64,000 nucleotides of DNA. Source: Patescibacteria group bacterium. Lineage in GTDB: Bacteria > Patescibacteriota > JAQUNI01. A model generated the notes under the pieces. The model was not told the DNA's origin and did no database searches. It was given only the letters and a program-made list of their open reading frames with translations. A program made the translations under genes and the position numbers. This document shows positions 1 to 64,000 of the stretch, piece by piece; the first letter of the stretch is position 1; each line of letters opens with the position of its first letter. The DNA lies in contig JAQUNI010000002.1 of assembly GCA_028717685.1 (NCBI GenBank), positions 7,903-71,902 of the forward strand, given 5' to 3'.

Positions 1-1
1 C

Positions 2-3000
2 GATACTTCGGGCAATGGTAATGACGGGGCGATTAGTGGCGCAGCTTGGAAATCCGCTGCCTCGTGCCACAGCGGAGCGTGTTTGCAGTTTGACGGCACG
101 GATGATTATGTGAGTGTGAATGATTCGCCTGCCTTAAGCTCTACAAACGCCATGACAATATCCGGATGGATTAAAACAAGCTCCAATCAATTATACAAGC
201 ATGTACTTGTGAAAGGTGCTACCCTTATCAATAATGATTACGATTTTAGTTTGTATTTTTCAGGTACTTATTCAGTTAATGTTTATATGAAAGACAGCGT
301 GGGAACACTTGATACCGTTGGTTACAGTTTTTCTTTTGGCGATAACAAATGGCACCATTATGTTGCTATGTTTGATGGCGATTGGTTATATTTATATCTT
401 GACGGAACGTTGGTTGCGTCAAAAGATACGGCATTGACTAACATAAGAGATTCAGCTAATCCGTTTCAGATCGGGGTGGGGGGCAACGGGTATTATTTCA
501 ACGGCTCCATTGATGACGTGCGCATCTACAACTACGCGCGCACTCAAAAGCAAATTATAGAAGATATGAATGCCGACCACCCTGCGGTTGGTTCGCCCGT
601 GGGCAGTTATGCTGGGTATTGGAATTTTGACGAGGGGCAAGGCGATACTGCTTATGACAAATCAATAAATAAAAACAATGGGGACTTGGCTGGCGCTTGC
701 CCAGGGGCTGCTACTTGCCCCACATGGACCACTGCTGGCAAATTCGGCAAAGCATTGTCTTTTGACGGAGGCGATTATTTAACTGTAGCTGATAGTGCAA
801 TATTTAACACAGAATCCTTTGCGGTGTGTGCTTGGGTACGGCCAGCATCTTTTTCTAATTATCAGAGCATACTTGCGAAACAAAGGGCAGGGGATACTTT
901 TGAGCAGTTCGGATTATTAGTGTATAGTTCTGGAGCTGTAGCGCTCCAATTAGGAAATGGCGGAACGGGTGCTTTGGGATCTTTAACTCTTAATACGTGG
1001 GCGCATATATGCGGTTCCACAGACGGGACAACAGGAACGTTGTATATTAATGGTCGAGCTTTGGGTACTGGCACTGATAATGCAACTTATGGCGCAGGTA
1101 AGTCGTTTTATATTGGCTATACTCAATATGGAAGTGGGCGTTATTTTAATGGGCTTATAGATGAAGTTAAATTTTATCCATTTGATTTAAGCCCTGCGGA
1201 AATTAAGGAAGAATTTAACCGTGGCTCTTCGTTAAAATTGGGCGCTTCGGGAACCGAGGCAGATGGCATAACTCCAAGCAACTCGGCTTTGTCAGCTTAC
1301 TGCGTGCCGGGCGATGCTACTTCTTGCGCTGCGCCCATTGCCCATTGGAAAATGGACGAGAAAAAAGATAATACTTGTTCTGGGGGCGTAAATGATGTAT
1401 GTAATACTTCTGGCAATGGTAATGACGGGGCAAATACTGGCGGTCCAGTGTGGAAATCCGCTGCCTCGTGCCATTCTGGCTCCTGCCTGTCCTTTGACGG
1501 GACGGATGATTATGTGAATGTGGCGGATAGTGATAATTTAAGTTTTACGACTGGTTATCCGACCGATACTTCTGCAACTGTCTGCGCTTGGATAAAAGCT
1601 AATTCTTTTTCAGCAAATTCAACTATTGTTAGCAAAGTAGGAAGTTCATACGAATGGGAATTATACAATGTTGCTGGAAGCGGAGTAGGTTTTTGGATGT
1701 TGAGTTCGGGTGGCGCTCCTTATATAGGGAGATATGCTCCATTTCCTTCAACTAATGTTTGGCATTATATCTGTGGAGTATATGATGGGAGTAAAGTGGT
1801 AAGCGGTATTAAAGTTTATATTGATGGAATAAGAAGTGATACAAGTAATGACACATCGGGAACTTATGCGGGTTGCAGTAATACAAATGTGCCAGTTAAT
1901 ATAGGAAGAAGGAATGTGCCGGATTCTTATTTCAATGGCCTCATTGACGATGTCCGCATATACAACTACGTCCGCACTCCAGCGCAAATCGCCTGGGATT
2001 ACAATCGCGGAGCGCCAGTTGGGAGCTGGTCAATGGATTCTGTTGGGGTTTCTGCTTCGCCCGGCACGGCTTTGAATGTTTATGACAGCTCGGGAAAAGC
2101 CAACACGGGCGTAAGCTCGGGCGAAACAATGAATAATGGCACTATTACTGGCGCCACGTGGAAAGACGGCTCTAATTGCAAATACGGCTCTTGCCTGTCT
2201 TTTGACGGGAATGACTATGTAAACGTTGGAAGTGGAGCGAGTTTGCATTTTGCAGGAAGTTTTACGGTTGAAGCGTGGGTTAATATTCCAGTTGCACAAA
2301 CGCACGCTGCAGATAATATGATTGTGGGAGATTATAATGGGCTATGGAAAGGATATAAATTTTCAATTGCTTCTGACTCTAAGGTATTTTTTCAAGTCGG
2401 AAGGCAAAGTGACACTACTATGTGTGGCATGTATTCATCACAAACATTGTCACTTAATACTTGGTATCATGTTGTCGGAGTTTATGATGGAGTTAGGCCA
2501 AATATATACGTTAATGGGGTCAAAACGGAAGGCAATGCTTGTTCTCCAATAGAGGCAGAAGTCTCAAGTACGATTATCGGAAAAGCGCAATGGTACAGTC
2601 AATATTTCAACGGCTCCATTGACAATGTCCGCATCTACAATACCGCCTTAACAGCCACGCAAGTTGCCGCTTTGTATAATAACAACGACCGCTCGGCGGG
2701 CGCGAGCTTGGAAGCTAACTTGGTGGGCGAGTGGCGGCTTGACGAAAACGCAAGTTTGTATGCTGCGGACACCCACTACCAGCGCGTTGGCAAATACGGC
2801 TATGCTATGAACTTTGACGGGAGTAATGATTATGTGGCTATTCCATCTTATACGGTTGATGCAGATACTGGAACAATCGCAGCATGGTTTAAAACATCTG
2901 CAGATTTTTCATCAAATTATAATCAGCTTGGATTTTTATTAGGCAATACTGCTGTAAATTACAGTTATTTAGCTTTACAAGGCAATGGAAGCACAGCATA

Positions 3001-3334
3001 TAGCATAAGAGGTGAAACAAATACAAACGGAGAATTTTTTGCCGCTACTTCAGATATAGTGCCTGTAGGGGCATGGAATCAGATTATTACAACCTTCAAT
3101 AATAAAACAGCAAAAACATACTTAAATGGTATTCTCGTAGATACAGAGACTATCACAAATAGCTTAACTCTCTCTCGTATTAGTGGTCTTACATATCTAA
3201 CAAATGTAACATACTTCAACGGCCTCATCGACGATGTCCGCGTATATAACTACGCTCTAACTCCGTTACAAGTTAAGACGCTATATAACGAGAACTCAGC
3301 TGTTCGGTTGGGACCAACAGAGGGATTACCTTAG
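2..3334 (+). CDS. LamG (concanavalin A-like lectin/glucanase, Laminin_G_3-type) repeat protein; 5' partial, continues upstream of the window
   Basis: The frame is open from the window edge (no stop in 2-82). The first 80 nt repeat the module seen again at 1415-1510. Recurring motifs about every 200-250 aa: W-x-(F/M)DEG, SGNGN-G, CLSFDGTDDYV, YFNG(L/S)IDDVRIYN(Y/T)A. Ends ...VRLGPTEGLP*. Confidence 0.85.
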   Translation, partial: DTSGNGNDGAISGAAWKSAASCHSGACLQFDGTDDYVSVNDSPALSSTNAMTISGWIKTSSNQLYKHVLVKGATLINNDYDFSLYFSGTYSVNVYMKDSVGTLDTVGYSFSFGDNKWHHYVAMFDGDWLYLYLDGTLVASKDTALTNIRDSANPFQIGVGGNGYYFNGSIDDVRIYNYARTQKQIIEDMNADHPAVGSPVGSYAGYWNFDEGQGDTAYDKSINKNNGDLAGACPGAATCPTWTTAGKFGKALSFDGGDYLTVADSAIFNTESFAVCAWVRPASFSNYQSILAKQRAGDTFEQFGLLVYSSGAVALQLGNGGTGALGSLTLNTWAHICGSTDGTTGTLYINGRALGTGTDNATYGAGKSFYIGYTQYGSGRYFNGLIDEVKFYPFDLSPAEIKEEFNRGSSLKLGASGTEADGITPSNSALSAYCVPGDATSCAAPIAHWKMDEKKDNTCSGGVNDVCNTSGNGNDGANTGGPVWKSAASCHSGSCLSFDGTDDYVNVADSDNLSFTTGYPTDTSATVCAWIKANSFSANSTIVSKVGSSYEWELYNVAGSGVGFWMLSSGGAPYIGRYAPFPSTNVWHYICGVYDGSKVVSGIKVYIDGIRSDTSNDTSGTYAGCSNTNVPVNIGRRNVPDSYFNGLIDDVRIYNYVRTPAQIAWDYNRGAPVGSWSMDSVGVSASPGTALNVYDSSGKANTGVSSGETMNNGTITGATWKDGSNCKYGSCLSFDGNDYVNVGSGASLHFAGSFTVEAWVNIPVAQTHAADNMIVGDYNGLWKGYKFSIASDSKVFFQVGRQSDTTMCGMYSSQTLSLNTWYHVVGVYDGVRPNIYVNGVKTEGNACSPIEAEVSSTIIGKAQWYSQYFNGSIDNVRIYNTALTATQVAALYNNNDRSAGASLEANLVGEWRLDENASLYAADTHYQRVGKYGYAMNFDGSNDYVAIPSYTVDADTGTIAAWFKTSADFSSNYNQLGFLLGNTAVNYSYLALQGNGSTAYSIRGETNTNGEFFAATSDIVPVGAWNQIITTFNNKTAKTYLNGILVDTETITNSLTLSRISGLTYLTNVTYFNGLIDDVRVYNYALTPLQVKTLYNENSAVRLGPTEGLP

Positions 3335-3336
3335 GA

Positions 3337-3781
3337 AATGAAAAATGAAAAACTAAAAATGAAAAACGACAAAGAAAAATTTAAAAAGGAATTTAAAGCC
3401 AGAATCTACCACTTTATTTTGCGTTTAGTAAAATTTGTAGATAGCTTGCAAAAAGATAGAAGCTCGCAGGTTTTTGCTAATCAAATGCTTCGAAGCGGCA
3501 CAAGTATTGGCGCTAACTATATTGAAGCCCAAGCTTCAAGCTCTAAAAAAGATTTTGCTAATTTTTTCCACCATTCTTTAAAATCAGCCAACGAAACGAA
3601 GTTTTGGTTAGCATTATGCCGTGATTTAAACAAAGGAGAAAAAAGCCAAGCCGAATCTTTACTGCAAGAGCTTACAGAAATTGCCAATATTTTAGGCTCA
3701 AGCCTGCTTACCTTAAAAGGTAAGAAATGATTTTTTAATTTTAGATTGTGGTTTTTCATTTTTCATTTTCAGTTTTTCATT
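3337..3781. mobile_element. IVS-like cassette: a ~30-bp inverted-repeat pair (aaatgaaaaatgaaaaactaaaaatgaaaaac / gtttttcatttttcattttcagtttttcatt) enclosing the four-helix-bundle gene
   Basis: The left and right arms are reverse complements of each other. The same arm family occurs without cargo at 16395-16559, as a solo arm at 14998-15030, and at the nrdD disruption point (62012-62030). Confidence 0.55.
3338..3730 (+). CDS. Four-helix bundle protein (TIGR02436 / 23S rRNA intervening-sequence protein family)
   Basis: 130-aa ORF with the hallmark motif RSGTSIGANYIEAQASSSKKDFANF...ETKFWL. It lies inside an inverted-repeat cassette (3337-3368 / 3751-3781). The true start may be the internal Met at 3359, because the first codons fall in the left repeat arm. 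Confidence 0.8.
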   Translation: MKNEKLKMKNDKEKFKKEFKARIYHFILRLVKFVDSLQKDRSSQVFANQMLRSGTSIGANYIEAQASSSKKDFANFFHHSLKSANETKFWLALCRDLNKGEKSQAESLLQELTEIANILGSSLLTLKGKK

Positions 3782-3878
3782 TGCAACAATTAAGAATTAA
3801 AAATTTTAGAGAGTGGGCTTCGGCGAGACAGAAGGATTGCCATAAGGAGGTCGTGCGAAAGCGCGACACAAAAAGTTA

Positions 3879-6800
3879 ATGAGAAAAACTTCCTTTTTTA
3901 AAAAAATCATTTTTATCGCAATTGCCATCGGGACCATTACCTCCGGCATTTTTATTATCCGCGCGGCGAGCAATAAAGGCGCAGCGCCTGTGGCGTGGTG
4001 GAAGTTTGACGAAGGGTCGGGGACGAGCGCCTACGACTCCTCGGGCAATGGCAATACCGGCACTCTGACTAATATGGACAATACCGACTGGGTCAACGGC
4101 GAGTTTGGCAGTGCTTTGGACTTTGACGGGAGCAATGATTATGTTAACACTAATACTGATTTCAGCTGGGCTATAGCAGATAGTTTTTCTATTGCTTTTT
4201 GGGTTAATCCTACTTCTGTAACAGGCGGTCAAGGCATAATGGGGAAGGGAGCGGCTGGAGGTTATGGAGATTATAATTGGGAGTGGTCTTTTAAACTTGA
4301 TGGTACCAGCTTAAGTTTTGTTTATTGGAATACTGGCGGCGGCGGTGAAATAGTCCTTGGGTCAACAGTTACTCAAGGCACTTGGGATTATTTTGTTGTT
4401 ACTTACGACCCGACAAACAAAGCAAAACTTTACAAAAATGGTGTTGTTGTATCTACGGATACTAGTATTGCTAGCGCCTTGCAGAATAGAGCTACGCCTA
4501 TGTTAATAGGTCATGCGTATTACAATAGCGGTGTTAATTATTACTTCAATGGCCTTATTGATGATACTCGCGTATACAACCACACCCGCACCGCTGACCA
4601 AATCAAAAACGATTACAATGGAGGCAAGGCAATGTATGTTGGTGCGAAACAGCCTGTCTGCGACACTTCTCCGGCGGATTGCGTGAACAAAGGCTTGGTG
4701 GGTTATTGGGATATGGACCAGATGAACGGCACAACTGCCACGGATAAATCAGGGAATGGGAATACAGGCACATTTGCTAGCAGTCCTGTTTGGACGGGCG
4801 GCATAAAACCATTTAGTGGCGGCAGGGCTGGCGGGGGAGCGTTGCAGTTTGATGGGACGGATGATTATGTGAATGCAGGGCAGGGAAGCAGCTTAAATGG
4901 CCTTACTTCTGTGACATTATCGGCGTGGATTAAGCCTTATGGTTATTCGGCTTCTTATCGGAGCGGGATTATTTCTCGTAGAAGAAGCGGCGGGGCGGCG
5001 GAAGGATTGAACTTTACTATGGGTGGAGCGCTGGAAACGCCATATAAGCTGGCTATTTATGAGGCAGGTGGTGTCGCGTTGTATGCAAATACAGTAATTT
5101 CTCCAAATCAATGGTCTTTTGTTACCGCCACATTATCGGGAACTGACGCTAAAATTTATATTAATGGAGTTTTAGACGCAACTGGCACTGTTTCTTGGAA
5201 TTGGCCAAGCGATGTAAATGTATCAATTGGAGCGGTTTATTCTGGCGTTTATCATTTCAACGGACTTATTGACGATGTTCGCGTCTACAACCGAGCTCTG
5301 TCCGCCGCGGAAATACGGTATCAATACAATCAAGGCGACCCCGTTGCTTATTGGAAAATGGACGAAGGATCGGGGACGAGTGCTTACGACTCCTCGGGTA
5401 ATGGCAATACCGGCACTCTGACTAATATGGACAATACCGACTGGGTCAACGGCGAGTTTGGCACGGCTTTGGACTTTGACGGGAGCAATGATTATGTGGA
5501 AATAGTTGATAATGCATCCTTAGACCCTTCAAACGCAATCACGGTGTCTATGTGGTTTAGGCCAGACCAAACATTAGTAAATTACCAAGGAGTTTTAGGA
5601 AAAGGCGGAGGATCAAGTTTTGAAAAAGGATATGAATTCGCTACAAACAATGACGTGTTTGGATTTTGGATAAATGGAAGTACTAATATGGCTGTAACAA
5701 CTAAACCTGCAAGCGGAGAACTTGCTTTTTGGGTTGGAACATTTGATGGAACACAGATTAAATTATATAAAAATGGAAATTTAGTAAACACTGTAAATTA
5801 TATTGCTACGATTACAGATACTAATCTTCCTTTCCGTATTGGGAGGGTAAGTGAATATGGGGGAAATGATGAGTATACAAAAGGTATGTATGACGATGTC
5901 CGCATATATAACTATGCCCGCACCGCTGACCAAATCAAAAACGATTACAATGGAGGCAAGGCAATGTATGTTGGTGCGAAACAGCCTGTCTGCGACACTT
6001 CTCCGGCGGATTGCGTGAACAAAGGCTTGGTGGGTTATTGGGATATGGACCAGATGAACGGCACAACTGCCACGGATAAATCAGGGAATGGGAATACAGG
6101 CACATTTGCTAGCAGTCCTGTTTGGACGGGCGGCATAAAACCATTTAGTGGCGGCAGGGCTGGCGGGGGAGCGTTGCAGTTTGATGGGAGCGATGATTAT
6201 GTGAGCGGAAGCGGTGTTAATATTGCGAATTCTCCATTTACAATTTCAGCTTGGATTAAAGCAGATCAGTTTAATACGAGACAATTTTTTTCAATAGGGT
6301 CAGTGGGCAGCCTGCGCACGGCAATACATCTGCGTCTTCTATCATCCACTTCATTTTTATTCGGGCTGTATAGCGATGATTTGACTGTAACTATGGCGGA
6401 TATGTCTAACCGCTGGACGCATATTGTTGTAACTTTTGACAGTTCTTTTACGCAGAGTGTCTATCAGGATGGCGTGTTTGTTAACTCCAGAACTGCCGGG
6501 GGCTATTTTACCGGTAATACTAATTGGAATATTGGAAGATGGATGACTACTGAATATTTTGACGGCTTCATTGACGATGTCCGCGTCTACAACCGAGCGT
6601 TGTCCGCCGCGGAAATACGGTATCAATACAATCAGGGTGACCCGATTGCTCATTGGTCCTTTGATGAAGGCTCGGGATTATCAGCTTATGATAAAAGCGG
6701 CAATAGCAATACCGGCACTCTGACTAATATGGACGCCGCAACCGACTGGGTCAACGGCGAGTTTGGCAGTGCGTTGGATTTTGATGGGAGTAATGATTAC

Positions 6801-7982
6801 GTGAGCATAAACGGAAACCCAGACCTTTTCCGCGGTTCTAGAACATACGAACTATGGTTCTATCCCCATTTTAATTCTGATAGCGGGGTTAGTAATTTTA
6901 TGTTTTCAATATACCTCAATGATGGTAATGAAATGAGTCTTTATAATTATAGCAACGGCTTTTATGGATTCGCATATAAAGCTGGAGGAAGCGCTAATTA
7001 TATATCAGCAGGGAGTTTTACGGCTAATAATTGGTACCACATTGTTGCCACTTTTGACGACGACACCAATGAAATTAAAGTTTATCATAATGGAGTTTTA
7101 CAAAATCAAGGCACTGAAAGCAACGCAATTGTTGCTGGAACAACATACACTAAAATCGGTATGTATGTTTTGGACGGTTGGTTCAATGGTCTCATAGACG
7201 ATGTCCGCATATACAATTACGCTCGCACCGCTGACCAAATCAAAAACGACTATAATGCCGGTAAGGCGCTATATATTGGCGCGAAACAGCCGGACTGCGA
7301 CACTTCCCCGGGTGACTGCGTGAATAAAGGTCTTGTAGGGTATTGGGATATGGATCAGATGACTGGCACGACTGCGACTGATAAATCGGGCAATGGGAAC
7401 ACCGGCACTTTGACCAGTGGTCCCCTTTGGGCACAGGGCGTTCAGCCGTTTCAGGGTGGCAAAATTGGCGGGGGAGCTCTGCAGTTTGATGGCACGGATG
7501 ATTATGTGGGTGTGACACGAAACGCTAATTTAGAACCCGCAAGTGCTTTTTCCATAGAAACTTGGGTCAAAGTTAGCGCTTTTCAGGATTCAGAATGGAA
7601 TACAAGCCAAATAATATCAAAATATGGCGGAAATTATAAGGGGTATATTTTATCGTTGAATAAAGTTGGTTCAAGCTGGTATTTTTATTTTACCACATGT
7701 ACGCCCAGTACTTGTTACGGCACATCACAACCTACTCAAGCTGTGTCGCTGGGGCAATGGTATCATTTAGTAGCTGTCTTCCAAAATGGTTCTCCTAACT
7801 TAATGTATGTCAACGGGGTACTGGTTGGGCAAAGTGCTAATGCTGCCATTACTCACGATACTGCACAAAATCTATTTATCGGCAAGGCGGGATGGTATTC
7901 ATCTTTCTTCAACGGCACTATTGACGATGTCCGCGTCTACAACCGAGCTCTGTCTCCCGCTGAAATCCGCTATCACTATTAA
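3879..7982 (+). CDS. LamG repeat surface protein with an N-terminal signal anchor; its C-terminal 27 codons continue in the +1 frame (7981-8061)
   Basis: N-terminus MRKTSFFKKIIFIAIAIGTITSGIFII is a hydrophobic signal/TM. At least 5 LamG-like modules (WxFDEGSGTSAYDSSGNGNTGT...FDGSNDYV...FNGLIDDVRVYNRALS). Internal repeats identical at nucleotide level: 4585-4857 = 5917-6189. Strong RBS-like aaggagg at 3844-3850. Confidence 0.85.
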   Translation: MRKTSFFKKIIFIAIAIGTITSGIFIIRAASNKGAAPVAWWKFDEGSGTSAYDSSGNGNTGTLTNMDNTDWVNGEFGSALDFDGSNDYVNTNTDFSWAIADSFSIAFWVNPTSVTGGQGIMGKGAAGGYGDYNWEWSFKLDGTSLSFVYWNTGGGGEIVLGSTVTQGTWDYFVVTYDPTNKAKLYKNGVVVSTDTSIASALQNRATPMLIGHAYYNSGVNYYFNGLIDDTRVYNHTRTADQIKNDYNGGKAMYVGAKQPVCDTSPADCVNKGLVGYWDMDQMNGTTATDKSGNGNTGTFASSPVWTGGIKPFSGGRAGGGALQFDGTDDYVNAGQGSSLNGLTSVTLSAWIKPYGYSASYRSGIISRRRSGGAAEGLNFTMGGALETPYKLAIYEAGGVALYANTVISPNQWSFVTATLSGTDAKIYINGVLDATGTVSWNWPSDVNVSIGAVYSGVYHFNGLIDDVRVYNRALSAAEIRYQYNQGDPVAYWKMDEGSGTSAYDSSGNGNTGTLTNMDNTDWVNGEFGTALDFDGSNDYVEIVDNASLDPSNAITVSMWFRPDQTLVNYQGVLGKGGGSSFEKGYEFATNNDVFGFWINGSTNMAVTTKPASGELAFWVGTFDGTQIKLYKNGNLVNTVNYIATITDTNLPFRIGRVSEYGGNDEYTKGMYDDVRIYNYARTADQIKNDYNGGKAMYVGAKQPVCDTSPADCVNKGLVGYWDMDQMNGTTATDKSGNGNTGTFASSPVWTGGIKPFSGGRAGGGALQFDGSDDYVSGSGVNIANSPFTISAWIKADQFNTRQFFSIGSVGSLRTAIHLRLLSSTSFLFGLYSDDLTVTMADMSNRWTHIVVTFDSSFTQSVYQDGVFVNSRTAGGYFTGNTNWNIGRWMTTEYFDGFIDDVRVYNRALSAAEIRYQYNQGDPIAHWSFDEGSGLSAYDKSGNSNTGTLTNMDAATDWVNGEFGSALDFDGSNDYVSINGNPDLFRGSRTYELWFYPHFNSDSGVSNFMFSIYLNDGNEMSLYNYSNGFYGFAYKAGGSANYISAGSFTANNWYHIVATFDDDTNEIKVYHNGVLQNQGTESNAIVAGTTYTKIGMYVLDGWFNGLIDDVRIYNYARTADQIKNDYNAGKALYIGAKQPDCDTSPGDCVNKGLVGYWDMDQMTGTTATDKSGNGNTGTLTSGPLWAQGVQPFQGGKIGGGALQFDGTDDYVGVTRNANLEPASAFSIETWVKVSAFQDSEWNTSQIISKYGGNYKGYILSLNKVGSSWYFYFTTCTPSTCYGTSQPTQAVSLGQWYHLVAVFQNGSPNLMYVNGVLVGQSANAAITHDTAQNLFIGKAGWYSSFFNGTIDDVRVYNRALSPAEIRYHY

Positions 7983-8061
7983 TCAGGGCAGACCCATTGC
8001 TCATTGGTCTTTTGACGGAGGCGCTGCTTTCCGCCTCGGCTCGAACGAAGGATTACCTTAA
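7981..8061 (+). other. Frameshifted C-terminal tail of the second LamG gene (NQGRPIAHWSFDGGAAFRLGSNEGLP*), reachable only by a +1 shift at ~7980
   Basis: Removing one T in tatTaat at 7977-7983 restores ...IRYHYNQGRPIAHWSFDGG...NEGLP*. This matches both the repeat consensus (IRYQYNQGDPIAHWSFDEG) and the C-terminal ...RLG(P/S)(T/N)EGLP* of the first LamG gene. Confidence 0.6.
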
Positions 8062-8062
8062 A

Positions 8063-8550
8063 GTAATTTTTAATTTTTGATTTGTAATTTTTAACTAATT
8101 TTTATTGAGTTAACGAATTATTGATATGGAGCAAAAGCAGATTAATAATGTTAATTATGATTTGGAAGAAAAGTTTGAAAAATTGGGCGAAAAGATTATT
8201 ATTTTAGTAAAAAAAGCTTGTAAAAATCCTGTTGCATTTCCTTTAATTAATCAGCTAATTCGCTCTGGCACTTCAATAGGAGCCAACTATATGGAGGCAA
8301 ATGGAGCATCAAGTAAAAAGGATTTTAAGAACAAAATCCATATCTGCAAGAAAGAAGCCAAAGAAACAATGCACTGGCTTCGAATGTTGGCAATAGCTGA
8401 TGAAAATATAAAAGACGAATGCAGGATATTGTGGCAAGAAGTTCAGGGTTATGCCAAAATGTTTTCCAAAATTATTTCCACAATGCAAAACAATAAAAAT
8501 TAATACGTTAAGAATTAGTTAAAAATTAAAAATTAAGAATCAAAAATTTA
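8063..8550. mobile_element. Second IVS-like cassette: an inverted-repeat pair (agtaatttttaatttttgatttgtaatttttaac / gttaaaaattaaaaattaagaatcaaaaattta) enclosing the four-helix-bundle gene
   Basis: The arms are imperfect reverse complements. A related solo arm occurs at 63115-63160. Confidence 0.5.
8126..8503 (+). CDS. Four-helix bundle protein (TIGR02436 / 23S rRNA IVS protein family), paralog of 3338-3730
   Basis: Motif IRSGTSIGANYMEANGASSKKDFKNKIHICKKEAKETMHWL. Flanked by the inverted repeats 8063-8096 and 8518-8550. Confidence 0.8.
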   Translation: MEQKQINNVNYDLEEKFEKLGEKIIILVKKACKNPVAFPLINQLIRSGTSIGANYMEANGASSKKDFKNKIHICKKEAKETMHWLRMLAIADENIKDECRILWQEVQGYAKMFSKIISTMQNNKN

Positions 8551-8611
8551 GCCTTGTCTTGTGTAGGCTCTTTTTTTTTGTTAAACTAAAATAAACTAGG
8601 CTAAGAAAACA

Positions 8612-11600
8612 ATGCTTTTTAAAAAGGCTCCTCCCAAGCCCAATTTTCCAGAGATGGAAAGAAAAATCTTGGAATATTGGGAGAAAAATAAAATTTTTGA
8701 AAAAAGTTTAAAGAAACCCTTATCCAAAGGTGATTTTGTGTTTTATGAAGGACCGCCAACAGCGAATGGTAAACCCGGCGTGCATCACGTTGAAGCGCGG
8801 GCGTTTAAAGATTTATTTCCTCGTTATAAGACTATGCAAGGTTACAGGGTGGAACGCAAAGCGGGCTGGGATACGCACGGCCTGCCTGTGGAATTGGAGG
8901 TGGAGAAGAGTTTAGGTTTTTCGGGAAAACGCGACATTGAAAAATATGGCATAGAAAAATTCAACAAAAAATGCGCGGCGTCAGTTTGGAAATATAAAGA
9001 AGAGTGGGAAAAATTAACCAAGCGAATGGGATATTGGGTTGATTTGGAACATCCTTATATTACTTGCTCTAATGAATACATTGAGTCGGTTTGGTTTATT
9101 TTGAAGAAGATTTGGGAGAAAGGGCTTTTGTATCAAGGTCACAAAGTCGTGCCTTATTGCCCAAGATGCGGAACAGCCTTGTCTTCGCACGAAGTAGCGC
9201 AGGGGTATAAAAAGGTAAAGGAGGCAAGTGTGTATGTTAAATTAAAAGTTAAAAGTCAAAAGTTAAAAGTCAAAAGTAAAAATCAAAATTCAGAAATAGG
9301 AGAAACCCCCCTAACCCCCCTTGTCAGGGGGGAAGGCAAGAATGTCTATTTTTTAGCGTGGACGACGACGCCGTGGACATTGCCGGGGAATGTGGCGCTG
9401 GCGCTGGGAGCGGAGATTGGTTATGTTTTAGTGAAGTCTGGAATTAAATTAAAAATTAAAAATGAAAAATTAAAAACCACAATCAAAAATGAAAAAATTA
9501 AAGTTGCTTCGCAACTTTTGAAGGAAAAAGAGGGATATTTAGTTTTAGCTAAAAAGAGGTTGGAAGTTTTGGATGGGGAATATGAGATTATTCAAGAATT
9601 CAAAGGCAAGGATTTAGCAGGGATTGAATATGAGCCCTTGTATCCGGTTTTTTCGGGAGTGGAAAATAGAAACGAAGAAACCCCCCCAACCCCCCTTGTC
9701 AGGGGGGCGAAGAAAGAAGAAAAAGAAAAAGCTTACCATACAGTTTTAGCCGATTTTGTGACTACGGAAGAGGGGACGGGGATTGTGCATACAGCGGTGA
9801 TGTATGGCGAGGATGATTACGCGTTAGGGGAAAAATTGGGTTTGCCGATGATGCATACGGTGGATTTGCAGGGGAGATTTAAACTCAAATCTCAAAACTC
9901 AAATCTCAAAACTACAACTCAAATTTCAAAATTTAAAGTTGCTTCGCAACTTTTAGATAAAATAGAAGGAAAATTTGTTAAGGACGCGGAGAAGGATATT
10001 GTTGAGGATTTGCGAAAAAGGGATTTGCTTTATAAATCTGAATTATACGAGCATGATTATCCCTTTTGCTGGCGGTGCAAAACACCTTTGCTTTACTACG
10101 CGAAAAAAAGCTGGTTTATCGCGATGAGTAAGCTGCGTGATAAATTAGTGGAAAATAATGAGAAGATAAACTGGATTCCGAAATATTTAAAAACTGGCCG
10201 TTTTGGCAAGTGGATTGCCGAGGCAAAGGAGTGGGCAGTATCGAGGGAGAGGTACTGGGGCACTCCGATGCCGATATGGATTTGCAAAAAATGCGGAGAG
10301 GTGAAGGTGATTGGGAGTAGGGAAGAATTTTATTCCGTCATTGCGAGCGGAGCGAAGCAATCGCCAGCAAGCAAAACCGAAGCTAGAAATGTCGGAACAT
10401 TGTCTTTACTAAATGGAGATTGCCGCGGTCGTCCCTCGACAGGCTCGGGATTCCCTCGCAATGACGACATTCTAATGGATTTACATCGTCCATATATTGA
10501 TGAGATTGTTCTTAAATGTAAGTGTGGTGGAGAAATGCGGCGGGTGCCGGAAGTTTTGGATTGCTGGTTTGATTCGGGGGCGATGCCATTCAGCCAAAAC
10601 CATTGGCCGTTTACTGACAGTTCCTCCCCTCTAAAGGGGAGGGCAGGAGAGGTTGTGAAGGGAGAGCCGAAACCCCCCCTAATCCCCCTTGTCAGGGGGG
10701 AGGGAAATCCTCCGAAATTATTTCCTGCCGATTTTATTTGTGAAGCCGTGGATCAAACAAGGGGCTGGTTTTACACGCTCCTCGCGATTTCCACACTTTT
10801 GGATTTTGGAGCGCCCTATAAAAATGTAATTTCCTTAGGCCACGTTTTGGATAAAAATGGCCAAAAAATGAGCAAATCTAGGGGAAATATTGTAGAGCCT
10901 TTCAAGGCTTTGGACGAATTTTCCGCTGATTCTATCCGCTGGTTTTTTTACACCGTAAATCGGCCGCAGGAATCTAAGAATTTTGACCCCGCGATCTTGC
11001 GCGACATTGTCTCGCGGTTTATTTTGACTTTATGGAATAGTTATTCTTTCTTTTTAACCTATGCGAGTATTGATCAACCCAAGCTTTCTAATGTCTTTGC
11101 GAGCGGAGCCCAAAAAGGCGGAGCGAAGCAATCTCTTCGCAATGACATTGCTGGAAACATTCTTGATCAATGGATTCTTTCTCGTTTAGCTGAATTGAAC
11201 AATAATATTGTTCAGTATCTCGATCGTTATGATGTCTTAAAAGCCGCGAAAGAAATTGAACAATTTGTTGATGATTTATCAAACTGGTATATCAGGCGGT
11301 CGCGCCGTAGATTTTGGAAAAGTGAAAATGATCAAGATAAAAACCAAGGATACAATACATTGCATTCTGTTTTAGTCTTACTATGCGAAATGTTGGCGCC
11401 TTTTATGCCTTTCCTAACGGAAAATATTTATCGTAATTTAACGGGCAAGGAGTCGGTCCATTTAGCCAAATTTCCCAAGATTTCATCCGAAGGAACTGAC
11501 CAAGGTATTTTGGAGCAGATGGATATTACGCGTAAGATTGTAACTTTAGGGCTGAATTTACGGGCGCAAGCAAAGATAAAGGTTCGGCAGCCGTTAGATA

Positions 11601-12064
11601 AGTTAAAAGTTAAAAGTGAAAAGTTAAAAGTTATAACTCAAAACTCAAAACTTTTAAATTTAATGAGAGAAGAATTGAATATTAAAGAGATAAAGGTTGT
11701 ATCGGAAATCAAGGAAGCGGGTGATTTGCTCGTGGCTGAAGATGGGGATTTGAAAGTGGCTTTGAATATAAAGATTACCCCAGAATTGAAGCGGGAAGGT
11801 ATTGTCCGCGATTTAGTGCGGGTGGTTCAAGAAATGAGAAAGAAAGCGGGTTTAGAGGTTTCGGATCGGATTGAGCTTTCCTTATACAGTGAAGATGGAG
11901 AGATTCAAAAAGCAATTCAAGAATGGCAGGATTATATTCAAAAAGAAACTTTGGCAGAAAGGTTAGGAGAGATTTGGGGTGGGATAGATGAGGTAGAGAA
12001 AGTGAAAATAGAAGGCAAAGAGGTGCAGATTAGTATAAGAAATTGTTCTAATTGTTCTAATTAA
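8612..12064 (+). CDS. ileS: Isoleucine--tRNA ligase (type 2 IleRS) carrying several in-frame repeat insertions
   Basis: Class I aaRS signatures PPTANGKPGVHHV (HIGH-like), WTTTPWTLPGNVALA, KMSKSRGN. N-terminus NFPEMERKILEYWEKNKIFEKS. Low-complexity and palindromic insertions are described under findings. Confidence 0.92.
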   Translation: MLFKKAPPKPNFPEMERKILEYWEKNKIFEKSLKKPLSKGDFVFYEGPPTANGKPGVHHVEARAFKDLFPRYKTMQGYRVERKAGWDTHGLPVELEVEKSLGFSGKRDIEKYGIEKFNKKCAASVWKYKEEWEKLTKRMGYWVDLEHPYITCSNEYIESVWFILKKIWEKGLLYQGHKVVPYCPRCGTALSSHEVAQGYKKVKEASVYVKLKVKSQKLKVKSKNQNSEIGETPLTPLVRGEGKNVYFLAWTTTPWTLPGNVALALGAEIGYVLVKSGIKLKIKNEKLKTTIKNEKIKVASQLLKEKEGYLVLAKKRLEVLDGEYEIIQEFKGKDLAGIEYEPLYPVFSGVENRNEETPPTPLVRGAKKEEKEKAYHTVLADFVTTEEGTGIVHTAVMYGEDDYALGEKLGLPMMHTVDLQGRFKLKSQNSNLKTTTQISKFKVASQLLDKIEGKFVKDAEKDIVEDLRKRDLLYKSELYEHDYPFCWRCKTPLLYYAKKSWFIAMSKLRDKLVENNEKINWIPKYLKTGRFGKWIAEAKEWAVSRERYWGTPMPIWICKKCGEVKVIGSREEFYSVIASGAKQSPASKTEARNVGTLSLLNGDCRGRPSTGSGFPRNDDILMDLHRPYIDEIVLKCKCGGEMRRVPEVLDCWFDSGAMPFSQNHWPFTDSSSPLKGRAGEVVKGEPKPPLIPLVRGEGNPPKLFPADFICEAVDQTRGWFYTLLAISTLLDFGAPYKNVISLGHVLDKNGQKMSKSRGNIVEPFKALDEFSADSIRWFFYTVNRPQESKNFDPAILRDIVSRFILTLWNSYSFFLTYASIDQPKLSNVFASGAQKGGAKQSLRNDIAGNILDQWILSRLAELNNNIVQYLDRYDVLKAAKEIEQFVDDLSNWYIRRSRRRFWKSENDQDKNQGYNTLHSVLVLLCEMLAPFMPFLTENIYRNLTGKESVHLAKFPKISSEGTDQGILEQMDITRKIVTLGLNLRAQAKIKVRQPLDKLKVKSEKLKVITQNSKLLNLMREELNIKEIKVVSEIKEAGDLLVAEDGDLKVALNIKITPELKREGIVRDLVRVVQEMRKKAGLEVSDRIELSLYSEDGEIQKAIQEWQDYIQKETLAERLGEIWGGIDEVEKVKIEGKEVQISIRNCSNCSN
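10337..10465. repeat. 129-bp (43-codon) palindromic-ended element inserted in frame in ileS (gtcattgcgag ... ctcgcaatgac termini)
   Basis: 11-bp terminal inverted repeats. The length is divisible by 3 and it starts on a codon boundary. A shorter relative occurs at 11097-11146 in ileS and a related sequence at 23040-23150 in the tatD-leuS spacer. Confidence 0.55.
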
Positions 12065-12217
12065 GCTAATTGATCTAAATAAATCCCAATGCCTAAATCC
12101 CAATAAACAAAATCAATCATTAAATTTGATCATTGGGTAGTTCAAGATTTGGTCATTATTTAGAATAACCTGCCTACCGGCAGGCGGGTTAGAGTAATTA
12201 GAATAATTAGAACAATT
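12040..12217. repeat. MITE-like inverted-repeat element (aattgttctaattgttctaatt family) in the ileS-recO spacer
   Basis: Left arm 12040-12068 (supplies the ileS C-terminus ...RNCSNCSN*). Right arm 12196-12217 is its reverse complement. Internal hairpin cctgcctaccggcagg. A sibling element lies at 17566-17716. Confidence 0.5.
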
Positions 12218-12222
12218 CTCTA

Positions 12223-13020
12223 ATGTTTTATTCTTCCAAAACCAGAGGTATCATTATTAAACGCATAAAATATGGTGAAGCAGACCGTGTTTTGACGGTT
12301 TTTACTGAAGATTTAGGCAAAATTCAGGTGTTGGCGCGGGGAATTCGCCGCGGAAAAAGCAAGTTGGCAGGGATTTTAGAGCTTTTTAACTTGGTGCAGT
12401 TAGAGCTCGTCCGCGGCAGAAATTTAGATGTGGTGATTGGAGCGCATGCTTTAAATAATTTTTTAGGTTTAAAAACTGACTTCAAGAAAGTATCCTTTGC
12501 CCATTTTTCAGCCGAATTTATTGATAAGTTTACGGAAGAAAGAGGGACGGATAGGAGGCTTTACGCTCTTTTTCGTGATTTATTTTTAAATCTGGATAAA
12601 TTCGCGGGTAAAAAGGATTATTTATGGGCTTTGATTTTAGATGAATGGCGGATGTTGGAATATTTGGGGGTAATGCCGCGGCTTTATCATTGCGCGGGGT
12701 GCGGCTTATCTCTTTCGGATGCGAAAATTTTGTCTTTAGGCGAGGGGGGATTGTATTGCGCAAATTGCGCGTCGCGAGCAGGGCTTTCCGATCCTGTTCG
12801 CGAGGAAGTCGTGGAGATTTTATTGTCTTGCGGGGGGCGATATGTGCGCCAACCCGCAGGAATCGGGCGGACACGCTGGTCCGCTCCTACGGGAGATTTG
12901 GAGCAAGCAGGTTTAGTGTTGGCGTATTTTTTAAGCGCGAGTTTAGCCCCGCGAATAAAATCATGGCATTTTTTGAAAAAATATCAAGATTATGGGAAGA
13001 CCCGAACGCCGGTCCATTAG
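12223..13020 (+). CDS. recO: DNA repair protein RecO
   Basis: N-terminal OB-fold-like region (GIIIKRIKYGEADRVLTVFTEDLGKI). Zinc-finger-like CAGCG...CANC. Confidence 0.8.
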   Translation: MFYSSKTRGIIIKRIKYGEADRVLTVFTEDLGKIQVLARGIRRGKSKLAGILELFNLVQLELVRGRNLDVVIGAHALNNFLGLKTDFKKVSFAHFSAEFIDKFTEERGTDRRLYALFRDLFLNLDKFAGKKDYLWALILDEWRMLEYLGVMPRLYHCAGCGLSLSDAKILSLGEGGLYCANCASRAGLSDPVREEVVEILLSCGGRYVRQPAGIGRTRWSAPTGDLEQAGLVLAYFLSASLAPRIKSWHFLKKYQDYGKTRTPVH

Positions 13021-13095
13021 ATTGCCGGGGTATGATTATTCTGAAAGAACGGGGTCTAATCCATGGTATAATTGTGATTTTTATAATGCAGGGGT

Positions 13096-14994
13096 TTGAT
13101 TTATCAAACCCGAGAGCGCGATAAATCGCGCTCCTTTACTGGCACAATTTTAATGATTAATCTTGCTTACGTCTCCCAATTGAAAATGCCGAAGCAAAAG
13201 ATTTCCAAAAAAAGATTTTGGTTATTTTTGACTGCTTTTATTCTTGTTTTAGGGGCGGGTTGCGTGGCAGGTTATTTTCTGCTTTTGAAGCATAAAGCTA
13301 GTTTCACGGGTCAAGCCGTAAAGCTTGATATTATTGCTCCTCGCGAAGTGATTTCGGGGTCTACCTATGATTATTTGGTAGAATATGCCAATGAAGAGGG
13401 GGAGAACCTAGAAAACGCAAAGCTTACGATATATTTTCCTGCAGGTTTTAATTTTGTGGATGCTCTTCCCTCACCCGAGGAGCGGGAAGAATTGCAGGAG
13501 GCAAATGTGGTTAAAAAGGTTCAAGGCGAATCACGAGCGTTGACTTGGAATTTAGGCTCAATCGCGAAAGGAAACAAGGCCGCGGTGAAACTCAAAGGGG
13601 CGATTTTGGGCGAAGTAGGGGCAAAACGGGCATTGAAGGCGATTATTTCTTACCAACCCGAGAATTTTAACTCCCGTTTTTCCAAGGAGAAGGAGATAGA
13701 AGTTGAAATTAAGCAATCTTTAGTGGATTTTTCTATGGAAGTGCCCTCTCGCGTGGGGAAGGGCAAAGAGTTTAATATATCGGTGAAATACCGGAATGCG
13801 ACGGCTGAAAATTTGGAAAATTTAAGGATTATTGTGAATTATCCTATTGGTTTTAATTTTACTGCCAGTCAGCCACGGTCTGATCACGAGAATAATATTT
13901 GGGATTTGCGCGTTCTGGAGCCTGGAGAACGCGGTCGGATTGACATTCAGGGCAAGATTCCCGAGGTTTCCCCTCAAGGCTTGGTTTTTCGCGCGAATTT
14001 GGGAATTTTAGACCAATATCAACAGTTTTTCAGCCAAACTTCAGAAGAGCGTCCGGTCATAGTTTTAGACCCTCGCTTAGAGATTACTGCCACCGTGAAT
14101 AAAGAGGAAAAAGCTACTTTGCGTCCGGGTGAAGAGCTGGAATTCATCGTTACTTATTATAATGTTGGCGAAGTTAGCCTAGAGGGGACGAGCATTACTT
14201 ACAAAATGAATACGGATTTACTGGATCCAGACTCCATTGCCGTAGAAAATGGCCGCAGGGACGCGGGAGGGAATTTTGTCTGGGACGACCAGACTGAATC
14301 CACCTTAAAGAGGATAGCCCCTGGTGGGAAGGGTAAAGTGAAATTCACGGCGCGCCTTTTGCAAGTTTTCCCTTACAGTAGTTTAGATAAACGCAATTTG
14401 AAGCTTACAGGCAAAGCGTCCTTCGTAAGTAATAAGGTAGGCGATTTGGAAGGTTTTAATTTTAATGTTGAGAGCAATGATCTGGAGGCGAAAATCAATA
14501 CGGAATTTTCTTTAGCGGAAGAAGCGCGTTATTATACTTTGGAATATGAGAAAGCGGGATCCGGACCCCTGCCGCCTAAAGTCGGCGAATCCACTACTTA
14601 TCGTGTTTATTGGACAGTTTCCAATACCACTAATGACGCGGAGAATATCCGTTTGCAAACCACTCTGCCTGAAGGCGTGGGTTTTGGCGAAGACTCTTTT
14701 ACTTCTTTGGGCAATAATATTAAATATAATTCCGAAACCCGTGAGGTCTTGTGGGACTTGGGGAGACTTCAAGCCTATGCGGGCAGCGTTTTATCGGGAG
14801 CGCAAGCTTGGTTTGAAGTCGTTATAACCCCTAATGCTGCTCAAGTAGGGCAAATTTTACCTTTAACAGGGGAAACAAATATTTCAGGCAGGGATTTATT
14901 TACGGAGGAAGAAATCTACGGCTCCTATCCGGCTTTGGACACGGATTTAAAAAATGACCTGGGAGCGATAGGCAAGGGGAAGGTGGAAAAGTAA
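13096..14994 (+). CDS. Membrane-anchored repeat-domain surface protein (DUF11/CARDB-like repeats); start uncertain (13096/13153/13186)
   Basis: TM segment FWLFLTAFILVLGAGCVAGYFLLL. Repeated units containing (A/N)ENLEN..L.I.YP.GFNF and a later variant AENIRLQTTLPEGVGF. Confidence 0.7.
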   Translation: MIYQTRERDKSRSFTGTILMINLAYVSQLKMPKQKISKKRFWLFLTAFILVLGAGCVAGYFLLLKHKASFTGQAVKLDIIAPREVISGSTYDYLVEYANEEGENLENAKLTIYFPAGFNFVDALPSPEEREELQEANVVKKVQGESRALTWNLGSIAKGNKAAVKLKGAILGEVGAKRALKAIISYQPENFNSRFSKEKEIEVEIKQSLVDFSMEVPSRVGKGKEFNISVKYRNATAENLENLRIIVNYPIGFNFTASQPRSDHENNIWDLRVLEPGERGRIDIQGKIPEVSPQGLVFRANLGILDQYQQFFSQTSEERPVIVLDPRLEITATVNKEEKATLRPGEELEFIVTYYNVGEVSLEGTSITYKMNTDLLDPDSIAVENGRRDAGGNFVWDDQTESTLKRIAPGGKGKVKFTARLLQVFPYSSLDKRNLKLTGKASFVSNKVGDLEGFNFNVESNDLEAKINTEFSLAEEARYYTLEYEKAGSGPLPPKVGESTTYRVYWTVSNTTNDAENIRLQTTLPEGVGFGEDSFTSLGNNIKYNSETREVLWDLGRLQAYAGSVLSGAQAWFEVVITPNAAQVGQILPLTGETNISGRDLFTEEEIYGSYPALDTDLKNDLGAIGKGKVEK

Positions 14995-15093
14995 ATAAAA
15001 ATGAAAAATGAAAAACTAAAAATGAATAAGAGACAAGAAATACAAAATAAAAAATTTACTTTCTAAGTTTTTTGTGTTACGATAATAAAAAAT

Positions 15094-16365
15094 ATGGATA
15101 AAATAGATAAAATTGTCTCGTTAGCTAAGAGAAGGGGATTTATTTTTCAGTCTTCAGAAATTTATGGCGGCTTGGCAAATACTTGGGACTATGGTCCCTT
15201 AGGCGTTGAATTAGCCAATAATATCAAGCGGTTTTGGTGGAAACGGTTTGTTCAGGACCGAGAGGATGTTGTCGGCATTAGTTCGGCGATTTTAATGAAC
15301 CCGAAGGTTTGGCAGGTATCAGGCCATTTGAAAAATTTTACCGACCCATTGGTTGAGTGCAAGAAATGCCATCAGAGGTTTAGGGAAGACCAGATACCAT
15401 CAGATTCTCAAGCTGATAAATTTTGGGAATGTTCCAAGGGGGGAAAACATGAATTTGCCGAGGCGAGAAAGTTTAATTTAATGTTTAAAACCTTCGTGGG
15501 TCCGGTGGAGGACGCTAATTCCACGGTTTATCTTCGGCCTGAAACCGCCCAGGGAACGTTTGTTAATTTTGAGAATGTGCAAATAACGACGCGATTAAAA
15601 CTGCCTTTTGGCATTGCCCAGATAGGCAAAGCCTTCAGAAACGAGATAACTCCGGGCAATTTTATTTTTAGGGTTTTGGAATTTGAACAGATGGAAATAG
15701 AATATTTTATCAGGGAAGAGGACTGGCGAAAATATTTTGATTATTGGCAAGAGCAGATGCAACATTGGGTTTTGGACATCGGCATTAAAAAAGAAAATTT
15801 CGCGGTCCGAGAGCATGAAAAAAGCGAGTTGTCGCACTATTCCAAAAAAACCATTGATTTTGAATACAAATATCCTTTTGGCCAAAAAGAGCTTTATGGC
15901 TTGGCTTACCGCACCGATTTTGACTTGAGGGCACATAAATTATCTTACGAAGATATGATACCGCATGTTATTGAACCGAGTTTCGGTCTTGAAAGGACGA
16001 TTTTGGCTATTTTGTGCGACGGTTATCATGAAGATGAAGGCCGTATCGTTTTGCGATTAACCCCGGCGCTTGCGCCCTATAAAGCCGCGGTTTTCCCGCT
16101 TCTAGCAAACAAACCTGAGTTAGTTCAAAAGGCGAGAGAGATTTTCACGTTGCTTCAAGAGGAGTTTTCGACCGCTTGGGATTCGCGAGGCAACATTGGC
16201 AAGCGTTATTATTCGCAGGATGAAATTGGCACGCCTTTTTGCGTAACCATTGATTTTGAGACTTTGAAGGACAAAGCGATTACTGTGCGGGAGAGAGATA
16301 GTATGAAACAGGAGAGAGTGAAGATTAAAGAGTTAGAGGATTATATTCAAGATAAGATTAAGTGA
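15094..16365 (+). CDS. glyQS: Glycine--tRNA ligase (single-chain alpha2 type)
   Basis: N-terminus MDKIDKIVSLAKRRGFIFQSSEIYGGLANTWDYGPLGVELANNIKRFWW. Class II aaRS core. Confidence 0.9.
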   Translation: MDKIDKIVSLAKRRGFIFQSSEIYGGLANTWDYGPLGVELANNIKRFWWKRFVQDREDVVGISSAILMNPKVWQVSGHLKNFTDPLVECKKCHQRFREDQIPSDSQADKFWECSKGGKHEFAEARKFNLMFKTFVGPVEDANSTVYLRPETAQGTFVNFENVQITTRLKLPFGIAQIGKAFRNEITPGNFIFRVLEFEQMEIEYFIREEDWRKYFDYWQEQMQHWVLDIGIKKENFAVREHEKSELSHYSKKTIDFEYKYPFGQKELYGLAYRTDFDLRAHKLSYEDMIPHVIEPSFGLERTILAILCDGYHEDEGRIVLRLTPALAPYKAAVFPLLANKPELVQKAREIFTLLQEEFSTAWDSRGNIGKRYYSQDEIGTPFCVTIDFETLKDKAITVRERDSMKQERVKIKELEDYIQDKIK

Positions 16366-16394
16366 TAAAATTATTTTTCAGAATGGTAAAGATT

Positions 16395-16559
16395 AAAAAT
16401 GAAAAGTGAAAAATGAAAAACCATAATCTAAAATTAAAAAATTTTAAAGAATACTTTTTTTATCAATTTTTACTGCTTTTAGATGGTAAGAACCTGGGGT
16501 TTAAATTCTTTTTAGATTTTTCATTGTGATTTTTCATTTTTCACTTTCAGTTTTTCATT
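16395..16559. repeat. Cargo-less copy of the four-helix-bundle cassette inverted repeats (MITE-like, 165 bp)
   Basis: Left arm aaaaatgaaaagtgaaaaatgaaaaacc, right arm gatttttcattgtgatttttcatttttcactttcagtttttcatt. No ORF between them. Confidence 0.55.
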
Positions 16560-16625
16560 AAATTTTTTTAAATCTTCAACCATTAATCATAAATCATTTA
16601 TTCTCTAGAATAATAAGTTTAATTT

Positions 16626-17564
16626 ATGACTATTAATCAAATTTACGCTCTTGCCCTAAAAATGGGCATAGAAGCGGACCCGAGACCCGCGACAAGAATT
16701 AGTAAGATTTTAGGGAGGGAGAAGGAAAAATATCAAAGTTTAAAAGGAGTAAAGCGTGAAGTTTTTGATCGGGAGAGAATTAAAAATCCTTACGCGGACA
16801 CGCGAATCCTTTTCGGTAATGGCGATAAAGTAGTTCGCAAAGTAATGACTGGTGTTGATATCGGTTCGGGAGAAGTGTTGCTCGCGCAGAAAATGGGGGT
16901 AGATTTAATGATTGCCCATCATCCTTTGGGAATCGCTTTGGCTGGCTTGGATAATGTAATGGAATTACAAGCGGATTTGTTAGCCTCCTATGGGATTCCA
17001 ATTAATATTGCGGAAAGCCTTTTGGAAGTTAGAATGAGCGAAGTAGCGCGCGGAATAGCGGCTGTAAATCATCAGAGAATTGTTGATTTAGCAAGACTGG
17101 CGAAATTACCTTTGATGTGCGTGCATACTCCTTGTGATAATATGGTTTATCAGCAGGTGAATAAGAAAATTGTTCAGAAGGGAAAAACTTTGGATGTGGT
17201 GGGAGATATTATGGATCTCCTATACACCTTTCCTGAATATAAGGAAGCAGCTAAATTGGGAGCGGGACCAGTGCTTTTTGCAGGTAAAAGAGCAAGGAGG
17301 GCGGGTAAGATTGCCTTAACTGAACTCACAGGCGGCACGGAAGGGAATAAAGAGATGTATAAATTTATGGCAAATGCCGGCATTGGCACGATTATTGGGA
17401 TGCATATGTCCGAACCTCACCGCAAAGAAGCTGAAAAATATCATATCAATGTGATTATCGCCGGCCACATTGCCTCGGATTCCATTGGGATGAATGTGTT
17501 TTTGGATGAGCTGGAAAAGAAAGGGATTAAAATCATTCCTTGTTCAGGGTTGATTAGGAAATGA
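16626..17564 (+). CDS. Nif3-family dinuclear metal centre protein (YqfO/YbgI-like)
   Basis: Motifs MIAHHPL and AGHIASDSIGMNVFLDEL, arranged as in Nif3/GTP cyclohydrolase 1 type 2 homologs. Confidence 0.55.
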   Translation: MTINQIYALALKMGIEADPRPATRISKILGREKEKYQSLKGVKREVFDRERIKNPYADTRILFGNGDKVVRKVMTGVDIGSGEVLLAQKMGVDLMIAHHPLGIALAGLDNVMELQADLLASYGIPINIAESLLEVRMSEVARGIAAVNHQRIVDLARLAKLPLMCVHTPCDNMVYQQVNKKIVQKGKTLDVVGDIMDLLYTFPEYKEAAKLGAGPVLFAGKRARRAGKIALTELTGGTEGNKEMYKFMANAGIGTIIGMHMSEPHRKEAEKYHINVIIAGHIASDSIGMNVFLDELEKKGIKIIPCSGLIRK

Positions 17565-17565
17565 A

Positions 17566-17716
17566 ATTAAAATTATTCTAATTAACCTAATTATTCTAAG
17601 AAATGACCAATGTCTAAGTACCAATGAATAAATGAATAACAGAATTGGCTAATTAGGATTTGTTTATTCCTGATTTATTTAGGTCAATTAGAATAATTAG
17701 AGCAATTAGAAATTTA
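17566..17716. repeat. MITE-like inverted-repeat element (aattattctaatt family), sibling of 12040-12217
   Basis: Arms 17566-17601 and 17683-17716 are reverse complements. Confidence 0.5.
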
Positions 17717-17718
17717 AA

Positions 17719-18987
17719 ATGATGTTCTCAAAAAATATTTTAAAAAATGGCTTGCGCGTTGTGACTGTTCCAATGCAAAACACAAAGACAGTGACGGTTT
17801 TGGTGGTCGTGGAAACTGGTTCCAAATATGAGACGAAAAAAAACAATGGAATTTCCCATGTTTTAGAGCATATGTTTTTTAAGGGCACGCAGAGGCGGCC
17901 TAATACACAGATACTCGCTTCGGAAATTGACAAGATTGGCGGGGAACACAATGCTTTTACTTCTGAAGAGTTTACCGGTTACTATGCCAAAGCGGCTTCG
18001 CGCCACGCGCGTTTGCTCTTTGATTTGATCTCTGATATGTTTTTGAATTCTAAACTGGCAGAACAGGAGTTATCTCTGGAAAAGAACGTGATTTGCGAAG
18101 AGATTAATATGTATCAAGACATACCGATGCATTATGTGGGTTATTTGTGGGAGCAGTTGCTTTATGGCGATCAACCCGCGGGCTGGCTCACTATCGGCAC
18201 CAAGGAGAATGTTCAAGGTTTTTCCAGGGAGGATTTGGTGAATTATTTGAAGAAAAGTTATGTCGCGGCTAACACCATTATTATCGTTGCTGGCGATATT
18301 GATTCACAAAAAGCTTTAACAGAGGCAAATAATTTTTTTGGTTCTACGCGCGTTGCTCCCAAACCGCGGAAAGTAAAAGTTCTGGAAAAACAGAACGAGC
18401 CCCGAATTTTGCTCCAAACCAAAAAAACCGACCAGAGTCATTTTTGCCTTGGCGTGCGGGGTTATTCTGTCCATCATCCCGATTATTATCCTCTGGAAGT
18501 TTTAACCGCGGTTTTGGGGGGAGGAATGAGTTCTCGTTTATTTATCGCAGTTCGGGAAAGAAGAGGTCTTGCTTATTATGTCCATACCAACTTTGAAAGC
18601 TATACCGATCACGGTTATCTTGTTACGCAGGCAGGCGTGGATAATAATAACACAGAGGAGGCAGTAAAAGTGGTTTTGAGTGAACTTAGGAAGGCAAGAG
18701 AACAGAAGGTTCAAGAGAAAGAGCTGAATAAGGCGAAAGAATACCTGAAGGGCAAATTGACCTTGGATTTAGAAACTTCTGATGAATACGCCTTCTGGCT
18801 GGCAGGGCAAGAGGTGGTCCGAGGAGAAATGTTGACCGAAGAGCAAATTTTTCAGAAAATTGATGCCGTGAGCAGCGTAGACGCGCAAAGGGTGGCGAAT
18901 GATATCTTTAGAAATAATAAACTGAATCTGGCAGTAATTGGACCGCAGAAGGAAAAGGAGGGATTAAAGCAGGTTCTGAATTTATGA
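17719..18987 (+). CDS. M16-family zinc metallopeptidase (insulinase/pitrilysin-like)
   Basis: Inverted zinc-binding motif HVLEHMFFKGT (HxxEH). ~420 aa. Confidence 0.8.
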   Translation: MMFSKNILKNGLRVVTVPMQNTKTVTVLVVVETGSKYETKKNNGISHVLEHMFFKGTQRRPNTQILASEIDKIGGEHNAFTSEEFTGYYAKAASRHARLLFDLISDMFLNSKLAEQELSLEKNVICEEINMYQDIPMHYVGYLWEQLLYGDQPAGWLTIGTKENVQGFSREDLVNYLKKSYVAANTIIIVAGDIDSQKALTEANNFFGSTRVAPKPRKVKVLEKQNEPRILLQTKKTDQSHFCLGVRGYSVHHPDYYPLEVLTAVLGGGMSSRLFIAVRERRGLAYYVHTNFESYTDHGYLVTQAGVDNNNTEEAVKVVLSELRKAREQKVQEKELNKAKEYLKGKLTLDLETSDEYAFWLAGQEVVRGEMLTEEQIFQKIDAVSSVDAQRVANDIFRNNKLNLAVIGPQKEKEGLKQVLNL

Positions 18988-19138
18988 AAATTTTCAATTT
19001 CTAATTTTCAATTTTTATTAAATTTCTAATAATTTAATTTTCAAACAGTGAATAGAAACTTTTGTTGTGCGGTTATGAAGCTTTGAAAATTTAAAAATTG
19101 GGATTTGATTGAAAATTGGGATTTGAAAATTGAAAATT
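18988..19138. repeat. MITE-like inverted-repeat element (ttttcaatttctaattttcaattt family)
   Basis: Left arm 18988-19031, right arm 19085-19138 (its reverse complement). Same family at 32348-32462, 42064-42201 and 48811-48976, with a solo arm at 33117-33160. Confidence 0.55.
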
Positions 19139-20212
19139 AACCCCAAATCTATGCCTAAAAAACAAGTTATCTTGAATACCTCTTCAATTGTGATTGTAAA
19201 AATTGTTCTAGTTCTGCTAGGACTAGTCTTTTTGTATTTCGTGCGAGATGTAGTGATGGTTTTATTTACGGCGGTCGTGATTTCCGCCGCGCTTAATCCG
19301 ATCGTGGATTGGCTGCAAAAAAAGCGTATTCCGCGGACCTTAAGCGTACTTTTAATCTATACTGTCCTTCTTAGTATTGTTGTTCTATCCATCTATCTTT
19401 TAATTCCGCCGATTGTCACTCAGGTCAAAGATTTAGCGAATCAATTCCCTAATCTTTATGAGCAGCTGGCGCAGAAAGGGATGAAGTTGAAGGCTTTCTC
19501 GGCGCGCGAAGATCTTCTAAGTAATATCCAAAAAGTTGTTTCTTCGTTGGGTAATAATATTACAGGAGCGACGCGCAGTATCTTTGGGACTTTAGGCACC
19601 ATTTTTGGCAGTTTTATTTCCGCTTTTGTAATTTTGGTTTTATCTTTCTATTTAACCGTGCAGAAGGATGCCTTGAAGAGTTTTATTCGAGCGATTACGC
19701 CAGCACGTCGGCAAAAGCATATTATTGAACTTGTGGATCGCGTCCAGCATAAGATTGGGCAGTGGCTGTCTGGCCAGATTTTTTTATGCTTTGTGGTAGG
19801 TATCCTGACATTTTTAGGATTAACACTTCTAGGAGTGAAGTACAGCTTAGTTTTAGCGCTTTTCGCGGGGTTGATTGAGATTATTCCTTACGTGGGTCCA
19901 GTTTTAGGAGGACTGCCGGCTGTATTTTTAGCTTTGACCCAATCGCCAATTTTAGCTTTGTTCGTAATTATCCTTTTCTTTGTTGTCCAGCAGATAGAAA
20001 ATCATATCTTGGCGCCCAAGATAATGCAAAAAACGGTGGGTTTAAACCCGATTGTAGTTATTTTAGCTTTACTCGCGGGCGGCAAGCTCGCCGGGATTTT
20101 GGGGATGATTTTGGCTATCCCTGTCGCGACCGTGGTTACCGTTTTTGTACAGGATTATATGGAGCTTAAAAATAGAGCGCAAATTGCTAAAAAACCTAAA
20201 ATAAATGTTTAG
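19130..20212 (+). CDS. AI-2E family transporter (PerM/UPF0118 membrane protein)
   Basis: ~8 predicted TM helices. C-terminal motif LLAGGKLAGILGMILAIPVATVV. 360 aa. Confidence 0.75.
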   Translation: MKINPKSMPKKQVILNTSSIVIVKIVLVLLGLVFLYFVRDVVMVLFTAVVISAALNPIVDWLQKKRIPRTLSVLLIYTVLLSIVVLSIYLLIPPIVTQVKDLANQFPNLYEQLAQKGMKLKAFSAREDLLSNIQKVVSSLGNNITGATRSIFGTLGTIFGSFISAFVILVLSFYLTVQKDALKSFIRAITPARRQKHIIELVDRVQHKIGQWLSGQIFLCFVVGILTFLGLTLLGVKYSLVLALFAGLIEIIPYVGPVLGGLPAVFLALTQSPILALFVIILFFVVQQIENHILAPKIMQKTVGLNPIVVILALLAGGKLAGILGMILAIPVATVVTVFVQDYMELKNRAQIAKKPKINV

Positions 20213-20231
20213 CGCTTGTTATTCTTAAATT

Positions 20232-20266
20232 TAAAAAACCCTCCCATTATGAGAAGAGGGTTTTTG
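20232..20266. terminator. Bidirectional rho-independent terminator hairpin (accctcccattatgagaagagggttttt)
   Basis: 6-7 bp GC-rich stem followed by a T-run on the + strand and an A-run upstream. It sits between convergent genes. Confidence 0.5.
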
Positions 20267-20276
20267 GATAAAATCA

Positions 20277-20552
20277 TTAGCTCTCATTGTCAAGCTCAAG
20301 CTGGGACTGTTCCCCTGTCTTATCCAAAACGTTTTTTAAAGCCTTCTCCTCCAGGATTTTGATGATTTTCTGGGTCACTTGCGCTTTTTCCGGTTTGGCC
20401 GCAAATTGCGTAGCCGCATGGGTGATTTGGGCGATAACAGTTCTTTGGTCATCAAGTTCGGAAACAATTTCCAGGGCTTTAGCAATTAAATCGGCTTCAG
20501 AGGTGTTTAAGACCTCAAAGAACAAGTCCCAAAATGCTTTTTTCTGATCCAT
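20277..20552 (-). CDS. Hypothetical small helical protein (91 aa)
   Basis: Its non-repetitive, helix-like composition makes it the preferred reading over the overlapping + strand ORF. It is convergent with the AI-2E gene and shares the terminator hairpin. Confidence 0.45.
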   Translation of the reverse strand: MDQKKAFWDLFFEVLNTSEADLIAKALEIVSELDDQRTVIAQITHAATQFAAKPEKAQVTQKIIKILEEKALKNVLDKTGEQSQLELDNES

Positions 20553-20663
20553 AGAAGTAATCTAAAATGGAAAATCTAAAATATATATTTAAATCAAATT
20601 TTACATTTTAGATTTTAGTTTTTAAATTGAATTAGATTTTTAATTCTATCACAATATAAATTC

Positions 20664-22043
20664 GTGTCAAAATTCTATATTACCACCCCAATTTATTATG
20701 TAAATGATAAGCCGCATATTGGCCACGCTTATACGACAGTGGCAGCGGATGTTTTAGCACGCTGGCAGAAAATGAACGGCAAGGATGTGTTTTTTTTAAC
20801 GGGTACAGATGAGCATGGAGCAAAGATCGCAGAGGCAGCGGAAAAAGCAGGCAAAAATCCGCAGGAATTCTCCGATCAAGTCTCTGAAGAATTTAAAAAA
20901 ACGTGGAAGAACTTAGATATTGAACCTTCATATTTTATTCGGACAACTAATCCCGAACATGAAAAATTGGCAGTCGCTTTTTTAAGCCGTCTTTATGAAA
21001 AAGGTTTTTTGTATGAAAAAGATTATAAAGGGCTTTATTGTATTGGTTGTGAGAAATTTTTGACGGAAAAAGAATTGCTAGAAGGCAAATGTCCGGATCA
21101 TAATCAAAAACCCGAGATGGTTTTAGAAAAAAATTGGTTTTTCAACTTGAAGGAATTTTTACCAAAAGTTAAAGAAATAGTCGCGGGGGGTAAAATAAAG
21201 ATTGAGCCAGACACAGCTTATCAAGAGGTTTTAGGGATTTTCAAACAAGGTTTAGATGATTTTTCTATTTCGCGGCAGAAGGTAAAGTGGGGCATCCCCG
21301 TTCCTTGGGATAAGACACAAACAATTTATGTCTGGGTAGAGGCTTTGCTCAATTATTGGACTGCTCTCAAGATTGCCGACCATGAGGATTTTTGGCCGCC
21401 GGATGTGCATTTGATGAGCCACGATATTTTAAAATTTCATGCCATTTATTGGCTGGCGATGTTAGCGGCGGCAGATGTTGATCTTCCGCGCAGAATTTTT
21501 GTCCATGGTTATTTTACAATTGATGGTCAAAAGATGTCCAAGACGATAGGAAATGTGATTGATCCCAATGTTTTGGTGAAGAAGTTTGGGGTGGATGCCA
21601 CACGCTATCTTTTGCTTTCCCGGTTTCCTTTTGGGAAGGATGGCGATATCTCGGAAGCTAAGATGAAAGAGATGTATAATGCGGATTTGGCGAACGGAAT
21701 AGGAAATTTGGTGGCTCGAGTGGCGCGTTTTCAATTGCGGATTGATAAATTGCGAATTGCGAATTGCGAATTAAAAGAGTATAAAAGTTTAATGGAAGAG
21801 CTTAAATTTTATGAGGTGTTGAAGTTAATTATGAACAAAGTAAAGGAATGTAATGATATGATTGAAGAGAAGAAACCCTGGAGAATAAAAAATGAGCAGG
21901 AAATTAAGAAAACTTTAATGCCAGTGGTTGAGAAGATTATAATTATTGCGGAAATGTTGAAGCCATTTATGCCCAATGTTAGCGGAAAAATTTTAGAGAT
22001 TTTAAAGACTAGGAAGAGTGAAATTTTATTCCCCCGTATTTAA
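20664..22043 (+). CDS. metG: Methionine--tRNA ligase (short form)
   Basis: HIGH motif (PHIGHAYT) and KMSKTIGN. N-terminus MSKFYITTPIYYVNDKPHIGH. Confidence 0.9.
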   Translation: MSKFYITTPIYYVNDKPHIGHAYTTVAADVLARWQKMNGKDVFFLTGTDEHGAKIAEAAEKAGKNPQEFSDQVSEEFKKTWKNLDIEPSYFIRTTNPEHEKLAVAFLSRLYEKGFLYEKDYKGLYCIGCEKFLTEKELLEGKCPDHNQKPEMVLEKNWFFNLKEFLPKVKEIVAGGKIKIEPDTAYQEVLGIFKQGLDDFSISRQKVKWGIPVPWDKTQTIYVWVEALLNYWTALKIADHEDFWPPDVHLMSHDILKFHAIYWLAMLAAADVDLPRRIFVHGYFTIDGQKMSKTIGNVIDPNVLVKKFGVDATRYLLLSRFPFGKDGDISEAKMKEMYNADLANGIGNLVARVARFQLRIDKLRIANCELKEYKSLMEELKFYEVLKLIMNKVKECNDMIEEKKPWRIKNEQEIKKTLMPVVEKIIIIAEMLKPFMPNVSGKILEILKTRKSEILFPRI

Positions 22044-22059
22044 TAATTTTAAATTTGTT

Positions 22060-22875
22060 ATGATTGACACCCACGCGCATTTAAATTTCAAAGACTTTAA
22101 TGAAGATTATAAGCAGGTAATCAAAGATTCGATTGATAATGGCGTAGAGACTATTATAAATGTTGGTTCAGATTTTCAAACAAGCGAGAAAGCGATTAAA
22201 ATCGCGGGGGAAAATGAAATTTGTTATGCCGCGGTTGGTATTCATCCGATTCATACGGATCGGGTGGAAGGGATGCAAGAGGAAGAAATTTTTGAAAAAT
22301 TGGTAAATTTGGCAAAGGGAAAGAAAATAGTTGCGATCGGTGAAACAGGATTAGACTATTATCATCTGCCGTCGGAACAAAAGAAAAAGGGCAAGGTGAC
22401 GCGAGCGCAAAAACAATTATTTCAAATTCATTTAAATTTGGCGAGAAAAACAAATTTGTTTTTGATTTTGCATTGCCGCGACGCCTATGATGATTTACTG
22501 CAGATTATCAATGAAACAATAAAGCAATGGAACAATGAAATTATGATGGGGGTGGTGCATTGTTTTTGCGGCAGTCTTGAAATAGCAAGAAGGTTTTTAG
22601 ATCTAGGCCTTTATGTTGGTTTTACGGGTATGGTTACATATCCGGGCAATGAAAATTTGTCGCAGGTAATCCGTGAAATTCCGTTGGAAAAAATTTTAGT
22701 GGAAACGGATTGCCCGTACCTGCCGCCTCAGGAAAAACGTGGGGAAAGGAATTTGCCATACTATGTGAAATATACAATCCAAAAAATCGCGGAAATGAAG
22801 GGTTTAGATTATAAGGAAATGGAAAAGACTTTAAGTAAGAATGCAACTAATGCTTTTAATTTATCAATTACTTAA
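22060..22875 (+). CDS. tatD: TatD-family metal-dependent hydrolase/DNase
   Basis: MIDTHAHLNF start with HxH and conserved E/H/D residues. Start taken at the internal Met, 17 nt after the metG stop. Confidence 0.85.
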   Translation: MIDTHAHLNFKDFNEDYKQVIKDSIDNGVETIINVGSDFQTSEKAIKIAGENEICYAAVGIHPIHTDRVEGMQEEEIFEKLVNLAKGKKIVAIGETGLDYYHLPSEQKKKGKVTRAQKQLFQIHLNLARKTNLFLILHCRDAYDDLLQIINETIKQWNNEIMMGVVHCFCGSLEIARRFLDLGLYVGFTGMVTYPGNENLSQVIREIPLEKILVETDCPYLPPQEKRGERNLPYYVKYTIQKIAEMKGLDYKEMEKTLSKNATNAFNLSIT

Positions 22876-23213
22876 TTGCGGATTGCGCATTGCGGATTAT
22901 GAAGATCAAAAAATTTGAAGAATTACCAATTTGGAAACTCAGTTTACCTTGAATCGCGAAATGTATCGTCTATTAACGAGGGAGTCCCTCACCTTTTGTA
23001 AAAGATGGGGGACGACCGAAGCCCGCCCTCCTCGCACTCCCGCGAAGCTTGCGAGCGGGCAGGCAATCTCCTAAATCTGTATAAATACAGCTCGATGAGA
23101 TTGCTTCGTCGTCCGCTTAGGGCGGACTCCTCGCAATGACAAAATAAATTTCGTAATTCAAGGTTGAAAAGTAATGCGCAATTCGAAATTGATGAATTAA
23201 ATAATTTATTGAA

Positions 23214-25709
23214 ATGTATAATCACAAAGAAATAGAAAAAAAATGGCAAAAGAAATGGGAAAAAGATAGACTTTACAAATCCCAGGATTTTAGCGATAAA
23301 CCCAAATTTTATTGCTTGGATATGTTCCCCTATCCTTCGGGCGCGGGTCTGCACGTGGGGCACCCCGAGGGTTACACGGCAACAGACATTGTTTCCCGCT
23401 ACAAGCGGATGAATGGCTATAATGTCCTGCATCCGATGGGTTGGGACGCTTTCGGGTTACCCGCGGAAAATTACGCGATTAAGACTAAGGTTCACCCCGA
23501 TAAAAGCACGCACGAGAATATTAATCGTTTTCGGGAACAGATTCAGTCCTTAGGTTTATCTTACGACTGGGAACGGGAAGTGGACACTTCCAGCCCGGAA
23601 TATTACAAATGGACACAGTGGTTTTTCCTCTTTTTGTATAAAAACGGCTGGGCTTATCGCAAAAAAGCGCCGGTGAATTGGTGTCCTTCCTGCCAGACTG
23701 TGCTTGCGAATGAACAGGTGATTGATGGCGCGTGCGACCGTTGCAAAACTAAAGTTATTCAAAAAGAACTTAAACAGTGGTTTTTCAAGATTACCGATTT
23801 TGCCGAAGAATTAATCGCTGGTTTGGATAAAATTGACTGGCCAGAATCAACCAAAATTATGCAGAGGCATTGGATTGGAAAGAGCGAGGGGGCCGAAATA
23901 AAATTTTCAATTTTCAATTTTCAATTTTCAATTAGTGTTTTTACGACAAGACCGGATACAATTTTTGGGGCTACTTATTTGGTTTTGGCACCGGAACATA
24001 AAATTGTAGAAAAGTTAAAAGATAAAATTGAAAATTATGCAGAAATAGAGAAATATGTTTTGGCATCTAAGAAAAAAACGGAAAGGGAAAGATTAGCGCA
24101 AGAAAAGGAGAAGACAGGCGTGGAATTGAAAGGTATCAAAGCTATAAATCCGGCTAATAATCAAGAAATCCCCATTTTTATTGCAGATTATGTGCTCAAG
24201 GGTTATGGCACGGGTGCGATTATGGCGGTGCCAAAACATGATTTACGTGATTATTTATTTGCTCAAAAGTATAATTTACCAATAGTTGAGGTGATAAAAC
24301 TATGTGAAATTAAAAATGAAAAATTAAAAATTAAAAATCACAATTTAAAATTTAAAAATAATAGAGAGGAAGAATTAGTTTATGAAGATGAGGGGGTATT
24401 AGTTAACTCTGGCGAATTTAACGGGTTGGATTCGGAAGCAGCGAGGGAAAAAATCACCGAATGGCTAGCTACAAAGGGATTAGCCAAGAAAAAAATAAAT
24501 TACAAACTCCGTGATTGGCTGATTTCGCGGCAAAGATATTGGGGCGCGCCGATTCCTATATTTTATTGTGAAAAATGCGGCGAGGTGCCAGTATCAGAAG
24601 AAGATTTGCCGGTGTTATTGCCTCGCGATGTAGATTTTATGCCGCACGGAGAATCGCCGCTTACGCGCTCTAAGGAATTTCATAAAGTCAAATGCCCAAA
24701 ATGCGGGGGGAAGGCGCGGCGCGAATCAGATACTATGGATACCTTCGTCTGTTCTTCCTGGTATTTTTTTCGGTATTGCGATCCCAAAAATGCAGAAGAA
24801 TTTGCTTCCAAGAAACTTTTAAAATATTGGATGCCCGTTGATTTATATGTGGGCGGCGCGGAACATACGGTTCTGCATTTGCTATACTCCCGCTTTTTTA
24901 CCAAAGCCCTGCATAAAAAGGGCTTAATCAATTTTGACGAGCCTTTCTTAAAACTCCGTCACCAAGGAATGATTTTAGCCGAAGACGGTCGCAAGATGAG
25001 CAAGAGTTTAGGCAATGTGATTAATCCAGATGAGGTGGTAGAAAAGTATGGCGCCGACACAATGCGGATGTATGAGATGTTTATGGGACCGTTTGAAGAT
25101 TCTATCGCTTGGAACACCAAAGGGGTGATTGGAGTGCGAAGGTTTTTGGAAAAAGTGTGGAAGATAAAGTCAGGAATCAGGAACCAGGAATCAGGAACCA
25201 GGAATAATAAGCTAGATGGCTTGGTTCATAGAATAATTAAAAAGGTGGGTGTTGATATTGAGAACTTTAAGTTTAATACCGCGGTGGCGAGTTTAATGAT
25301 TTTGGTGAACCATATGGAAAGGGAAGAATTTATCCCCCAGCATTTATTTGAATCATTTTTAAAAATTTTATCGCCTTTCGCGCCACATTTGGCGGAAGAA
25401 TTATGGACACAGCTTGGATACAAAGTCGGAGATGCCGAAGGTAGTGGAACTGCTGACGAAGGAAGTAAGAGTATTTTTGTTGAAAAATGGCCAGAATATG
25501 ATTTGCGATTAGTGCAAGAGGACGAAGTGGACTTAGTGATTCAGGTGAATGGCAAGGTGCGGGCGGTCGTTCAGGTAAAGACGGATATTTCCGAAAGCGA
25601 AGCTAAAAAAATCGCTCTGAAACAGGAAAAAATTAAGAAATGGATAGGCGGCAAGAAAGTCCGCAAATTTATTTTCGTGCCAGGCAGGCTGATTAATATT
25701 GTTATTTAA
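23214..25709 (+). CDS. leuS: Leucine--tRNA ligase (bacterial type) with in-frame AT-repeat insertions
   Basis: FPYPSGAGLHVGHPEGYTATDIVSRY (HIGH), KMSKSLGNVINP, and a CxxC...CxxC zinc knuckle. Confidence 0.92.
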   Translation: MYNHKEIEKKWQKKWEKDRLYKSQDFSDKPKFYCLDMFPYPSGAGLHVGHPEGYTATDIVSRYKRMNGYNVLHPMGWDAFGLPAENYAIKTKVHPDKSTHENINRFREQIQSLGLSYDWEREVDTSSPEYYKWTQWFFLFLYKNGWAYRKKAPVNWCPSCQTVLANEQVIDGACDRCKTKVIQKELKQWFFKITDFAEELIAGLDKIDWPESTKIMQRHWIGKSEGAEIKFSIFNFQFSISVFTTRPDTIFGATYLVLAPEHKIVEKLKDKIENYAEIEKYVLASKKKTERERLAQEKEKTGVELKGIKAINPANNQEIPIFIADYVLKGYGTGAIMAVPKHDLRDYLFAQKYNLPIVEVIKLCEIKNEKLKIKNHNLKFKNNREEELVYEDEGVLVNSGEFNGLDSEAAREKITEWLATKGLAKKKINYKLRDWLISRQRYWGAPIPIFYCEKCGEVPVSEEDLPVLLPRDVDFMPHGESPLTRSKEFHKVKCPKCGGKARRESDTMDTFVCSSWYFFRYCDPKNAEEFASKKLLKYWMPVDLYVGGAEHTVLHLLYSRFFTKALHKKGLINFDEPFLKLRHQGMILAEDGRKMSKSLGNVINPDEVVEKYGADTMRMYEMFMGPFEDSIAWNTKGVIGVRRFLEKVWKIKSGIRNQESGTRNNKLDGLVHRIIKKVGVDIENFKFNTAVASLMILVNHMEREEFIPQHLFESFLKILSPFAPHLAEELWTQLGYKVGDAEGSGTADEGSKSIFVEKWPEYDLRLVQEDEVDLVIQVNGKVRAVVQVKTDISESEAKKIALKQEKIKKWIGGKKVRKFIFVPGRLINIVI

Positions 25710-25785
25710 CATTGCTGCATTGGTTTCTGAAACCAAATTTTCTGTAAATTGGGAATCCTGATAAAAGAAGGGAAGGAGAGAAGAG

Positions 25786-26517
25786 ATGAGTGATATTCTG
25801 GAAGTACTGACAAAGGAAGTATATGTGACCTTAGATGGTGAAAAGTTTGATCTTAGTAAGTTATCCCGAGAAGAGTGGAGAGTGTATTGGGTCGTGCGGC
25901 AATTTTGGGGAAAAGTGCCGAGGCCTGGGTGGGCAGGCGAGTTCCCGAATTTTTGGTCAAGCCAGTTAGTAAATCTATATGGCGGAGAGCAGCAGATGTT
26001 GGGCACAGTTCTTTATGAAATTTGTCAAGATTTGGAGGCATATTTGGGCATTAAACAGGGCTATATTATGCCGCCTGAAGAATGTTATCGGTTCTTGAAA
26101 GATCGGGGCATAGCGTGTAGGGGTAAGCTTATTTTTTTCTTTTATGCTGTGAGGAGTTTCAGAGGGCTGACAGAAGAGAGGGTGCAAAGCTACCTTTATC
26201 TTTTGCACCTTATGAAAATATTGCCCTTGTTGGGATATCCCTTCAGGCACAGACCAGAACCACATAGCGACTATTTACAAACTGATCTTGAGGGTCTTAC
26301 TGCCGCCGGATATTTGGAAGCAGGATCAGAAGGGGTTACTATTACGGAACAGGGAGTGTCTTGGGTAGAGAAAGAAATCCCTCCGGTTCCCGTGTGCCAG
26401 TTACTGGAGGATATAATCAGGGTTAAGACTGAAGAGTTTGTCGTTTTATCTGATCCGGAGTTGTTTGGCGCAGTACTTCAAGAGTATGGCAAGAGCCATG
26501 CTTTGCGGGCTGCTTAA
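25786..26517 (+). CDS. Hypothetical protein (243 aa)
   Basis: RBS ggaaggagagaag precedes the ATG. No motif recognised. Confidence 0.55.
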   Translation: MSDILEVLTKEVYVTLDGEKFDLSKLSREEWRVYWVVRQFWGKVPRPGWAGEFPNFWSSQLVNLYGGEQQMLGTVLYEICQDLEAYLGIKQGYIMPPEECYRFLKDRGIACRGKLIFFFYAVRSFRGLTEERVQSYLYLLHLMKILPLLGYPFRHRPEPHSDYLQTDLEGLTAAGYLEAGSEGVTITEQGVSWVEKEIPPVPVCQLLEDIIRVKTEEFVVLSDPELFGAVLQEYGKSHALRAA

Positions 26518-26640
26518 AATAGGAGCGATGAGGTCAAAATTATTGGCCTCTATTTTTTTGACACTCCGCAGGAATTAATGGTTTAATTTAGGGAAAATTG
26601 AACCAAAGCAGTGATTGTAATATTTTATGATTTATCAGTT

Positions 26641-26669
26641 AGATTTGACAGATTTGGATGTTTGCTGTA
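26641..26669 (+). promoter_or_regulatory. Putative sigma70-like promoter (ttgaca-17-tatcct) upstream of the secreted-protein gene
   Basis: -35 TTGACA and a TATAAT-like -10 with 17-bp spacing, ~75 nt upstream of the ATG at 26747. Confidence 0.25.
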
Positions 26670-26746
26670 TCCTTTTATCTTGGCTCTCTAATGGGTAAAA
26701 ACTAGCAGAACTTCAATTTTTTTATTAAATCTTAAGATTCTAGCAT

Positions 26747-27208
26747 ATGAAGAAACTCATTTTTTCGGTCGGAGTAGGCGTTTTAGCCTTTTGCAGCGTA
26801 GGATTCTCGGCCCAGGCGCATTGTAATTGGGCTTGCCAGGATCCCGAGTATGACTGGGTGATTAAGCCAGAAGTCCTTGGCGATAGATTGAAGATTATCG
26901 CCAACCCGGCATTTACTTGCGCACCAGGGTGCGGGGACAAAATTGTGATTACGGGCGACCCAGACAAGTGGAAATACGCATGGGAAATGAAATGGACCAA
27001 CCAGGGCTATGTTGCCTATATCCCTTTGAGCAAGCTGCCCAGAGGGCGCAAAATTCGCATGAATTACGCGATTCGCAGTTATAACAACAACACTTGTTGG
27101 GCTTTGTATTCAGAAGACAATGATGATGAATGGACCGGTCCAGGGAGCCACGGCGGCACGATTATTGACTTTATGATTCAAGGCAGGCGGGTGGTGCCAG
27201 TGGATTAA
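26747..27208 (+). CDS. Small secreted cysteine-rich hypothetical protein (signal peptide)
   Basis: N-terminus MKKLIFSVGVGVLAFCSVGFSAQA with an Ala-x-Ala cleavage site. 6 Cys. Followed by a strong terminator. Confidence 0.6.
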   Translation: MKKLIFSVGVGVLAFCSVGFSAQAHCNWACQDPEYDWVIKPEVLGDRLKIIANPAFTCAPGCGDKIVITGDPDKWKYAWEMKWTNQGYVAYIPLSKLPRGRKIRMNYAIRSYNNNTCWALYSEDNDDEWTGPGSHGGTIIDFMIQGRRVVPVD

Positions 27209-27221
27209 AGAATTTTTGAAA

Positions 27222-27262
27222 TAAACAAGATCGCCTTTCAAGATAAGGCGATCTTGTTTATT
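27222..27262 (+). terminator. Rho-independent terminator (aaacaagatcgccTTTCAAGATAAggcgatcttgttt + T-run)
   Basis: Perfect 13-bp stem followed by a T-rich tail. Confidence 0.7.
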
Positions 27263-27495
27263 TACTTTGGTAACGATGATTTGTTATAATGGAAAAGTAG
27301 AAAATATAATTGATATTATGGAAGCTTTTGGGATCAATCCATAATATATATGTTTTCTAGATGCGGATGTAACTAATTTAGAAAGAGACATTGAACCAAC
27401 GAAAAAGGAGGGTTTTTGGGCTCATTGTCAACCGAATAACCGAATGGTGGTATAAGGGTTGTTTTGCGCGAAATGGCGCAGAAAGGATAGGAAAA

Positions 27496-28446
27496 ATGGA
27501 ATGGACCGAAGAGTTCATTGGTGAACAAGTGGAAGGTATCAGAGCATTCGTCGGCGACCAAAAAGCTCTCGTTGCACTCTCGGGCGGCGTGGATAGCTCG
27601 GTGGTAGCGATGTTAGCCTATAATGCGTTGCCATCAGAGCAGGTTGCATTCGTCACCATCGATGATGGGTTCCGGCGAAAAGGCGAACCAGAATGGGTAG
27701 CGATAACCTTTAAAGAGCTCGGCATTACCGCAGAGATAGTAGTGGCTGAAAATGTAATTTATCGGTCTTATCTTTCTTTAAGACAGGCAAGAAGTGCGGG
27801 GGAAAAAAGGAAATGGTTCCGTCAGGTTTTCTATGAGCTTTTGGCCTTTGAAGCCCAAAAATTGGGGGCAACTATTGCTCTGCAGGGAACTAACAAGGCG
27901 GATGTCCAGGAAACTGTCGCTGGTGTCAAAGCCCAGCACAATGTGCTATCCCAGATCGGCATTGACCCCCTCGTGGAATATGGCATCAAGGTTTATGAAC
28001 CCCTAGCCGAGCTTTACAAGGACCAAATCCGAAAAGTGGCTCGCATTCTTAAGTTGCCGAAAGAAATCTGCACTCGTATGCCGTTCCCGGGACCAGGACT
28101 CTCCATTAGGGTCTATGGAGCGCCTACCAAGCCAAAAATAGCCATAATCAGAGAGATAACGGCGATAGTAGAAAAGATGCTCCTGCCACTCAATCCTTTC
28201 CAAGTGCTGGCGTATTTGGGACCCAAGGCAACTGGCGTTAGCACGGAAGGCAAAAGAATAAACGGTTACGTTGTCTATGTGCGGGCGGTTAATTCTATTG
28301 ATGCCATCACCGCCACACCAATTCAGATGACCGGTCAAATTGAAGACGAACTGATCGCACATATCACGGCTGCCTTTCCTAGCGAAATCAGCCATGTGCT
28401 TTTTGATTACACGCCAAAACCGCCCGCTACGATTGAATTTGAGTAA
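27496..28446 (+). CDS. GMP synthase ATP-pyrophosphatase (PP-loop) subunit/domain, lacking a glutamine amidotransferase domain
   Basis: PP-loop SGGVDSSV and the GMP-synthase-specific C-terminal motif YEPLAELYKDQIRKVARILKLPKEICTRMPFPGPGLSIR. Confidence 0.75.
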   Translation: MEWTEEFIGEQVEGIRAFVGDQKALVALSGGVDSSVVAMLAYNALPSEQVAFVTIDDGFRRKGEPEWVAITFKELGITAEIVVAENVIYRSYLSLRQARSAGEKRKWFRQVFYELLAFEAQKLGATIALQGTNKADVQETVAGVKAQHNVLSQIGIDPLVEYGIKVYEPLAELYKDQIRKVARILKLPKEICTRMPFPGPGLSIRVYGAPTKPKIAIIREITAIVEKMLLPLNPFQVLAYLGPKATGVSTEGKRINGYVVYVRAVNSIDAITATPIQMTGQIEDELIAHITAAFPSEISHVLFDYTPKPPATIEFE

Positions 28447-28465
28447 AGGATGAAAATATTATTTA

Positions 28466-28500
28466 ATACCTGTGGATAAGTTTCACAGGTTTTTTATTTT
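28466..28500 (+). terminator. Terminator-like hairpin (cctgtggataagtttcacagg + T-run)
   Basis: 6-bp stem followed by ttttttatttt. Confidence 0.45.
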
Positions 28501-28657
28501 GTCGAAGATTTTCTGACAAGAATAGATGATGAACATATTTAGTTTTTGGCTTAAATATGATAAAATTTTATTTAAAATATGATTTTAATAAAAATTAGTA
28601 GGAAAATATTTGACATAAATCTGAACTCGGAATAAAATAAAAAAGTATTTAAAAAAT

Positions 28658-29407
28658 ATGATTACAGCCGCTTTAAAGCAATTAGGTCTAGAGGAAAAAG
28701 AAACCAAGGTTTATTTGGCGTCTTTGCGTTTGGGACCCGCGCCGGTGCGTAAGATTGCCCGCGAGGCTGGCGTGAACCGCGGCAGCTGTTATGATCTTTT
28801 GAAACTTTTGATGTCCAAGGGGATGGTGAGCTATTATCATCAGAATAAACATAAATATTTTGTCGCTGAAGATCCGGATCATCTTCAGGAGATAGTGGCG
28901 GAAGAAGAAGAAAGGTTAGAAAAAACCAAAAAACAGATTGAAAAGATTATTCCAGAACTGAAATCAATTTACGACAACGCGGGCGATAAACCAGTGGTGA
29001 AATATTATGAAGGGCTCGTAGGCGTGAAAATAATTTTGAAAGATGTCTTAAATTCTTTTCTGGGAGCGAAGAGGCGCGAATATTATGTCTATTCAGCAGT
29101 GGACATCCGCGATTATCTTTACCAGGCTTATCCTAATTTCACAGCCCAGAGGGTCAGCGAGAAGATTAAGGTCAAGGTGATCGCGATGGGTTCTGGAGGG
29201 CGATTACGCGGTCTGGACGAGCGGCGCTGGCTTTCGCGCCAGAAAAGTTCGCCTACCTATATTTTAATCTACCAGAATAAGATGGCGATGATTTCCCTGG
29301 ACCGCGAAAAGAAGCCGCGGGGGGTGATTATTGAAGACGAGGGAATTTATCGGACAGAGGTGCTTCTTTTTGAGAAGATGTGGGAGTTTTTAAATCATAC
29401 AACCTGA
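28658..29407 (+). CDS. TrmB-family transcriptional regulator
   Basis: N-terminal winged HTH LGLEEKETKVYLASLRLGPAPVRKIAREAGVNRGSCYDLLKLLMSKGMV, typical of TrmB. Confidence 0.7.
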   Translation: MITAALKQLGLEEKETKVYLASLRLGPAPVRKIAREAGVNRGSCYDLLKLLMSKGMVSYYHQNKHKYFVAEDPDHLQEIVAEEEERLEKTKKQIEKIIPELKSIYDNAGDKPVVKYYEGLVGVKIILKDVLNSFLGAKRREYYVYSAVDIRDYLYQAYPNFTAQRVSEKIKVKVIAMGSGGRLRGLDERRWLSRQKSSPTYILIYQNKMAMISLDREKKPRGVIIEDEGIYRTEVLLFEKMWEFLNHTT

Positions 29408-29468
29408 AATCTGAAACATAGAGGGAACGCCTTAATGTTTCAGCCACAGAGTTGCAAATTTCAAATTT

Positions 29469-30476
29469 ATGCCTCAAAAAAAACCAAAAATTGTCTGTTT
29501 AGGCGCTGGCACCGGTCAGGCAACAGTTTTAAGCGGATTAAAAGATTATCAATGTGATTTAACCGGTATTGTGAATGTTACCGATAATGGCGGCTCTTCA
29601 GGGGTTTTGCGGCGGGAGATGAATATTCCCCAACCCGGGGATACGCGTCAGTGTTTACAGGCTGTAGCGGGTTTAGAAGAGGATCTAATGACGAAACTTT
29701 TTGCCTACCGCTTTGAGGAAGGGTCTTTGAAGGGGGGAAGCCTTGGTAATTTTATTTTAGCCGCCTTGACGCGCATTACTGGCGATTTTGGCCAAGGCGT
29801 GGAAATGGCGGCGAGGCTTTTACGAACAGCGGCAAAAATTTATCCGGTAACGAGCGCCAGCGTTGATGTTGGTTGCGAATTGGAAAATGGCAGTAAAATC
29901 CGTGGCGAGTGGGATATTATCTTACGGGCAGACAGGACGCCGATTAAAAAAATGTTTTTAACGAAAAAGGCAGAGGCCTATCCTCCTTGTCTTGAGGCTT
30001 TGCGCCGCGCCGATTTAATTGTCATTGGACCGGGTTCTCTGTTTACGGGTATTATTCCGCATTTTTTAGTCCGCGGCGTCAAAGAGGCAATAATGTCCTC
30101 CAAAGGCAAAAAGGTATATATTTGTAATATGATGAGCCAACCCGGGCAAACCGATGGTTTGAAGGTTTCAGACCATGTGCGGCAAGTGGCGCGTTATTTA
30201 GGGCAAATGCCGGATTATGTCATTGCGAACCGCAACGCAATCGGTCCGCGCATTTTGAAACATTACCGTCAGTTCGGATCCGTGCCCGTGGAGCTTGATC
30301 GCGTTTCTGATGCTAAGATGATTATCCGCTCCCTAGCTCAAAATGAAGTTGGCGAGGCGGTACATTTAGACAAGCGCGCTGGGAAAAGATTCCGTGAATG
30401 GAGCGAGTGGACGCATCTTTTAAGGCACGATGCGAAAAAACTCGCGAAAATTTTAATGGATCTAGCAAAAGAATAG
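29469..30476 (+). CDS. YvcK/CofD-family protein (gluconeogenesis factor / 2-phospho-L-lactate transferase-like, UPF0052)
   Basis: Motifs KIVCLGAGTGQATVLSGLK and VNVTDNGGSSGVLRREM. Confidence 0.75.
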   Translation: MPQKKPKIVCLGAGTGQATVLSGLKDYQCDLTGIVNVTDNGGSSGVLRREMNIPQPGDTRQCLQAVAGLEEDLMTKLFAYRFEEGSLKGGSLGNFILAALTRITGDFGQGVEMAARLLRTAAKIYPVTSASVDVGCELENGSKIRGEWDIILRADRTPIKKMFLTKKAEAYPPCLEALRRADLIVIGPGSLFTGIIPHFLVRGVKEAIMSSKGKKVYICNMMSQPGQTDGLKVSDHVRQVARYLGQMPDYVIANRNAIGPRILKHYRQFGSVPVELDRVSDAKMIIRSLAQNEVGEAVHLDKRAGKRFREWSEWTHLLRHDAKKLAKILMDLAKE

Positions 30477-30522
30477 TCTTTTGGTTTATTATTACATTGT
30501 TAAAAATTAGATGTTTTAGTTT

Positions 30523-32346
30523 ATGAAAATCAAAGCCGTCATTTTAGCTGCTGGCGAGGGTAGCCGGCTCTATCCTTTTTCAACGCGCGAGAATCCTAAA
30601 ATTTTGATGCGTTTTTGCGGTAAGCCTTTGCTTTTGCACCATATTGCCGAATTTTTAGAGCACAAGATAGAGGACTTGGTTATAGTTTGCAACCCTCAAA
30701 ATAGAGATTTAGTTCAAGGGATTGTGGCTGGCGCTTACCCTAGATTAAAGGTTGCTTTCGTGGTGCAGAAAGAGCTTTCGGGACCCAGCCGCGCCATTTA
30801 TGAGGCGAGAAAAGAGCTTCAAGGCGCGGATTTTTTTGTGCTGAAATATGCCGATAGTTTTAGCCCTGTTTCCCCCTTGCCTTTACTCTTGAAATGTTTA
30901 AAGGAAAATCCCAAAGACGGCGCTATTTTATTGTTTCAGGTGAAAGATTTTAAACGTTTCGGCATCGCGCGATTTGTTAGCGGAAAATTGGTGGAGATTG
31001 TGGAAAAACCGCATAAAAATCCTCCCTCTAATCTCGCTTGGCGGGGAATGTCAATTTTGAGTTGCGATAAGTTTTTGCAGGGTTTTGAAAAAGAAGTTAT
31101 ACGCCGAGGCGCGTCCGAGGTCGCGCCGCCAGAGTATGTTTTAAGGGTAAAAGGTGAATTGAATTATCAAATAATAAATGGCGAGATTTTTGATTTGGGC
31201 TATCCTTGGGATATTTTAACTTTTAATCGTTTGTTGCTGGATAAATTTGGCGGTCATGTTTTAAGCAAAAAGATAGGTAAAAATGTTCGGATTTCTTCCA
31301 AAAGCTACATTGGTCCCAAAGCAATCCTTGGGGATGGCGTAAAAATAGGGGAATATGTTTCCCTGGAAGAGGCTTATGTGGCGCGTGACACGGAAATTCG
31401 CGATAGTTATGTGATGCCCCGAGCGCGTATTGGAGAGGCTTGCCAGATTCAAAAAAGCGTCATTGGAGGAGAGGTTAATGTTGGTTCTCACTTTAAAACT
31501 AAAATTAAATCAAAAGGGAAGGTGAAGGTTTTTGCCAAAGGGGATTATAAAGAGACTTCTTTCAGCACTTTAGGTTGCTTTCTGGGACCTCGAGTTAAAG
31601 TCCAAAATGAAATCTCCTCTGAAGCGGGGCGGATTGTTTATCCTGATAGAGAGGTGAACAAAAATATTGTTCAGGATATTTTGCCTATCCGCGCCATATT
31701 TTTTGACGCGGATAATACGCTTTATCAAAGCAGGGACGCGGCTCAAGCCGCTGATCTGGCGGCAATGGCTTATCTAGCCGGAGGGGCAAAATATGAATCC
31801 AAAGAGCTTTACAATATTTGGAGAAATAAAATAGTCGTTTCTCTTAAAGAAAGCAAGTCGCCAGTGATGCGCCACCGCCAATATTCTTACCAAAGGTTGA
31901 TTGATAAGTTGAAACTTCGGCATCGCGCGAGACGGGCTTTTTTGATCTTTCGCGAGGGATTAGTGAAGAAATTAAGAATCGCGCCTCACCTAAAAACTGT
32001 TTTGGAGCGGCTCAAGGATTATAAAAAGATAGTGGTGAGCGAGGACAACCAAGATTTAATCCAATTTAAGCTTAAAAAATTGGACCTTGAAGGATATTTT
32101 GACTTAGTGATTGCCGCTGAAACCATCGGCGCGATGAAGCCCGATAAGAGATATTTTGATTATGCGTTAAAAAGGCTCAAACTTTGGCCGGGAGAGTGCG
32201 TGATGATCGGGGATGACTGGGAAAAAGATTTAGAGATAGCTTGTAAATTAGGTTTAAGAACGATTAAATGGGGTGATGAGGATAAGAGGGCGCACAGGAA
32301 TATGAAGGATTTTAGAACACTTTTGGAAATATTAAGGATTATTTAA
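30523..32346 (+). CDS. Sugar-phosphate nucleotidyltransferase + left-handed beta-helix + C-terminal HAD-family hydrolase fusion protein
   Basis: N-terminus KAVILAAGEGSRLYPFS (NTP-transferase G-loop). Hexapeptide-like repeats around aa 250-320. HAD motif I FFDADNTLY and motif IV MIGDDWEKDL. Confidence 0.75.
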   Translation: MKIKAVILAAGEGSRLYPFSTRENPKILMRFCGKPLLLHHIAEFLEHKIEDLVIVCNPQNRDLVQGIVAGAYPRLKVAFVVQKELSGPSRAIYEARKELQGADFFVLKYADSFSPVSPLPLLLKCLKENPKDGAILLFQVKDFKRFGIARFVSGKLVEIVEKPHKNPPSNLAWRGMSILSCDKFLQGFEKEVIRRGASEVAPPEYVLRVKGELNYQIINGEIFDLGYPWDILTFNRLLLDKFGGHVLSKKIGKNVRISSKSYIGPKAILGDGVKIGEYVSLEEAYVARDTEIRDSYVMPRARIGEACQIQKSVIGGEVNVGSHFKTKIKSKGKVKVFAKGDYKETSFSTLGCFLGPRVKVQNEISSEAGRIVYPDREVNKNIVQDILPIRAIFFDADNTLYQSRDAAQAADLAAMAYLAGGAKYESKELYNIWRNKIVVSLKESKSPVMRHRQYSYQRLIDKLKLRHRARRAFLIFREGLVKKLRIAPHLKTVLERLKDYKKIVVSEDNQDLIQFKLKKLDLEGYFDLVIAAETIGAMKPDKRYFDYALKRLKLWPGECVMIGDDWEKDLEIACKLGLRTIKWGDEDKRAHRNMKDFRTLLEILRII

Positions 32347-32474
32347 AAATTTATAATTTCTAATTTTAAATTTTCATTAAATTTTCAATGATATAATTTC
32401 TAAACGGGGTTTGAAAATTAATTCATTGATAATTTAATAGAAATTAGGAATTGAAAATTGCAAATTTTTTGGCT

Positions 32475-33116
32475 ATGAAAATTATTACTATTAACATCAG
32501 AAATCCAAATCCTGAAATTGTCAAAGAGGTGGCAGAAGTGATTAGGGCTGGTGGCGCGGTGGCTTTCCCTACTGACACTGCTTATGGCATCGCCGTAAAT
32601 GCTTTGGATTATAAGGCTTTGGCGCGTTTGGACCGGATCAAAGGCAGGCAAGACCAGAAACCTTACCCCATAGCGGTTTTAAATTGTGAGGAAGCGGAAA
32701 GATATGCTATATTTAACAAACAAGCAAAAATTTTAGCCCGTCATTTTTGGCCTGGGGCGCTGACTCTGATTTTAAAGCGCAAGGAAGGCGCAGAGATTTT
32801 AGACCCTCATTTAGAAACCATCGGGGTGCGCGTTCCGGATTCAAAATTATGCAACGCGCTGTCAAAAGTTTTAGGTTTTCCTTATACTATTACGAGCGCG
32901 AATATTTCCGGTATGCCCACGGCATACACAGTCCGAGAAATAGCAGAGCAGTTTTTGAGCGCGAAGTATAAACCGGATTTGATTTTGGACGGCGGAGAGC
33001 TTGTGGAAAACAAAATTTCAACCGTGGTGGACTTGTCCCATGGGAAAGCGAAGATTTTGAGGGAAGGGGAAATAGAGGCGGAGATAATTGAGCGAGTTGT
33101 AAATGAAAATTTCTAA
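32475..33116 (+). CDS. tsaC: L-threonylcarbamoyladenylate synthase (YrdC/Sua5 family)
   Basis: Motifs VAFPTDTAYGIAVNA and ALTLIL...GVRVP. Start chosen at the second Met. Confidence 0.8.
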   Translation: MKIITINIRNPNPEIVKEVAEVIRAGGAVAFPTDTAYGIAVNALDYKALARLDRIKGRQDQKPYPIAVLNCEEAERYAIFNKQAKILARHFWPGALTLILKRKEGAEILDPHLETIGVRVPDSKLCNALSKVLGFPYTITSANISGMPTAYTVREIAEQFLSAKYKPDLILDGGELVENKISTVVDLSHGKAKILREGEIEAEIIERVVNENF

Positions 33117-33274
33117 TTTCTAATTTTCAATTTTCATTAAATTTCCAATTTTAAAATTTTCAAACATGTTGTAAAAAATAAAAGTTCAAAAATTATTTCG
33201 TTAGAAATCTAATAAAGAGCTAAAATTTTCGTGCCTTTAGGGTGGACGAACCTAGGGCGAAAAATTATAAATTT

Positions 33275-34519
33275 ATGTTCAATATATTAAAAGAAAAAGA
33301 TCCAGAAGTTTACAAAGCTATTTTCAATGAGCAAAAACGCCAAAAAGAAGGTTTGGAATTAATCGCTTCAGAGAATTATGTTTCGCGCGCGGTTCTTGCG
33401 GCAATGGGTTCGGTTTTGACGAATAAATATTCGGAAGGTTATCCAGGCAAGCGCTATTATGGCGGCAACAAATTTATTGATCAGGCGGAGAACTTGGCTG
33501 TGAAGCGCGCGAAAAAACTTTTTGGCGCGGAGCACGTGAATGTTCAGCCCTACTCGGGATCCCCTGCCAACATAGAAGTTTATTTCGCATTTGTGCCTTT
33601 TGGCGGCAAGATTATGGGAATGAGCTTAGCCCATGGCGGACATTTAACCCATGGGCATAAGGTTAATTTTTCAGGGAAAGCTTATCAGGTAGTGTCTTAC
33701 GGCGTGGAAAAAAATGGCCGCATTTCTTACGCCAAGGTGCGGGCGTTGGCGAAAGCCGAGAAACCTAATTTAATCATCTCGGGTTATACCGCTTATCCCC
33801 GCAAGGTTGATTTTAAAAAGTTTAAAGAAATCGCGGACGAGGTGGGGGCGATTTCTATGGCGGATATTTCCCATATCGCCGGTTTAATCGCCGCGGGATT
33901 GCACGAAAATCCAGTGCCTTATTTTGACGTGGTTACGACGACCACCCACAAAACTCTGCGCGGTCCGCGCGGCGCGATGATTATGTGCAAAAGAAAATGG
34001 GCGGAAATTGTGGATCGGGCGGTCTTTCCGGGAATGCAGGGCGGGCCGCATAATCATATTAACGCCGCTAAGGCTGTGGCTTTTGGTGAAGCATTAAAGC
34101 CCGAATTCAAGGTTTATTGCCGCCAGATTATTAAGAATGCCAAAGCTTTAGCCGCTGCCTTAATGAAGCTTAGATTCACGGTCGTTTCCGGCGGCACGGA
34201 TAATCATCTGATGCTCGTTGATTTGACCAATAAAAAAGTAACAGGTAAAGAGGCGGAGCATATTTTAGAAGAAGCGGGGATTACATTAAACAAAAATATG
34301 GTGCCTTATGATCCCCGTTCGCCTTTTGACCCTTCGGGAGTGCGGATTGGCACGCCGGCAATAACGAGCCGCGGGATGAAGGAGCCCGAGATGCAAAAAA
34401 TCGCCCTTTGGATTGACCGGGCGATTCGGGCAAAAAATAGAGCGGCGGAGCTTCTCAAAATTCAGAGAGAGATCAAAGAATTTTGTCAGGATTTTTCCGT
34501 GCCGGGGATAGATGAATAA
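33275..34519 (+). CDS. glyA: Serine hydroxymethyltransferase
   Basis: Motifs [38 protein letters not shown] and [13 protein letters not shown] (PLP lysine). Confidence 0.92.
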
Positions 34520-34603
34520 TATTGAATCAGGAGTCATCAAGCACGGAATATTTATTAGTTCCATGGGGATTTGTTGTGATATCGATTTGAAGGAGGGGAG
34601 AAA

Positions 34604-35266
34604 ATGAGGAGACCTAAAAGTATTCGTGATTGGCAAGCAATGTTCTTTGCTATATATGGAGAAAGGAATAGAGAGCTTTATTCTGTTCCCGAGATTCTGA
34701 ACCACGTTTTTGAAGCAATGGCGGAGCTAGTAGAAGAGTTGCGCAAGGAGAATAGAGATGGAATTATTGCTAAGATTCCTGATCTTTTCGCCTGGATATT
34801 GGGTTTGGGCAGTATTTTAGAGATTGATCTGGAAGAGGCGGTATGGCATAAATATCCCAATATTTGTCCTTATTGCTTGCAGAAAAAAAATTGTATCTGC
34901 ATTTCTCGCCAACTTAAATATCGCCCCAATATCAAGAAATTGGAGACCTATCGGATCAGGGTCAATAATATACCATCCACGCTATATGGCTGGCAGAAAA
35001 TGTTTGATAGAATTTACGGGGGTGTGAATACGATCAAATCTCAACTCCAGTTGTGGCTTCATTTATTTGAAGAACTTGGTGAAATTAGCAAGGCATTGCA
35101 TCAACGCAAAGGTGGTAATTTAGAAGCAGAACTCGCTGACACTTTGGCTTGGCTTTTCGCGGTATGCACGAAACTTCGGATCTCTCTTTCCGAACTTGCT
35201 TGGGAGATCTATCCGGGAAAATGCAGGGTATGTCTTCAAGGACAATGCCAATGCCCGAAAGATTAG
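34604..35266 (+). CDS. Tandem MazG-like (all-alpha NTP pyrophosphohydrolase) domain protein with CxxC pairs
   Basis: Two repeats of W-Q-xF-xIYG ... EExGE...A...E(L/A)AD(T/L)xAW(L/I). Each is followed by a CxxC...C motif. Confidence 0.55.
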   Translation: MRRPKSIRDWQAMFFAIYGERNRELYSVPEILNHVFEAMAELVEELRKENRDGIIAKIPDLFAWILGLGSILEIDLEEAVWHKYPNICPYCLQKKNCICISRQLKYRPNIKKLETYRIRVNNIPSTLYGWQKMFDRIYGGVNTIKSQLQLWLHLFEELGEISKALHQRKGGNLEAELADTLAWLFAVCTKLRISLSELAWEIYPGKCRVCLQGQCQCPKD

Positions 35267-35516
35267 TTTATATGGGTCTTAATACAAGACCCATTTTAAT
35301 TTTTAGGTGAATTTTGGCTGGTGGAGAGAGACAGTCTATTATTAATAAACAAAAAATCCGCCTTGGGCGCGGGTTTTTGGATTACAGATTTTTTTGAAGT
35401 TCGTTTTATGCAAGGAATAGCGACAGGGAAGACATTTTTGCGTTTACTATTCATAATGTCTTCCCTGTGTTCCAGAATAGAGAAAAACCCTTAAGATAGG
35501 TAGGTGAATATTTCGT

Positions 35517-35636
35517 GCTATCTTATCAGGGCACAACTGGTCTCAACCTGGAAATGTTCGGCTTCGTCTATCAGTGTCAGTGCTTCAGAAACTACTAATG
35601 CAGTGGAGCCGCGAACGCGGCATAGAAGAATGAACA
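35517..35636 (-). CDS. Candidate small protein (39 aa, MFILLCRVRGSTALVVSEALTLIDEAEHFQVETSCALIR)
   Basis: Perfect AGGAGG Shine-Dalgarno 8 nt upstream of the ATG (forward cctcct at 35645-35650). Lies in a 1.2-kb region with no other gene. Confidence 0.35.
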
Positions 35637-36079
35637 TAATACTACCTCCTGTGTGATAATTTGAAAACAAGGAGATTACTTCATTTCATTTTTAGCCTAT
35701 TTCTTTTTGATGATGAAGTCAAGAAAATAATTGTGGATAAGTAGAGACGTAAGATTTTTCCGTCTCTATATTTATAAAAAATAAAAAAGCTGCTTTTTAA
35801 GCAGTAAAACGATTCTTTAAAGAATGCATTTTTCTCCCCTTAAGATTTGTTAACGTTTTGAAATAAATTTCTCCGCTACCTTTCTTTTGCGCTTTAAACA
35901 GGGGACATCAGGACGATAATAAATCCAAGAAAGTAATTTAATAGATTCTTTTTTGGCAAATTTTAATTCCCACATATTGGTTGTCTGGTATGGTTTTCTT
36001 GTTTTTCTTTCCCATGTGTGGCCTTTGATGACGAGCAGGCAATTTTGGTTTGGGTATAATGCGGCGCAGAAAGTCAATG

Positions 36080-36165
36080 TGGGGATGGAGGGATTTGAAC
36101 CCTCACGGACTTTATGGTCCAGAGGTTTTTGAGACCTCTTTGTCTACCAGTTCCAACACATCCCC
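36080..36165 (-). tRNA. tRNA-Leu (anticodon CAA), class II with a long variable arm
   Basis: Reverse complement reads GGGGATG tGTTGGAAcTGGTAGACaaag AGGTCTCAAAAACCT ctggaccataaagtccgt GAGGGTTCAAATCCCTC CATCCCC A. It has a 7-bp acceptor stem, a GTTCAAATC T-loop and a CTCAAAA anticodon loop. No encoded CCA. Confidence 0.8.
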
Positions 36166-36483
36166 TGAAGATATTATTTTTTTACTAAGAAACATTTTAA
36201 ATATAAGAAAAATTGGGGTTTTTGTCAATTTTGTTTTTTTATGATAAAATAATAAAAGATTGACCCCGTTAGAAACATACCCCGCCCCGTTAGAAAATTT
36301 TTTCTAACGGGGCCCGCAGCTAGGCTAGCGGTTAGTGTAGAAATATAGATGACTCGTGCGGTTGGGTTTCATGCCCCGCACGAGTTTCTAACAGGGTTGA
36401 CTTCTCCTCTCGTAAAGGAAGATGAGAGAGGTTATTTGTTAATATTTAAACCCTCCCTTTAGAGGCGAGGGACTAAAATAGAA

Positions 36484-37251
36484 ATGTCTCAAATCATTTC
36501 TTTTGTGAATCAAAAGGGCGGCGTAGGGAAGACAACGAGCGCCGTGAATATCGCTTCTTACTTAGCCTATTTTGGCAAAAAGGTTTTATTGATTGATTTA
36601 GACCCCCAAGGCAATGCTACTTCGGGCTTAGGAATCGCGAAAGAAAAACTGGCGAAGAATGTTTATGATGTGCTTTGCGGCAGGGTGAATCTAAAAGAAA
36701 TTCTATACCAAGGATTGCAACCCACCTTGCATATCGCGCCAGCTTCGCCGGATTTGGCCGGCGCGGCTGTAGAATTGGTCAGCTTGCCCGACCGAGAATT
36801 TTTATTGAAAAAAGTTTTAACCCCGCTTAAAGGGGATTATGATTATGTGATGATTGACTCGCCGCCTTCTTTGGGAATTTTGACCGTGAACGCGCTTACG
36901 GCGGCGGACAGCGTTGTTATTCCCGTGCAGTGCGAGTATTATGCCCTAGAAGGACTTTCTCAACTTTTATACACCATTGATTTAGTGCAGAAAAATTTGA
37001 ATCCCGGTTTGAATATTTTGGGAGTGGTGCTTACGATGCGGGATAAAAAAACACGCATTGCCAATGACGTGGTGCGCGAGGTGCAAAGAAATTTTCCCGG
37101 CAAAGTATTTGAAACAATTGTCCCGAGAAACGTGCGGCTGGCTGAAGCGCCGAGCTTTGGTCAGGCAATTTTAAACTATGAACCTCTCTGCAAGGGCGCG
37201 CGAGCATACAAACATCTGGCACAAGAGATAATTAGTTTGAATAATGAATAA
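36484..37251 (+). CDS. parA: ParA/Soj chromosome partitioning ATPase
   Basis: Deviant Walker A KGGVGKTT. Confidence 0.9.
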   Translation: MSQIISFVNQKGGVGKTTSAVNIASYLAYFGKKVLLIDLDPQGNATSGLGIAKEKLAKNVYDVLCGRVNLKEILYQGLQPTLHIAPASPDLAGAAVELVSLPDREFLLKKVLTPLKGDYDYVMIDSPPSLGILTVNALTAADSVVIPVQCEYYALEGLSQLLYTIDLVQKNLNPGLNILGVVLTMRDKKTRIANDVVREVQRNFPGKVFETIVPRNVRLAEAPSFGQAILNYEPLCKGARAYKHLAQEIISLNNE

Positions 37252-37325
37252 TGAATCAGGAATAATGAATCATGAATCAGGAATAGTTCCTGATTCCCCA
37301 TTCCTAATTCCTGATTCCTTTCAAT

Positions 37326-38171
37326 ATGCCTCACATTGGTTTGGGCAAGGGATTGTCCGCCTTAATTCCTAATCTGCCTATAAATGAAAAGTCCCAGAAT
37401 GTAGATACGGAAATCGGGATAGACGAGGTTTTGATTTCGGAAATTAAGCCCAACCCGAATCAGCCGCGCAAGGAGATTGACCAAGAGAAACTTTTGGAGC
37501 TCGCAAGTTCTATTAAAGCCCACGGCATCCTGCAGCCTTTGATTATTAATGGGAACTATGAACTCATCGCAGGACAGCGGCGTCTGGAAGCGGCGCGCCT
37601 TGCGGGATTAAAGAGGGTGCCAGTAGCGATCCGTACGGGCAAAGAAAGCGATAACCTAGAGATGAGTATTATTGAAAATGTGCAGCGCGAAGATTTAAAC
37701 CCCATTGAAGAAGCGGAAGGTTATCAGTCTTTGATTCAGAAATTCGGTTTAACCCAGAACGAGGTTGCGAAAAGAGTGGGGAAGAATAGAAGCACGATTA
37801 CGAATATTCTGCGGCTTTTGGATTTACCTATAGAAATTCAGAAAGGAATCAGAGAGGAAAAAATTTCGGAAGGTCACGCCAAACTTATTTTAAGTCTTGC
37901 TAATCCCGAGAAACAACTAGGGCTGTATAAAAAGATTGTTCAAGATAGTTTGTCCGTACACAAAACCGAAGAGATTTTAAGAAAAGTGATGGTGAAAAAG
38001 CATCTGCGCGAGATTAAAGCCAAAGACCAGAGCTTGGTGGAAGCGGAAGAGCTTTTGCAAGAGGCTTTGGGCACGCGGGTTAAAGTTTCCCGCGACGGCA
38101 GAGTGGGAAGGATCACCATTGAATTTTATTCCGAGGAGGAATTGGAGGGGATTCTTGACAAAGTAAAGTAA
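37326..38171 (+). CDS. parB: ParB/Spo0J partition protein
   Basis: ParB box motifs GLGKGLSALIP and IAGQRRLEAARLAGLKRVPV. Confidence 0.9.
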   Translation: MPHIGLGKGLSALIPNLPINEKSQNVDTEIGIDEVLISEIKPNPNQPRKEIDQEKLLELASSIKAHGILQPLIINGNYELIAGQRRLEAARLAGLKRVPVAIRTGKESDNLEMSIIENVQREDLNPIEEAEGYQSLIQKFGLTQNEVAKRVGKNRSTITNILRLLDLPIEIQKGIREEKISEGHAKLILSLANPEKQLGLYKKIVQDSLSVHKTEEILRKVMVKKHLREIKAKDQSLVEAEELLQEALGTRVKVSRDGRVGRITIEFYSEEELEGILDKVK

Positions 38172-38302
38172 TTCATAGGAAATTAGAGAGTCAATGAAGA
38201 TCCTCTAAATGAGGATTTTCTTTGTATATCTTGAAAACTATTGGTTTGAATTTGAGTTGGTTCATTATTAAACTTAACAATAGTAGGTAGGAGGGATGAC
38301 GA

Positions 38303-39718
38303 GTGGGTAATTATTTGTTCACACGCAGCCTTGTCGGCGCAGCGACAAATGTGGCGCAGACGGGCTGGGGACAAAGATTGTTTAGAAATTCGGTGACTAA
38401 CCGTTCTTTCCAGGCAATGTTCCAAAAGGGGTTACTACATTTTTTGCGCGGTGATGATCCCGCGCGCGCGCGGATGATGGCTGATGTCGCTTGTATCACG
38501 AGCGGACTGGTCACTGCGGTCTATAGCCAAAATAGACCCAATAGCGTTAAGAAGGCTTTTGCTTTAATGATCCGGAGTATGGCTACTGTTAGCCATCGGG
38601 ATCGGGTGCGGGCAGAATGTGGAGCGGGACCGAGCTTTTTTGTGCTGAATCCGACACAACAATGCAATTTGTCTTGCTATGGGTGTTATGACGCTTGCAG
38701 GCGAGAAGGTCCGAGTTTATCTCTGGATATGATGGACTATATTGTATCCGAGATGAAGGATTTCGGCATTCATTTTGTAGTGGTGAGCGGTGGCGAGCCA
38801 TTTATGAGCGAAGATTTTCTGAAGCTGGCGGAATTGCATCAAGACGTCGTTTTTATGCCCTATACGAATGGCACGAAGATTGACGGGGCGGTCATTTCAG
38901 AACTGGCGCGGCTAGGCAATATCAGCCCTGCTATTTCCCTAGAGGGGACAGAGGCATTTACAGACGGACGCCGCGGTAAAGGTCATTTTCAGAAAATGAT
39001 GGAGATGATCGCCGCATTGCGCAAAGCTGGAATCGTTTATGGCTTCTCGGCAACCTGCACGCGCAATAATGCAAAATATTTGGCTAGTAAAGAGTTTATG
39101 GAGTGGTGCATTGCGCAAGGCTATCTTTATGGGTGGCTCTTTCAATATATTCCTATTGGGAGAAATCCCGATATTGATTTGATGGCAACACCTGAACAGA
39201 GATTCGTCCTCGGTGCGCTTGTGCGCGAGATACGGGCAGAGCATTGGCCCATTTTTCTCGCTGATTTCTGGAACGATGGCCAACTGGTAGATGGGTGCAT
39301 TGCCGCGGGCCGTCGATATTTTCATATCAACGCCTTCGGCGAAATCAAACCTTGCGTGTTCGCCCAAGTAGCGATTAGGGATACTGTTCATTTAATTAAA
39401 GCAGGCGAGGGAATTCATCCATCTATTGCCGCAGCGATTTCGAAGGATCCTTTAATGGTCGCATTCCGGAAGAACCAAGAGATACTGCGTCAGGAAGGGC
39501 ATTCTGTATTTCGTCCCTGTTCGGTGATTGATCATCCGCAATTATTCCGAGCATTGTGCCGGAGTCCGCACGCCACGCCTTTGACGCCTGATCGGTGCCC
39601 CCCATCTATGTTAGAGGAAGATGGTGAAATCGCGCGAGGGCTTGATGCATACGCCGCGGCTTATGCGCAGTTGATTGACGAGAAGACAGATGCTTTAAGC
39701 CTTATGGTCGCCGCCTAG
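38303..39718 (+). CDS. Radical SAM enzyme with a C-terminal SPASM/twitch-like Cys cluster and a ~100-aa N-terminal extension (candidate peptide-modifying maturase)
   Basis: CNLSCYGC (CxxxCxxC) at aa ~113-120 with VVVSGGEPF downstream. C-terminal DGCIAAGRRYFHINAFGEIKPCVF...RPCSVIDHP. GTG start 9 nt after aggagg. Local GC is clearly above the window average. Confidence 0.75.
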   Translation: MGNYLFTRSLVGAATNVAQTGWGQRLFRNSVTNRSFQAMFQKGLLHFLRGDDPARARMMADVACITSGLVTAVYSQNRPNSVKKAFALMIRSMATVSHRDRVRAECGAGPSFFVLNPTQQCNLSCYGCYDACRREGPSLSLDMMDYIVSEMKDFGIHFVVVSGGEPFMSEDFLKLAELHQDVVFMPYTNGTKIDGAVISELARLGNISPAISLEGTEAFTDGRRGKGHFQKMMEMIAALRKAGIVYGFSATCTRNNAKYLASKEFMEWCIAQGYLYGWLFQYIPIGRNPDIDLMATPEQRFVLGALVREIRAEHWPIFLADFWNDGQLVDGCIAAGRRYFHINAFGEIKPCVFAQVAIRDTVHLIKAGEGIHPSIAAAISKDPLMVAFRKNQEILRQEGHSVFRPCSVIDHPQLFRALCRSPHATPLTPDRCPPSMLEEDGEIARGLDAYAAAYAQLIDEKTDALSLMVAA

Positions 39719-39814
39719 AAATCTCAACCTAGATTATTTTAAATGTAATGCTGTGATTTAATCTAGGTTTTTTAATTATAAAAAATCCCTGGCAGATTAT
39801 TCCAGAGATTTTTG

Positions 39815-39842
39815 CCCCATTAGAAATAAATTTCTAACGGGG
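39815..39842. terminator. Bidirectional terminator hairpin (ccccattagaaaTAAAtttctaacgggg) shared by the convergent rSAM and topA genes
   Basis: 12-bp stem. A related hairpin ccccgttagaaaattttttctaacgggg lies at 36285-36312. Confidence 0.5.
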
Positions 39843-42059
39843 TTTGCATTCTTTATTGCTGCAGACCGCGGCACTTTCCTTGCCAAAGACAAGCAGACTG
39901 CCACATTCGGGGCATTTTTTGCCAGTGGGTTTGTTCCAAAGGGCAAACTCGCATTTCGGGTATTGGTCGCAGGCATAGAAGGTTCTCCCCTTTTTACTTC
40001 TTTTTTCAATAATTTCACCTTTTTCGCATTTGGGGCAGGAAACGCCGGTTTTCTTTACAACGGATTTAATATTTTTGCACGCGGGGTAACCCGAACAAGC
40101 GAGGAAAGGTCCGAAGCGTCCTTGGCGCACCACCATTTCTTTGCCACACTTTTCGCATTTTCCGCCAGCAAGTTCCTTTGCTAAAATTTTCTCTTCGCCT
40201 AAGGGCTCGGTGTGTTTGCATTCCGGATAACCAGTGCAAGCTAAAAATTTTCCAAAACGTCCGAGTTTCACCACCATCGCCTTACCGCAGTCAGGGCATT
40301 TTTTGTCGGTTTTTTGCTCGGTGATTTCTTTTTTGGAGATTTCCATTTCTTTGGTCTTTAAATTTTTAATAAAGGGATCATAAACCTCCCGCACCACGGG
40401 CACCCATTCTTTTTTTTGATTCGCGATTTCGTCCAGTTCATCTTCAATCTGGGCAGTAAAATGAATATCCACAATTTTAGGGAAATGTTTTACTAGAAGG
40501 TCATTGACCACGATGCCGATTTCTTGGGGGTGAAATTTTTTTTCAATTTTTTTTACATAGCCGCGGTTCTGAATCGTGGAGATGATTGGCGCGTACGTGG
40601 AGGGGCGGCCAATGCCGTATTTTTCCAAGGCGCGGACAAGTGACGCTTCGTTGTAGCGCGCCGGCGGTTCGGTAAAGTGCTGTTCCGATGCCAAGCGGGA
40701 TAGGCTAAGAATTTCGTTGTCTTCCAGTTTGGGCAGGTAAGTTTCAGTGGCGGAGGCAGGATAGATTTTCAAGAAGCCATCAAACTTAATTACCGCCCCT
40801 GCAGCTCGAAACAAATAATTTTTTGCCTGAATATCCACGGTCGTACCGTCAATAACCGCTTCTTTTGTTTGACAGGCGATGGCGCGTTTCCAAATCAATT
40901 CATAGAGTTTATATTGGCGCGGGTCTAGATAGTCCTTGATCTTTTCTGGGGTGAGGCTCGGAATCGTGGGTCGGATCGCCTCGTGCGCTTCTTGGGCGGA
41001 TTTTGTTTTGGTTTTGTAAAAACAAGGTTTTTGAGGCAGATAAGACACCCCGAGCTTTTTTTCAATTACCTCACGGATTTCTTTTACCGCCTTTGCCGCC
41101 AGGTTGGTGGAATCCGTGCGCATATAGGTAATTAAGCCTGTCGCTTCTTTTTCGCCAATTTTAACTCCCTCATAAAGTGTTTGGGCGAGCCGCATAGTGA
41201 ACTTTGTTGAAAAGCCAAAATGTTGAGCCGCCGCTTGCTGGAGAGTGGAAGTGGTAAAAGGAGCGAACGGTTTTCTCCGGATTTCTTTTTTGGCGATATT
41301 CGCTACTTTATAGACGGCATTTTTTAAATCCTGCAGAATTTTATCCGCTTCCTTTTTGGTCTTGATACCTAATCTAGGGATAGTTGTTTCACCGTTTTGT
41401 ATTAATGTCGCTTTAAATTCCTGCCCGCTTTTATCTGAAGCTTGCTCTCCCGCGCGGGGATTCTTTTTCAGCAACGAAGCGATGATTGTCCAGTATTCTT
41501 GCGGCTTAAATTTTTTAACTTCTTCTTCCCGTTCGCAAACAAGGCGCACGGTTACGGATTGCACCCTACCCGCGGAAAGACCTCTTGCTACCTTGCGCCA
41601 TAAAAAAGGGGAAAGTTTGTAACCGACGAGGCGATCCAAGATCCGCCGCGCCTGTTGCGCGTCAACGAGAGCGAGGTTAATCTCGCGAGGTTTTTTCAGA
41701 GCGGAAAGAATCGCTTCTTTGGTAATTTCGTGAAAAGCGATTCTTTGGGTATTTTTTTCTTTTAATCCCAGAGCTTTTTTTAAGTGCCAAGCAATCGCTT
41801 CGCCTTCACGGTCTTCGTCAGTGGCAAGATACACCTTGTTTGCTCGGTCAGCGAGGTCTTTCAATTTTTTGACTATTTTTCTCGCGCGCGGCGCGATCAC
41901 ATATTCGGGTTCAAAATTTTTACGCGTATTCACACCAAGCTTCTTTTGGGGTAAATCGCGGATATGACCATACGAGGATTCTACTTTATATTCCGAACCC
42001 AAAAAACGCGAAATAGTGTTCGCTTTGGTAGGAGATTCAACGATGACGAGATTCCTCAT
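39834..42059 (-). CDS. topA: DNA topoisomerase I with multiple C-terminal zinc ribbons
   Basis: TOPRIM N-terminus (VIVESPTKANTISRFLG) and active-site region. Four C4 zinc-ribbon repeats (CPDCG...C..C). Confidence 0.92.
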   Translation of the reverse strand: MRNLVIVESPTKANTISRFLGSEYKVESSYGHIRDLPQKKLGVNTRKNFEPEYVIAPRARKIVKKLKDLADRANKVYLATDEDREGEAIAWHLKKALGLKEKNTQRIAFHEITKEAILSALKKPREINLALVDAQQARRILDRLVGYKLSPFLWRKVARGLSAGRVQSVTVRLVCEREEEVKKFKPQEYWTIIASLLKKNPRAGEQASDKSGQEFKATLIQNGETTIPRLGIKTKKEADKILQDLKNAVYKVANIAKKEIRRKPFAPFTTSTLQQAAAQHFGFSTKFTMRLAQTLYEGVKIGEKEATGLITYMRTDSTNLAAKAVKEIREVIEKKLGVSYLPQKPCFYKTKTKSAQEAHEAIRPTIPSLTPEKIKDYLDPRQYKLYELIWKRAIACQTKEAVIDGTTVDIQAKNYLFRAAGAVIKFDGFLKIYPASATETYLPKLEDNEILSLSRLASEQHFTEPPARYNEASLVRALEKYGIGRPSTYAPIISTIQNRGYVKKIEKKFHPQEIGIVVNDLLVKHFPKIVDIHFTAQIEDELDEIANQKKEWVPVVREVYDPFIKNLKTKEMEISKKEITEQKTDKKCPDCGKAMVVKLGRFGKFLACTGYPECKHTEPLGEEKILAKELAGGKCEKCGKEMVVRQGRFGPFLACSGYPACKNIKSVVKKTGVSCPKCEKGEIIEKRSKKGRTFYACDQYPKCEFALWNKPTGKKCPECGSLLVFGKESAAVCSNKECKPR

Positions 42060-42063
42060 ACAA

Positions 42064-42201
42064 TAATTTTTAATTTCTAATTTTCAATTTTTATTAAATT
42101 TCTAATGTTTTAATTTTTAAACTTCCTTATTGAAAAATGAGTGTTTGGAAATTGATCCATTGAAAATTTAATAGAAATTAGAAATTGAAAATTTGAAATT
42201 T
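42064..42201. repeat. MITE-like inverted-repeat element (ttctaattttcaattt family) between topA and dprA
   Basis: Arms 42064-42107 and 42162-42201 are reverse complements. Confidence 0.5.
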
Positions 42202-43294
42202 ATCTTGCTATCACATAATTCGCGCTTCCAATATTGCGAACAATACCTTTCATTTCTAGGATTGTCAATGTTGTGGATATCTTAGCCGGCGCGAGTTTTG
42301 TTTTTTTGGCTAATGCGTCAATGTAAATTGGCTCGCCAGAAAGATGTTGCAGCACTAAAGCTTCTTCGGGATTATCGGGGGTGATTTTTTGGTTTCTTGG
42401 GATTTCCTGCAAGACACTTAAATTCAATTCTTCTAAAATATCTTGGATATTAGTTACGAGTTTAGCGCCTATTTTAATCAAATAATTAGTCCCGCGCGAA
42501 CAAGGATTATAAATGGAGCCGGGCACGGCGAAGACTTCGCGATTTTGTTCTAAAGCGGCGCGCGCGGTAATCAAAGTGCCGCTTTTTTCACCCGCTTCAA
42601 TAATCAGAGCTCCCTTGGAGAGACCAGAAATAATGCGATTGCGCTGCGGAAAATTTTGTTTTAATGGGCGGGTAGCAGGCGGGTATTCGGAGACCAGAGC
42701 GCCGCCTCTTCGGATAATATTTTGGGCAAGCTGCCAATTCGCCCGCGGATAAATTGAAGGATCGTCCACGCCTCCGCCCAAAACCGCGATGGTGTAGCCG
42801 CCAAAATTCAAACAAGCTTGATGGCTAAGGGCGTCAATGCCTAAAGCCAATCCGGAGACGATGGTGATTTGGGCTTGGACAAGCAGACCTACAAGTTGAA
42901 ATGCTACTTCTCGGCCATAAGATGTGGGTTTGCGCGTGCCGACTACGCTTAAAGAGGTATCGTTCGGATTTGTAATTTGACCGCGCAGATACAAGATTGC
43001 CGGCGGGTCATAAGTTTCTTTGAGGAGAGGGGGATAATCTTTATCTTGAATGGTGATGGCTTGAATCCCCTGCGCTGTTAATTTCTGCCATTCCGTTTCA
43101 GGATTGACACGCTGGCGTTCCGCGCAGATTCTTTCGCTTACTTCTTCCGAAATGCCGCTTTTGATGATTTCCGTGCAGGGCGCGAACCAGGCTTTTTCTA
43201 AATCCGAAAAATAAGCAATAAGCTTTTTAAACTTTAATGGTCCGATGTTGGGAATCAAATTGAAGGCGTGATAATATTTAGCGTCACTGGGCAT
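42200..43294 (-). CDS. dprA: DNA processing protein DprA (Smf)
   Basis: Rossmann-like DprA core (SVVGTRKPTSYGREVAF...IVSGLALGIDALSHQACL...GALVSEYPP). Confidence 0.85.
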   Translation of the reverse strand: MPSDAKYYHAFNLIPNIGPLKFKKLIAYFSDLEKAWFAPCTEIIKSGISEEVSERICAERQRVNPETEWQKLTAQGIQAITIQDKDYPPLLKETYDPPAILYLRGQITNPNDTSLSVVGTRKPTSYGREVAFQLVGLLVQAQITIVSGLALGIDALSHQACLNFGGYTIAVLGGGVDDPSIYPRANWQLAQNIIRRGGALVSEYPPATRPLKQNFPQRNRIISGLSKGALIIEAGEKSGTLITARAALEQNREVFAVPGSIYNPCSRGTNYLIKIGAKLVTNIQDILEELNLSVLQEIPRNQKITPDNPEEALVLQHLSGEPIYIDALAKKTKLAPAKISTTLTILEMKGIVRNIGSANYVIAR

Positions 43295-43335
43295 TTTTAT
43301 GTTTTGTAGAGACGTTGCATTGCAACGTCTCTACT

Positions 43336-43680
43336 TCATTTCAATTTATTTAGTCCCTCAAAATGTATTTCATTGTCCTGAAATACCGCGGTGACTTTAT
43401 ATTTCCCTTTGGTGCAAACCTCGCCATTTTTTAAAAAATGGGTGGCTTCCAAAATAATAATACTGGCTTTAGGGCGGGAAAGAATCTCATTGCCCTTGGT
43501 TTCCATAAGCGGGATTTCACCAAAAAGCCAATAATTTCTTTGACCTTTTTTAAGAAAGGAATAGATTTTTTTTATCTGAAGATTTGGAGGGATGCATTCT
43601 TCGCGTTTGCGGTTGCCCTTTTTGTATTCAGAAATATTCCTTAAAGCAAGGTCGGGATTAAATTCAACTTGGATGCCCAT
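43336..43680 (-). CDS. Hypothetical protein (114 aa), upstream of and co-oriented with dprA
   Basis: ORF only. No recognised motif. Confidence 0.4.
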   Translation of the reverse strand: MGIQVEFNPDLALRNISEYKKGNRKREECIPPNLQIKKIYSFLKKGQRNYWLFGEIPLMETKGNEILSRPKASIIILEATHFLKNGEVCTKGKYKVTAVFQDNEIHFEGLNKLK

Positions 43681-44021
43681 AGAAATAAATTAAAAATTTA
43701 AAATTAAAAGTGAAAAATTTGAGAGAATTTTATTAGATTTTTCAATATCCCATCCGCTCGGTGGGGTATTTTATTTAAGCCAAAATAATCCTAAAATAAG
43801 TTTTGCCAATATTGACATAATATTTAATATATTGTATCATAAAATTCCTTCGTGAAATTCGTATTAAATATTTTCCCTCGGTAATTCATTCCGGTTAATG
43901 ATTCCCAGCACCTTAAAAAATCAATCAGCCTATCCGCGCCTATTGTAGGGTAAAGTTTTAGTTTCTACAGTTTGTACTTACTTAATCACAGCAACTAAAT
44001 AATCAAAAAAGGAGTCACGGC

Positions 44022-44513
44022 ATGAAAGAACAAAATGTTTTTCTTTTGGAGATTAATCAACCAAAAACTACTGTTCAAAAATTCTTAAAGGATCATTATG
44101 GTGGAAGACAAAGTCTCCTTGGCTGGGTGCAACCCAAAATCAGAGAGGAGTGGGATTTATCAATAGGTAGTGAAGAAAAAAAGCAAATAAAGGTTAAATT
44201 GATCGAGTTTCCAGGAGAGGTCTCTTTCGAAGAAATTCTACAAGAGCTTCAACATCAGAACCTCAATCAGCCTACAATAGAACAGTCTTTTGATTGCACT
44301 ATTCGTTTGGCTCAATCTTACCCGGAAGAAGTAGAAGAAAAAGCTATAGTCTTCCCACATAAACCTTGGAAATCAAAAACTAAGTCTCAGTTTGTTACTT
44401 CCGAAGGGCTGCTTGTTCTTTGTAATCTAGCAGGAGGACCAAGCCTTGCTCTTCAATGGCACGATAAATGGCCCTCCAAATATAGATATGCGGGTATCCT
44501 GCCTCCTAATTAG
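44022..44513 (+). CDS. Hypothetical protein (163 aa)
   Basis: RBS aaaaaggag 7 nt upstream of the ATG. No recognised motif. Confidence 0.5.
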   Translation: MKEQNVFLLEINQPKTTVQKFLKDHYGGRQSLLGWVQPKIREEWDLSIGSEEKKQIKVKLIEFPGEVSFEEILQELQHQNLNQPTIEQSFDCTIRLAQSYPEEVEEKAIVFPHKPWKSKTKSQFVTSEGLLVLCNLAGGPSLALQWHDKWPSKYRYAGILPPN

Positions 44514-44539
44514 CAAAACTAACTTATGCAAAGTTGTAC

Positions 44540-47500
44540 TTAACTAAAGTGCAACTTTTTTAATATTTTCAAACTCTCTTTTAATTCTTTTACCCACTCT
44601 TTACCTAAATCCTCAAAATCAATCTTCACTTTGTTTTCGCCAATGATCCAACGGGGATTATGTTTTAAAAGTTCGCCTATTTTGTCCCAGTCCATTTCTT
44701 CGGCAAAGTCTAAGATGATGCGTTGTCTTGGGCGGCCATCAATTCCCCAAACCTTGATTGTATCAATAGCTTTTATTCTCGCTGTCCGGGCGAGGATTTT
44801 TATTCCCAGAATCTGGAAGAGATTTTTCACTTCTTCGGGCAAGGGACCATACGCTTTTTCCATTTTATTTTTAAGAAGCGTTAGGTCGGCAAAAGCATTA
44901 ATGCCGCTTAGTTGGTGGTAGTAGGAAAGCCGTTTTTTCTCGGCAGGAATGAAGCGTTGCGGCAAGCGCGCCGGAAGAGGTAGGTCAATAGAGACTTCCA
45001 GAATGGGTTCAGGAACCTTGCCGGTCTTGAATTCTTGGATTGCTTGGCTAAGAAGCTTGGTGTATAAATACAACCCGATAGAATTGACATTGCCTGATTG
45101 CTCACGACCCAAGATATTGCCCGACCCTCGGATTTCCAGATCGCGCATCGCGATATTGAATCCTGAGCCGAGTTCCTGCATGGAAAGGAGAGCCTCTAAT
45201 CTTTTGCTCGCGGCTGCTGGAAGCTTTTCTTGGTGATAGAAAAAATAGGCGTAAGCTTGGCGTGTTCCTCGGCCAATGCGGCCGCGGATTTGATAGAGCT
45301 GGGAGAGGCCGAATTGCGGCGCGTTATCCACAATGAGCGTATTCACGTTCGGGAGGTCCAATCCGTTTTCAATAATGGTGGTGGCGATCAGAATCTGGAT
45401 TTTTCCTTCATCAAATTGTTGCATTACGCGGGTTAAATCGCGTTCGTTCATCTGACCGTGGGCGACGTCAATTTTGGCTTCGGGAATAAGTTTCTGAATT
45501 TTTTTCGCGAAAGGCAGAATTGTTTCCACTTTATTATAAAGATAATACACTTGTCCTTCTCTTTCAAGTTCGCGGCGAATCGCTTTTTGGATGAGTTTGT
45601 TTTTAGCAAGATGCACATAGGTCTTGATTGCTTTGCGGCCGGCGGGCGCGGTTTGAATGCTGCTGATATCGCGGAGGCCGGAAAGAGTAAAGTTCAGGGT
45701 GCGTGGGATAGGCGTCGCGGAAAGAGTAAGAATATCAAGGTTAGGCCGCAGCGATTTTAATTTTTCCTTGTGGCGCACGCCAAAACGTTGTTCCTCGTCA
45801 ATAATGATCAAGCCCAGGTTAAAAAAATAAACATCAGGGGAGAGGAGACGATGGGTGCCGATAACAATGTCTATTTTTCCTCGTTTTAAATCTTTTAAGG
45901 TTTGTTTTTGACGCTTTTTAGATTGGAAGCGCGACAGGAGACCAATCCTCACATCTAATGATCGCAGCCTTTTTTTAAAAGTATCAAAGTGCTGCTGGGC
46001 GAGAATGGTGGTAGGCGCGAGGAGCGCGATCTGCTTTTTGTTTTCACACGCCTTAAAGGCGGCGCGAATGGCGACTTCGGTTTTGCCGAAACCCACATCG
46101 CCGCAAATTAAACGGTCCATTGGAAGAGCACTTTCCATATCAGTCTTTACATCGCGAATTGCTTTCTCCTGATCTTGTGTCTCGGAGTAGGGGAAGGACG
46201 CTTCCAGCGCGTTTTGGCGGGGAGTGTCAGGCATAAAAATAAACCCTTTTTCAGTTTGGCGCGCTGCTTGAATTTTTAAAAGTTCCGCGGCCATTTTTTT
46301 AGCGTCAACCTGAACTTGTTTTTTGATTTGGTGCCAAATGCCGCCATGTAAGCGGTGGATGACGGGATTTTCCCGCCCGATATAGCGCGTGATTTTATCC
46401 GCCTGATCAATAGGCAGGAAAAGCTTATCGCTATAAGCGTATTCTAAACAAAAATATTCTCTCACGAGATGGTCAATCTCTTTTTGGACCATTCCGACAA
46501 ATTTGCCGATGCCGTGGTCAATATGCACGATATACATTCCGGGCGTGAGGGCGTTCAGAGGTTCAATATCCATTTGAAAACGGCGCTCGCGGCGCCTTTG
46601 TCTTCGGAAACCGAAGATTTCCGTGTCCGTGAAGACAATAATTTTTTCTTTTTTATTTTGGAAACCAGCGGAAAGCGAAAAGGGGGTTATTACTGCGGAG
46701 ACAGGTTCAAAACTTGTCTCCATAAGAGGCAATTTTTGGCTTGCGATAAAGACTTGATAATTTTTTTTCCTGAATTGCTGGAGAGCGCTGTTTAATGTTT
46801 GAAGATTACCCAAAGCTAGGGGAGGATTCTGAAAACTGAATCGGACTACATTTTCCGGCTCTGCACAAGGGAAGGATTCAAAAACAATCAAAGGAAATTT
46901 TTTCAGCCTTTTTTTCAATTCGGGTTCGGGTTCGTCCAGAATGATGGTAGTTTGGGAAGGAAGCCAGTCTAAAAGAGTGCCTTGGGGATTTTTGATAGTT
47001 AAGGGGGGAATTGTTATATTGTTATATTGTTGTATTGCCTGACCTTGGTTAATTGCTTTCAAGCTTTCTATTTGATTGCCAAATAATTCTAGGCGGACAG
47101 GGTGCGGTTGAAAGGGAGGAAAGATATCCATAATTCCACCCCGCACAGCAAAGGTGCCTGGAGAATGAGCGGCTTTTTCTTTTTGATAATGGGCGGATAA
47201 AAGAAAACCGATTAGTTTGGGCAAGTTGAGAGTCTGCCCTTCCGAGAGCCGCAAGCTTTTGGATTCTAATTCTTTTGGCGAGGGAAATTTTTGAGCGAGA
47301 ATTTCCGTTTGCGCTAAAACCAATATTGGTTCGTTATCCTTAAGGCGGGAGAAGATTGGATAATTTTTTATTAAAACATCAGCGTTTGATTCCAGAATTG
47401 CGGAGACAGGTTTAAAGCCTGTCTCTACTGCATTCAGATTTTTTTGCCAAAATTGGATTTGGGTAAGCCAGATTTTCGGATTTTTAGCGCATAGCAAAGA

Positions 47501-47602
47501 AGCCCCTTTTCGCATAAGGGGGGAGGTAGCCAAGACATAAGGCTTAGCCGTTTGCGGCACGCCAGTCCAATATTGAATTTTGGTCAGCGGTTCTGTTGAC
47601 AA
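44540..47602 (-). CDS. mfd: Transcription-repair coupling factor Mfd
   Basis: Superfamily 2 helicase motifs GDVGFGKTEVA, DEEQRFGV, TATPIPRTL, QLYQIRGRIGR. N-terminal UvrB-homology and C-terminal TRCF domains. Confidence 0.9.
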   Translation of the reverse strand: MSTEPLTKIQYWTGVPQTAKPYVLATSPLMRKGASLLCAKNPKIWLTQIQFWQKNLNAVETGFKPVSAILESNADVLIKNYPIFSRLKDNEPILVLAQTEILAQKFPSPKELESKSLRLSEGQTLNLPKLIGFLLSAHYQKEKAAHSPGTFAVRGGIMDIFPPFQPHPVRLELFGNQIESLKAINQGQAIQQYNNITIPPLTIKNPQGTLLDWLPSQTTIILDEPEPELKKRLKKFPLIVFESFPCAEPENVVRFSFQNPPLALGNLQTLNSALQQFRKKNYQVFIASQKLPLMETSFEPVSAVITPFSLSAGFQNKKEKIIVFTDTEIFGFRRQRRRERRFQMDIEPLNALTPGMYIVHIDHGIGKFVGMVQKEIDHLVREYFCLEYAYSDKLFLPIDQADKITRYIGRENPVIHRLHGGIWHQIKKQVQVDAKKMAAELLKIQAARQTEKGFIFMPDTPRQNALEASFPYSETQDQEKAIRDVKTDMESALPMDRLICGDVGFGKTEVAIRAAFKACENKKQIALLAPTTILAQQHFDTFKKRLRSLDVRIGLLSRFQSKKRQKQTLKDLKRGKIDIVIGTHRLLSPDVYFFNLGLIIIDEEQRFGVRHKEKLKSLRPNLDILTLSATPIPRTLNFTLSGLRDISSIQTAPAGRKAIKTYVHLAKNKLIQKAIRRELEREGQVYYLYNKVETILPFAKKIQKLIPEAKIDVAHGQMNERDLTRVMQQFDEGKIQILIATTIIENGLDLPNVNTLIVDNAPQFGLSQLYQIRGRIGRGTRQAYAYFFYHQEKLPAAASKRLEALLSMQELGSGFNIAMRDLEIRGSGNILGREQSGNVNSIGLYLYTKLLSQAIQEFKTGKVPEPILEVSIDLPLPARLPQRFIPAEKKRLSYYHQLSGINAFADLTLLKNKMEKAYGPLPEEVKNLFQILGIKILARTARIKAIDTIKVWGIDGRPRQRIILDFAEEMDWDKIGELLKHNPRWIIGENKVKIDFEDLGKEWVKELKESLKILKKLHFS

Positions 47603-47936
47603 GGGGATAGCGATATGATAAATTTTACTGTTTTACCGCGGTTGCATTGTCTCATTGTTTCTTTATTCCATTGAAGTGGAAATTTATCAATGAAGCAATG
47701 AAACCATGAAACAATATTCTTCTTCGCTACCCCATTTGCAAGTGGCGAAAGTAGGAGCCAATCCCTCCTTAGGTCTTCTACAAGTAGCTGTTAACTTAAG
47801 GTCCAAAACCTTTATGGTTTTTGCGGCTCTAGACTTGCAAGTGGGATAAGGGAGAAGAAAGATGCGGTGTATTTTGAATTTGAAATGGTGTAAAATAAAA
47901 GCATTCAATCATCAATTGTTCTTTGGAAGGAGGTGT

Positions 47937-48293
47937 ACAATGCCTAATAATGCCAGAAGGAAGAGGAAAAATAGATATTTGGGTTTGGGTAATTCATTAA
48001 AAAAGAAGTATACCAAGCCGTCACATTCAGATGGAACCAAAGGTTCCGGAAAGAAGGATGAAATTTATTCTCTTTATATTACGGATGTTGCTTATAGGGG
48101 TGATATCTATTCTGTAGCCGTGTTGATCCAGAATATTACCGGATGGACAGGGACGAAGGCGGAGGATTGCTCTTCAAATGCATATAGAGGTATTTCTAAT
48201 TTTATTGCCTCAAGCGGAGATGAAAAAAAAGTAGAGGATTGGAAAAGGCAACTAGAGAATGCTGGAGCCACAGTAAGCATTAAAACGTCATAA
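47937..48293 (+). CDS. Small basic protein with a ribosomal L7/L12 C-terminal-domain-like (ClpS-like fold) region
   Basis: Strong RBS ggaaggaggtg before the ATG at 47937. C-terminus SSGDEKKVEDWKRQLENAGATVSIK resembles the L7/L12 CTD (DAEALKKALEEAGAEVEVK). Confidence 0.5.
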   Translation, partial: TMPNNARRKRKNRYLGLGNSLKKKYTKPSHSDGTKGSGKKDEIYSLYITDVAYRGDIYSVAVLIQNITGWTGTKAEDCSSNAYRGISNFIASSGDEKKVEDWKRQLENAGATVSIKTS

Positions 48294-48809
48294 TAGCTTT
48301 GGCAAGATTTCTGCCAGAGCTTTTTTTATTGTCTTTAAAATGATTTCTTTTTCTTCTGGCAGAAATTTTTGTAAGACAAAATCCTCGGCGGGAATTTTTT
48401 CCAGCATTTCGGTTTTAATCCCGATTCTTAAACGGTTAAAATTTTGCGTGTTGAGGGCGTCAATAATGGATTGCACGCCTTTGTGTCCAGCAGAACTTTT
48501 ATCTTGCTGAATGCGGTATTCGCCGAGGGGAATGTCAAGGTCATCCTGCGCGACTAAGAGATGCGGGGGATCTATTTTATAAAAATTATAAAGGAGGGAA
48601 ACAGCCTCGCCGGAGTTGTTCATAAATGTCTGGGGTTTAGCCAAGATTAAATTTTTTCCTTTAGCGATTTCAGCCTTAAACTTTTTTTCCGAATTAAATT
48701 CCGGAAGCTTTAAACTCTCGCGCAATTTTTCTACCACAAAAAAACCGACATTGTGTCGCGTTCCTTCATATTCTTTGCCGGGATTGCCTAGGCCGATGAT
48801 TGTAATCAT
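48288..48809 (-). CDS. pth: Peptidyl-tRNA hydrolase
   Basis: N-terminus MITIIGLGNPGKEYEGTRHNVGF. Confidence 0.9.
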   Translation of the reverse strand: MITIIGLGNPGKEYEGTRHNVGFFVVEKLRESLKLPEFNSEKKFKAEIAKGKNLILAKPQTFMNNSGEAVSLLYNFYKIDPPHLLVAQDDLDIPLGEYRIQQDKSSAGHKGVQSIIDALNTQNFNRLRIGIKTEMLEKIPAEDFVLQKFLPEEKEIILKTIKKALAEILPKLL

Positions 48810-48810
48810 G

Positions 48811-48976
48811 AAATTTTCAATTTTCAATTTCTAATTTCTATTAAATTTCTAGTGAATCAATTTTAAAACTTCATACGGAATAAATTTTATTGTACTTGGC
48901 TTGATTAAAGATTTGAGGTTTAAAAATTAAAAGAATTGAAAATTCAATAAAAATTGAAAATTAGAAATTAGAAATT
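48811..48976. repeat. MITE-like inverted-repeat element (ttttcaatttctaatttc family) between pth and the LCP gene
   Basis: Arms 48811-48852 and 48929-48976. Confidence 0.5.
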
Positions 48977-50494
48977 CTACAGCTTTTGATCTTTCCCTAA
49001 AACAATAACGAAATCCGCGTCAGCCCCGCGGCCGTCGGGTGATTGTTCCAGAAAAAAACTGCGGCCGGCGGCGACGTTGGCGTCAAATTTTGTCCTCAAC
49101 TTCTCTAATGCTTTTTCTTGTTTGCCTTCCGTGTAATCAAAAATGACGGTTTTGTCATAGTCTTGGGAGTCCGCGTTAAAAATACCCACAATTTCATAAC
49201 CTTCTTCTTGCAGTTCCACCGCCGCTTTGCCCGCGAGACCTTCAGTGGTGGTGCCGTTTCTGACCTGCACTTTAATTTTTTCCTCTGTTTTCTGTTTCGG
49301 TTTTACTGCTTCGCTTTCGCTTTTTTCCGTTTCGGGACTAAAAATATTTTGGGCAAGCTTTTGGATTTCAGAGAAATCGCCCGCAGCGGGCACTAAAATG
49401 GAGGCGCCCCCTTCACTGGTAGTAGCAATAAGCAACCCCCCGTTGCCATTATCTAAAACGCGATTTGCGATTTGGTCGGGATTTACTTCCCGAGTGATCT
49501 GAATGAGTTCGCGCGCTTCCGAAAGTTCCAAATTCGTCAACATATGATCGCCCATAGAATCAATTAGACCAGTAATCTTAATAGGATTTAAAATCGTGCT
49601 TAAGGAGAAGATTTTATCTTTTGCCGCCACCAATACTTTTTGCTGGCGGTGCGCTCGGGCAAAGTCCGAGCCTTCACCATTTCCCCCATGGCGGCTGCGG
49701 ACAAATTTAAGCGCCCTATCTCCGTTCATGTGTTGTGGTCCGGCGGAAAAAGAAATTGTCTGGTATTCGTAATTCCAGGCGGGATAAAAGTAATCAGTAA
49801 AGGCTTGATCCACATTAACATCAATGCCGCCCATAATATCAAGCGCTTTTTCAAAACCGGCAAAATCAATGATCACATAATAATCCAAAGGAAGACCCGT
49901 GACTTTTTCCACGGCGCTTGTAAGAAGGCGCGCTCCCCCTTCTTTCGGATCATCGCGTAAACCGTAAGCGTAAGCGGCGTTGATTTTAGCCTCTCCGTAG
50001 TTATCGAGATTGACCCAGAGATCGCGGGGAATGGACAACATCGCCACCTCTTTCGTTGTTGGTTTTATGCTTAAAACAATGATGGTGTCGGCAAGATAGA
50101 TGCCTCCTCCTTGATCTTTATTTTGCTCCGTGCCGCGGATGCCGATTAAGAGGATATTAATTCTCTCCTTTGTTTCTATTTCCGGCGTGCTCTTTTCCGG
50201 CGAAATCAGCTTTTTAATCTGGGTAATAAGAGAGTGATTTTTTTTCCCTAAAAATACTTTTTCTCCGGCGGAGAAAATTTTATAAGCAAAAAAGATGCCC
50301 CCGATCACCAGTAATACTCCAAAAATCAAAGTTATTTTTTTACCCCAATATTTAAAAGACCTCCTCTTCGTTTCCCCGGGATAGGGGGATACTTCTGACG
50401 AGAGGGCGAGATCGTTATCCTCAGAGCTTGGCAGATGGCTTTGAGATAGAATGTTTTGCTCTTTTTCTCGGCCTTCAGGATAATAATTATACAT
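48977..50494 (-). CDS. LytR-CpsA-Psr (LCP) family cell-envelope phosphotransferase
   Basis: TM anchor followed by the LCP core (RINILLIGIRG ... DTIIVLSIKPTTKEVAMLSIPRDLWV). Confidence 0.8.
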   Translation of the reverse strand: MYNYYPEGREKEQNILSQSHLPSSEDNDLALSSEVSPYPGETKRRSFKYWGKKITLIFGVLLVIGGIFFAYKIFSAGEKVFLGKKNHSLITQIKKLISPEKSTPEIETKERINILLIGIRGTEQNKDQGGGIYLADTIIVLSIKPTTKEVAMLSIPRDLWVNLDNYGEAKINAAYAYGLRDDPKEGGARLLTSAVEKVTGLPLDYYVIIDFAGFEKALDIMGGIDVNVDQAFTDYFYPAWNYEYQTISFSAGPQHMNGDRALKFVRSRHGGNGEGSDFARAHRQQKVLVAAKDKIFSLSTILNPIKITGLIDSMGDHMLTNLELSEARELIQITREVNPDQIANRVLDNGNGGLLIATTSEGGASILVPAAGDFSEIQKLAQNIFSPETEKSESEAVKPKQKTEEKIKVQVRNGTTTEGLAGKAAVELQEEGYEIVGIFNADSQDYDKTVIFDYTEGKQEKALEKLRTKFDANVAAGRSFFLEQSPDGRGADADFVIVLGKDQKL

Positions 50495-50612
50495 AAAATA
50501 AAACCGCTATATTGCGATGTTTCAATTATACAAGATGTGGATAGCGAAAGTCAATTGTTGCCTGAAGAGTTGATGTTGTGTTATAATCCACATATATTAT
50601 TCATTAAAGTTT

Positions 50613-51206
50613 ATGAATAACAACCAGGAAACAAATATTTTGGAAAAGATGGGTCGTTTTGTTTGGGAGATAGTGAAAGTGGTAGCGGTCTCTTTGGCGA
50701 TTGTGATTCCTATCCGCTATTTTTTGATTCAGCCATTTTTCGTGAAGGGAGCTTCAATGGAGCCGAATTTTGAAGACGGTGAATATTTAATAATTGATGA
50801 AATCAGTTATAATTTAGGCAAGCCCCGCCGCGGGGAAGTGGTGGTTTTTCGTTATCCCCGCGATCCCTCGCAATATTACATCAAAAGAATCGTCGGACTG
50901 CCCGAGGAGAGAGTGGTGGTTTCAGGCGGCAGAGTAATGATTTACAACTGGCGTTATCCCCAAGGTTTTGTTTTGGATGAGAAGAAATATCTTTATTCCC
51001 TGCGTTCCACTCCTGGCGAGGTGAATATAGTTTTGGGGAGTAATGAGTATTTTGTTTTAGGGGACAACCGGCCTGGGAGTTCCGATTCGCGCATTTTTGG
51101 TCCCGTCCCCGCCAAAAATATCATCGGCCGCGCGTGGATTAGAGCCTGGCCTTTCAACAGGATGACTAAATTTGATGTCCCTATATTCGCGCAAGACCTT
51201 CAATAG
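50613..51206 (+). CDS. lepB: Signal peptidase I
   Basis: Box B GASMEPNF, box D RIVGLPEE, box E GDNRPGSSDSR. Confidence 0.9.
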   Translation: MNNNQETNILEKMGRFVWEIVKVVAVSLAIVIPIRYFLIQPFFVKGASMEPNFEDGEYLIIDEISYNLGKPRRGEVVVFRYPRDPSQYYIKRIVGLPEERVVVSGGRVMIYNWRYPQGFVLDEKKYLYSLRSTPGEVNIVLGSNEYFVLGDNRPGSSDSRIFGPVPAKNIIGRAWIRAWPFNRMTKFDVPIFAQDLQ

Positions 51207-51310
51207 TCCAAAATTCAAAGTTGAGTCCAAAATTCAAAGTTAAATTCCTAAAATTTTAAATTTTTAACTGTAATTTTTAACTTTGCACTTTGAACTTTTA
51301 ACTAAATCCA

Positions 51311-52663
51311 ATGCCTAGAATAAAAAAACAAAAGATGGTTTCCGAGCAATCTATTCCTCGCAGGCGGATTTTTTTGCGGGCGGTTAAAGGGACGAAAGAT
51401 ATCTTGCCCGAGGATCAGCCTTATTGGGATTTTATGCGGGACACGGTGAGAAAGATAGCATTTGAATATGGTTTTAGCCGTATTGACACGCCAATTATTG
51501 AAGACACAAATATTTTTGTGCGGGGAGTGGGAAGCGGAACGGATATTGTGGAGAAGGAGATGTTCACTTTCAAAGATAAGGGAGGAGACAGTATCTCTTT
51601 GCGTCCGGAAAACACGGCGGGGATCGTCCGCGCCTATATTGAAAATGGGCTTGTGAATAAGCCTCAACCATTAAAGCTTTATTATCTTGGTCCTATGTTT
51701 AGGTATGACCAGCCCCAGAAAGGACGTTTTAGGGAGTTCCATCAATTTGGTTTTGAGATTTTAGGGTCGGCTTCACCTACCTCGGACGCCCAAATGATTT
51801 TAGTCGCCAGCAATATTTTAAAAGCTTTGGGATTGTCCCGCTTCAATATTAAAATCAATAGTGTAGGTTGCGCGGTTTGCCGACCGGCATATAAAGAGAC
51901 TTTGTTAAGTTATTATCAAGGGCAAACTTCTCGACTTTGCGCCCATTGTAAGAGACGACTCAAAACTAATCCCTTGCGGCTTTTAGATTGTAAAGAGGAA
52001 AAATGTCAGAGGCTGGCTAATAATGCCCCAGCTTTGATTGATTCTCTGTGCGAGGAATGCCACGACCACCTGAAAGAAGTTTTAGAACAGCTTGATGAAT
52101 TAGAGATTGCCTACAGTTTGACTTCTAAATTAGTAAGAGGCTTGGATTATTATACCAAGACGGTTTTTGAAATTTGGCCCGGAAAGTCAGAGGGGCAGGA
52201 AGAAGGAAAACAAATCGCTTTAGGCGGCGGCGGACGTTATGATAATCTGGTGGAAGATTTAGGAGGCGAATTAACGCCGGCTGTGGGTTTTTCCTGCGGT
52301 ATGGAACGAATTATCATGCAACTTATGGAAAGTAAAATTGAGCCTCCTCGCTCGCGCAAAATCCACGTCTTTCTGGCGCAACTCGGGGAACTTGCCAAAA
52401 GGAAAGCTTTGGTGCTCTTTGAAGAGTTTCGCCAAAACGGCATTACTGTTTCGGAATCCTTTTCGCGAGGGAGCCTTAAGTCTCAACTTAAAGTAGCGGA
52501 CCGACTGGGCGTTAAAGTCACTTTAATTCTAGGCCAGAAAGAAGCTTTAGAGAAAACAATTCTTTTACGCGATATGGAAACGGGGGTGCAGGAACTTATC
52601 AACAGAGATAAAATCGTTAGTGAGGTAAAGAAGAGGTTGGCGAAGGCCAGGAAGAAACCTTAA
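51311..52663 (+). CDS. hisS: Histidine--tRNA ligase
   Basis: Class II motifs with the HisRS-specific RPENTAG and GGGRYD. Confidence 0.9.
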   Translation: MPRIKKQKMVSEQSIPRRRIFLRAVKGTKDILPEDQPYWDFMRDTVRKIAFEYGFSRIDTPIIEDTNIFVRGVGSGTDIVEKEMFTFKDKGGDSISLRPENTAGIVRAYIENGLVNKPQPLKLYYLGPMFRYDQPQKGRFREFHQFGFEILGSASPTSDAQMILVASNILKALGLSRFNIKINSVGCAVCRPAYKETLLSYYQGQTSRLCAHCKRRLKTNPLRLLDCKEEKCQRLANNAPALIDSLCEECHDHLKEVLEQLDELEIAYSLTSKLVRGLDYYTKTVFEIWPGKSEGQEEGKQIALGGGGRYDNLVEDLGGELTPAVGFSCGMERIIMQLMESKIEPPRSRKIHVFLAQLGELAKRKALVLFEEFRQNGITVSESFSRGSLKSQLKVADRLGVKVTLILGQKEALEKTILLRDMETGVQELINRDKIVSEVKKRLAKARKKP

Positions 52664-52672
52664 TTTTTTCGT

Positions 52673-53008
52673 ATGTGCATTTTTTGCGATATCGCCACGG
52701 GCAAACAAAAAGCGGAGATTATGTTTCAGGATCAGGATATAGTCGCCTTTTCCGATATTAATCCTAAAGCGCCGGTGCATATTTTGCTTGCGCCTAAAAA
52801 GCACCTAGAATCGCTTCAGGCTTTAGGAAAGGAGGATATTACTTTAATCGGGAAGTTAGTCTGGAGGGCGAAGGAGTTGGCGCGGGAGCAAGGAATCAGC
52901 GATGGTTATAAACTTATTTTTAACGGAGGTCAGCTCCAGAAGGTTTCCCATTTACATCTTCATTTGTTAGGTGGCTGGAAGGCGGAAGAGAAAGTTTCCG
53001 AAGTTTGA
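52673..53008 (+). CDS. HIT-family (histidine triad) nucleotide hydrolase
   Basis: N-terminal CIFC, and HLHLHLL (HxHxHxx) near the C-terminus. Confidence 0.85.
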   Translation: MCIFCDIATGKQKAEIMFQDQDIVAFSDINPKAPVHILLAPKKHLESLQALGKEDITLIGKLVWRAKELAREQGISDGYKLIFNGGQLQKVSHLHLHLLGGWKAEEKVSEV

Positions 53009-53094
53009 CGAGCGCATTTCTTTTGTGCTATGATTATGACCGAATTCACGTTTAGAATCTAAATTTTTAATCTCACCAAGGAGGTGAATAAATT

Positions 53095-53337
53095 GTGGTT
53101 GAAGTTACAAAGAAAGAATCCGAGTCTCTGGCGAGCCTTTTGCGCAGATTTAACCGCAAAGTGCAGCAGAGCGGTATTTTAGTAGAGGCGAGAAAAGCGC
53201 GATTTTTTGACCCTCCCAAAAGCAAGCAGCAAGTCAGGGAAAGCGCGAAACGGAGGGCGCAGATCGTCAAAGAAAAGGAATATTTAAGAAAGATCGGCAA
53301 GCTTCCCACCTTTGATCGGAATATGTATCAAAGATAA
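53095..53337 (+). CDS. rpsU: 30S ribosomal protein S21 (GTG start)
   Basis: Basic 80-aa protein with SLLRRFNRKVQQSGILVEARKARFF. SD aaggaggtg 8 nt upstream. Confidence 0.8.
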   Translation: MVEVTKKESESLASLLRRFNRKVQQSGILVEARKARFFDPPKSKQQVRESAKRRAQIVKEKEYLRKIGKLPTFDRNMYQR

Positions 53338-53346
53338 ATAATCCTT

Positions 53347-53805
53347 ATGGTTGTTTTAGAAAAAATTGATTCTGATTTTAAACAAGCCTTGAAGAAGAGG
53401 GATCGAGAAACGATCTCTGTGTTAAGTATTTTGAGATCCGCTTTAAAAAACGAAGAGATAAAAAAGAGGCGCGAAAACCTTTCTGAAGATGATGTCTTGG
53501 GAGTATTGCGCAGAGAGTTAAAGCAACGCAAAGAGTCGCAAGAGGAGTGGCATAAAGCAGGGCGGATGGAGAAAAAAGAAGAGGAACAGAGAGCAATTGA
53601 ATTAATTGAAAGTTATTTGCCGCTGCCGATGGCGCGGGAAGAAATAGAAAAGATCGCGGCGGACGTGATCAAAGAGCTTAAAGCCGCTTCTCCGGCTGAT
53701 ACGGGAAAGGTAATGGGTACTTTGATGCCGCGTTTAGAAGGCAGGGCGGATGGAGCGCTCGCAAGCAAGATAGTCGGAGATTTATTAAGCGCAAATAAAG
53801 AATAA
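53347..53805 (+). CDS. yqeY: GatB/YqeY domain protein
   Basis: YqeY-type N-terminus (LKKRDRETISVLSILRSALKNEEI) and C-terminus (GKVMGTLMPRLEGRADGALASKIV). The rpsU-yqeY linkage is conserved. Confidence 0.8.
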   Translation: MVVLEKIDSDFKQALKKRDRETISVLSILRSALKNEEIKKRRENLSEDDVLGVLRRELKQRKESQEEWHKAGRMEKKEEEQRAIELIESYLPLPMAREEIEKIAADVIKELKAASPADTGKVMGTLMPRLEGRADGALASKIVGDLLSANKE

Positions 53806-53879
53806 ATTAAAAAAACAAATATCAAACGCAAAATGAAAGATTAAAATTGACGCGAAACATTATTTTTAAGCGAAGTGAA

Positions 53880-54130
53880 GAATCCATTGGTCGGGTTGGC
53901 TAAAAGCGAGATCTTTTATTTCAACTACACACCAGAAAGTCACGGGTGCCCGGTCTTCGCAGTCGAAGACTGCTTCGGTGGAGTAGGCTAAACCTGCAGA
54001 TAAATAGTGGCTTTAGGGTAGAGGGGTTTCCTGCCCGCTCGTGCCTCGCGGTGGCAGGCGGGCGCTCCACGAAATCTTATTATAAAAAGATGTCGCGAGC
54101 CTCACGCCCGTGGAGCTTCACTTAAGTTAG
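53880..54130 (+). ncRNA. Candidate structured non-coding RNA of unknown class (GC-rich, multi-hairpin); strand uncertain
   Basis: A 250-nt GC-rich island in an AT-rich spacer. Hairpins include gtcttcg-cagt-cgaagac, gctccacg...cgtggagc and ctcgcg/cgcgag pairings. No ORF. Confidence 0.3.
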
Positions 54131-54184
54131 GCTTAAGGATGATGTAAGGCATCATTTTCACATTTTACATTTTGCATTCTTATT

Positions 54185-55384
54185 ATGCCAGCATCACCAC
54201 CCAATAATCTGCCTCTTCCAGAGGACAACAACACTCCTCCCTTCCAAACTCCTCCCTTTCAAGCAAATAATAATGGAGCTAATCCTCTTGCCGAAGTGAG
54301 AGGGGAAAATAGCAGTCCCATTTTTAGCGAGCCTCGGGAAGGGTTAGGAGAGGTTTTTTCTCCGGGAGAAGGGGGATCCCCTGGCGTGGCAGGAAGGAAG
54401 GATTTTTTTGCCTCTTCAGAGCAGGCGAGCAGAGTTATGCCCTCGGAGTATCGCGGGACAGGAGGCGAGCGGAATCCTTCAGAATTAAGTCCCGTCACCT
54501 CTACCATGTCGCCAGTGGCGGTAGCGCCTCAGAAAAGACAAATTTTTTCTAAGAAGCTTGCTATTATTTTGATTATTTTAGTATTGGGCGGGGGAGGCGC
54601 ATTCGTATATTTTAATTGGTTTTGGAATCCTTCCGCGGAGCCAGATACTCCTCCCGTTATTACGCCAGCGCTTCCAGAGAATCTCGAGACATCAGAGGGA
54701 GGGGAGACTGTCCCCTCGGAACAGTCTGATCTGCCTGTCACTCCGCCGCCCTCACCCAATCAGGATTCCGACAATGATGGATTAACCGATCAAGAGGAAG
54801 AAGCTTTGGGCACTAATTTGAAAGAGGCAGACTCGGATCAAGACGGGTTACCGGATGGTTGGGAAAAACAGAATAATTTAAATCCTTTGGATCCTGGGGA
54901 TGCTCATCAAGACCCGGATGGAGATGGTTTAGATAATAGTCAGGAGTATTATTATACAACCAATCCTTTCCTATCGGACACGGATGGCGATTCTTACAAT
55001 GATGGGGCGGAGGTGGAGAAAGGTTACGACCCTGCACGGGCGGGAGAAAAATTAGAACCTGCGCCTGAAGAGCAGCAACAAGGAGCGGCAACGACCCCTG
55101 CGGAGAGGGATAAAATTCGCAAGAATGATTTAGAAGCTTTAGAAGTAGCTTTGGAATTATATTATGATGACAATGGGTTTTTCCCCGATAATTTAACCGA
55201 TCTTTCCCCTGATTACGTTATTAAGGTCCCGGAGGACCCTCTGACATCAAGATATAGTTATCAGTATCAAAAATTGTCCCCGCGAAGTTATGAATTCACG
55301 GTTGCCATTGAAGGGGACAATGACCCGGAAGATTTAGCGGATGGCGCAGGAGATCATCTTTACAAAGTGAAAGTGGGAGAGTAA
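54185..55384 (+). CDS. Membrane-anchored protein with thrombospondin-type-3-like Ca-binding repeats and a C-terminal type II secretion pseudopilin (GspG)-like domain; start may be the internal Met at 54506
   Basis: TM segment LAIILIILVLGGGGAFVYF. DxDxDG repeats (DSDNDGLTD, DSDQDGLPDGWE, DPDGDGLDNSQE, DTDGDSYNDGAE). C-terminus KNDLEALEVALELYYDDNGFFPD is pilin-like. Confidence 0.65.
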   Translation: MPASPPNNLPLPEDNNTPPFQTPPFQANNNGANPLAEVRGENSSPIFSEPREGLGEVFSPGEGGSPGVAGRKDFFASSEQASRVMPSEYRGTGGERNPSELSPVTSTMSPVAVAPQKRQIFSKKLAIILIILVLGGGGAFVYFNWFWNPSAEPDTPPVITPALPENLETSEGGETVPSEQSDLPVTPPPSPNQDSDNDGLTDQEEEALGTNLKEADSDQDGLPDGWEKQNNLNPLDPGDAHQDPDGDGLDNSQEYYYTTNPFLSDTDGDSYNDGAEVEKGYDPARAGEKLEPAPEEQQQGAATTPAERDKIRKNDLEALEVALELYYDDNGFFPDNLTDLSPDYVIKVPEDPLTSRYSYQYQKLSPRSYEFTVAIEGDNDPEDLADGAGDHLYKVKVGE

Positions 55385-55478
55385 TAAATGTTTATTTCTT
55401 CGGTAGAGAGGCGCTATTTGTCCTGTCGGATATCTTTTACATCCATCAGAAAGTTAGCGTGGAGATAAAGACATATTA

Positions 55479-55922
55479 ATGATTTTTGATTTTAGAAACC
55501 TTACCCGTTCTAAGGTAAAAAAAGACTTCTTTCACGGGATTGCCAAAAGATCAGTCCATTTCCAAACCGCCTTAAGAAATTTTGAGATTAGTTTGGTTTT
55601 AGTGGACAATGCCAGAATTCGCCGGCTGAACCGGGAATATCGCCGCGAGGCGAGGAATACGGATGTTTTATCTTTTAGTTTGGGGAAGCCTGACGATAAT
55701 CAAATTGCTGAAATTTTTATTTCCGTAGAGCAAGCGCGATTGCAGGCAAAGGAGATGGGTCATTCTTTAAAGCAGGAATTATCCATTCTTTTTATTCACG
55801 GGCTTCTGCATATTTTAGGGTATAACGACAGAGTGAAAGAGGATAAAATTAAAATGTTCAAAGAGCAAGACAGAATTTTTAAATCCATAAAGGACGAGAA
55901 GATTATATTATCTAAACCATAG
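55479..55922 (+). CDS. ybeY: rRNA maturation endoribonuclease YbeY
   Basis: Motif HGLLHILGYNDR (H3xH5xH zinc site). Confidence 0.85.
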   Translation: MIFDFRNLTRSKVKKDFFHGIAKRSVHFQTALRNFEISLVLVDNARIRRLNREYRREARNTDVLSFSLGKPDDNQIAEIFISVEQARLQAKEMGHSLKQELSILFIHGLLHILGYNDRVKEDKIKMFKEQDRIFKSIKDEKIILSKP

Positions 55923-55928
55923 CAAGGA

Positions 55929-56288
55929 ATGCGGTTTATAAATTTCAAAAAATTATTGTATAGTTTTCGTTATGCCTTTAGAGGCATTTACATCACTTTT
56001 CGGGAAGAGCAAAATTTTCGGATTGCCGTCTTTTTGAGTTTTGTTGTTATTTTTTTTATGATATACTATAAAGTAGCTTTGAGTAGCAAGGTGATTTTGA
56101 TTTTAACTCTTATCGCTGGCTTAGTCTTAGAAGTTTTGAATACGATTTTAGAAAAGATAGTGAATATTTTAAAACCCCGTGTCCATCCCTATGCCGAAGT
56201 GATTAAGGATATGATGTCTGGCGCTGTTTTATTGGCTTTCCTAGCTTGGTTGGTTATTATTTACCTCATTTTTCGTCCCTACGTCTGA
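55929..56288 (+). CDS. dgkA: Diacylglycerol/undecaprenol kinase (DgkA family)
   Basis: 119-aa three-TM protein with EVLNTILEKIVN. The ybeY-dgkA linkage is conserved. Confidence 0.75.
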   Translation: MRFINFKKLLYSFRYAFRGIYITFREEQNFRIAVFLSFVVIFFMIYYKVALSSKVILILTLIAGLVLEVLNTILEKIVNILKPRVHPYAEVIKDMMSGAVLLAFLAWLVIIYLIFRPYV

Positions 56289-56543
56289 AGAATTTTATAC
56301 CTTTTGAAAATTTTTAATTTTTTACGGAGCGATCCCTTGGGGATATTTTGTCGCTGACCTTATCCGCCGCGTAAGGTCTATTCTTCTTCCGCCTTGAGTG
56401 GATTTTAGATGGATGAATTTTAGAAGGCGAGCATTCAGAGTGCGTCGTGGTTTAAGGCTTTTGGAGCGTAAGCGACTTTTCACAAAGCGATCTTGCAAGA
56501 AGCGACGGAGCGATTTTTAATTTTTAAGTTTTGTGTTTTATTT

Positions 56544-57788
56544 ATGCCTAGACAAGAAATTATTTCGGGTATTGACCTAGGTTCGGCGAATATTCGGGTG
56601 ATTATCGTAGAAAGAGGGGGCTTAGAAGATAAGCCCCGTATTTTGGGAATTGGCGAGTCTCCTTCTTTCGGGATCAGAAAGGGCGCTATCGTGGACGCCG
56701 AAGAAATCGTCACGAGTATTTCTTCCGCCTTGGAGAAAGCGGAGAGAATGGCGGGTTCACCGGTGGGGCGGGCTTATGTCTCGGTGGGCGGCGCGCAGGT
56801 ATCGTATCTCGAGTCCCGCGGGGTGATCGCGATTTCAAGGGCGGACGGCGAGATTTCAAAAAACGATGTTTCCCGCGTGATTGAAGCCGCTTCCGCGGTA
56901 AGCATTTCTTCTAATCGGGAAATTTTGCATATTCTGCCGCGGGATTTTATCGTAGATGATGAAGGCGGCATCAAAGATCCTGTGGGGATGAACGGCGTTC
57001 GTTTGGAAGCGGTGACAACCATCGTGGAAACTTCGTCTTCCCTGCTTAACAATCTGACGCGCTGCGTGGAGCGCACGGGGGTGGATGTCGCGGGATTAGT
57101 TTTTGCGCCTTTAGCCTCCGCTTGGTCAGTACTTGAGAAACGTCAGCGTGATTTAGGCGTAGTGCTGATTGACCTTGGAGGAGGAAGCACAAGTTTTAGC
57201 GTTTATGAAGAAGGCGGGCTTCTTTCCGGCGGAGCATTGCCAGTGGGCGGGGAGCATATTAGTTCAGATTTGGCGATTGGATTGCGTACTTCCATGGATA
57301 CGGCGGAACGGATTAAGATTGAATATGGGTCTTGTTTGCCTCGCGAGATTGATAAACAAGAAGAGATTGACCTTGCGAAAGTCGTGAAGAAGGAGAAAGG
57401 AGTGATTTCAAGACGCGAAGTCGCGGAGATTATTGAAGCCCGCGGTGAAGAGATTTTTAAGATGATTGATAAAGAATTACATAAAATTGGTCGCAGCGCG
57501 CAGTTGCCCGCCGGAGCGGTGCTTGTGGGCGGCGGTGCGAAGTTGCCAGGGGTGGTTGATTTAGCCAAGGAAATTCTGCGTCTCCCGGCACAGATTGGTT
57601 TTCCGATGGGACTTTCAATATCTGTGGATAAAGTAGATGATCCTGTTTTTGCCACCGCCACAGGTCTAATTCATTGGGGGTTGGGAGAGGGAAATAGATT
57701 TTCCTTTGAGTTCAACCGTGAGGGTTTAACCAAATTGAACAGCGGCGTGGACAGAATGAAACGTTGGTTTAAAAACTTCTTACCGTAA
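56544..57788 (+). CDS. ftsA: Cell division protein FtsA
   Basis: Actin-fold phosphate motifs ISGIDLGSANIRVII and VLIDLGGGSTSFSVY. Confidence 0.9.
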   Translation: MPRQEIISGIDLGSANIRVIIVERGGLEDKPRILGIGESPSFGIRKGAIVDAEEIVTSISSALEKAERMAGSPVGRAYVSVGGAQVSYLESRGVIAISRADGEISKNDVSRVIEAASAVSISSNREILHILPRDFIVDDEGGIKDPVGMNGVRLEAVTTIVETSSSLLNNLTRCVERTGVDVAGLVFAPLASAWSVLEKRQRDLGVVLIDLGGGSTSFSVYEEGGLLSGGALPVGGEHISSDLAIGLRTSMDTAERIKIEYGSCLPREIDKQEEIDLAKVVKKEKGVISRREVAEIIEARGEEIFKMIDKELHKIGRSAQLPAGAVLVGGGAKLPGVVDLAKEILRLPAQIGFPMGLSISVDKVDDPVFATATGLIHWGLGEGNRFSFEFNREGLTKLNSGVDRMKRWFKNFLP

Positions 57789-57857
57789 GATAATTTTAGA
57801 CAAAAGGTATTGCCATAAAAAAAAGAATCATCTATAATAACTTGAACCTTGGAAACC

Positions 57858-57990
57858 TGTGACTTGTAACGTGTAACACAAGGGAAAACTTGCCCCCCAC
57901 CTTTTGAAAAAGGTGGGGGTGGTGCGGGGTTTATAGACCTGCGGAACTTCACTTGAGTTACAAATTTCAAGTTACACGTTATAAATAAGA
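57858..57990 (+). promoter_or_regulatory. Structured ftsA-ftsZ intergenic element: long-range 11-bp inverted repeat (taacgtgtaac / gttacacgtta) around a strong hairpin cccccacctttt-gaa-aaaaggtggggg
   Basis: Seen directly in the sequence. Sits immediately upstream of the ftsZ start. Confidence 0.4.
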
Positions 57991-57995
57991 ATTTT

Positions 57996-59111
57996 ATGGA
58001 GATTAAACCAGATTTAGAAACATTTGCGCGGTTAAAAGTAATAGGCGTTGGCGGCTCAGGGGGGAATGCGATTAATCGGATGATCGCTTCGGATATTAAA
58101 GGCGTGGAATTTATCGCCGTTAATACTGATGCCCAAGCATTACAGAAAAGCAGCGCTCAAACGCGGATTCATATTGGTAAAAATATCACCAAGGGATTGG
58201 GAGCCGGAATGGACCCCGAAGTCGGCAGGCAGGCGTCAGAAGAAGGCCGTGATGAAATTGCTAAGGCATTAAAAGGCGCGGATATGGTTTTTATCACCTG
58301 TGGTTTAGGCGGCGGGACGGGTACGGGCGCGAGCCCCGTGATCGCCAATTTAGCGCGAGAGGCGGGAGTGCTTACGATTGGCGTGATCACGAAACCCTTC
58401 AATTTTGAAGGTTTAGCGCGGCGGAATATCGCGGAACAAGGTTTGGTGTCTTTAGCGAAAGAAGTGGATACGCTGATTACAATTCCCAATGACCGCCTTT
58501 TGCAAGTTATTGATAAATCCACCTCACTTTTAGAGGCTTTTGAAATTGTAGATGATGTTTTGCGCCAAGGCGTGCAGGGTATTTCCGATTTGATTGTCGT
58601 CCCTGGTATTGTCAATGTGGATTTTGCCGACGTAAAAGCAATTATGCGCGATGCCGGTTCTGCTCTAATGGGCATCGGTCGCGCGAGCGGTGAAGGGCGA
58701 GCCAGGGAGGCAGCTAAAGCGGCGATTTCCAGTCCTCTTTTGGAGCTTTCCATTGACGGGGCGAAGGGGGTCCTTTTTAACATAACTGGCGGGTCGGATT
58801 TAGGAATGTATGAGATTGACGAAGCCGCTAAGGTAATTACGGAAAAAGTGTCGCCGGAGGCGAGAATTATTTTCGGCGCGGTGATTGATCCGGAAGTGGA
58901 AGGAGAACTCAAAATCACCGTAATTGCCACGGGCTTTGAGGGGAAAAAGAGGGAGGAAGAAAAGAAAGAGGAGGAAGATATCTTTAGCGCCGAACCCCCA
59001 GAAGAAGCCTTAGAGGTTAAGACTAGAGAAGCGGAAAAAGTAGAAGAAGAAACGAGCAACGAGGACGAATTGGATATCCCTGCTTTCATCAGGAAGAAGA
59101 TGGGAAAATAA
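57996..59111 (+). CDS. ftsZ: Cell division GTPase FtsZ
   Basis: Tubulin signature GGGTGTG, with NTDAQAL and the T7 loop. Confidence 0.95.
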
Positions 59112-59145
59112 AGCTAATTTATTATATTTTTTAATATATTTTTCA

Positions 59146-59180
59146 TAAAACAAGTCTTTTGACTTGTTTTATTATTTCTT
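59146..59180 (+). terminator. Rho-independent terminator after ftsZ (aaaacaagtcTTTTgacttgtttt + T-run)
   Basis: 9-bp stem followed by a T-rich tail. Confidence 0.6.
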
Positions 59181-59312
59181 TTTTAAATTCAAAATCAAAA
59201 ATTTGAATTTTTCATTTTTAACTTTTAATTGGAGCGAAGCGACAGTTATCCACATCCCAATCCCAATCAGTTGTGGTATAATGTTCTTGTTTAATACTAC
59301 ATTTGGTTATTT

Positions 59313-59798
59313 ATGAGATGCCCACATTGCCATGCCAGCGAGACCAAAGTGCTGGATTCCAGGAGCGCGAACGATGGTTTTGTCATTCGGCGCCGCCGCG
59401 AATGCCCGAGATGCCGCTCCCGTTTTTCCACCTATGAAGAAGTGGAATTATTGAATTTTTATGTTATTAAAAAAGACGGTCGGCGCGAGCTCTATGACCG
59501 CACCAAATTAGAACGAGGTATCCGACGCGCTTGCGAAAAACGTCCTATTGCCGAGGAGACAATCTTGAAGATGCTTTCCCGCATTGAACAAAAGATTCGC
59601 GAGGACAGAAAAAGAGAAATAGGGAGCCGCTTAATTGGCGAGTTGGTGATGAAGGAATTAAAAAAGTTGGACGATGTAGCCTATATTCGTTTTGCCTCGG
59701 TCTATAAGTCTTTTAAAGATGTAGAAAGTTTCGCGCAAGAGCTAAGCGCGTTCACGGATCTCAAAAGACAGATTTGCCGTCCCCAAAAAGCCCCATAA
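59313..59798 (+). CDS. nrdR: Transcriptional repressor NrdR
   Basis: Zinc ribbon MRCPHCH...CPRC followed by an ATP-cone. Confidence 0.9.
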   Translation: MRCPHCHASETKVLDSRSANDGFVIRRRRECPRCRSRFSTYEEVELLNFYVIKKDGRRELYDRTKLERGIRRACEKRPIAEETILKMLSRIEQKIREDRKREIGSRLIGELVMKELKKLDDVAYIRFASVYKSFKDVESFAQELSAFTDLKRQICRPQKAP

Positions 59799-59997
59799 AA
59801 TCAAAAATTTTATGGGGGACCCCGAAATAAATAGAAATTAAAATTTAAAGGTTAGCCCGTCTATCAAAGCGGACACTTTTAAAAGGGTATTCGCTTACGA
59901 GCCCTGTCGCTCGAGAGCGACGGGACTCGAGAGCGACAGGGCGAGCGAGTAAAACCCTAAAGGGTTTCGTTCGCGAGCAAAACCCTAAATAATCAAA

Positions 59998-62025
59998 ATG
60001 GCAAAAACAAAACAGGTCAGAGAAATTAAGAAGCGGGATGGCAGGGTTGTCCCCTTTGAACCGGAAAAAGTCGCGACGGCTATTTTTAAGGCGGCGCAAG
60101 CGGTGGGAGGGCGAAATAGGGTGCTTGCTAGACAATTAGCCGCCAAGGTAGTTATCCTTTTAAATGAAAAATTTGATGGTCATACTATCCCATCCGTGGA
60201 ACAAATCCAAGATTTGGTGGAAAAGGTTTTGATTGAAGAAGGGCACGCGAAGACGGCGAAGGCCTATATTCTTTATCGCGATCAACACGCGCGGTTGCGG
60301 GATTTGCGGAAGTTCATTGATTCCGACGAACTAATGGAGGGCTATCTGTCACAGGTGGATTGGCGCGTCCGCGAAAACAGCAATATGACTTTTTCTTTGC
60401 AGGGGCTGAATAACCATGTCGCGTCCTCGGTTTCTTCCCATTATTGGTTGCACAAGATTTATCCTCCGGAAGTGCGGGACGCGCATCTAAATCGGGATTT
60501 CCATATCCATGATCTTCAGCTTTTATCCGCTTACTGCACGGGTTGGGATTTACGCGATCTTTTGATGCGCGGTTTTGGCGGGGTTTCCGGTAAGGTTGAA
60601 TCCCGCCCGCCCAAGCACTTGCGCACAGCCTTGGGCCAGATTGTCAATTTCTTTTATACCGTGCAGGGCGAAATCGCAGGGGCAGTGGCTTTCTCTAATT
60701 TTGATACTTATCTTGCCCCTTTTATCCACTATGATGATTTAAGTTATGGAGATATTAAACAGTGCCTGCAGGAATTTTTATTTAATATGAATGTGCCGAC
60801 GCGGGTAGGTTTTCAAACGCCTTTTACCAATATTACGCTAGATTTAACTGTTCCTAGTAATATTAAAAATGAACCCGTGGTAATTGGGGGAAAGCTTAAA
60901 GATGAAACCTACGGCCGATTTCAGAAGGAAATGGATCTTTTTAATCGTGCCTTTGGCGAAACTATGCTTGAAGGCGATGCTAAGGGACGTGTTTTTTCTT
61001 TTCCTATTCCCACGATTAACATCACCCGCGATTTTCGATGGGGGAAACGTGAATGGAATCCCTTGTGGGAAATGACCGCTAAATACGGCGTCCCATATTT
61101 TGCCAACTTTGTCAATTCTGATATGAGTCCGGATGACGCGCGCAGTATGTGTTGTCGTTTGCGCCTCGACAACCGAGAGCTTCGCAAGAGAGGCGGCGGA
61201 CTCTTTGGGGCGAACCCGCTGACTGGCTCTATCGGGGTAGTCACGATCAATATGCCGCGCTTGGGCTATCTAGCCAAAGACAAAGAAGATTTTTTTAAAC
61301 GTTTGGGAAAAATAATGGCGATTGCGCGCAAAAGCCTGCAGGTGAAAAGAGAGGCGTTAGAGCAATTTACCGAAGGAGGTCTTTATCCCTACTGCCGTCA
61401 TTACTTAGACAAGATTAAAGAATCTTTTGGCGAATACTGGCGCAATCATTTTAACACCATTGGTCTTTTGGGGATGAATGAAGCCTGCCTCAATCTTCTC
61501 AAAACGAACCTTTCTACAAAGAGGGGTCATAAATTTGCCAAGGAAACTTTAGTTTTTATGCGGGAAAGGATGATGGATTATCAGAACGAGGAGAATCAAT
61601 TATATAATTTGGAGGCGACGCCAGCCGAAGGCACAAGCTATAATTTCGCCAAATATGACAAAGAAAAATACCCTAAAATTATTGTGGCGAATGAAAAAGC
61701 TTATCAGGCAGGAGCAAAGCCGTATTACACGAATTCCACCCATCTTCCTGTTAACTTTAGTGATGATTTATTTGAAGCCTTGGACCGTCAGGACGACCTG
61801 CAGAGCCTTTACACGGGCGGTACGGTATTGCACGGTTTTATTGGCGAACGGCTGCCCAATATTACTGCCGTTAAAAGCTTAATTAAAAAGGTTTGCCACC
61901 GCTATCACCTTCCCTATTTTACCCTGACGCCGACCTTCAGCATCTGCCCCAAGCACGGTTATATCGCCGGCGAGCATGAATATTGTCCCAAGTGCGACGC
62001 GGAAATCGGTTACGCAGCCAAATGA
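59998..62025 (+). CDS. nrdD: Anaerobic ribonucleoside-triphosphate reductase NrdD, truncated 8 aa after the C-terminal zinc-binding CxxC pair; lacks the glycyl-radical motif
   Basis: ATP-cone N-terminus (VVPFEPEKVATAIFKA), class III RNR core, and ...CPKHGYIAGEHEYCPKCDAEIGYAAK*. The stop lies inside the repeat motif aaatgaaaagtgaaaaatg. Confidence 0.85.
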   Translation: MAKTKQVREIKKRDGRVVPFEPEKVATAIFKAAQAVGGRNRVLARQLAAKVVILLNEKFDGHTIPSVEQIQDLVEKVLIEEGHAKTAKAYILYRDQHARLRDLRKFIDSDELMEGYLSQVDWRVRENSNMTFSLQGLNNHVASSVSSHYWLHKIYPPEVRDAHLNRDFHIHDLQLLSAYCTGWDLRDLLMRGFGGVSGKVESRPPKHLRTALGQIVNFFYTVQGEIAGAVAFSNFDTYLAPFIHYDDLSYGDIKQCLQEFLFNMNVPTRVGFQTPFTNITLDLTVPSNIKNEPVVIGGKLKDETYGRFQKEMDLFNRAFGETMLEGDAKGRVFSFPIPTINITRDFRWGKREWNPLWEMTAKYGVPYFANFVNSDMSPDDARSMCCRLRLDNRELRKRGGGLFGANPLTGSIGVVTINMPRLGYLAKDKEDFFKRLGKIMAIARKSLQVKREALEQFTEGGLYPYCRHYLDKIKESFGEYWRNHFNTIGLLGMNEACLNLLKTNLSTKRGHKFAKETLVFMRERMMDYQNEENQLYNLEATPAEGTSYNFAKYDKEKYPKIIVANEKAYQAGAKPYYTNSTHLPVNFSDDLFEALDRQDDLQSLYTGGTVLHGFIGERLPNITAVKSLIKKVCHRYHLPYFTLTPTFSICPKHGYIAGEHEYCPKCDAEIGYAAK

Positions 62026-62198
62026 AAAGTGAAAAATGTCAGCCCTAGATCGTTCAGACTGTTCAGGTTCTGAAAAGCTTTTAGGCTCTGAATGAACTCT
62101 GATGAGTCTTCAGACTCGAAGAGCTGGTCCGCTCTTCAGGCGGAAAGATGAAAAACGATAATTAAAAATAAAAAAATAATTTTAAGGAGGAAGATAGA

Positions 62199-62354
62199 AT
62201 GAAAAACACAATACAAAATTTAGAATCACAACGAACGCGATGTGAAGTTTATTCGCGTGTTGTTGGTTATTTGCGGCCGGTGAAACAGTGGAATGACGGG
62301 AAGCAGGAGGAGTTTCATGATCGGAAGGAATATAATAAGGCATTAGGGAAATAA
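62199..62354 (+). CDS. Separately encoded NrdD C-terminal glycyl-radical domain (51 aa)
   Basis: MKNTIQNLESQRTRCEVYSRVVGYLRPVKQWNDGKQEEFHDRKEY carries the class III RNR glycyl-radical signature (RVVGY...W..GK..E...R). It has its own SD ttaaggagg 8 nt upstream. It is out of frame with the upstream fragment (173-nt gap). Confidence 0.7.
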   Translation: MKNTIQNLESQRTRCEVYSRVVGYLRPVKQWNDGKQEEFHDRKEYNKALGK

Positions 62355-62408
62355 TCAGTAATTGGTAATTGGGGCAACTCGCCTTTCGGGTGAGAATATT
62401 ATTATTTT

Positions 62409-63110
62409 ATGCAAATCCGCGGTTTTCAGAAATTTTCTCTTCTCGATTACCCGGGAAAGATTGCGGCGATTATTTTCACATCAGGCTGCACCCTCCGGTG
62501 CCCTTTTTGTTATAATCCTGAATTAGTGAGAGGCGACTCCCGCTTGCCCGTTTTTACCGAGACGGAAGTGTTAAAGTTTTTGGGCAAAAGAAAAGGCAAA
62601 TTGGAAGCATTGGTAATTACCGGCGGCGAGCCGACCCTGCAGGCGGATTTGCCTCGTTTTATTTCGCGAGTGAAGGATTTAGGTTACCTGGTTAAATTAG
62701 ATACTAATGGTTCCAACCCTGCGATGTTAAAGAAGTTGATTCAAAAAAAATTTGTGGATTACGCGGCGATGGATTTAAAAACCAGCTGGCAGGATTATTC
62801 AAAGGTGCAGCCAGCTGTAGAGCTTGCGCGGATCAAAGAGAGCGTAATTTTTTTGCTCAAAGCGAAAAAGCCAGATGGGTTCCATTATGAATTTCGGACC
62901 ACTCTTTTCCCGCCTCTTGTGCGCAAGGATAATTTGGAGGAAATGGTCAAGATTATCGTCGGCGCGGAAAAATACGCGCTCCAGCAATATCAGCCCCTCA
63001 AAACATTGGCGCCCGATCCGGAGAGAAAAGTTTATAGGGAGAGCGTGATCCAAGGATTCAGAAAGATAGCGGAGAAGTATGTGAGGAAAGTGGAAATTAG
63101 AGGAGTTTAA
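62409..63110 (+). CDS. nrdG: Anaerobic ribonucleotide reductase activating protein (radical SAM)
   Basis: CTLRCPFC (CxxxCxxC) at the N-terminus. ~230 aa. Immediately downstream of nrdD. Confidence 0.8.
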   Translation: MQIRGFQKFSLLDYPGKIAAIIFTSGCTLRCPFCYNPELVRGDSRLPVFTETEVLKFLGKRKGKLEALVITGGEPTLQADLPRFISRVKDLGYLVKLDTNGSNPAMLKKLIQKKFVDYAAMDLKTSWQDYSKVQPAVELARIKESVIFLLKAKKPDGFHYEFRTTLFPPLVRKDNLEEMVKIIVGAEKYALQQYQPLKTLAPDPERKVYRESVIQGFRKIAEKYVRKVEIRGV

Positions 63111-63256
63111 AATTTTTAATTCTTAATTTTTGATTTTTAACTAATTTTTATTTGCTTATTGATTTATTGCGTTGCCAAGGTTAAATAATTCAATAAGACA
63201 TTAAAACAATAAAAATTAGCTAAAAAATAAGAAATAAAAATTAAAAACTATTTTTT

Positions 63257-63685
63257 ATGAAAATCACAATAAAACGCGTAGATAAAAGTTTACCGCTTCC
63301 TAAATATGAAACCAGTGGTGCGGTTGCTTTTGATTTTCTTTGCCGCGAAGGAGCCTTAGTTAAACCCAAAGAGATTAAATTAATTCCGGCGAACGTGATT
63401 ATAAAAATTCCGTCGGGATATATGCTGCTTTTAGCCTCGCGCTCTTCAACATCAATGAAAAAGGGCTTAATGCTGATTAATGGCATTGGCGTTATTGATC
63501 AGGATTATTGCGGGTCCGAGGATGAAATCAGGGTTCAAGTTTATAATTTTACGGATCAAGAAGTAAGAGTGGAAAAGGGGGATCGTTTAGCCCAAGGGAT
63601 TTTTGTGAAGATTGAAAGAGGAGAATGGAGGGAAGTAGAAAAGACGCAAAATCATTCCCGTGGGGGTTTTGGGTCAACGGGGTAA
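63257..63685 (+). CDS. dut: dUTP diphosphatase
   Basis: dUTPase motifs including C-terminal motif V RGGFGSTG. Confidence 0.85.
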   Translation: MKITIKRVDKSLPLPKYETSGAVAFDFLCREGALVKPKEIKLIPANVIIKIPSGYMLLLASRSSTSMKKGLMLINGIGVIDQDYCGSEDEIRVQVYNFTDQEVRVEKGDRLAQGIFVKIERGEWREVEKTQNHSRGGFGSTG

Positions 63686-63787
63686 GACGGCAAATTTGTT
63701 TTTTTCGTGTTAAAATAGGAATAAGAGATAAAAACGCAGGAACAAAAAATTTTTGTTCCTGCGGATAATTTAAATTGATCTCCATTT

Positions 63788-64000
63788 ATGACCCAAGCGG
63801 AAGCTTTTGCGATCTTAAAATTAGGCTACAACGCGCTATTGACCGGACCGCCGGGGTCAGGCAAGACTTTTTTATTGAATCAATTTATCCAATACTTAAA
63901 AAAACACGGGGAGAACGTCGCTATTACCGCTTCCACGGGCATTGCCGCTACCCATATGAACGGCGTGACTATTCATTCTTGGTCTGGCTTGGGCATTAGG
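63788..64000 (+). CDS. PIF1/RecD-like (AAA_30) DNA helicase, 3' partial (runs off the window)
   Basis: Walker A GPPGSGKTF, motif Ia TASTGIAA, then TIHSWSGLGI. No stop before the window end. Confidence 0.65.
   Translation, partial: MTQAEAFAILKLGYNALLTGPPGSGKTFLLNQFIQYLKKHGENVAITASTGIAATHMNGVTIHSWSGLGIR

Follow-up and report, generated by a model that had tools for sequence, protein, structure and literature searches.

The locus described here raises the question of whether an nrdD gene found in two pieces is a broken gene or the gene of an enzyme built from two polypeptides. In the window (the whole 64 kb stretch of DNA that was analysed), the genes of a class III RNR are arranged on the forward strand in the order nrdR-nrdD(large)-nrdD(small)-nrdG. 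The first gene of the cluster, nrdR (59313..59798), encodes the NrdR repressor, with a Zn ribbon and an ATP-cone (PF22811, PF03477); nrdG (62409..63110) encodes the radical-SAM activating enzyme, as indicated by its match to TIGR02495 (NrdG2; 190.5 bits, cutoff 131) and to PF04055 and PF13353. Between them, the catalytic protein is divided over two open reading frames, ORF1 and ORF2. The results presented below favor the second answer: the locus probably encodes a naturally split, two-polypeptide class III RNR, in which the radical glycine is carried by a subunit of ∼6 kDa and is activated by NrdG.

The large subunit, ORF1 (675 aa; 59998..62025, forward strand), comprises an ATP-cone, a catalytic barrel and a Zn ribbon, and was identified as NrdD by every profile tested: it covers positions 1-528 of 562 in PF13597 and 2-548 of 581 in TIGR02487 (515 bits, cutoff 326), and scores 1035 bits against NF006126 (cutoff 548). 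Models of the B12-dependent RNRs touch it only at the shared ATP-cone, which occupies aa 10-98 (60025..60291, forward strand; PF03477, E=1.2e-23). The finger loop contains the cysteine pair Cys385-Cys386 within DARSMCCRLRLDN, encoded by two TGT codons at 61150..61155 of the forward strand; this is the presumed thiyl-radical site, and the loop (MCCRL) is invariant in 43/43 split-type large subunits. Further downstream, the Zn-ribbon ligands C650-x2-H653 ... C663-x2-C666 were read from the sequence (61945..61995, forward strand); the block aligns with the Zn site (CPKC) of NrdD from P. copri, to residue ∼704, and forms a putative structural Zn site, located upstream of the radical loop and conserved across all homologues. 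The loop itself is missing: in searches with PF13597 and TIGR02487, no glycyl-radical segment or RVxGY motif was found in ORF1. This confirms the absence of the motif claimed in the sequence-only reading, which had placed the stop codon 8 residues past the second Zn CxxC pair; the actual distance from the last Zn-ribbon Cys is 9 residues, the C-terminus being ...CPKCDAEIGYAAK*.

These last residues, DAEIGYAAK (61996..62022, forward strand), include the signature of the split clade, D-x-E-[IM]-G-Y, and end in ...EIGYAAK. The tail shared by split large subunits, CPxCDxE[IM]GY, was found in about 115 of the 117 split neighbors described below, and is followed in them by an unconstrained, variable extension (4-36 aa in total after the CxxC, median 18). 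The notion that EIGY is a vestigial radical motif was considered and rejected, having arisen from a misalignment (MAFFT alignment A3, VGY placed under IGY). Fused forms with a long linker (CPQCQQEG-KRTK-CEIYSR) better fit a simple fission in mid-linker, and the vestigial motif is an unproven aside.

The segment missing from ORF1 is found in ORF2 (51 aa; 62199..62354, forward strand), which starts 173 nt downstream in a different frame (+2), behind the Shine-Dalgarno sequence AAGGAGG (62184..62190, forward strand; 8 nt before the ATG). This ribosome-binding site is kept in one counterpart locus, L003, and is weaker in another, L001. The ORF2 product begins with MKNTIQNLESQR and consists of a variable leader (aa 1-11) and a conserved core (R12-R42) that contains RVVGY. 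It matches only positions 531-562 of PF13597 (E=2.8e-11) and 549-580 of TIGR02487 (E=3.2e-11), in both cases the part that ORF1 lacks, and the Pfam scan at E<=1 gave no match to PF01228, the Gly_radical domain of the pyruvate formate-lyase (PFL) type. On three independent NrdD profiles the two products adjoin, with no overlap and a gap of at most 2 positions, the junction being ∼7 codons before the ORF1 stop and ∼12 codons into ORF2. The 51-codon frame thus encodes exactly the missing module by profiles, as first suggested from the sequence, with similarity to NrdD C-termini; and the break, as located by these alignments, falls within the glycyl radical domain, halfway along the linker that leads from the Zn site to the radical loop.

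The predicted site of the glycyl radical is Gly23 (codon at 62265..62267, forward strand), the invariant G of SRVVGY, in the position occupied by the radical glycine of fused NrdDs; it is one of 14 invariant positions (G23 and 13 others) across 34 homologues. Each of the two genes has its own start codon and ribosome-binding site, which at the level of sequence establishes their separate translation. A PDB search with ORF2 alone, a very short query, gave no match at E<=0.01, and tblastn of phage genomes with ORF2 yielded three matches, of which two coincide with genes already annotated as NrdD and the third lies in a record that has no annotation, none of them providing a tractable phage example. 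An AlphaFold2 model of the concatenated products, computed from an unpaired alignment, reached a mean pLDDT of 73.9, with values below 50 for residues 644-726 (Zn ribbon and small subunit), too low for any conclusion on docking.

The same arrangement was sought in related genomes and was found to be widespread. Of the nearest 120 large-subunit clusters, 117 lacked the radical motif, i.e. were split. Stand-alone mini-ORFs formed 549 clusters, the best 120 of which were all 41-73 aa in length. Among 80 species-representative loci, 32 were split. Their gaps range from -29 to +187 nt (125 nt in L001, 58 nt in L003), are unrelated in sequence, and place the two genes in all three relative frames; the mini-ORFs have their own Shine-Dalgarno sequences and start codons, including a TTG behind an AAGGAGG situated inside the large ORF. 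Synteny led by nrdR is common to L001-L006, and the order FtsZ-NrdR-NrdD-mini-NrdG-dUTPase and its layout recur in independent assemblies (NCBI, ENA, JGI, Logan). Within the split clade of the Patescibacteria the mini-ORF always adjoins the activase gene and its truncated large partner; in Halanaerobiales the activase gene separates that of the large subunit from that of the small one. Cultivable relatives with the split include Halanaerobium and Pyramidobacter.

Purifying selection on the two ORFs is strong, with dN/dS of 0.04-0.18 for ORF2 and 0.02-0.06 for the last 250 codons of ORF1, in comparisons in which dS reaches 2.5, near saturation. Judged from these homologues, a separate 51-residue radical protein is common to hundreds of other ultra-small bacteria and archaea, and the split is old and clade-wide in Patescibacteria and apparently independent in other lineages. 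Fission of the linker appears to have occurred several times, in CPR, DPANN, Thermotogae/Acetothermia and Halanaerobiales, a multiple origin that was deduced from rough neighbor-joining trees. Taken together, the selection on ORF2, the 117 split clusters and the 549 mini-ORF clusters make assembly from two polypeptides, already raised in the sequence-only reading, the most likely interpretation.

The same reading had attributed the interruption of the gene to a small mobile repeat, and the DNA between the two ORFs (62026..62198, forward strand; 173 nt, with stops in all three frames) does have features that could suggest a recent insertion into an intact nrdD, leaving a pseudogene or one only just rescued. 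A 19-nt, A-rich, heptamer-periodic arm, AAATGAAAAGTGAAAAATG (62020..62038), extends over the final codons of the large ORF and its stop, and opens the gap; an exact second copy lies at 16397-16415, and the motif, which recurs in intergenic regions, is matched 17 times in the window when up to 3 mismatches are allowed, compared to 0.2 expected. It is followed by a hairpin-rich segment of ∼104 nt (62039..62142) that looks inserted in an A-rich spacer; this contains GAAGAGC-N6-GCTCTTC at 62118-62137 (stems at 62118-62124 and 62131-62137) and two copies of TTCAGACT, at 62053 and 62109, and to its right 62143-62177 matches 16408-16442 at 86%. The repeat arm, the hairpin and the duplication had thus been correctly recognized, but the role assigned to them does not stand. 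The hairpin-rich core occurs only once in the window; close relatives (L003) are split in the same way, by a 58-nt gap with neither arm nor hairpins; the same split is present across more than 100 diverged relatives, with unrelated gaps in the distant ones; both ORFs have remained under purifying selection at near-saturated dS; and in P0121, a 97%-identical relative, the large ORF reads through the arm, which is translated as its tail. Since the split occurs without the arm in L003, the distant gaps are unrelated and P0121 reads through, the repeat and hairpin DNA is, on this comparative sequence evidence, filler that was added later to a spacer and tail under no constraint (neither the sequence nor the length of the spacer is conserved), and not the cause of the split. 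A recent inactivating insertion is therefore extremely unlikely, and still less credence can be given to an artefact, a false indel or chimeric join that mimics a split: the window probably derives from a metagenome assembly, and the repeats and hairpins in the gap can trouble assemblers, but numerous independent assemblies and samples (NCBI MAGs, ENA, JGI and Logan) display this architecture, and the large ORFs of the relatives share the conserved tail motif at their ends.

Two further alternatives accept the split as genuine and assign it a different meaning. The two ORFs could be rejoined in one chain, by a self-splicing intron, by bypassing or frameshifting, by recoding of the stop or by protein trans-splicing. 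The position of the junction on the profiles would fit the removal of an intron of ∼230 nt, the in-frame stops of ORF1 through the gap are all TGA, and phage genes offer precedents: T4 nrdD contains a group I intron, and nrdA of Aeromonas phage Aeh1 is split by mobE to give two polypeptides that assemble. Unlike these, the gap studied here has neither intron RNA nor an endonuclease gene, and the split is cellular, ancient and clade-wide. A hammerhead-like 'ctgatgag...gaa' and a group I ribozyme core were both considered in the gap and dismissed, as Rfam gave no match at the gathering threshold in the whole window, nor at E<=10 in 61700-62500, and the folding energy of the gap equals that of shuffled sequences (MFE z-score 0.01), so that the folding proposed at the outset revealed no unusual structure overall; no terminator-like site was seen in 62026-62198 either. 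In relatives the gaps shrink to 58 nt or 5 nt or become overlaps of -4 to -29 nt; being short or negative, unrelated in sequence and found in all relative frames, they leave no room for a ribozyme and show no conserved recoding signal. TGA is an ordinary stop here (it ends 9/48 long ORFs, and table 11 gives a coding density of ∼90%), and readthrough would halt at the TAG at 62221, in the wrong frame. The leader of ORF2 is conserved as protein behind a Shine-Dalgarno sequence, the tail of 9 aa after the CxxC and the leader of about 11-14 aa are far below the size of split-intein halves, and the Pfam scan detected no intein domain in either. Rejoining is consequently very unlikely. It is also unlikely, if somewhat less so, that the mini-ORF is a spare part or regulator of an intact NrdD encoded elsewhere, the truncated protein being non-catalytic or served by another source of radicals. 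The window represents 64 kb of the genome, and radical-domain proteins of the NrdD type do exist beside complete NrdDs (L071, L075 and L076) and, in L067 and others, as orphans with no nrdD nearby. Against this, the large subunit has kept its invariant finger loop under strong purifying selection, the mini-ORF is in this clade always directly beside the truncated large gene and the activase, and the half Zn ribbon present in the spare-part-like proteins is missing from it.

Some Minisyncoccales genomes encode a complete NrdD together with an additional radical-domain ORF, and the copies in cis and in trans are 100% identical as proteins, their genes differing only at synonymous positions. This identity shows, in favor of the two-polypeptide reading, that a radical domain in trans is maintained to match the large subunit, and makes the extra, co-evolving ORF a candidate for a true spare part.

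The two-polypeptide enzyme shares most of its parts with the single-chain NrdD/NrdG systems of T4, T. maritima and Prevotella copri (PDB 1H7A, 4U3E/4COI and 8P23), which by profile belong to the same family and likewise possess an ATP-cone, barrel, finger-loop Cys, Zn ribbon, RVVGY and an adjacent radical-SAM activase. In these, however, the radical glycine is on the same chain, about 7-16 residues past the Zn site, whereas in the present locus the glycyl radical domain is interrupted by a stop codon, a spacer and a second start. To our knowledge, every characterized glycyl radical enzyme has its radical glycine and active site on one chain, with the exceptions of GrcA/YfiD (IPR011140) and T4 Y06I, which serve to repair PFL. 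Similarly to ORF2, these are small stand-alone glycyl-radical proteins, presumably loaded by an activase, that complete a large protein in trans. The differences are several: GrcA is homologous to the PFL C-terminus (PF01228) while ORF2 matches NrdD only, and GrcA coexists with a full-length PFL, which it repairs after cleavage by oxygen. A comparable coexistence, with a complete NrdD, is seen in L071, L075 and L076 and not at the present locus, where the neighboring large subunit is without a radical loop, which would make the small protein indispensable. The 14.3 kDa GrcA combines a full radical domain with a disordered domain at its N-terminus (PMC8683613); ORF2 has 51 aa and is devoid of the Zn-ribbon part of that domain. 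According to a review of June 2026, spare parts and autonomous radical modules are known for formate lyases only, and the existence of such modules for other glycyl radical enzymes was left open (PMC13450708), in agreement with the earlier remark that no trans-acting radical module was known for class III RNR.

Division of an RNR between genes has parallels in the other classes. The catalytic protein of the class II enzyme of Pseudomonas aeruginosa is likewise encoded by two genes, NrdJa and NrdJb, the latter carrying a C-terminal module with a Zn finger and a Cys pair (PMC9669993). That enzyme differs in being B12-dependent, in its break point and in its much larger second chain, which delivers reducing equivalents and not the initiating radical. 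Conceptually closer is class I, in which a stable radical on a separate, smaller subunit is passed to a cysteine of the large one; its beta subunit has no homology to ORF2, being a ferritin-like metalloprotein that acts by long-range proton-coupled electron transfer, whereas the radical loop considered here would itself enter the barrel. Apart from the PFL proteins and the divided class II NrdJ, neither a split NrdD nor an RNR spare part was found in the literature, and we could not find a description of a two-piece class III RNR.

We propose that the large and small genes are co-transcribed and that the small subunit contributes Gly23 (SRVVGY) and the C-terminal segment whose counterpart in fused enzymes crosses the top of the barrel. 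NrdG would take the hydrogen from Gly23, and the radical loop would then dock non-covalently in the barrel beside Cys385/386, where catalysis would start; assembly and activation would thus both take place in trans. The radical domain of NrdD is highly mobile (PMC11226230), and action of an activase on a free radical domain has a precedent in PFL-AE, which acts on YfiD/GrcA (PMC13450708; PMC8683613). As for the benefit of such a design, oxygen cuts the protein backbone at the radical glycine. Because the cut would fall in the small protein, a 6-kDa peptide would be replaced instead of an 80-kDa enzyme, and cheap replacement after oxygen damage is one possible advantage of the split, which could equally well have originated by neutral fission of the gene in reduced genomes. 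More tentatively, and with the balance leaning somewhat against it, the 51-aa protein may be a freely exchangeable 'radical cartridge', loaded by NrdG as a free peptide, plugged into the large subunit and swapped after damage by oxygen.

Should this last reading be true, this would be the first glycyl radical enzyme with its radical glycine natively on a separate subunit, and a class III RNR with a two-subunit logic resembling that of class I. Together with the extra ORFs of the Minisyncoccales, it would also mean that spare parts exist beyond the formate lyases and that obligate small subunits may derive from spare-part proteins. An obligate, separate radical peptide of 6 kDa would provide a natural experiment on the recognition of the glycine by its activase, on the movement of the radical domain into and out of the barrel, and on the ways in which anaerobes limit the cost of oxygen damage. 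A large fraction of CPR bacteria and DPANN archaea would depend on the split NrdD as their principal, and perhaps their sole, source of deoxynucleotides, in which case annotations of the mini-ORF as 'hypothetical' and of the large gene as 'partial' misdescribe an essential enzyme.

The nrdD locus of the window comprises nrdR (59313-59798), a large NrdD ORF of 675 aa (ORF1, 59998-62025), a spacer of 173 nt, a 51-aa mini-ORF in a different frame (ORF2, 62199-62354) and nrdG (62409-63110), followed in the same cluster by a dUTPase gene. ORF1 was covered by the NrdD profiles over positions 1-528 of 562 (PF13597) and 2-548 of 581 (TIGR02487), with 1035 bits for NF006126; a glycyl-radical segment is absent from it, and its C-terminus (...CPKCDAEIGYAAK*) stops 9 residues past the last Zn-ribbon Cys. 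ORF2, whose ATG is preceded 8 nt upstream by AAGGAGG, matched the missing piece only (PF13597 531-562, E=2.8e-11; TIGR02487 549-580, E=3.2e-11). The profile junction falls ~7 codons upstream of the ORF1 stop and ~12 codons inside ORF2. The profiles thus confirm what the sequence-only reading had proposed, a split nrdD with the glycyl-radical domain on a stand-alone ORF behind its own Shine-Dalgarno; the similarity of ORF2 to NrdD C-termini, on which that proposal depended, was found with both PF13597 and TIGR02487.

Two additional features of the locus were observed. Relative to its closest relatives (L001:4141-4189), the C-terminus of ORF2 (62336-62354) carries an in-frame 33-nt deletion (...NKALGK* versus ...NKALDPSSLAKGEGLEK*), so that the extreme C-terminal tail is dispensable. 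Between nrdR and nrdD, the stretch 59895-59990 holds a perfect inverted repeat of 11 nt (CCCTGTCGCTC ... GAGCGACAGGG) in which CTCGAGAGCGAC repeats are nested, next an AAACCCTAAAGGGTTT palindrome and then a second AAACCCTAAA; these elements could act as an operator or form a structured leader.

The sequence-only reading expected the break to fall in the linker after the Zn ribbon, and alignment to intact NrdDs agreed. ORF1 aligned with P. copri NrdD as far as residue ~704, at the Zn-site CPKCGS. Split large subunits share the tail CPxC-D-x-E-[I/M]-G-Y, beyond which comes a short stretch free of constraint (in total 4-36 aa after the CxxC, median 18), and the mini-ORFs consist of a variable leader and then (K/Q)-R-(T/Q)-x-C-E-V-Y-S-R-V-V-G-Y. 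Fused relatives with a long linker read CPxC-xxEG-KxTx-CEVYSRVVGY, as in locus L009 with CPQCQQEGKRTKCEIYSRVVGY, which places the split mid-linker. The NrdD radical domain, with Gly711 and the C-terminal tail, is highly mobile (PMC11226230), and as the break lies within the domain described there, the fission cuts the radical domain itself. The large subunit retains the Zn ribbon, and the radical loop and surface tail make up the small subunit. In a Hippea MAG (L063:1-700), the large tail (KLEEIESEIQRLKRQLELEMENG...) and the small leader (TRDEILKRIEELEKAKKEIKG) both look heptad/coiled-coil-like, and could form a docking zipper between the chains.

With ORF2 as query, 549 clusters were retrieved; the best 120 are without exception stand-alone, 41-73 aa long, and come from Patescibacteria and DPANN archaea. 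The same arrangement was found in related genomes: among the 120 clusters nearest to the large subunit, which are 65-97% identical to it and annotated as Parcubacteria, Doudnabacteria, Falkowbacteria, Uhrbacteria, Buchananbacteria and Kuenenbacteria, 117 had no radical motif. The finger loop DARSMCCRLRLDN was invariant in 43/43 split-type large subunits, and 14 positions of the mini-ORF, Gly23 of SRVVGY among them, do not vary. Pairing the window and its relatives L001 and L003 in all three ways gave dN/dS values of 0.18, 0.036 and 0.037 for ORF2, and 0.02-0.06 for the last 250 codons of ORF1, with dS up to ~2.5. Neither a pseudogene nor a recent insertion or misassembly can account for this purifying selection, the invariant residues and the widespread split; the alternatives left standing by the sequence-only reading, a recent inactivating insertion or an assembly artefact, are excluded by the dN/dS values and the conservation across relatives.

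The same reading had blamed the interruption on a small mobile repeat. The elements that it described in the gap, a 19-nt arm, a GAAGAGC/GCTCTTC hairpin and a duplicated TTCAGACT, are all present. The 19-mer, with 17 matches against 0.2 expected, is a genome-wide A-rich motif with heptamer periodicity, and at 16397/16528 it occurs as an inverted pair in intergenic DNA. The hairpin-rich stretch (~104 nt) after the arm occurs only once in the window; past it lies A-rich sequence similar to the post-arm sequence at 16408-16442, and there may therefore have been a small insertion into this spacer. As the cause of the split, a mobile repeat is contradicted by locus L003, which has the same split without arm and hairpin elements, and by the 97%-identical large-subunit cluster P0121, which reads through the arm (...EIGYGVKCKMKNVSPRSFRPFRF) with a Cys codon in place of the window's TGA (62023-62025). 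By these comparisons, the large-subunit tail beyond EIGY evolves neutrally and the split predates the arm/hairpin DNA; spacer and tail together are free of constraint and gather such DNA, which makes it a consequence of the split and not its cause.

Further details of these sequences were recorded. The P0121 large ORF extends 16 residues beyond the window's TGA position, through the arm into the hairpin region. The inverted pair (16397-16553) is ~130 nt apart and directly follows a gene ending at 16365. A-rich heptamer-periodic motifs (AAATGAAAAGTGAAAAATG and variants) also lie in intergenic DNA at 3336-3768, 9446-9471, 14999-15024, 23908-23933, 24307-24332, 43701 and 59213, and may represent a small repeat element or a regulatory motif.

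A group I intron is present in phage T4 nrdD; for this reason, and because of the position of the profile junction, the gap was tested for an RNA element. Rfam gave no match in the gap, whether at its gathering threshold or with the cut-off relaxed to E<=10, and the region folded no more strongly than shuffled sequence (z = 0.01). In close relatives with identical synteny (FtsZ-NrdR-NrdD-miniORF-NrdG-dUTPase) the gap measures 58 nt (L003-L006) or 125 nt (L001, L002), the coding flanks aligning well with the window and the gap interiors being unrelated. In a set of 80 species-representative loci, the large ORF and a mini-ORF lie next to each other in 28; the gaps range from an overlap of the two genes (-29 nt) to +187 nt, in all three relative frames, and 4 further loci have the activase gene in between. 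The Thermotogae/Acetothermia mini-ORF starts at a TTG, 8 nt past a perfect AAGGAGG inside the large-ORF 3' end. No ribozyme, bypass signal or frameshift site could persist through differences of this kind in gap length, sequence and frame. For a split intein, the 9-residue tail and ~11-14-residue leader are too short to be intein halves; as for recoding, this genome uses TGA as an ordinary stop, and readthrough would end in the wrong frame.

Radical-domain ORFs were also found beside a complete NrdD. In three Minisyncoccales/Paceibacterota loci (L071:1497-4660, also L075 and L076), the end of a complete NrdD (PF13597 1-562) lies 1-24 nt before an additional ~80-92-aa ORF with half a Zn ribbon (FKCNECF) and the radical loop, and the activase comes next. 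In any one genome, the radical segments in cis and in trans have the same protein sequence (100% over 31-34 residues) and match at 86/93, 93/102 and 92/93 DNA positions, all differences being synonymous; between genomes, DNA identity is only 61-80/99. The pattern is one of concerted evolution under purifying selection, as expected of a true spare part, and makes the extra ORF a candidate class III RNR spare part of the GrcA kind. Related orphans of 100-145 aa occur away from nrdD in Desulfobacterales-type and delta-proteobacterial MAGs (L067:3261-3611, between DUF2400 and fumarase genes; also L029, L045, L051, L058, L061, L080). Their domain, 'KCDACF...L.NYQ.CEVYSRVVGY', is NrdD-type (PF13597 521-562), and no NrdD Zn-ribbon signature was found upstream in 7/7 loci, within the stretch fetched.

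The large protein belongs to the NrdD family by every profile, but one defining feature is absent, a radical motif in cis. The mini-ORF probably works like GrcA/YfiD, but it is much smaller, has no PF01228 match and is not a member of that family; moreover, it has no full-length partner carrying a radical loop of its own. Among divided RNRs, the split class II NrdJa/NrdJb (PMC9669993) is the closest precedent. No dedicated Pfam or NCBIfam family matched the mini-ORF, whose clusters are annotated at source as 'hypothetical' or with the full enzyme name. The sequence-only reading knew of no trans-acting radical part for class III RNR, and no description of a split NrdD or RNR spare part was found in the literature; according to a June 2026 review (PMC13450708), free-standing radical modules are known from the formate lyases only.

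The split NrdD is well supported as a genomic fact. Both ORFs are separately initiated, the activase gene is adjacent, the catalytic and radical residues are conserved, and no terminator-like site was found in the spacer. The two genes would be co-transcribed, NrdG would convert Gly23 of the small subunit to a radical, and the loop would insert beside Cys385/386. We infer this mechanism from homology to fused NrdDs, from the established precedent of PFL activase loading free YfiD/GrcA (PMC13450708, PMC8683613) and from the mobility of the NrdD radical domain (PMC11226230). AlphaFold2, run on concatenated ORF1 and ORF2, gave pLDDT <50 for the relevant region, too low to be informative. Of the earlier suggestion of a two-polypeptide enzyme, separate initiation and selection on both ORFs stand as observed, and assembly in trans would be the likely outcome. 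A plausible benefit would be cheap replacement after oxygen-induced backbone cleavage; alternatively, the fission may have been neutral, in streamlined genomes.

In rough neighbour-joining trees, the window fell inside a large coherent Patescibacteria split clade, at whose base stood the fused proteins P0135, P0151 and P0214 and a fused Minisyncoccales/Nealsonbacteria group. Other split lineages were nested among fused ones, although the number of origins rests on approximate trees complicated by inteins: a Thermoplasmatales MAG (L025) beside fused Thermoplasmata, Micrarchaeota (L010, L050) beside fused Bathyarchaeia, Thermotogae and Acetothermia, Hippea, and Halanaerobiales, Bacillota and Pyramidobacter with the order large-NrdG-small. 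The last looks like an independent fission, in lineages with cultured members.

In the Thermotogae/Acetothermia, the small ORF overlaps the large one by ~30 nt (L081:3400-3470, L085:3400-3470, also L073), and Ala replaces the otherwise invariant Cys before EVYSR. The large-NrdG-mini-ORF layout is seen at L055:18-3647 (also L047, L078, L036), L055 having a 46-aa mini-ORF and an intein-containing large ORF; mini-ORFs of the Halanaerobiales/Bacillota/Pyramidobacter group carry VGYLSP or VGFLTP. NrdD large ORFs are often 950-1210 aa as against ~680-720 aa (L001:867-3875, P0125, P0126, P0130, L011, L022, L046, L072, L079), and Pfam finds the intein splicing domain PF14890 in P0126 and L055; inteins therefore seem to sit commonly in the nrdD of these lineages, that of L001, a close relative of the window, included.

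The recurrence of fission at one linker suggests that this site is structurally permissive and that the two-chain state is viable.
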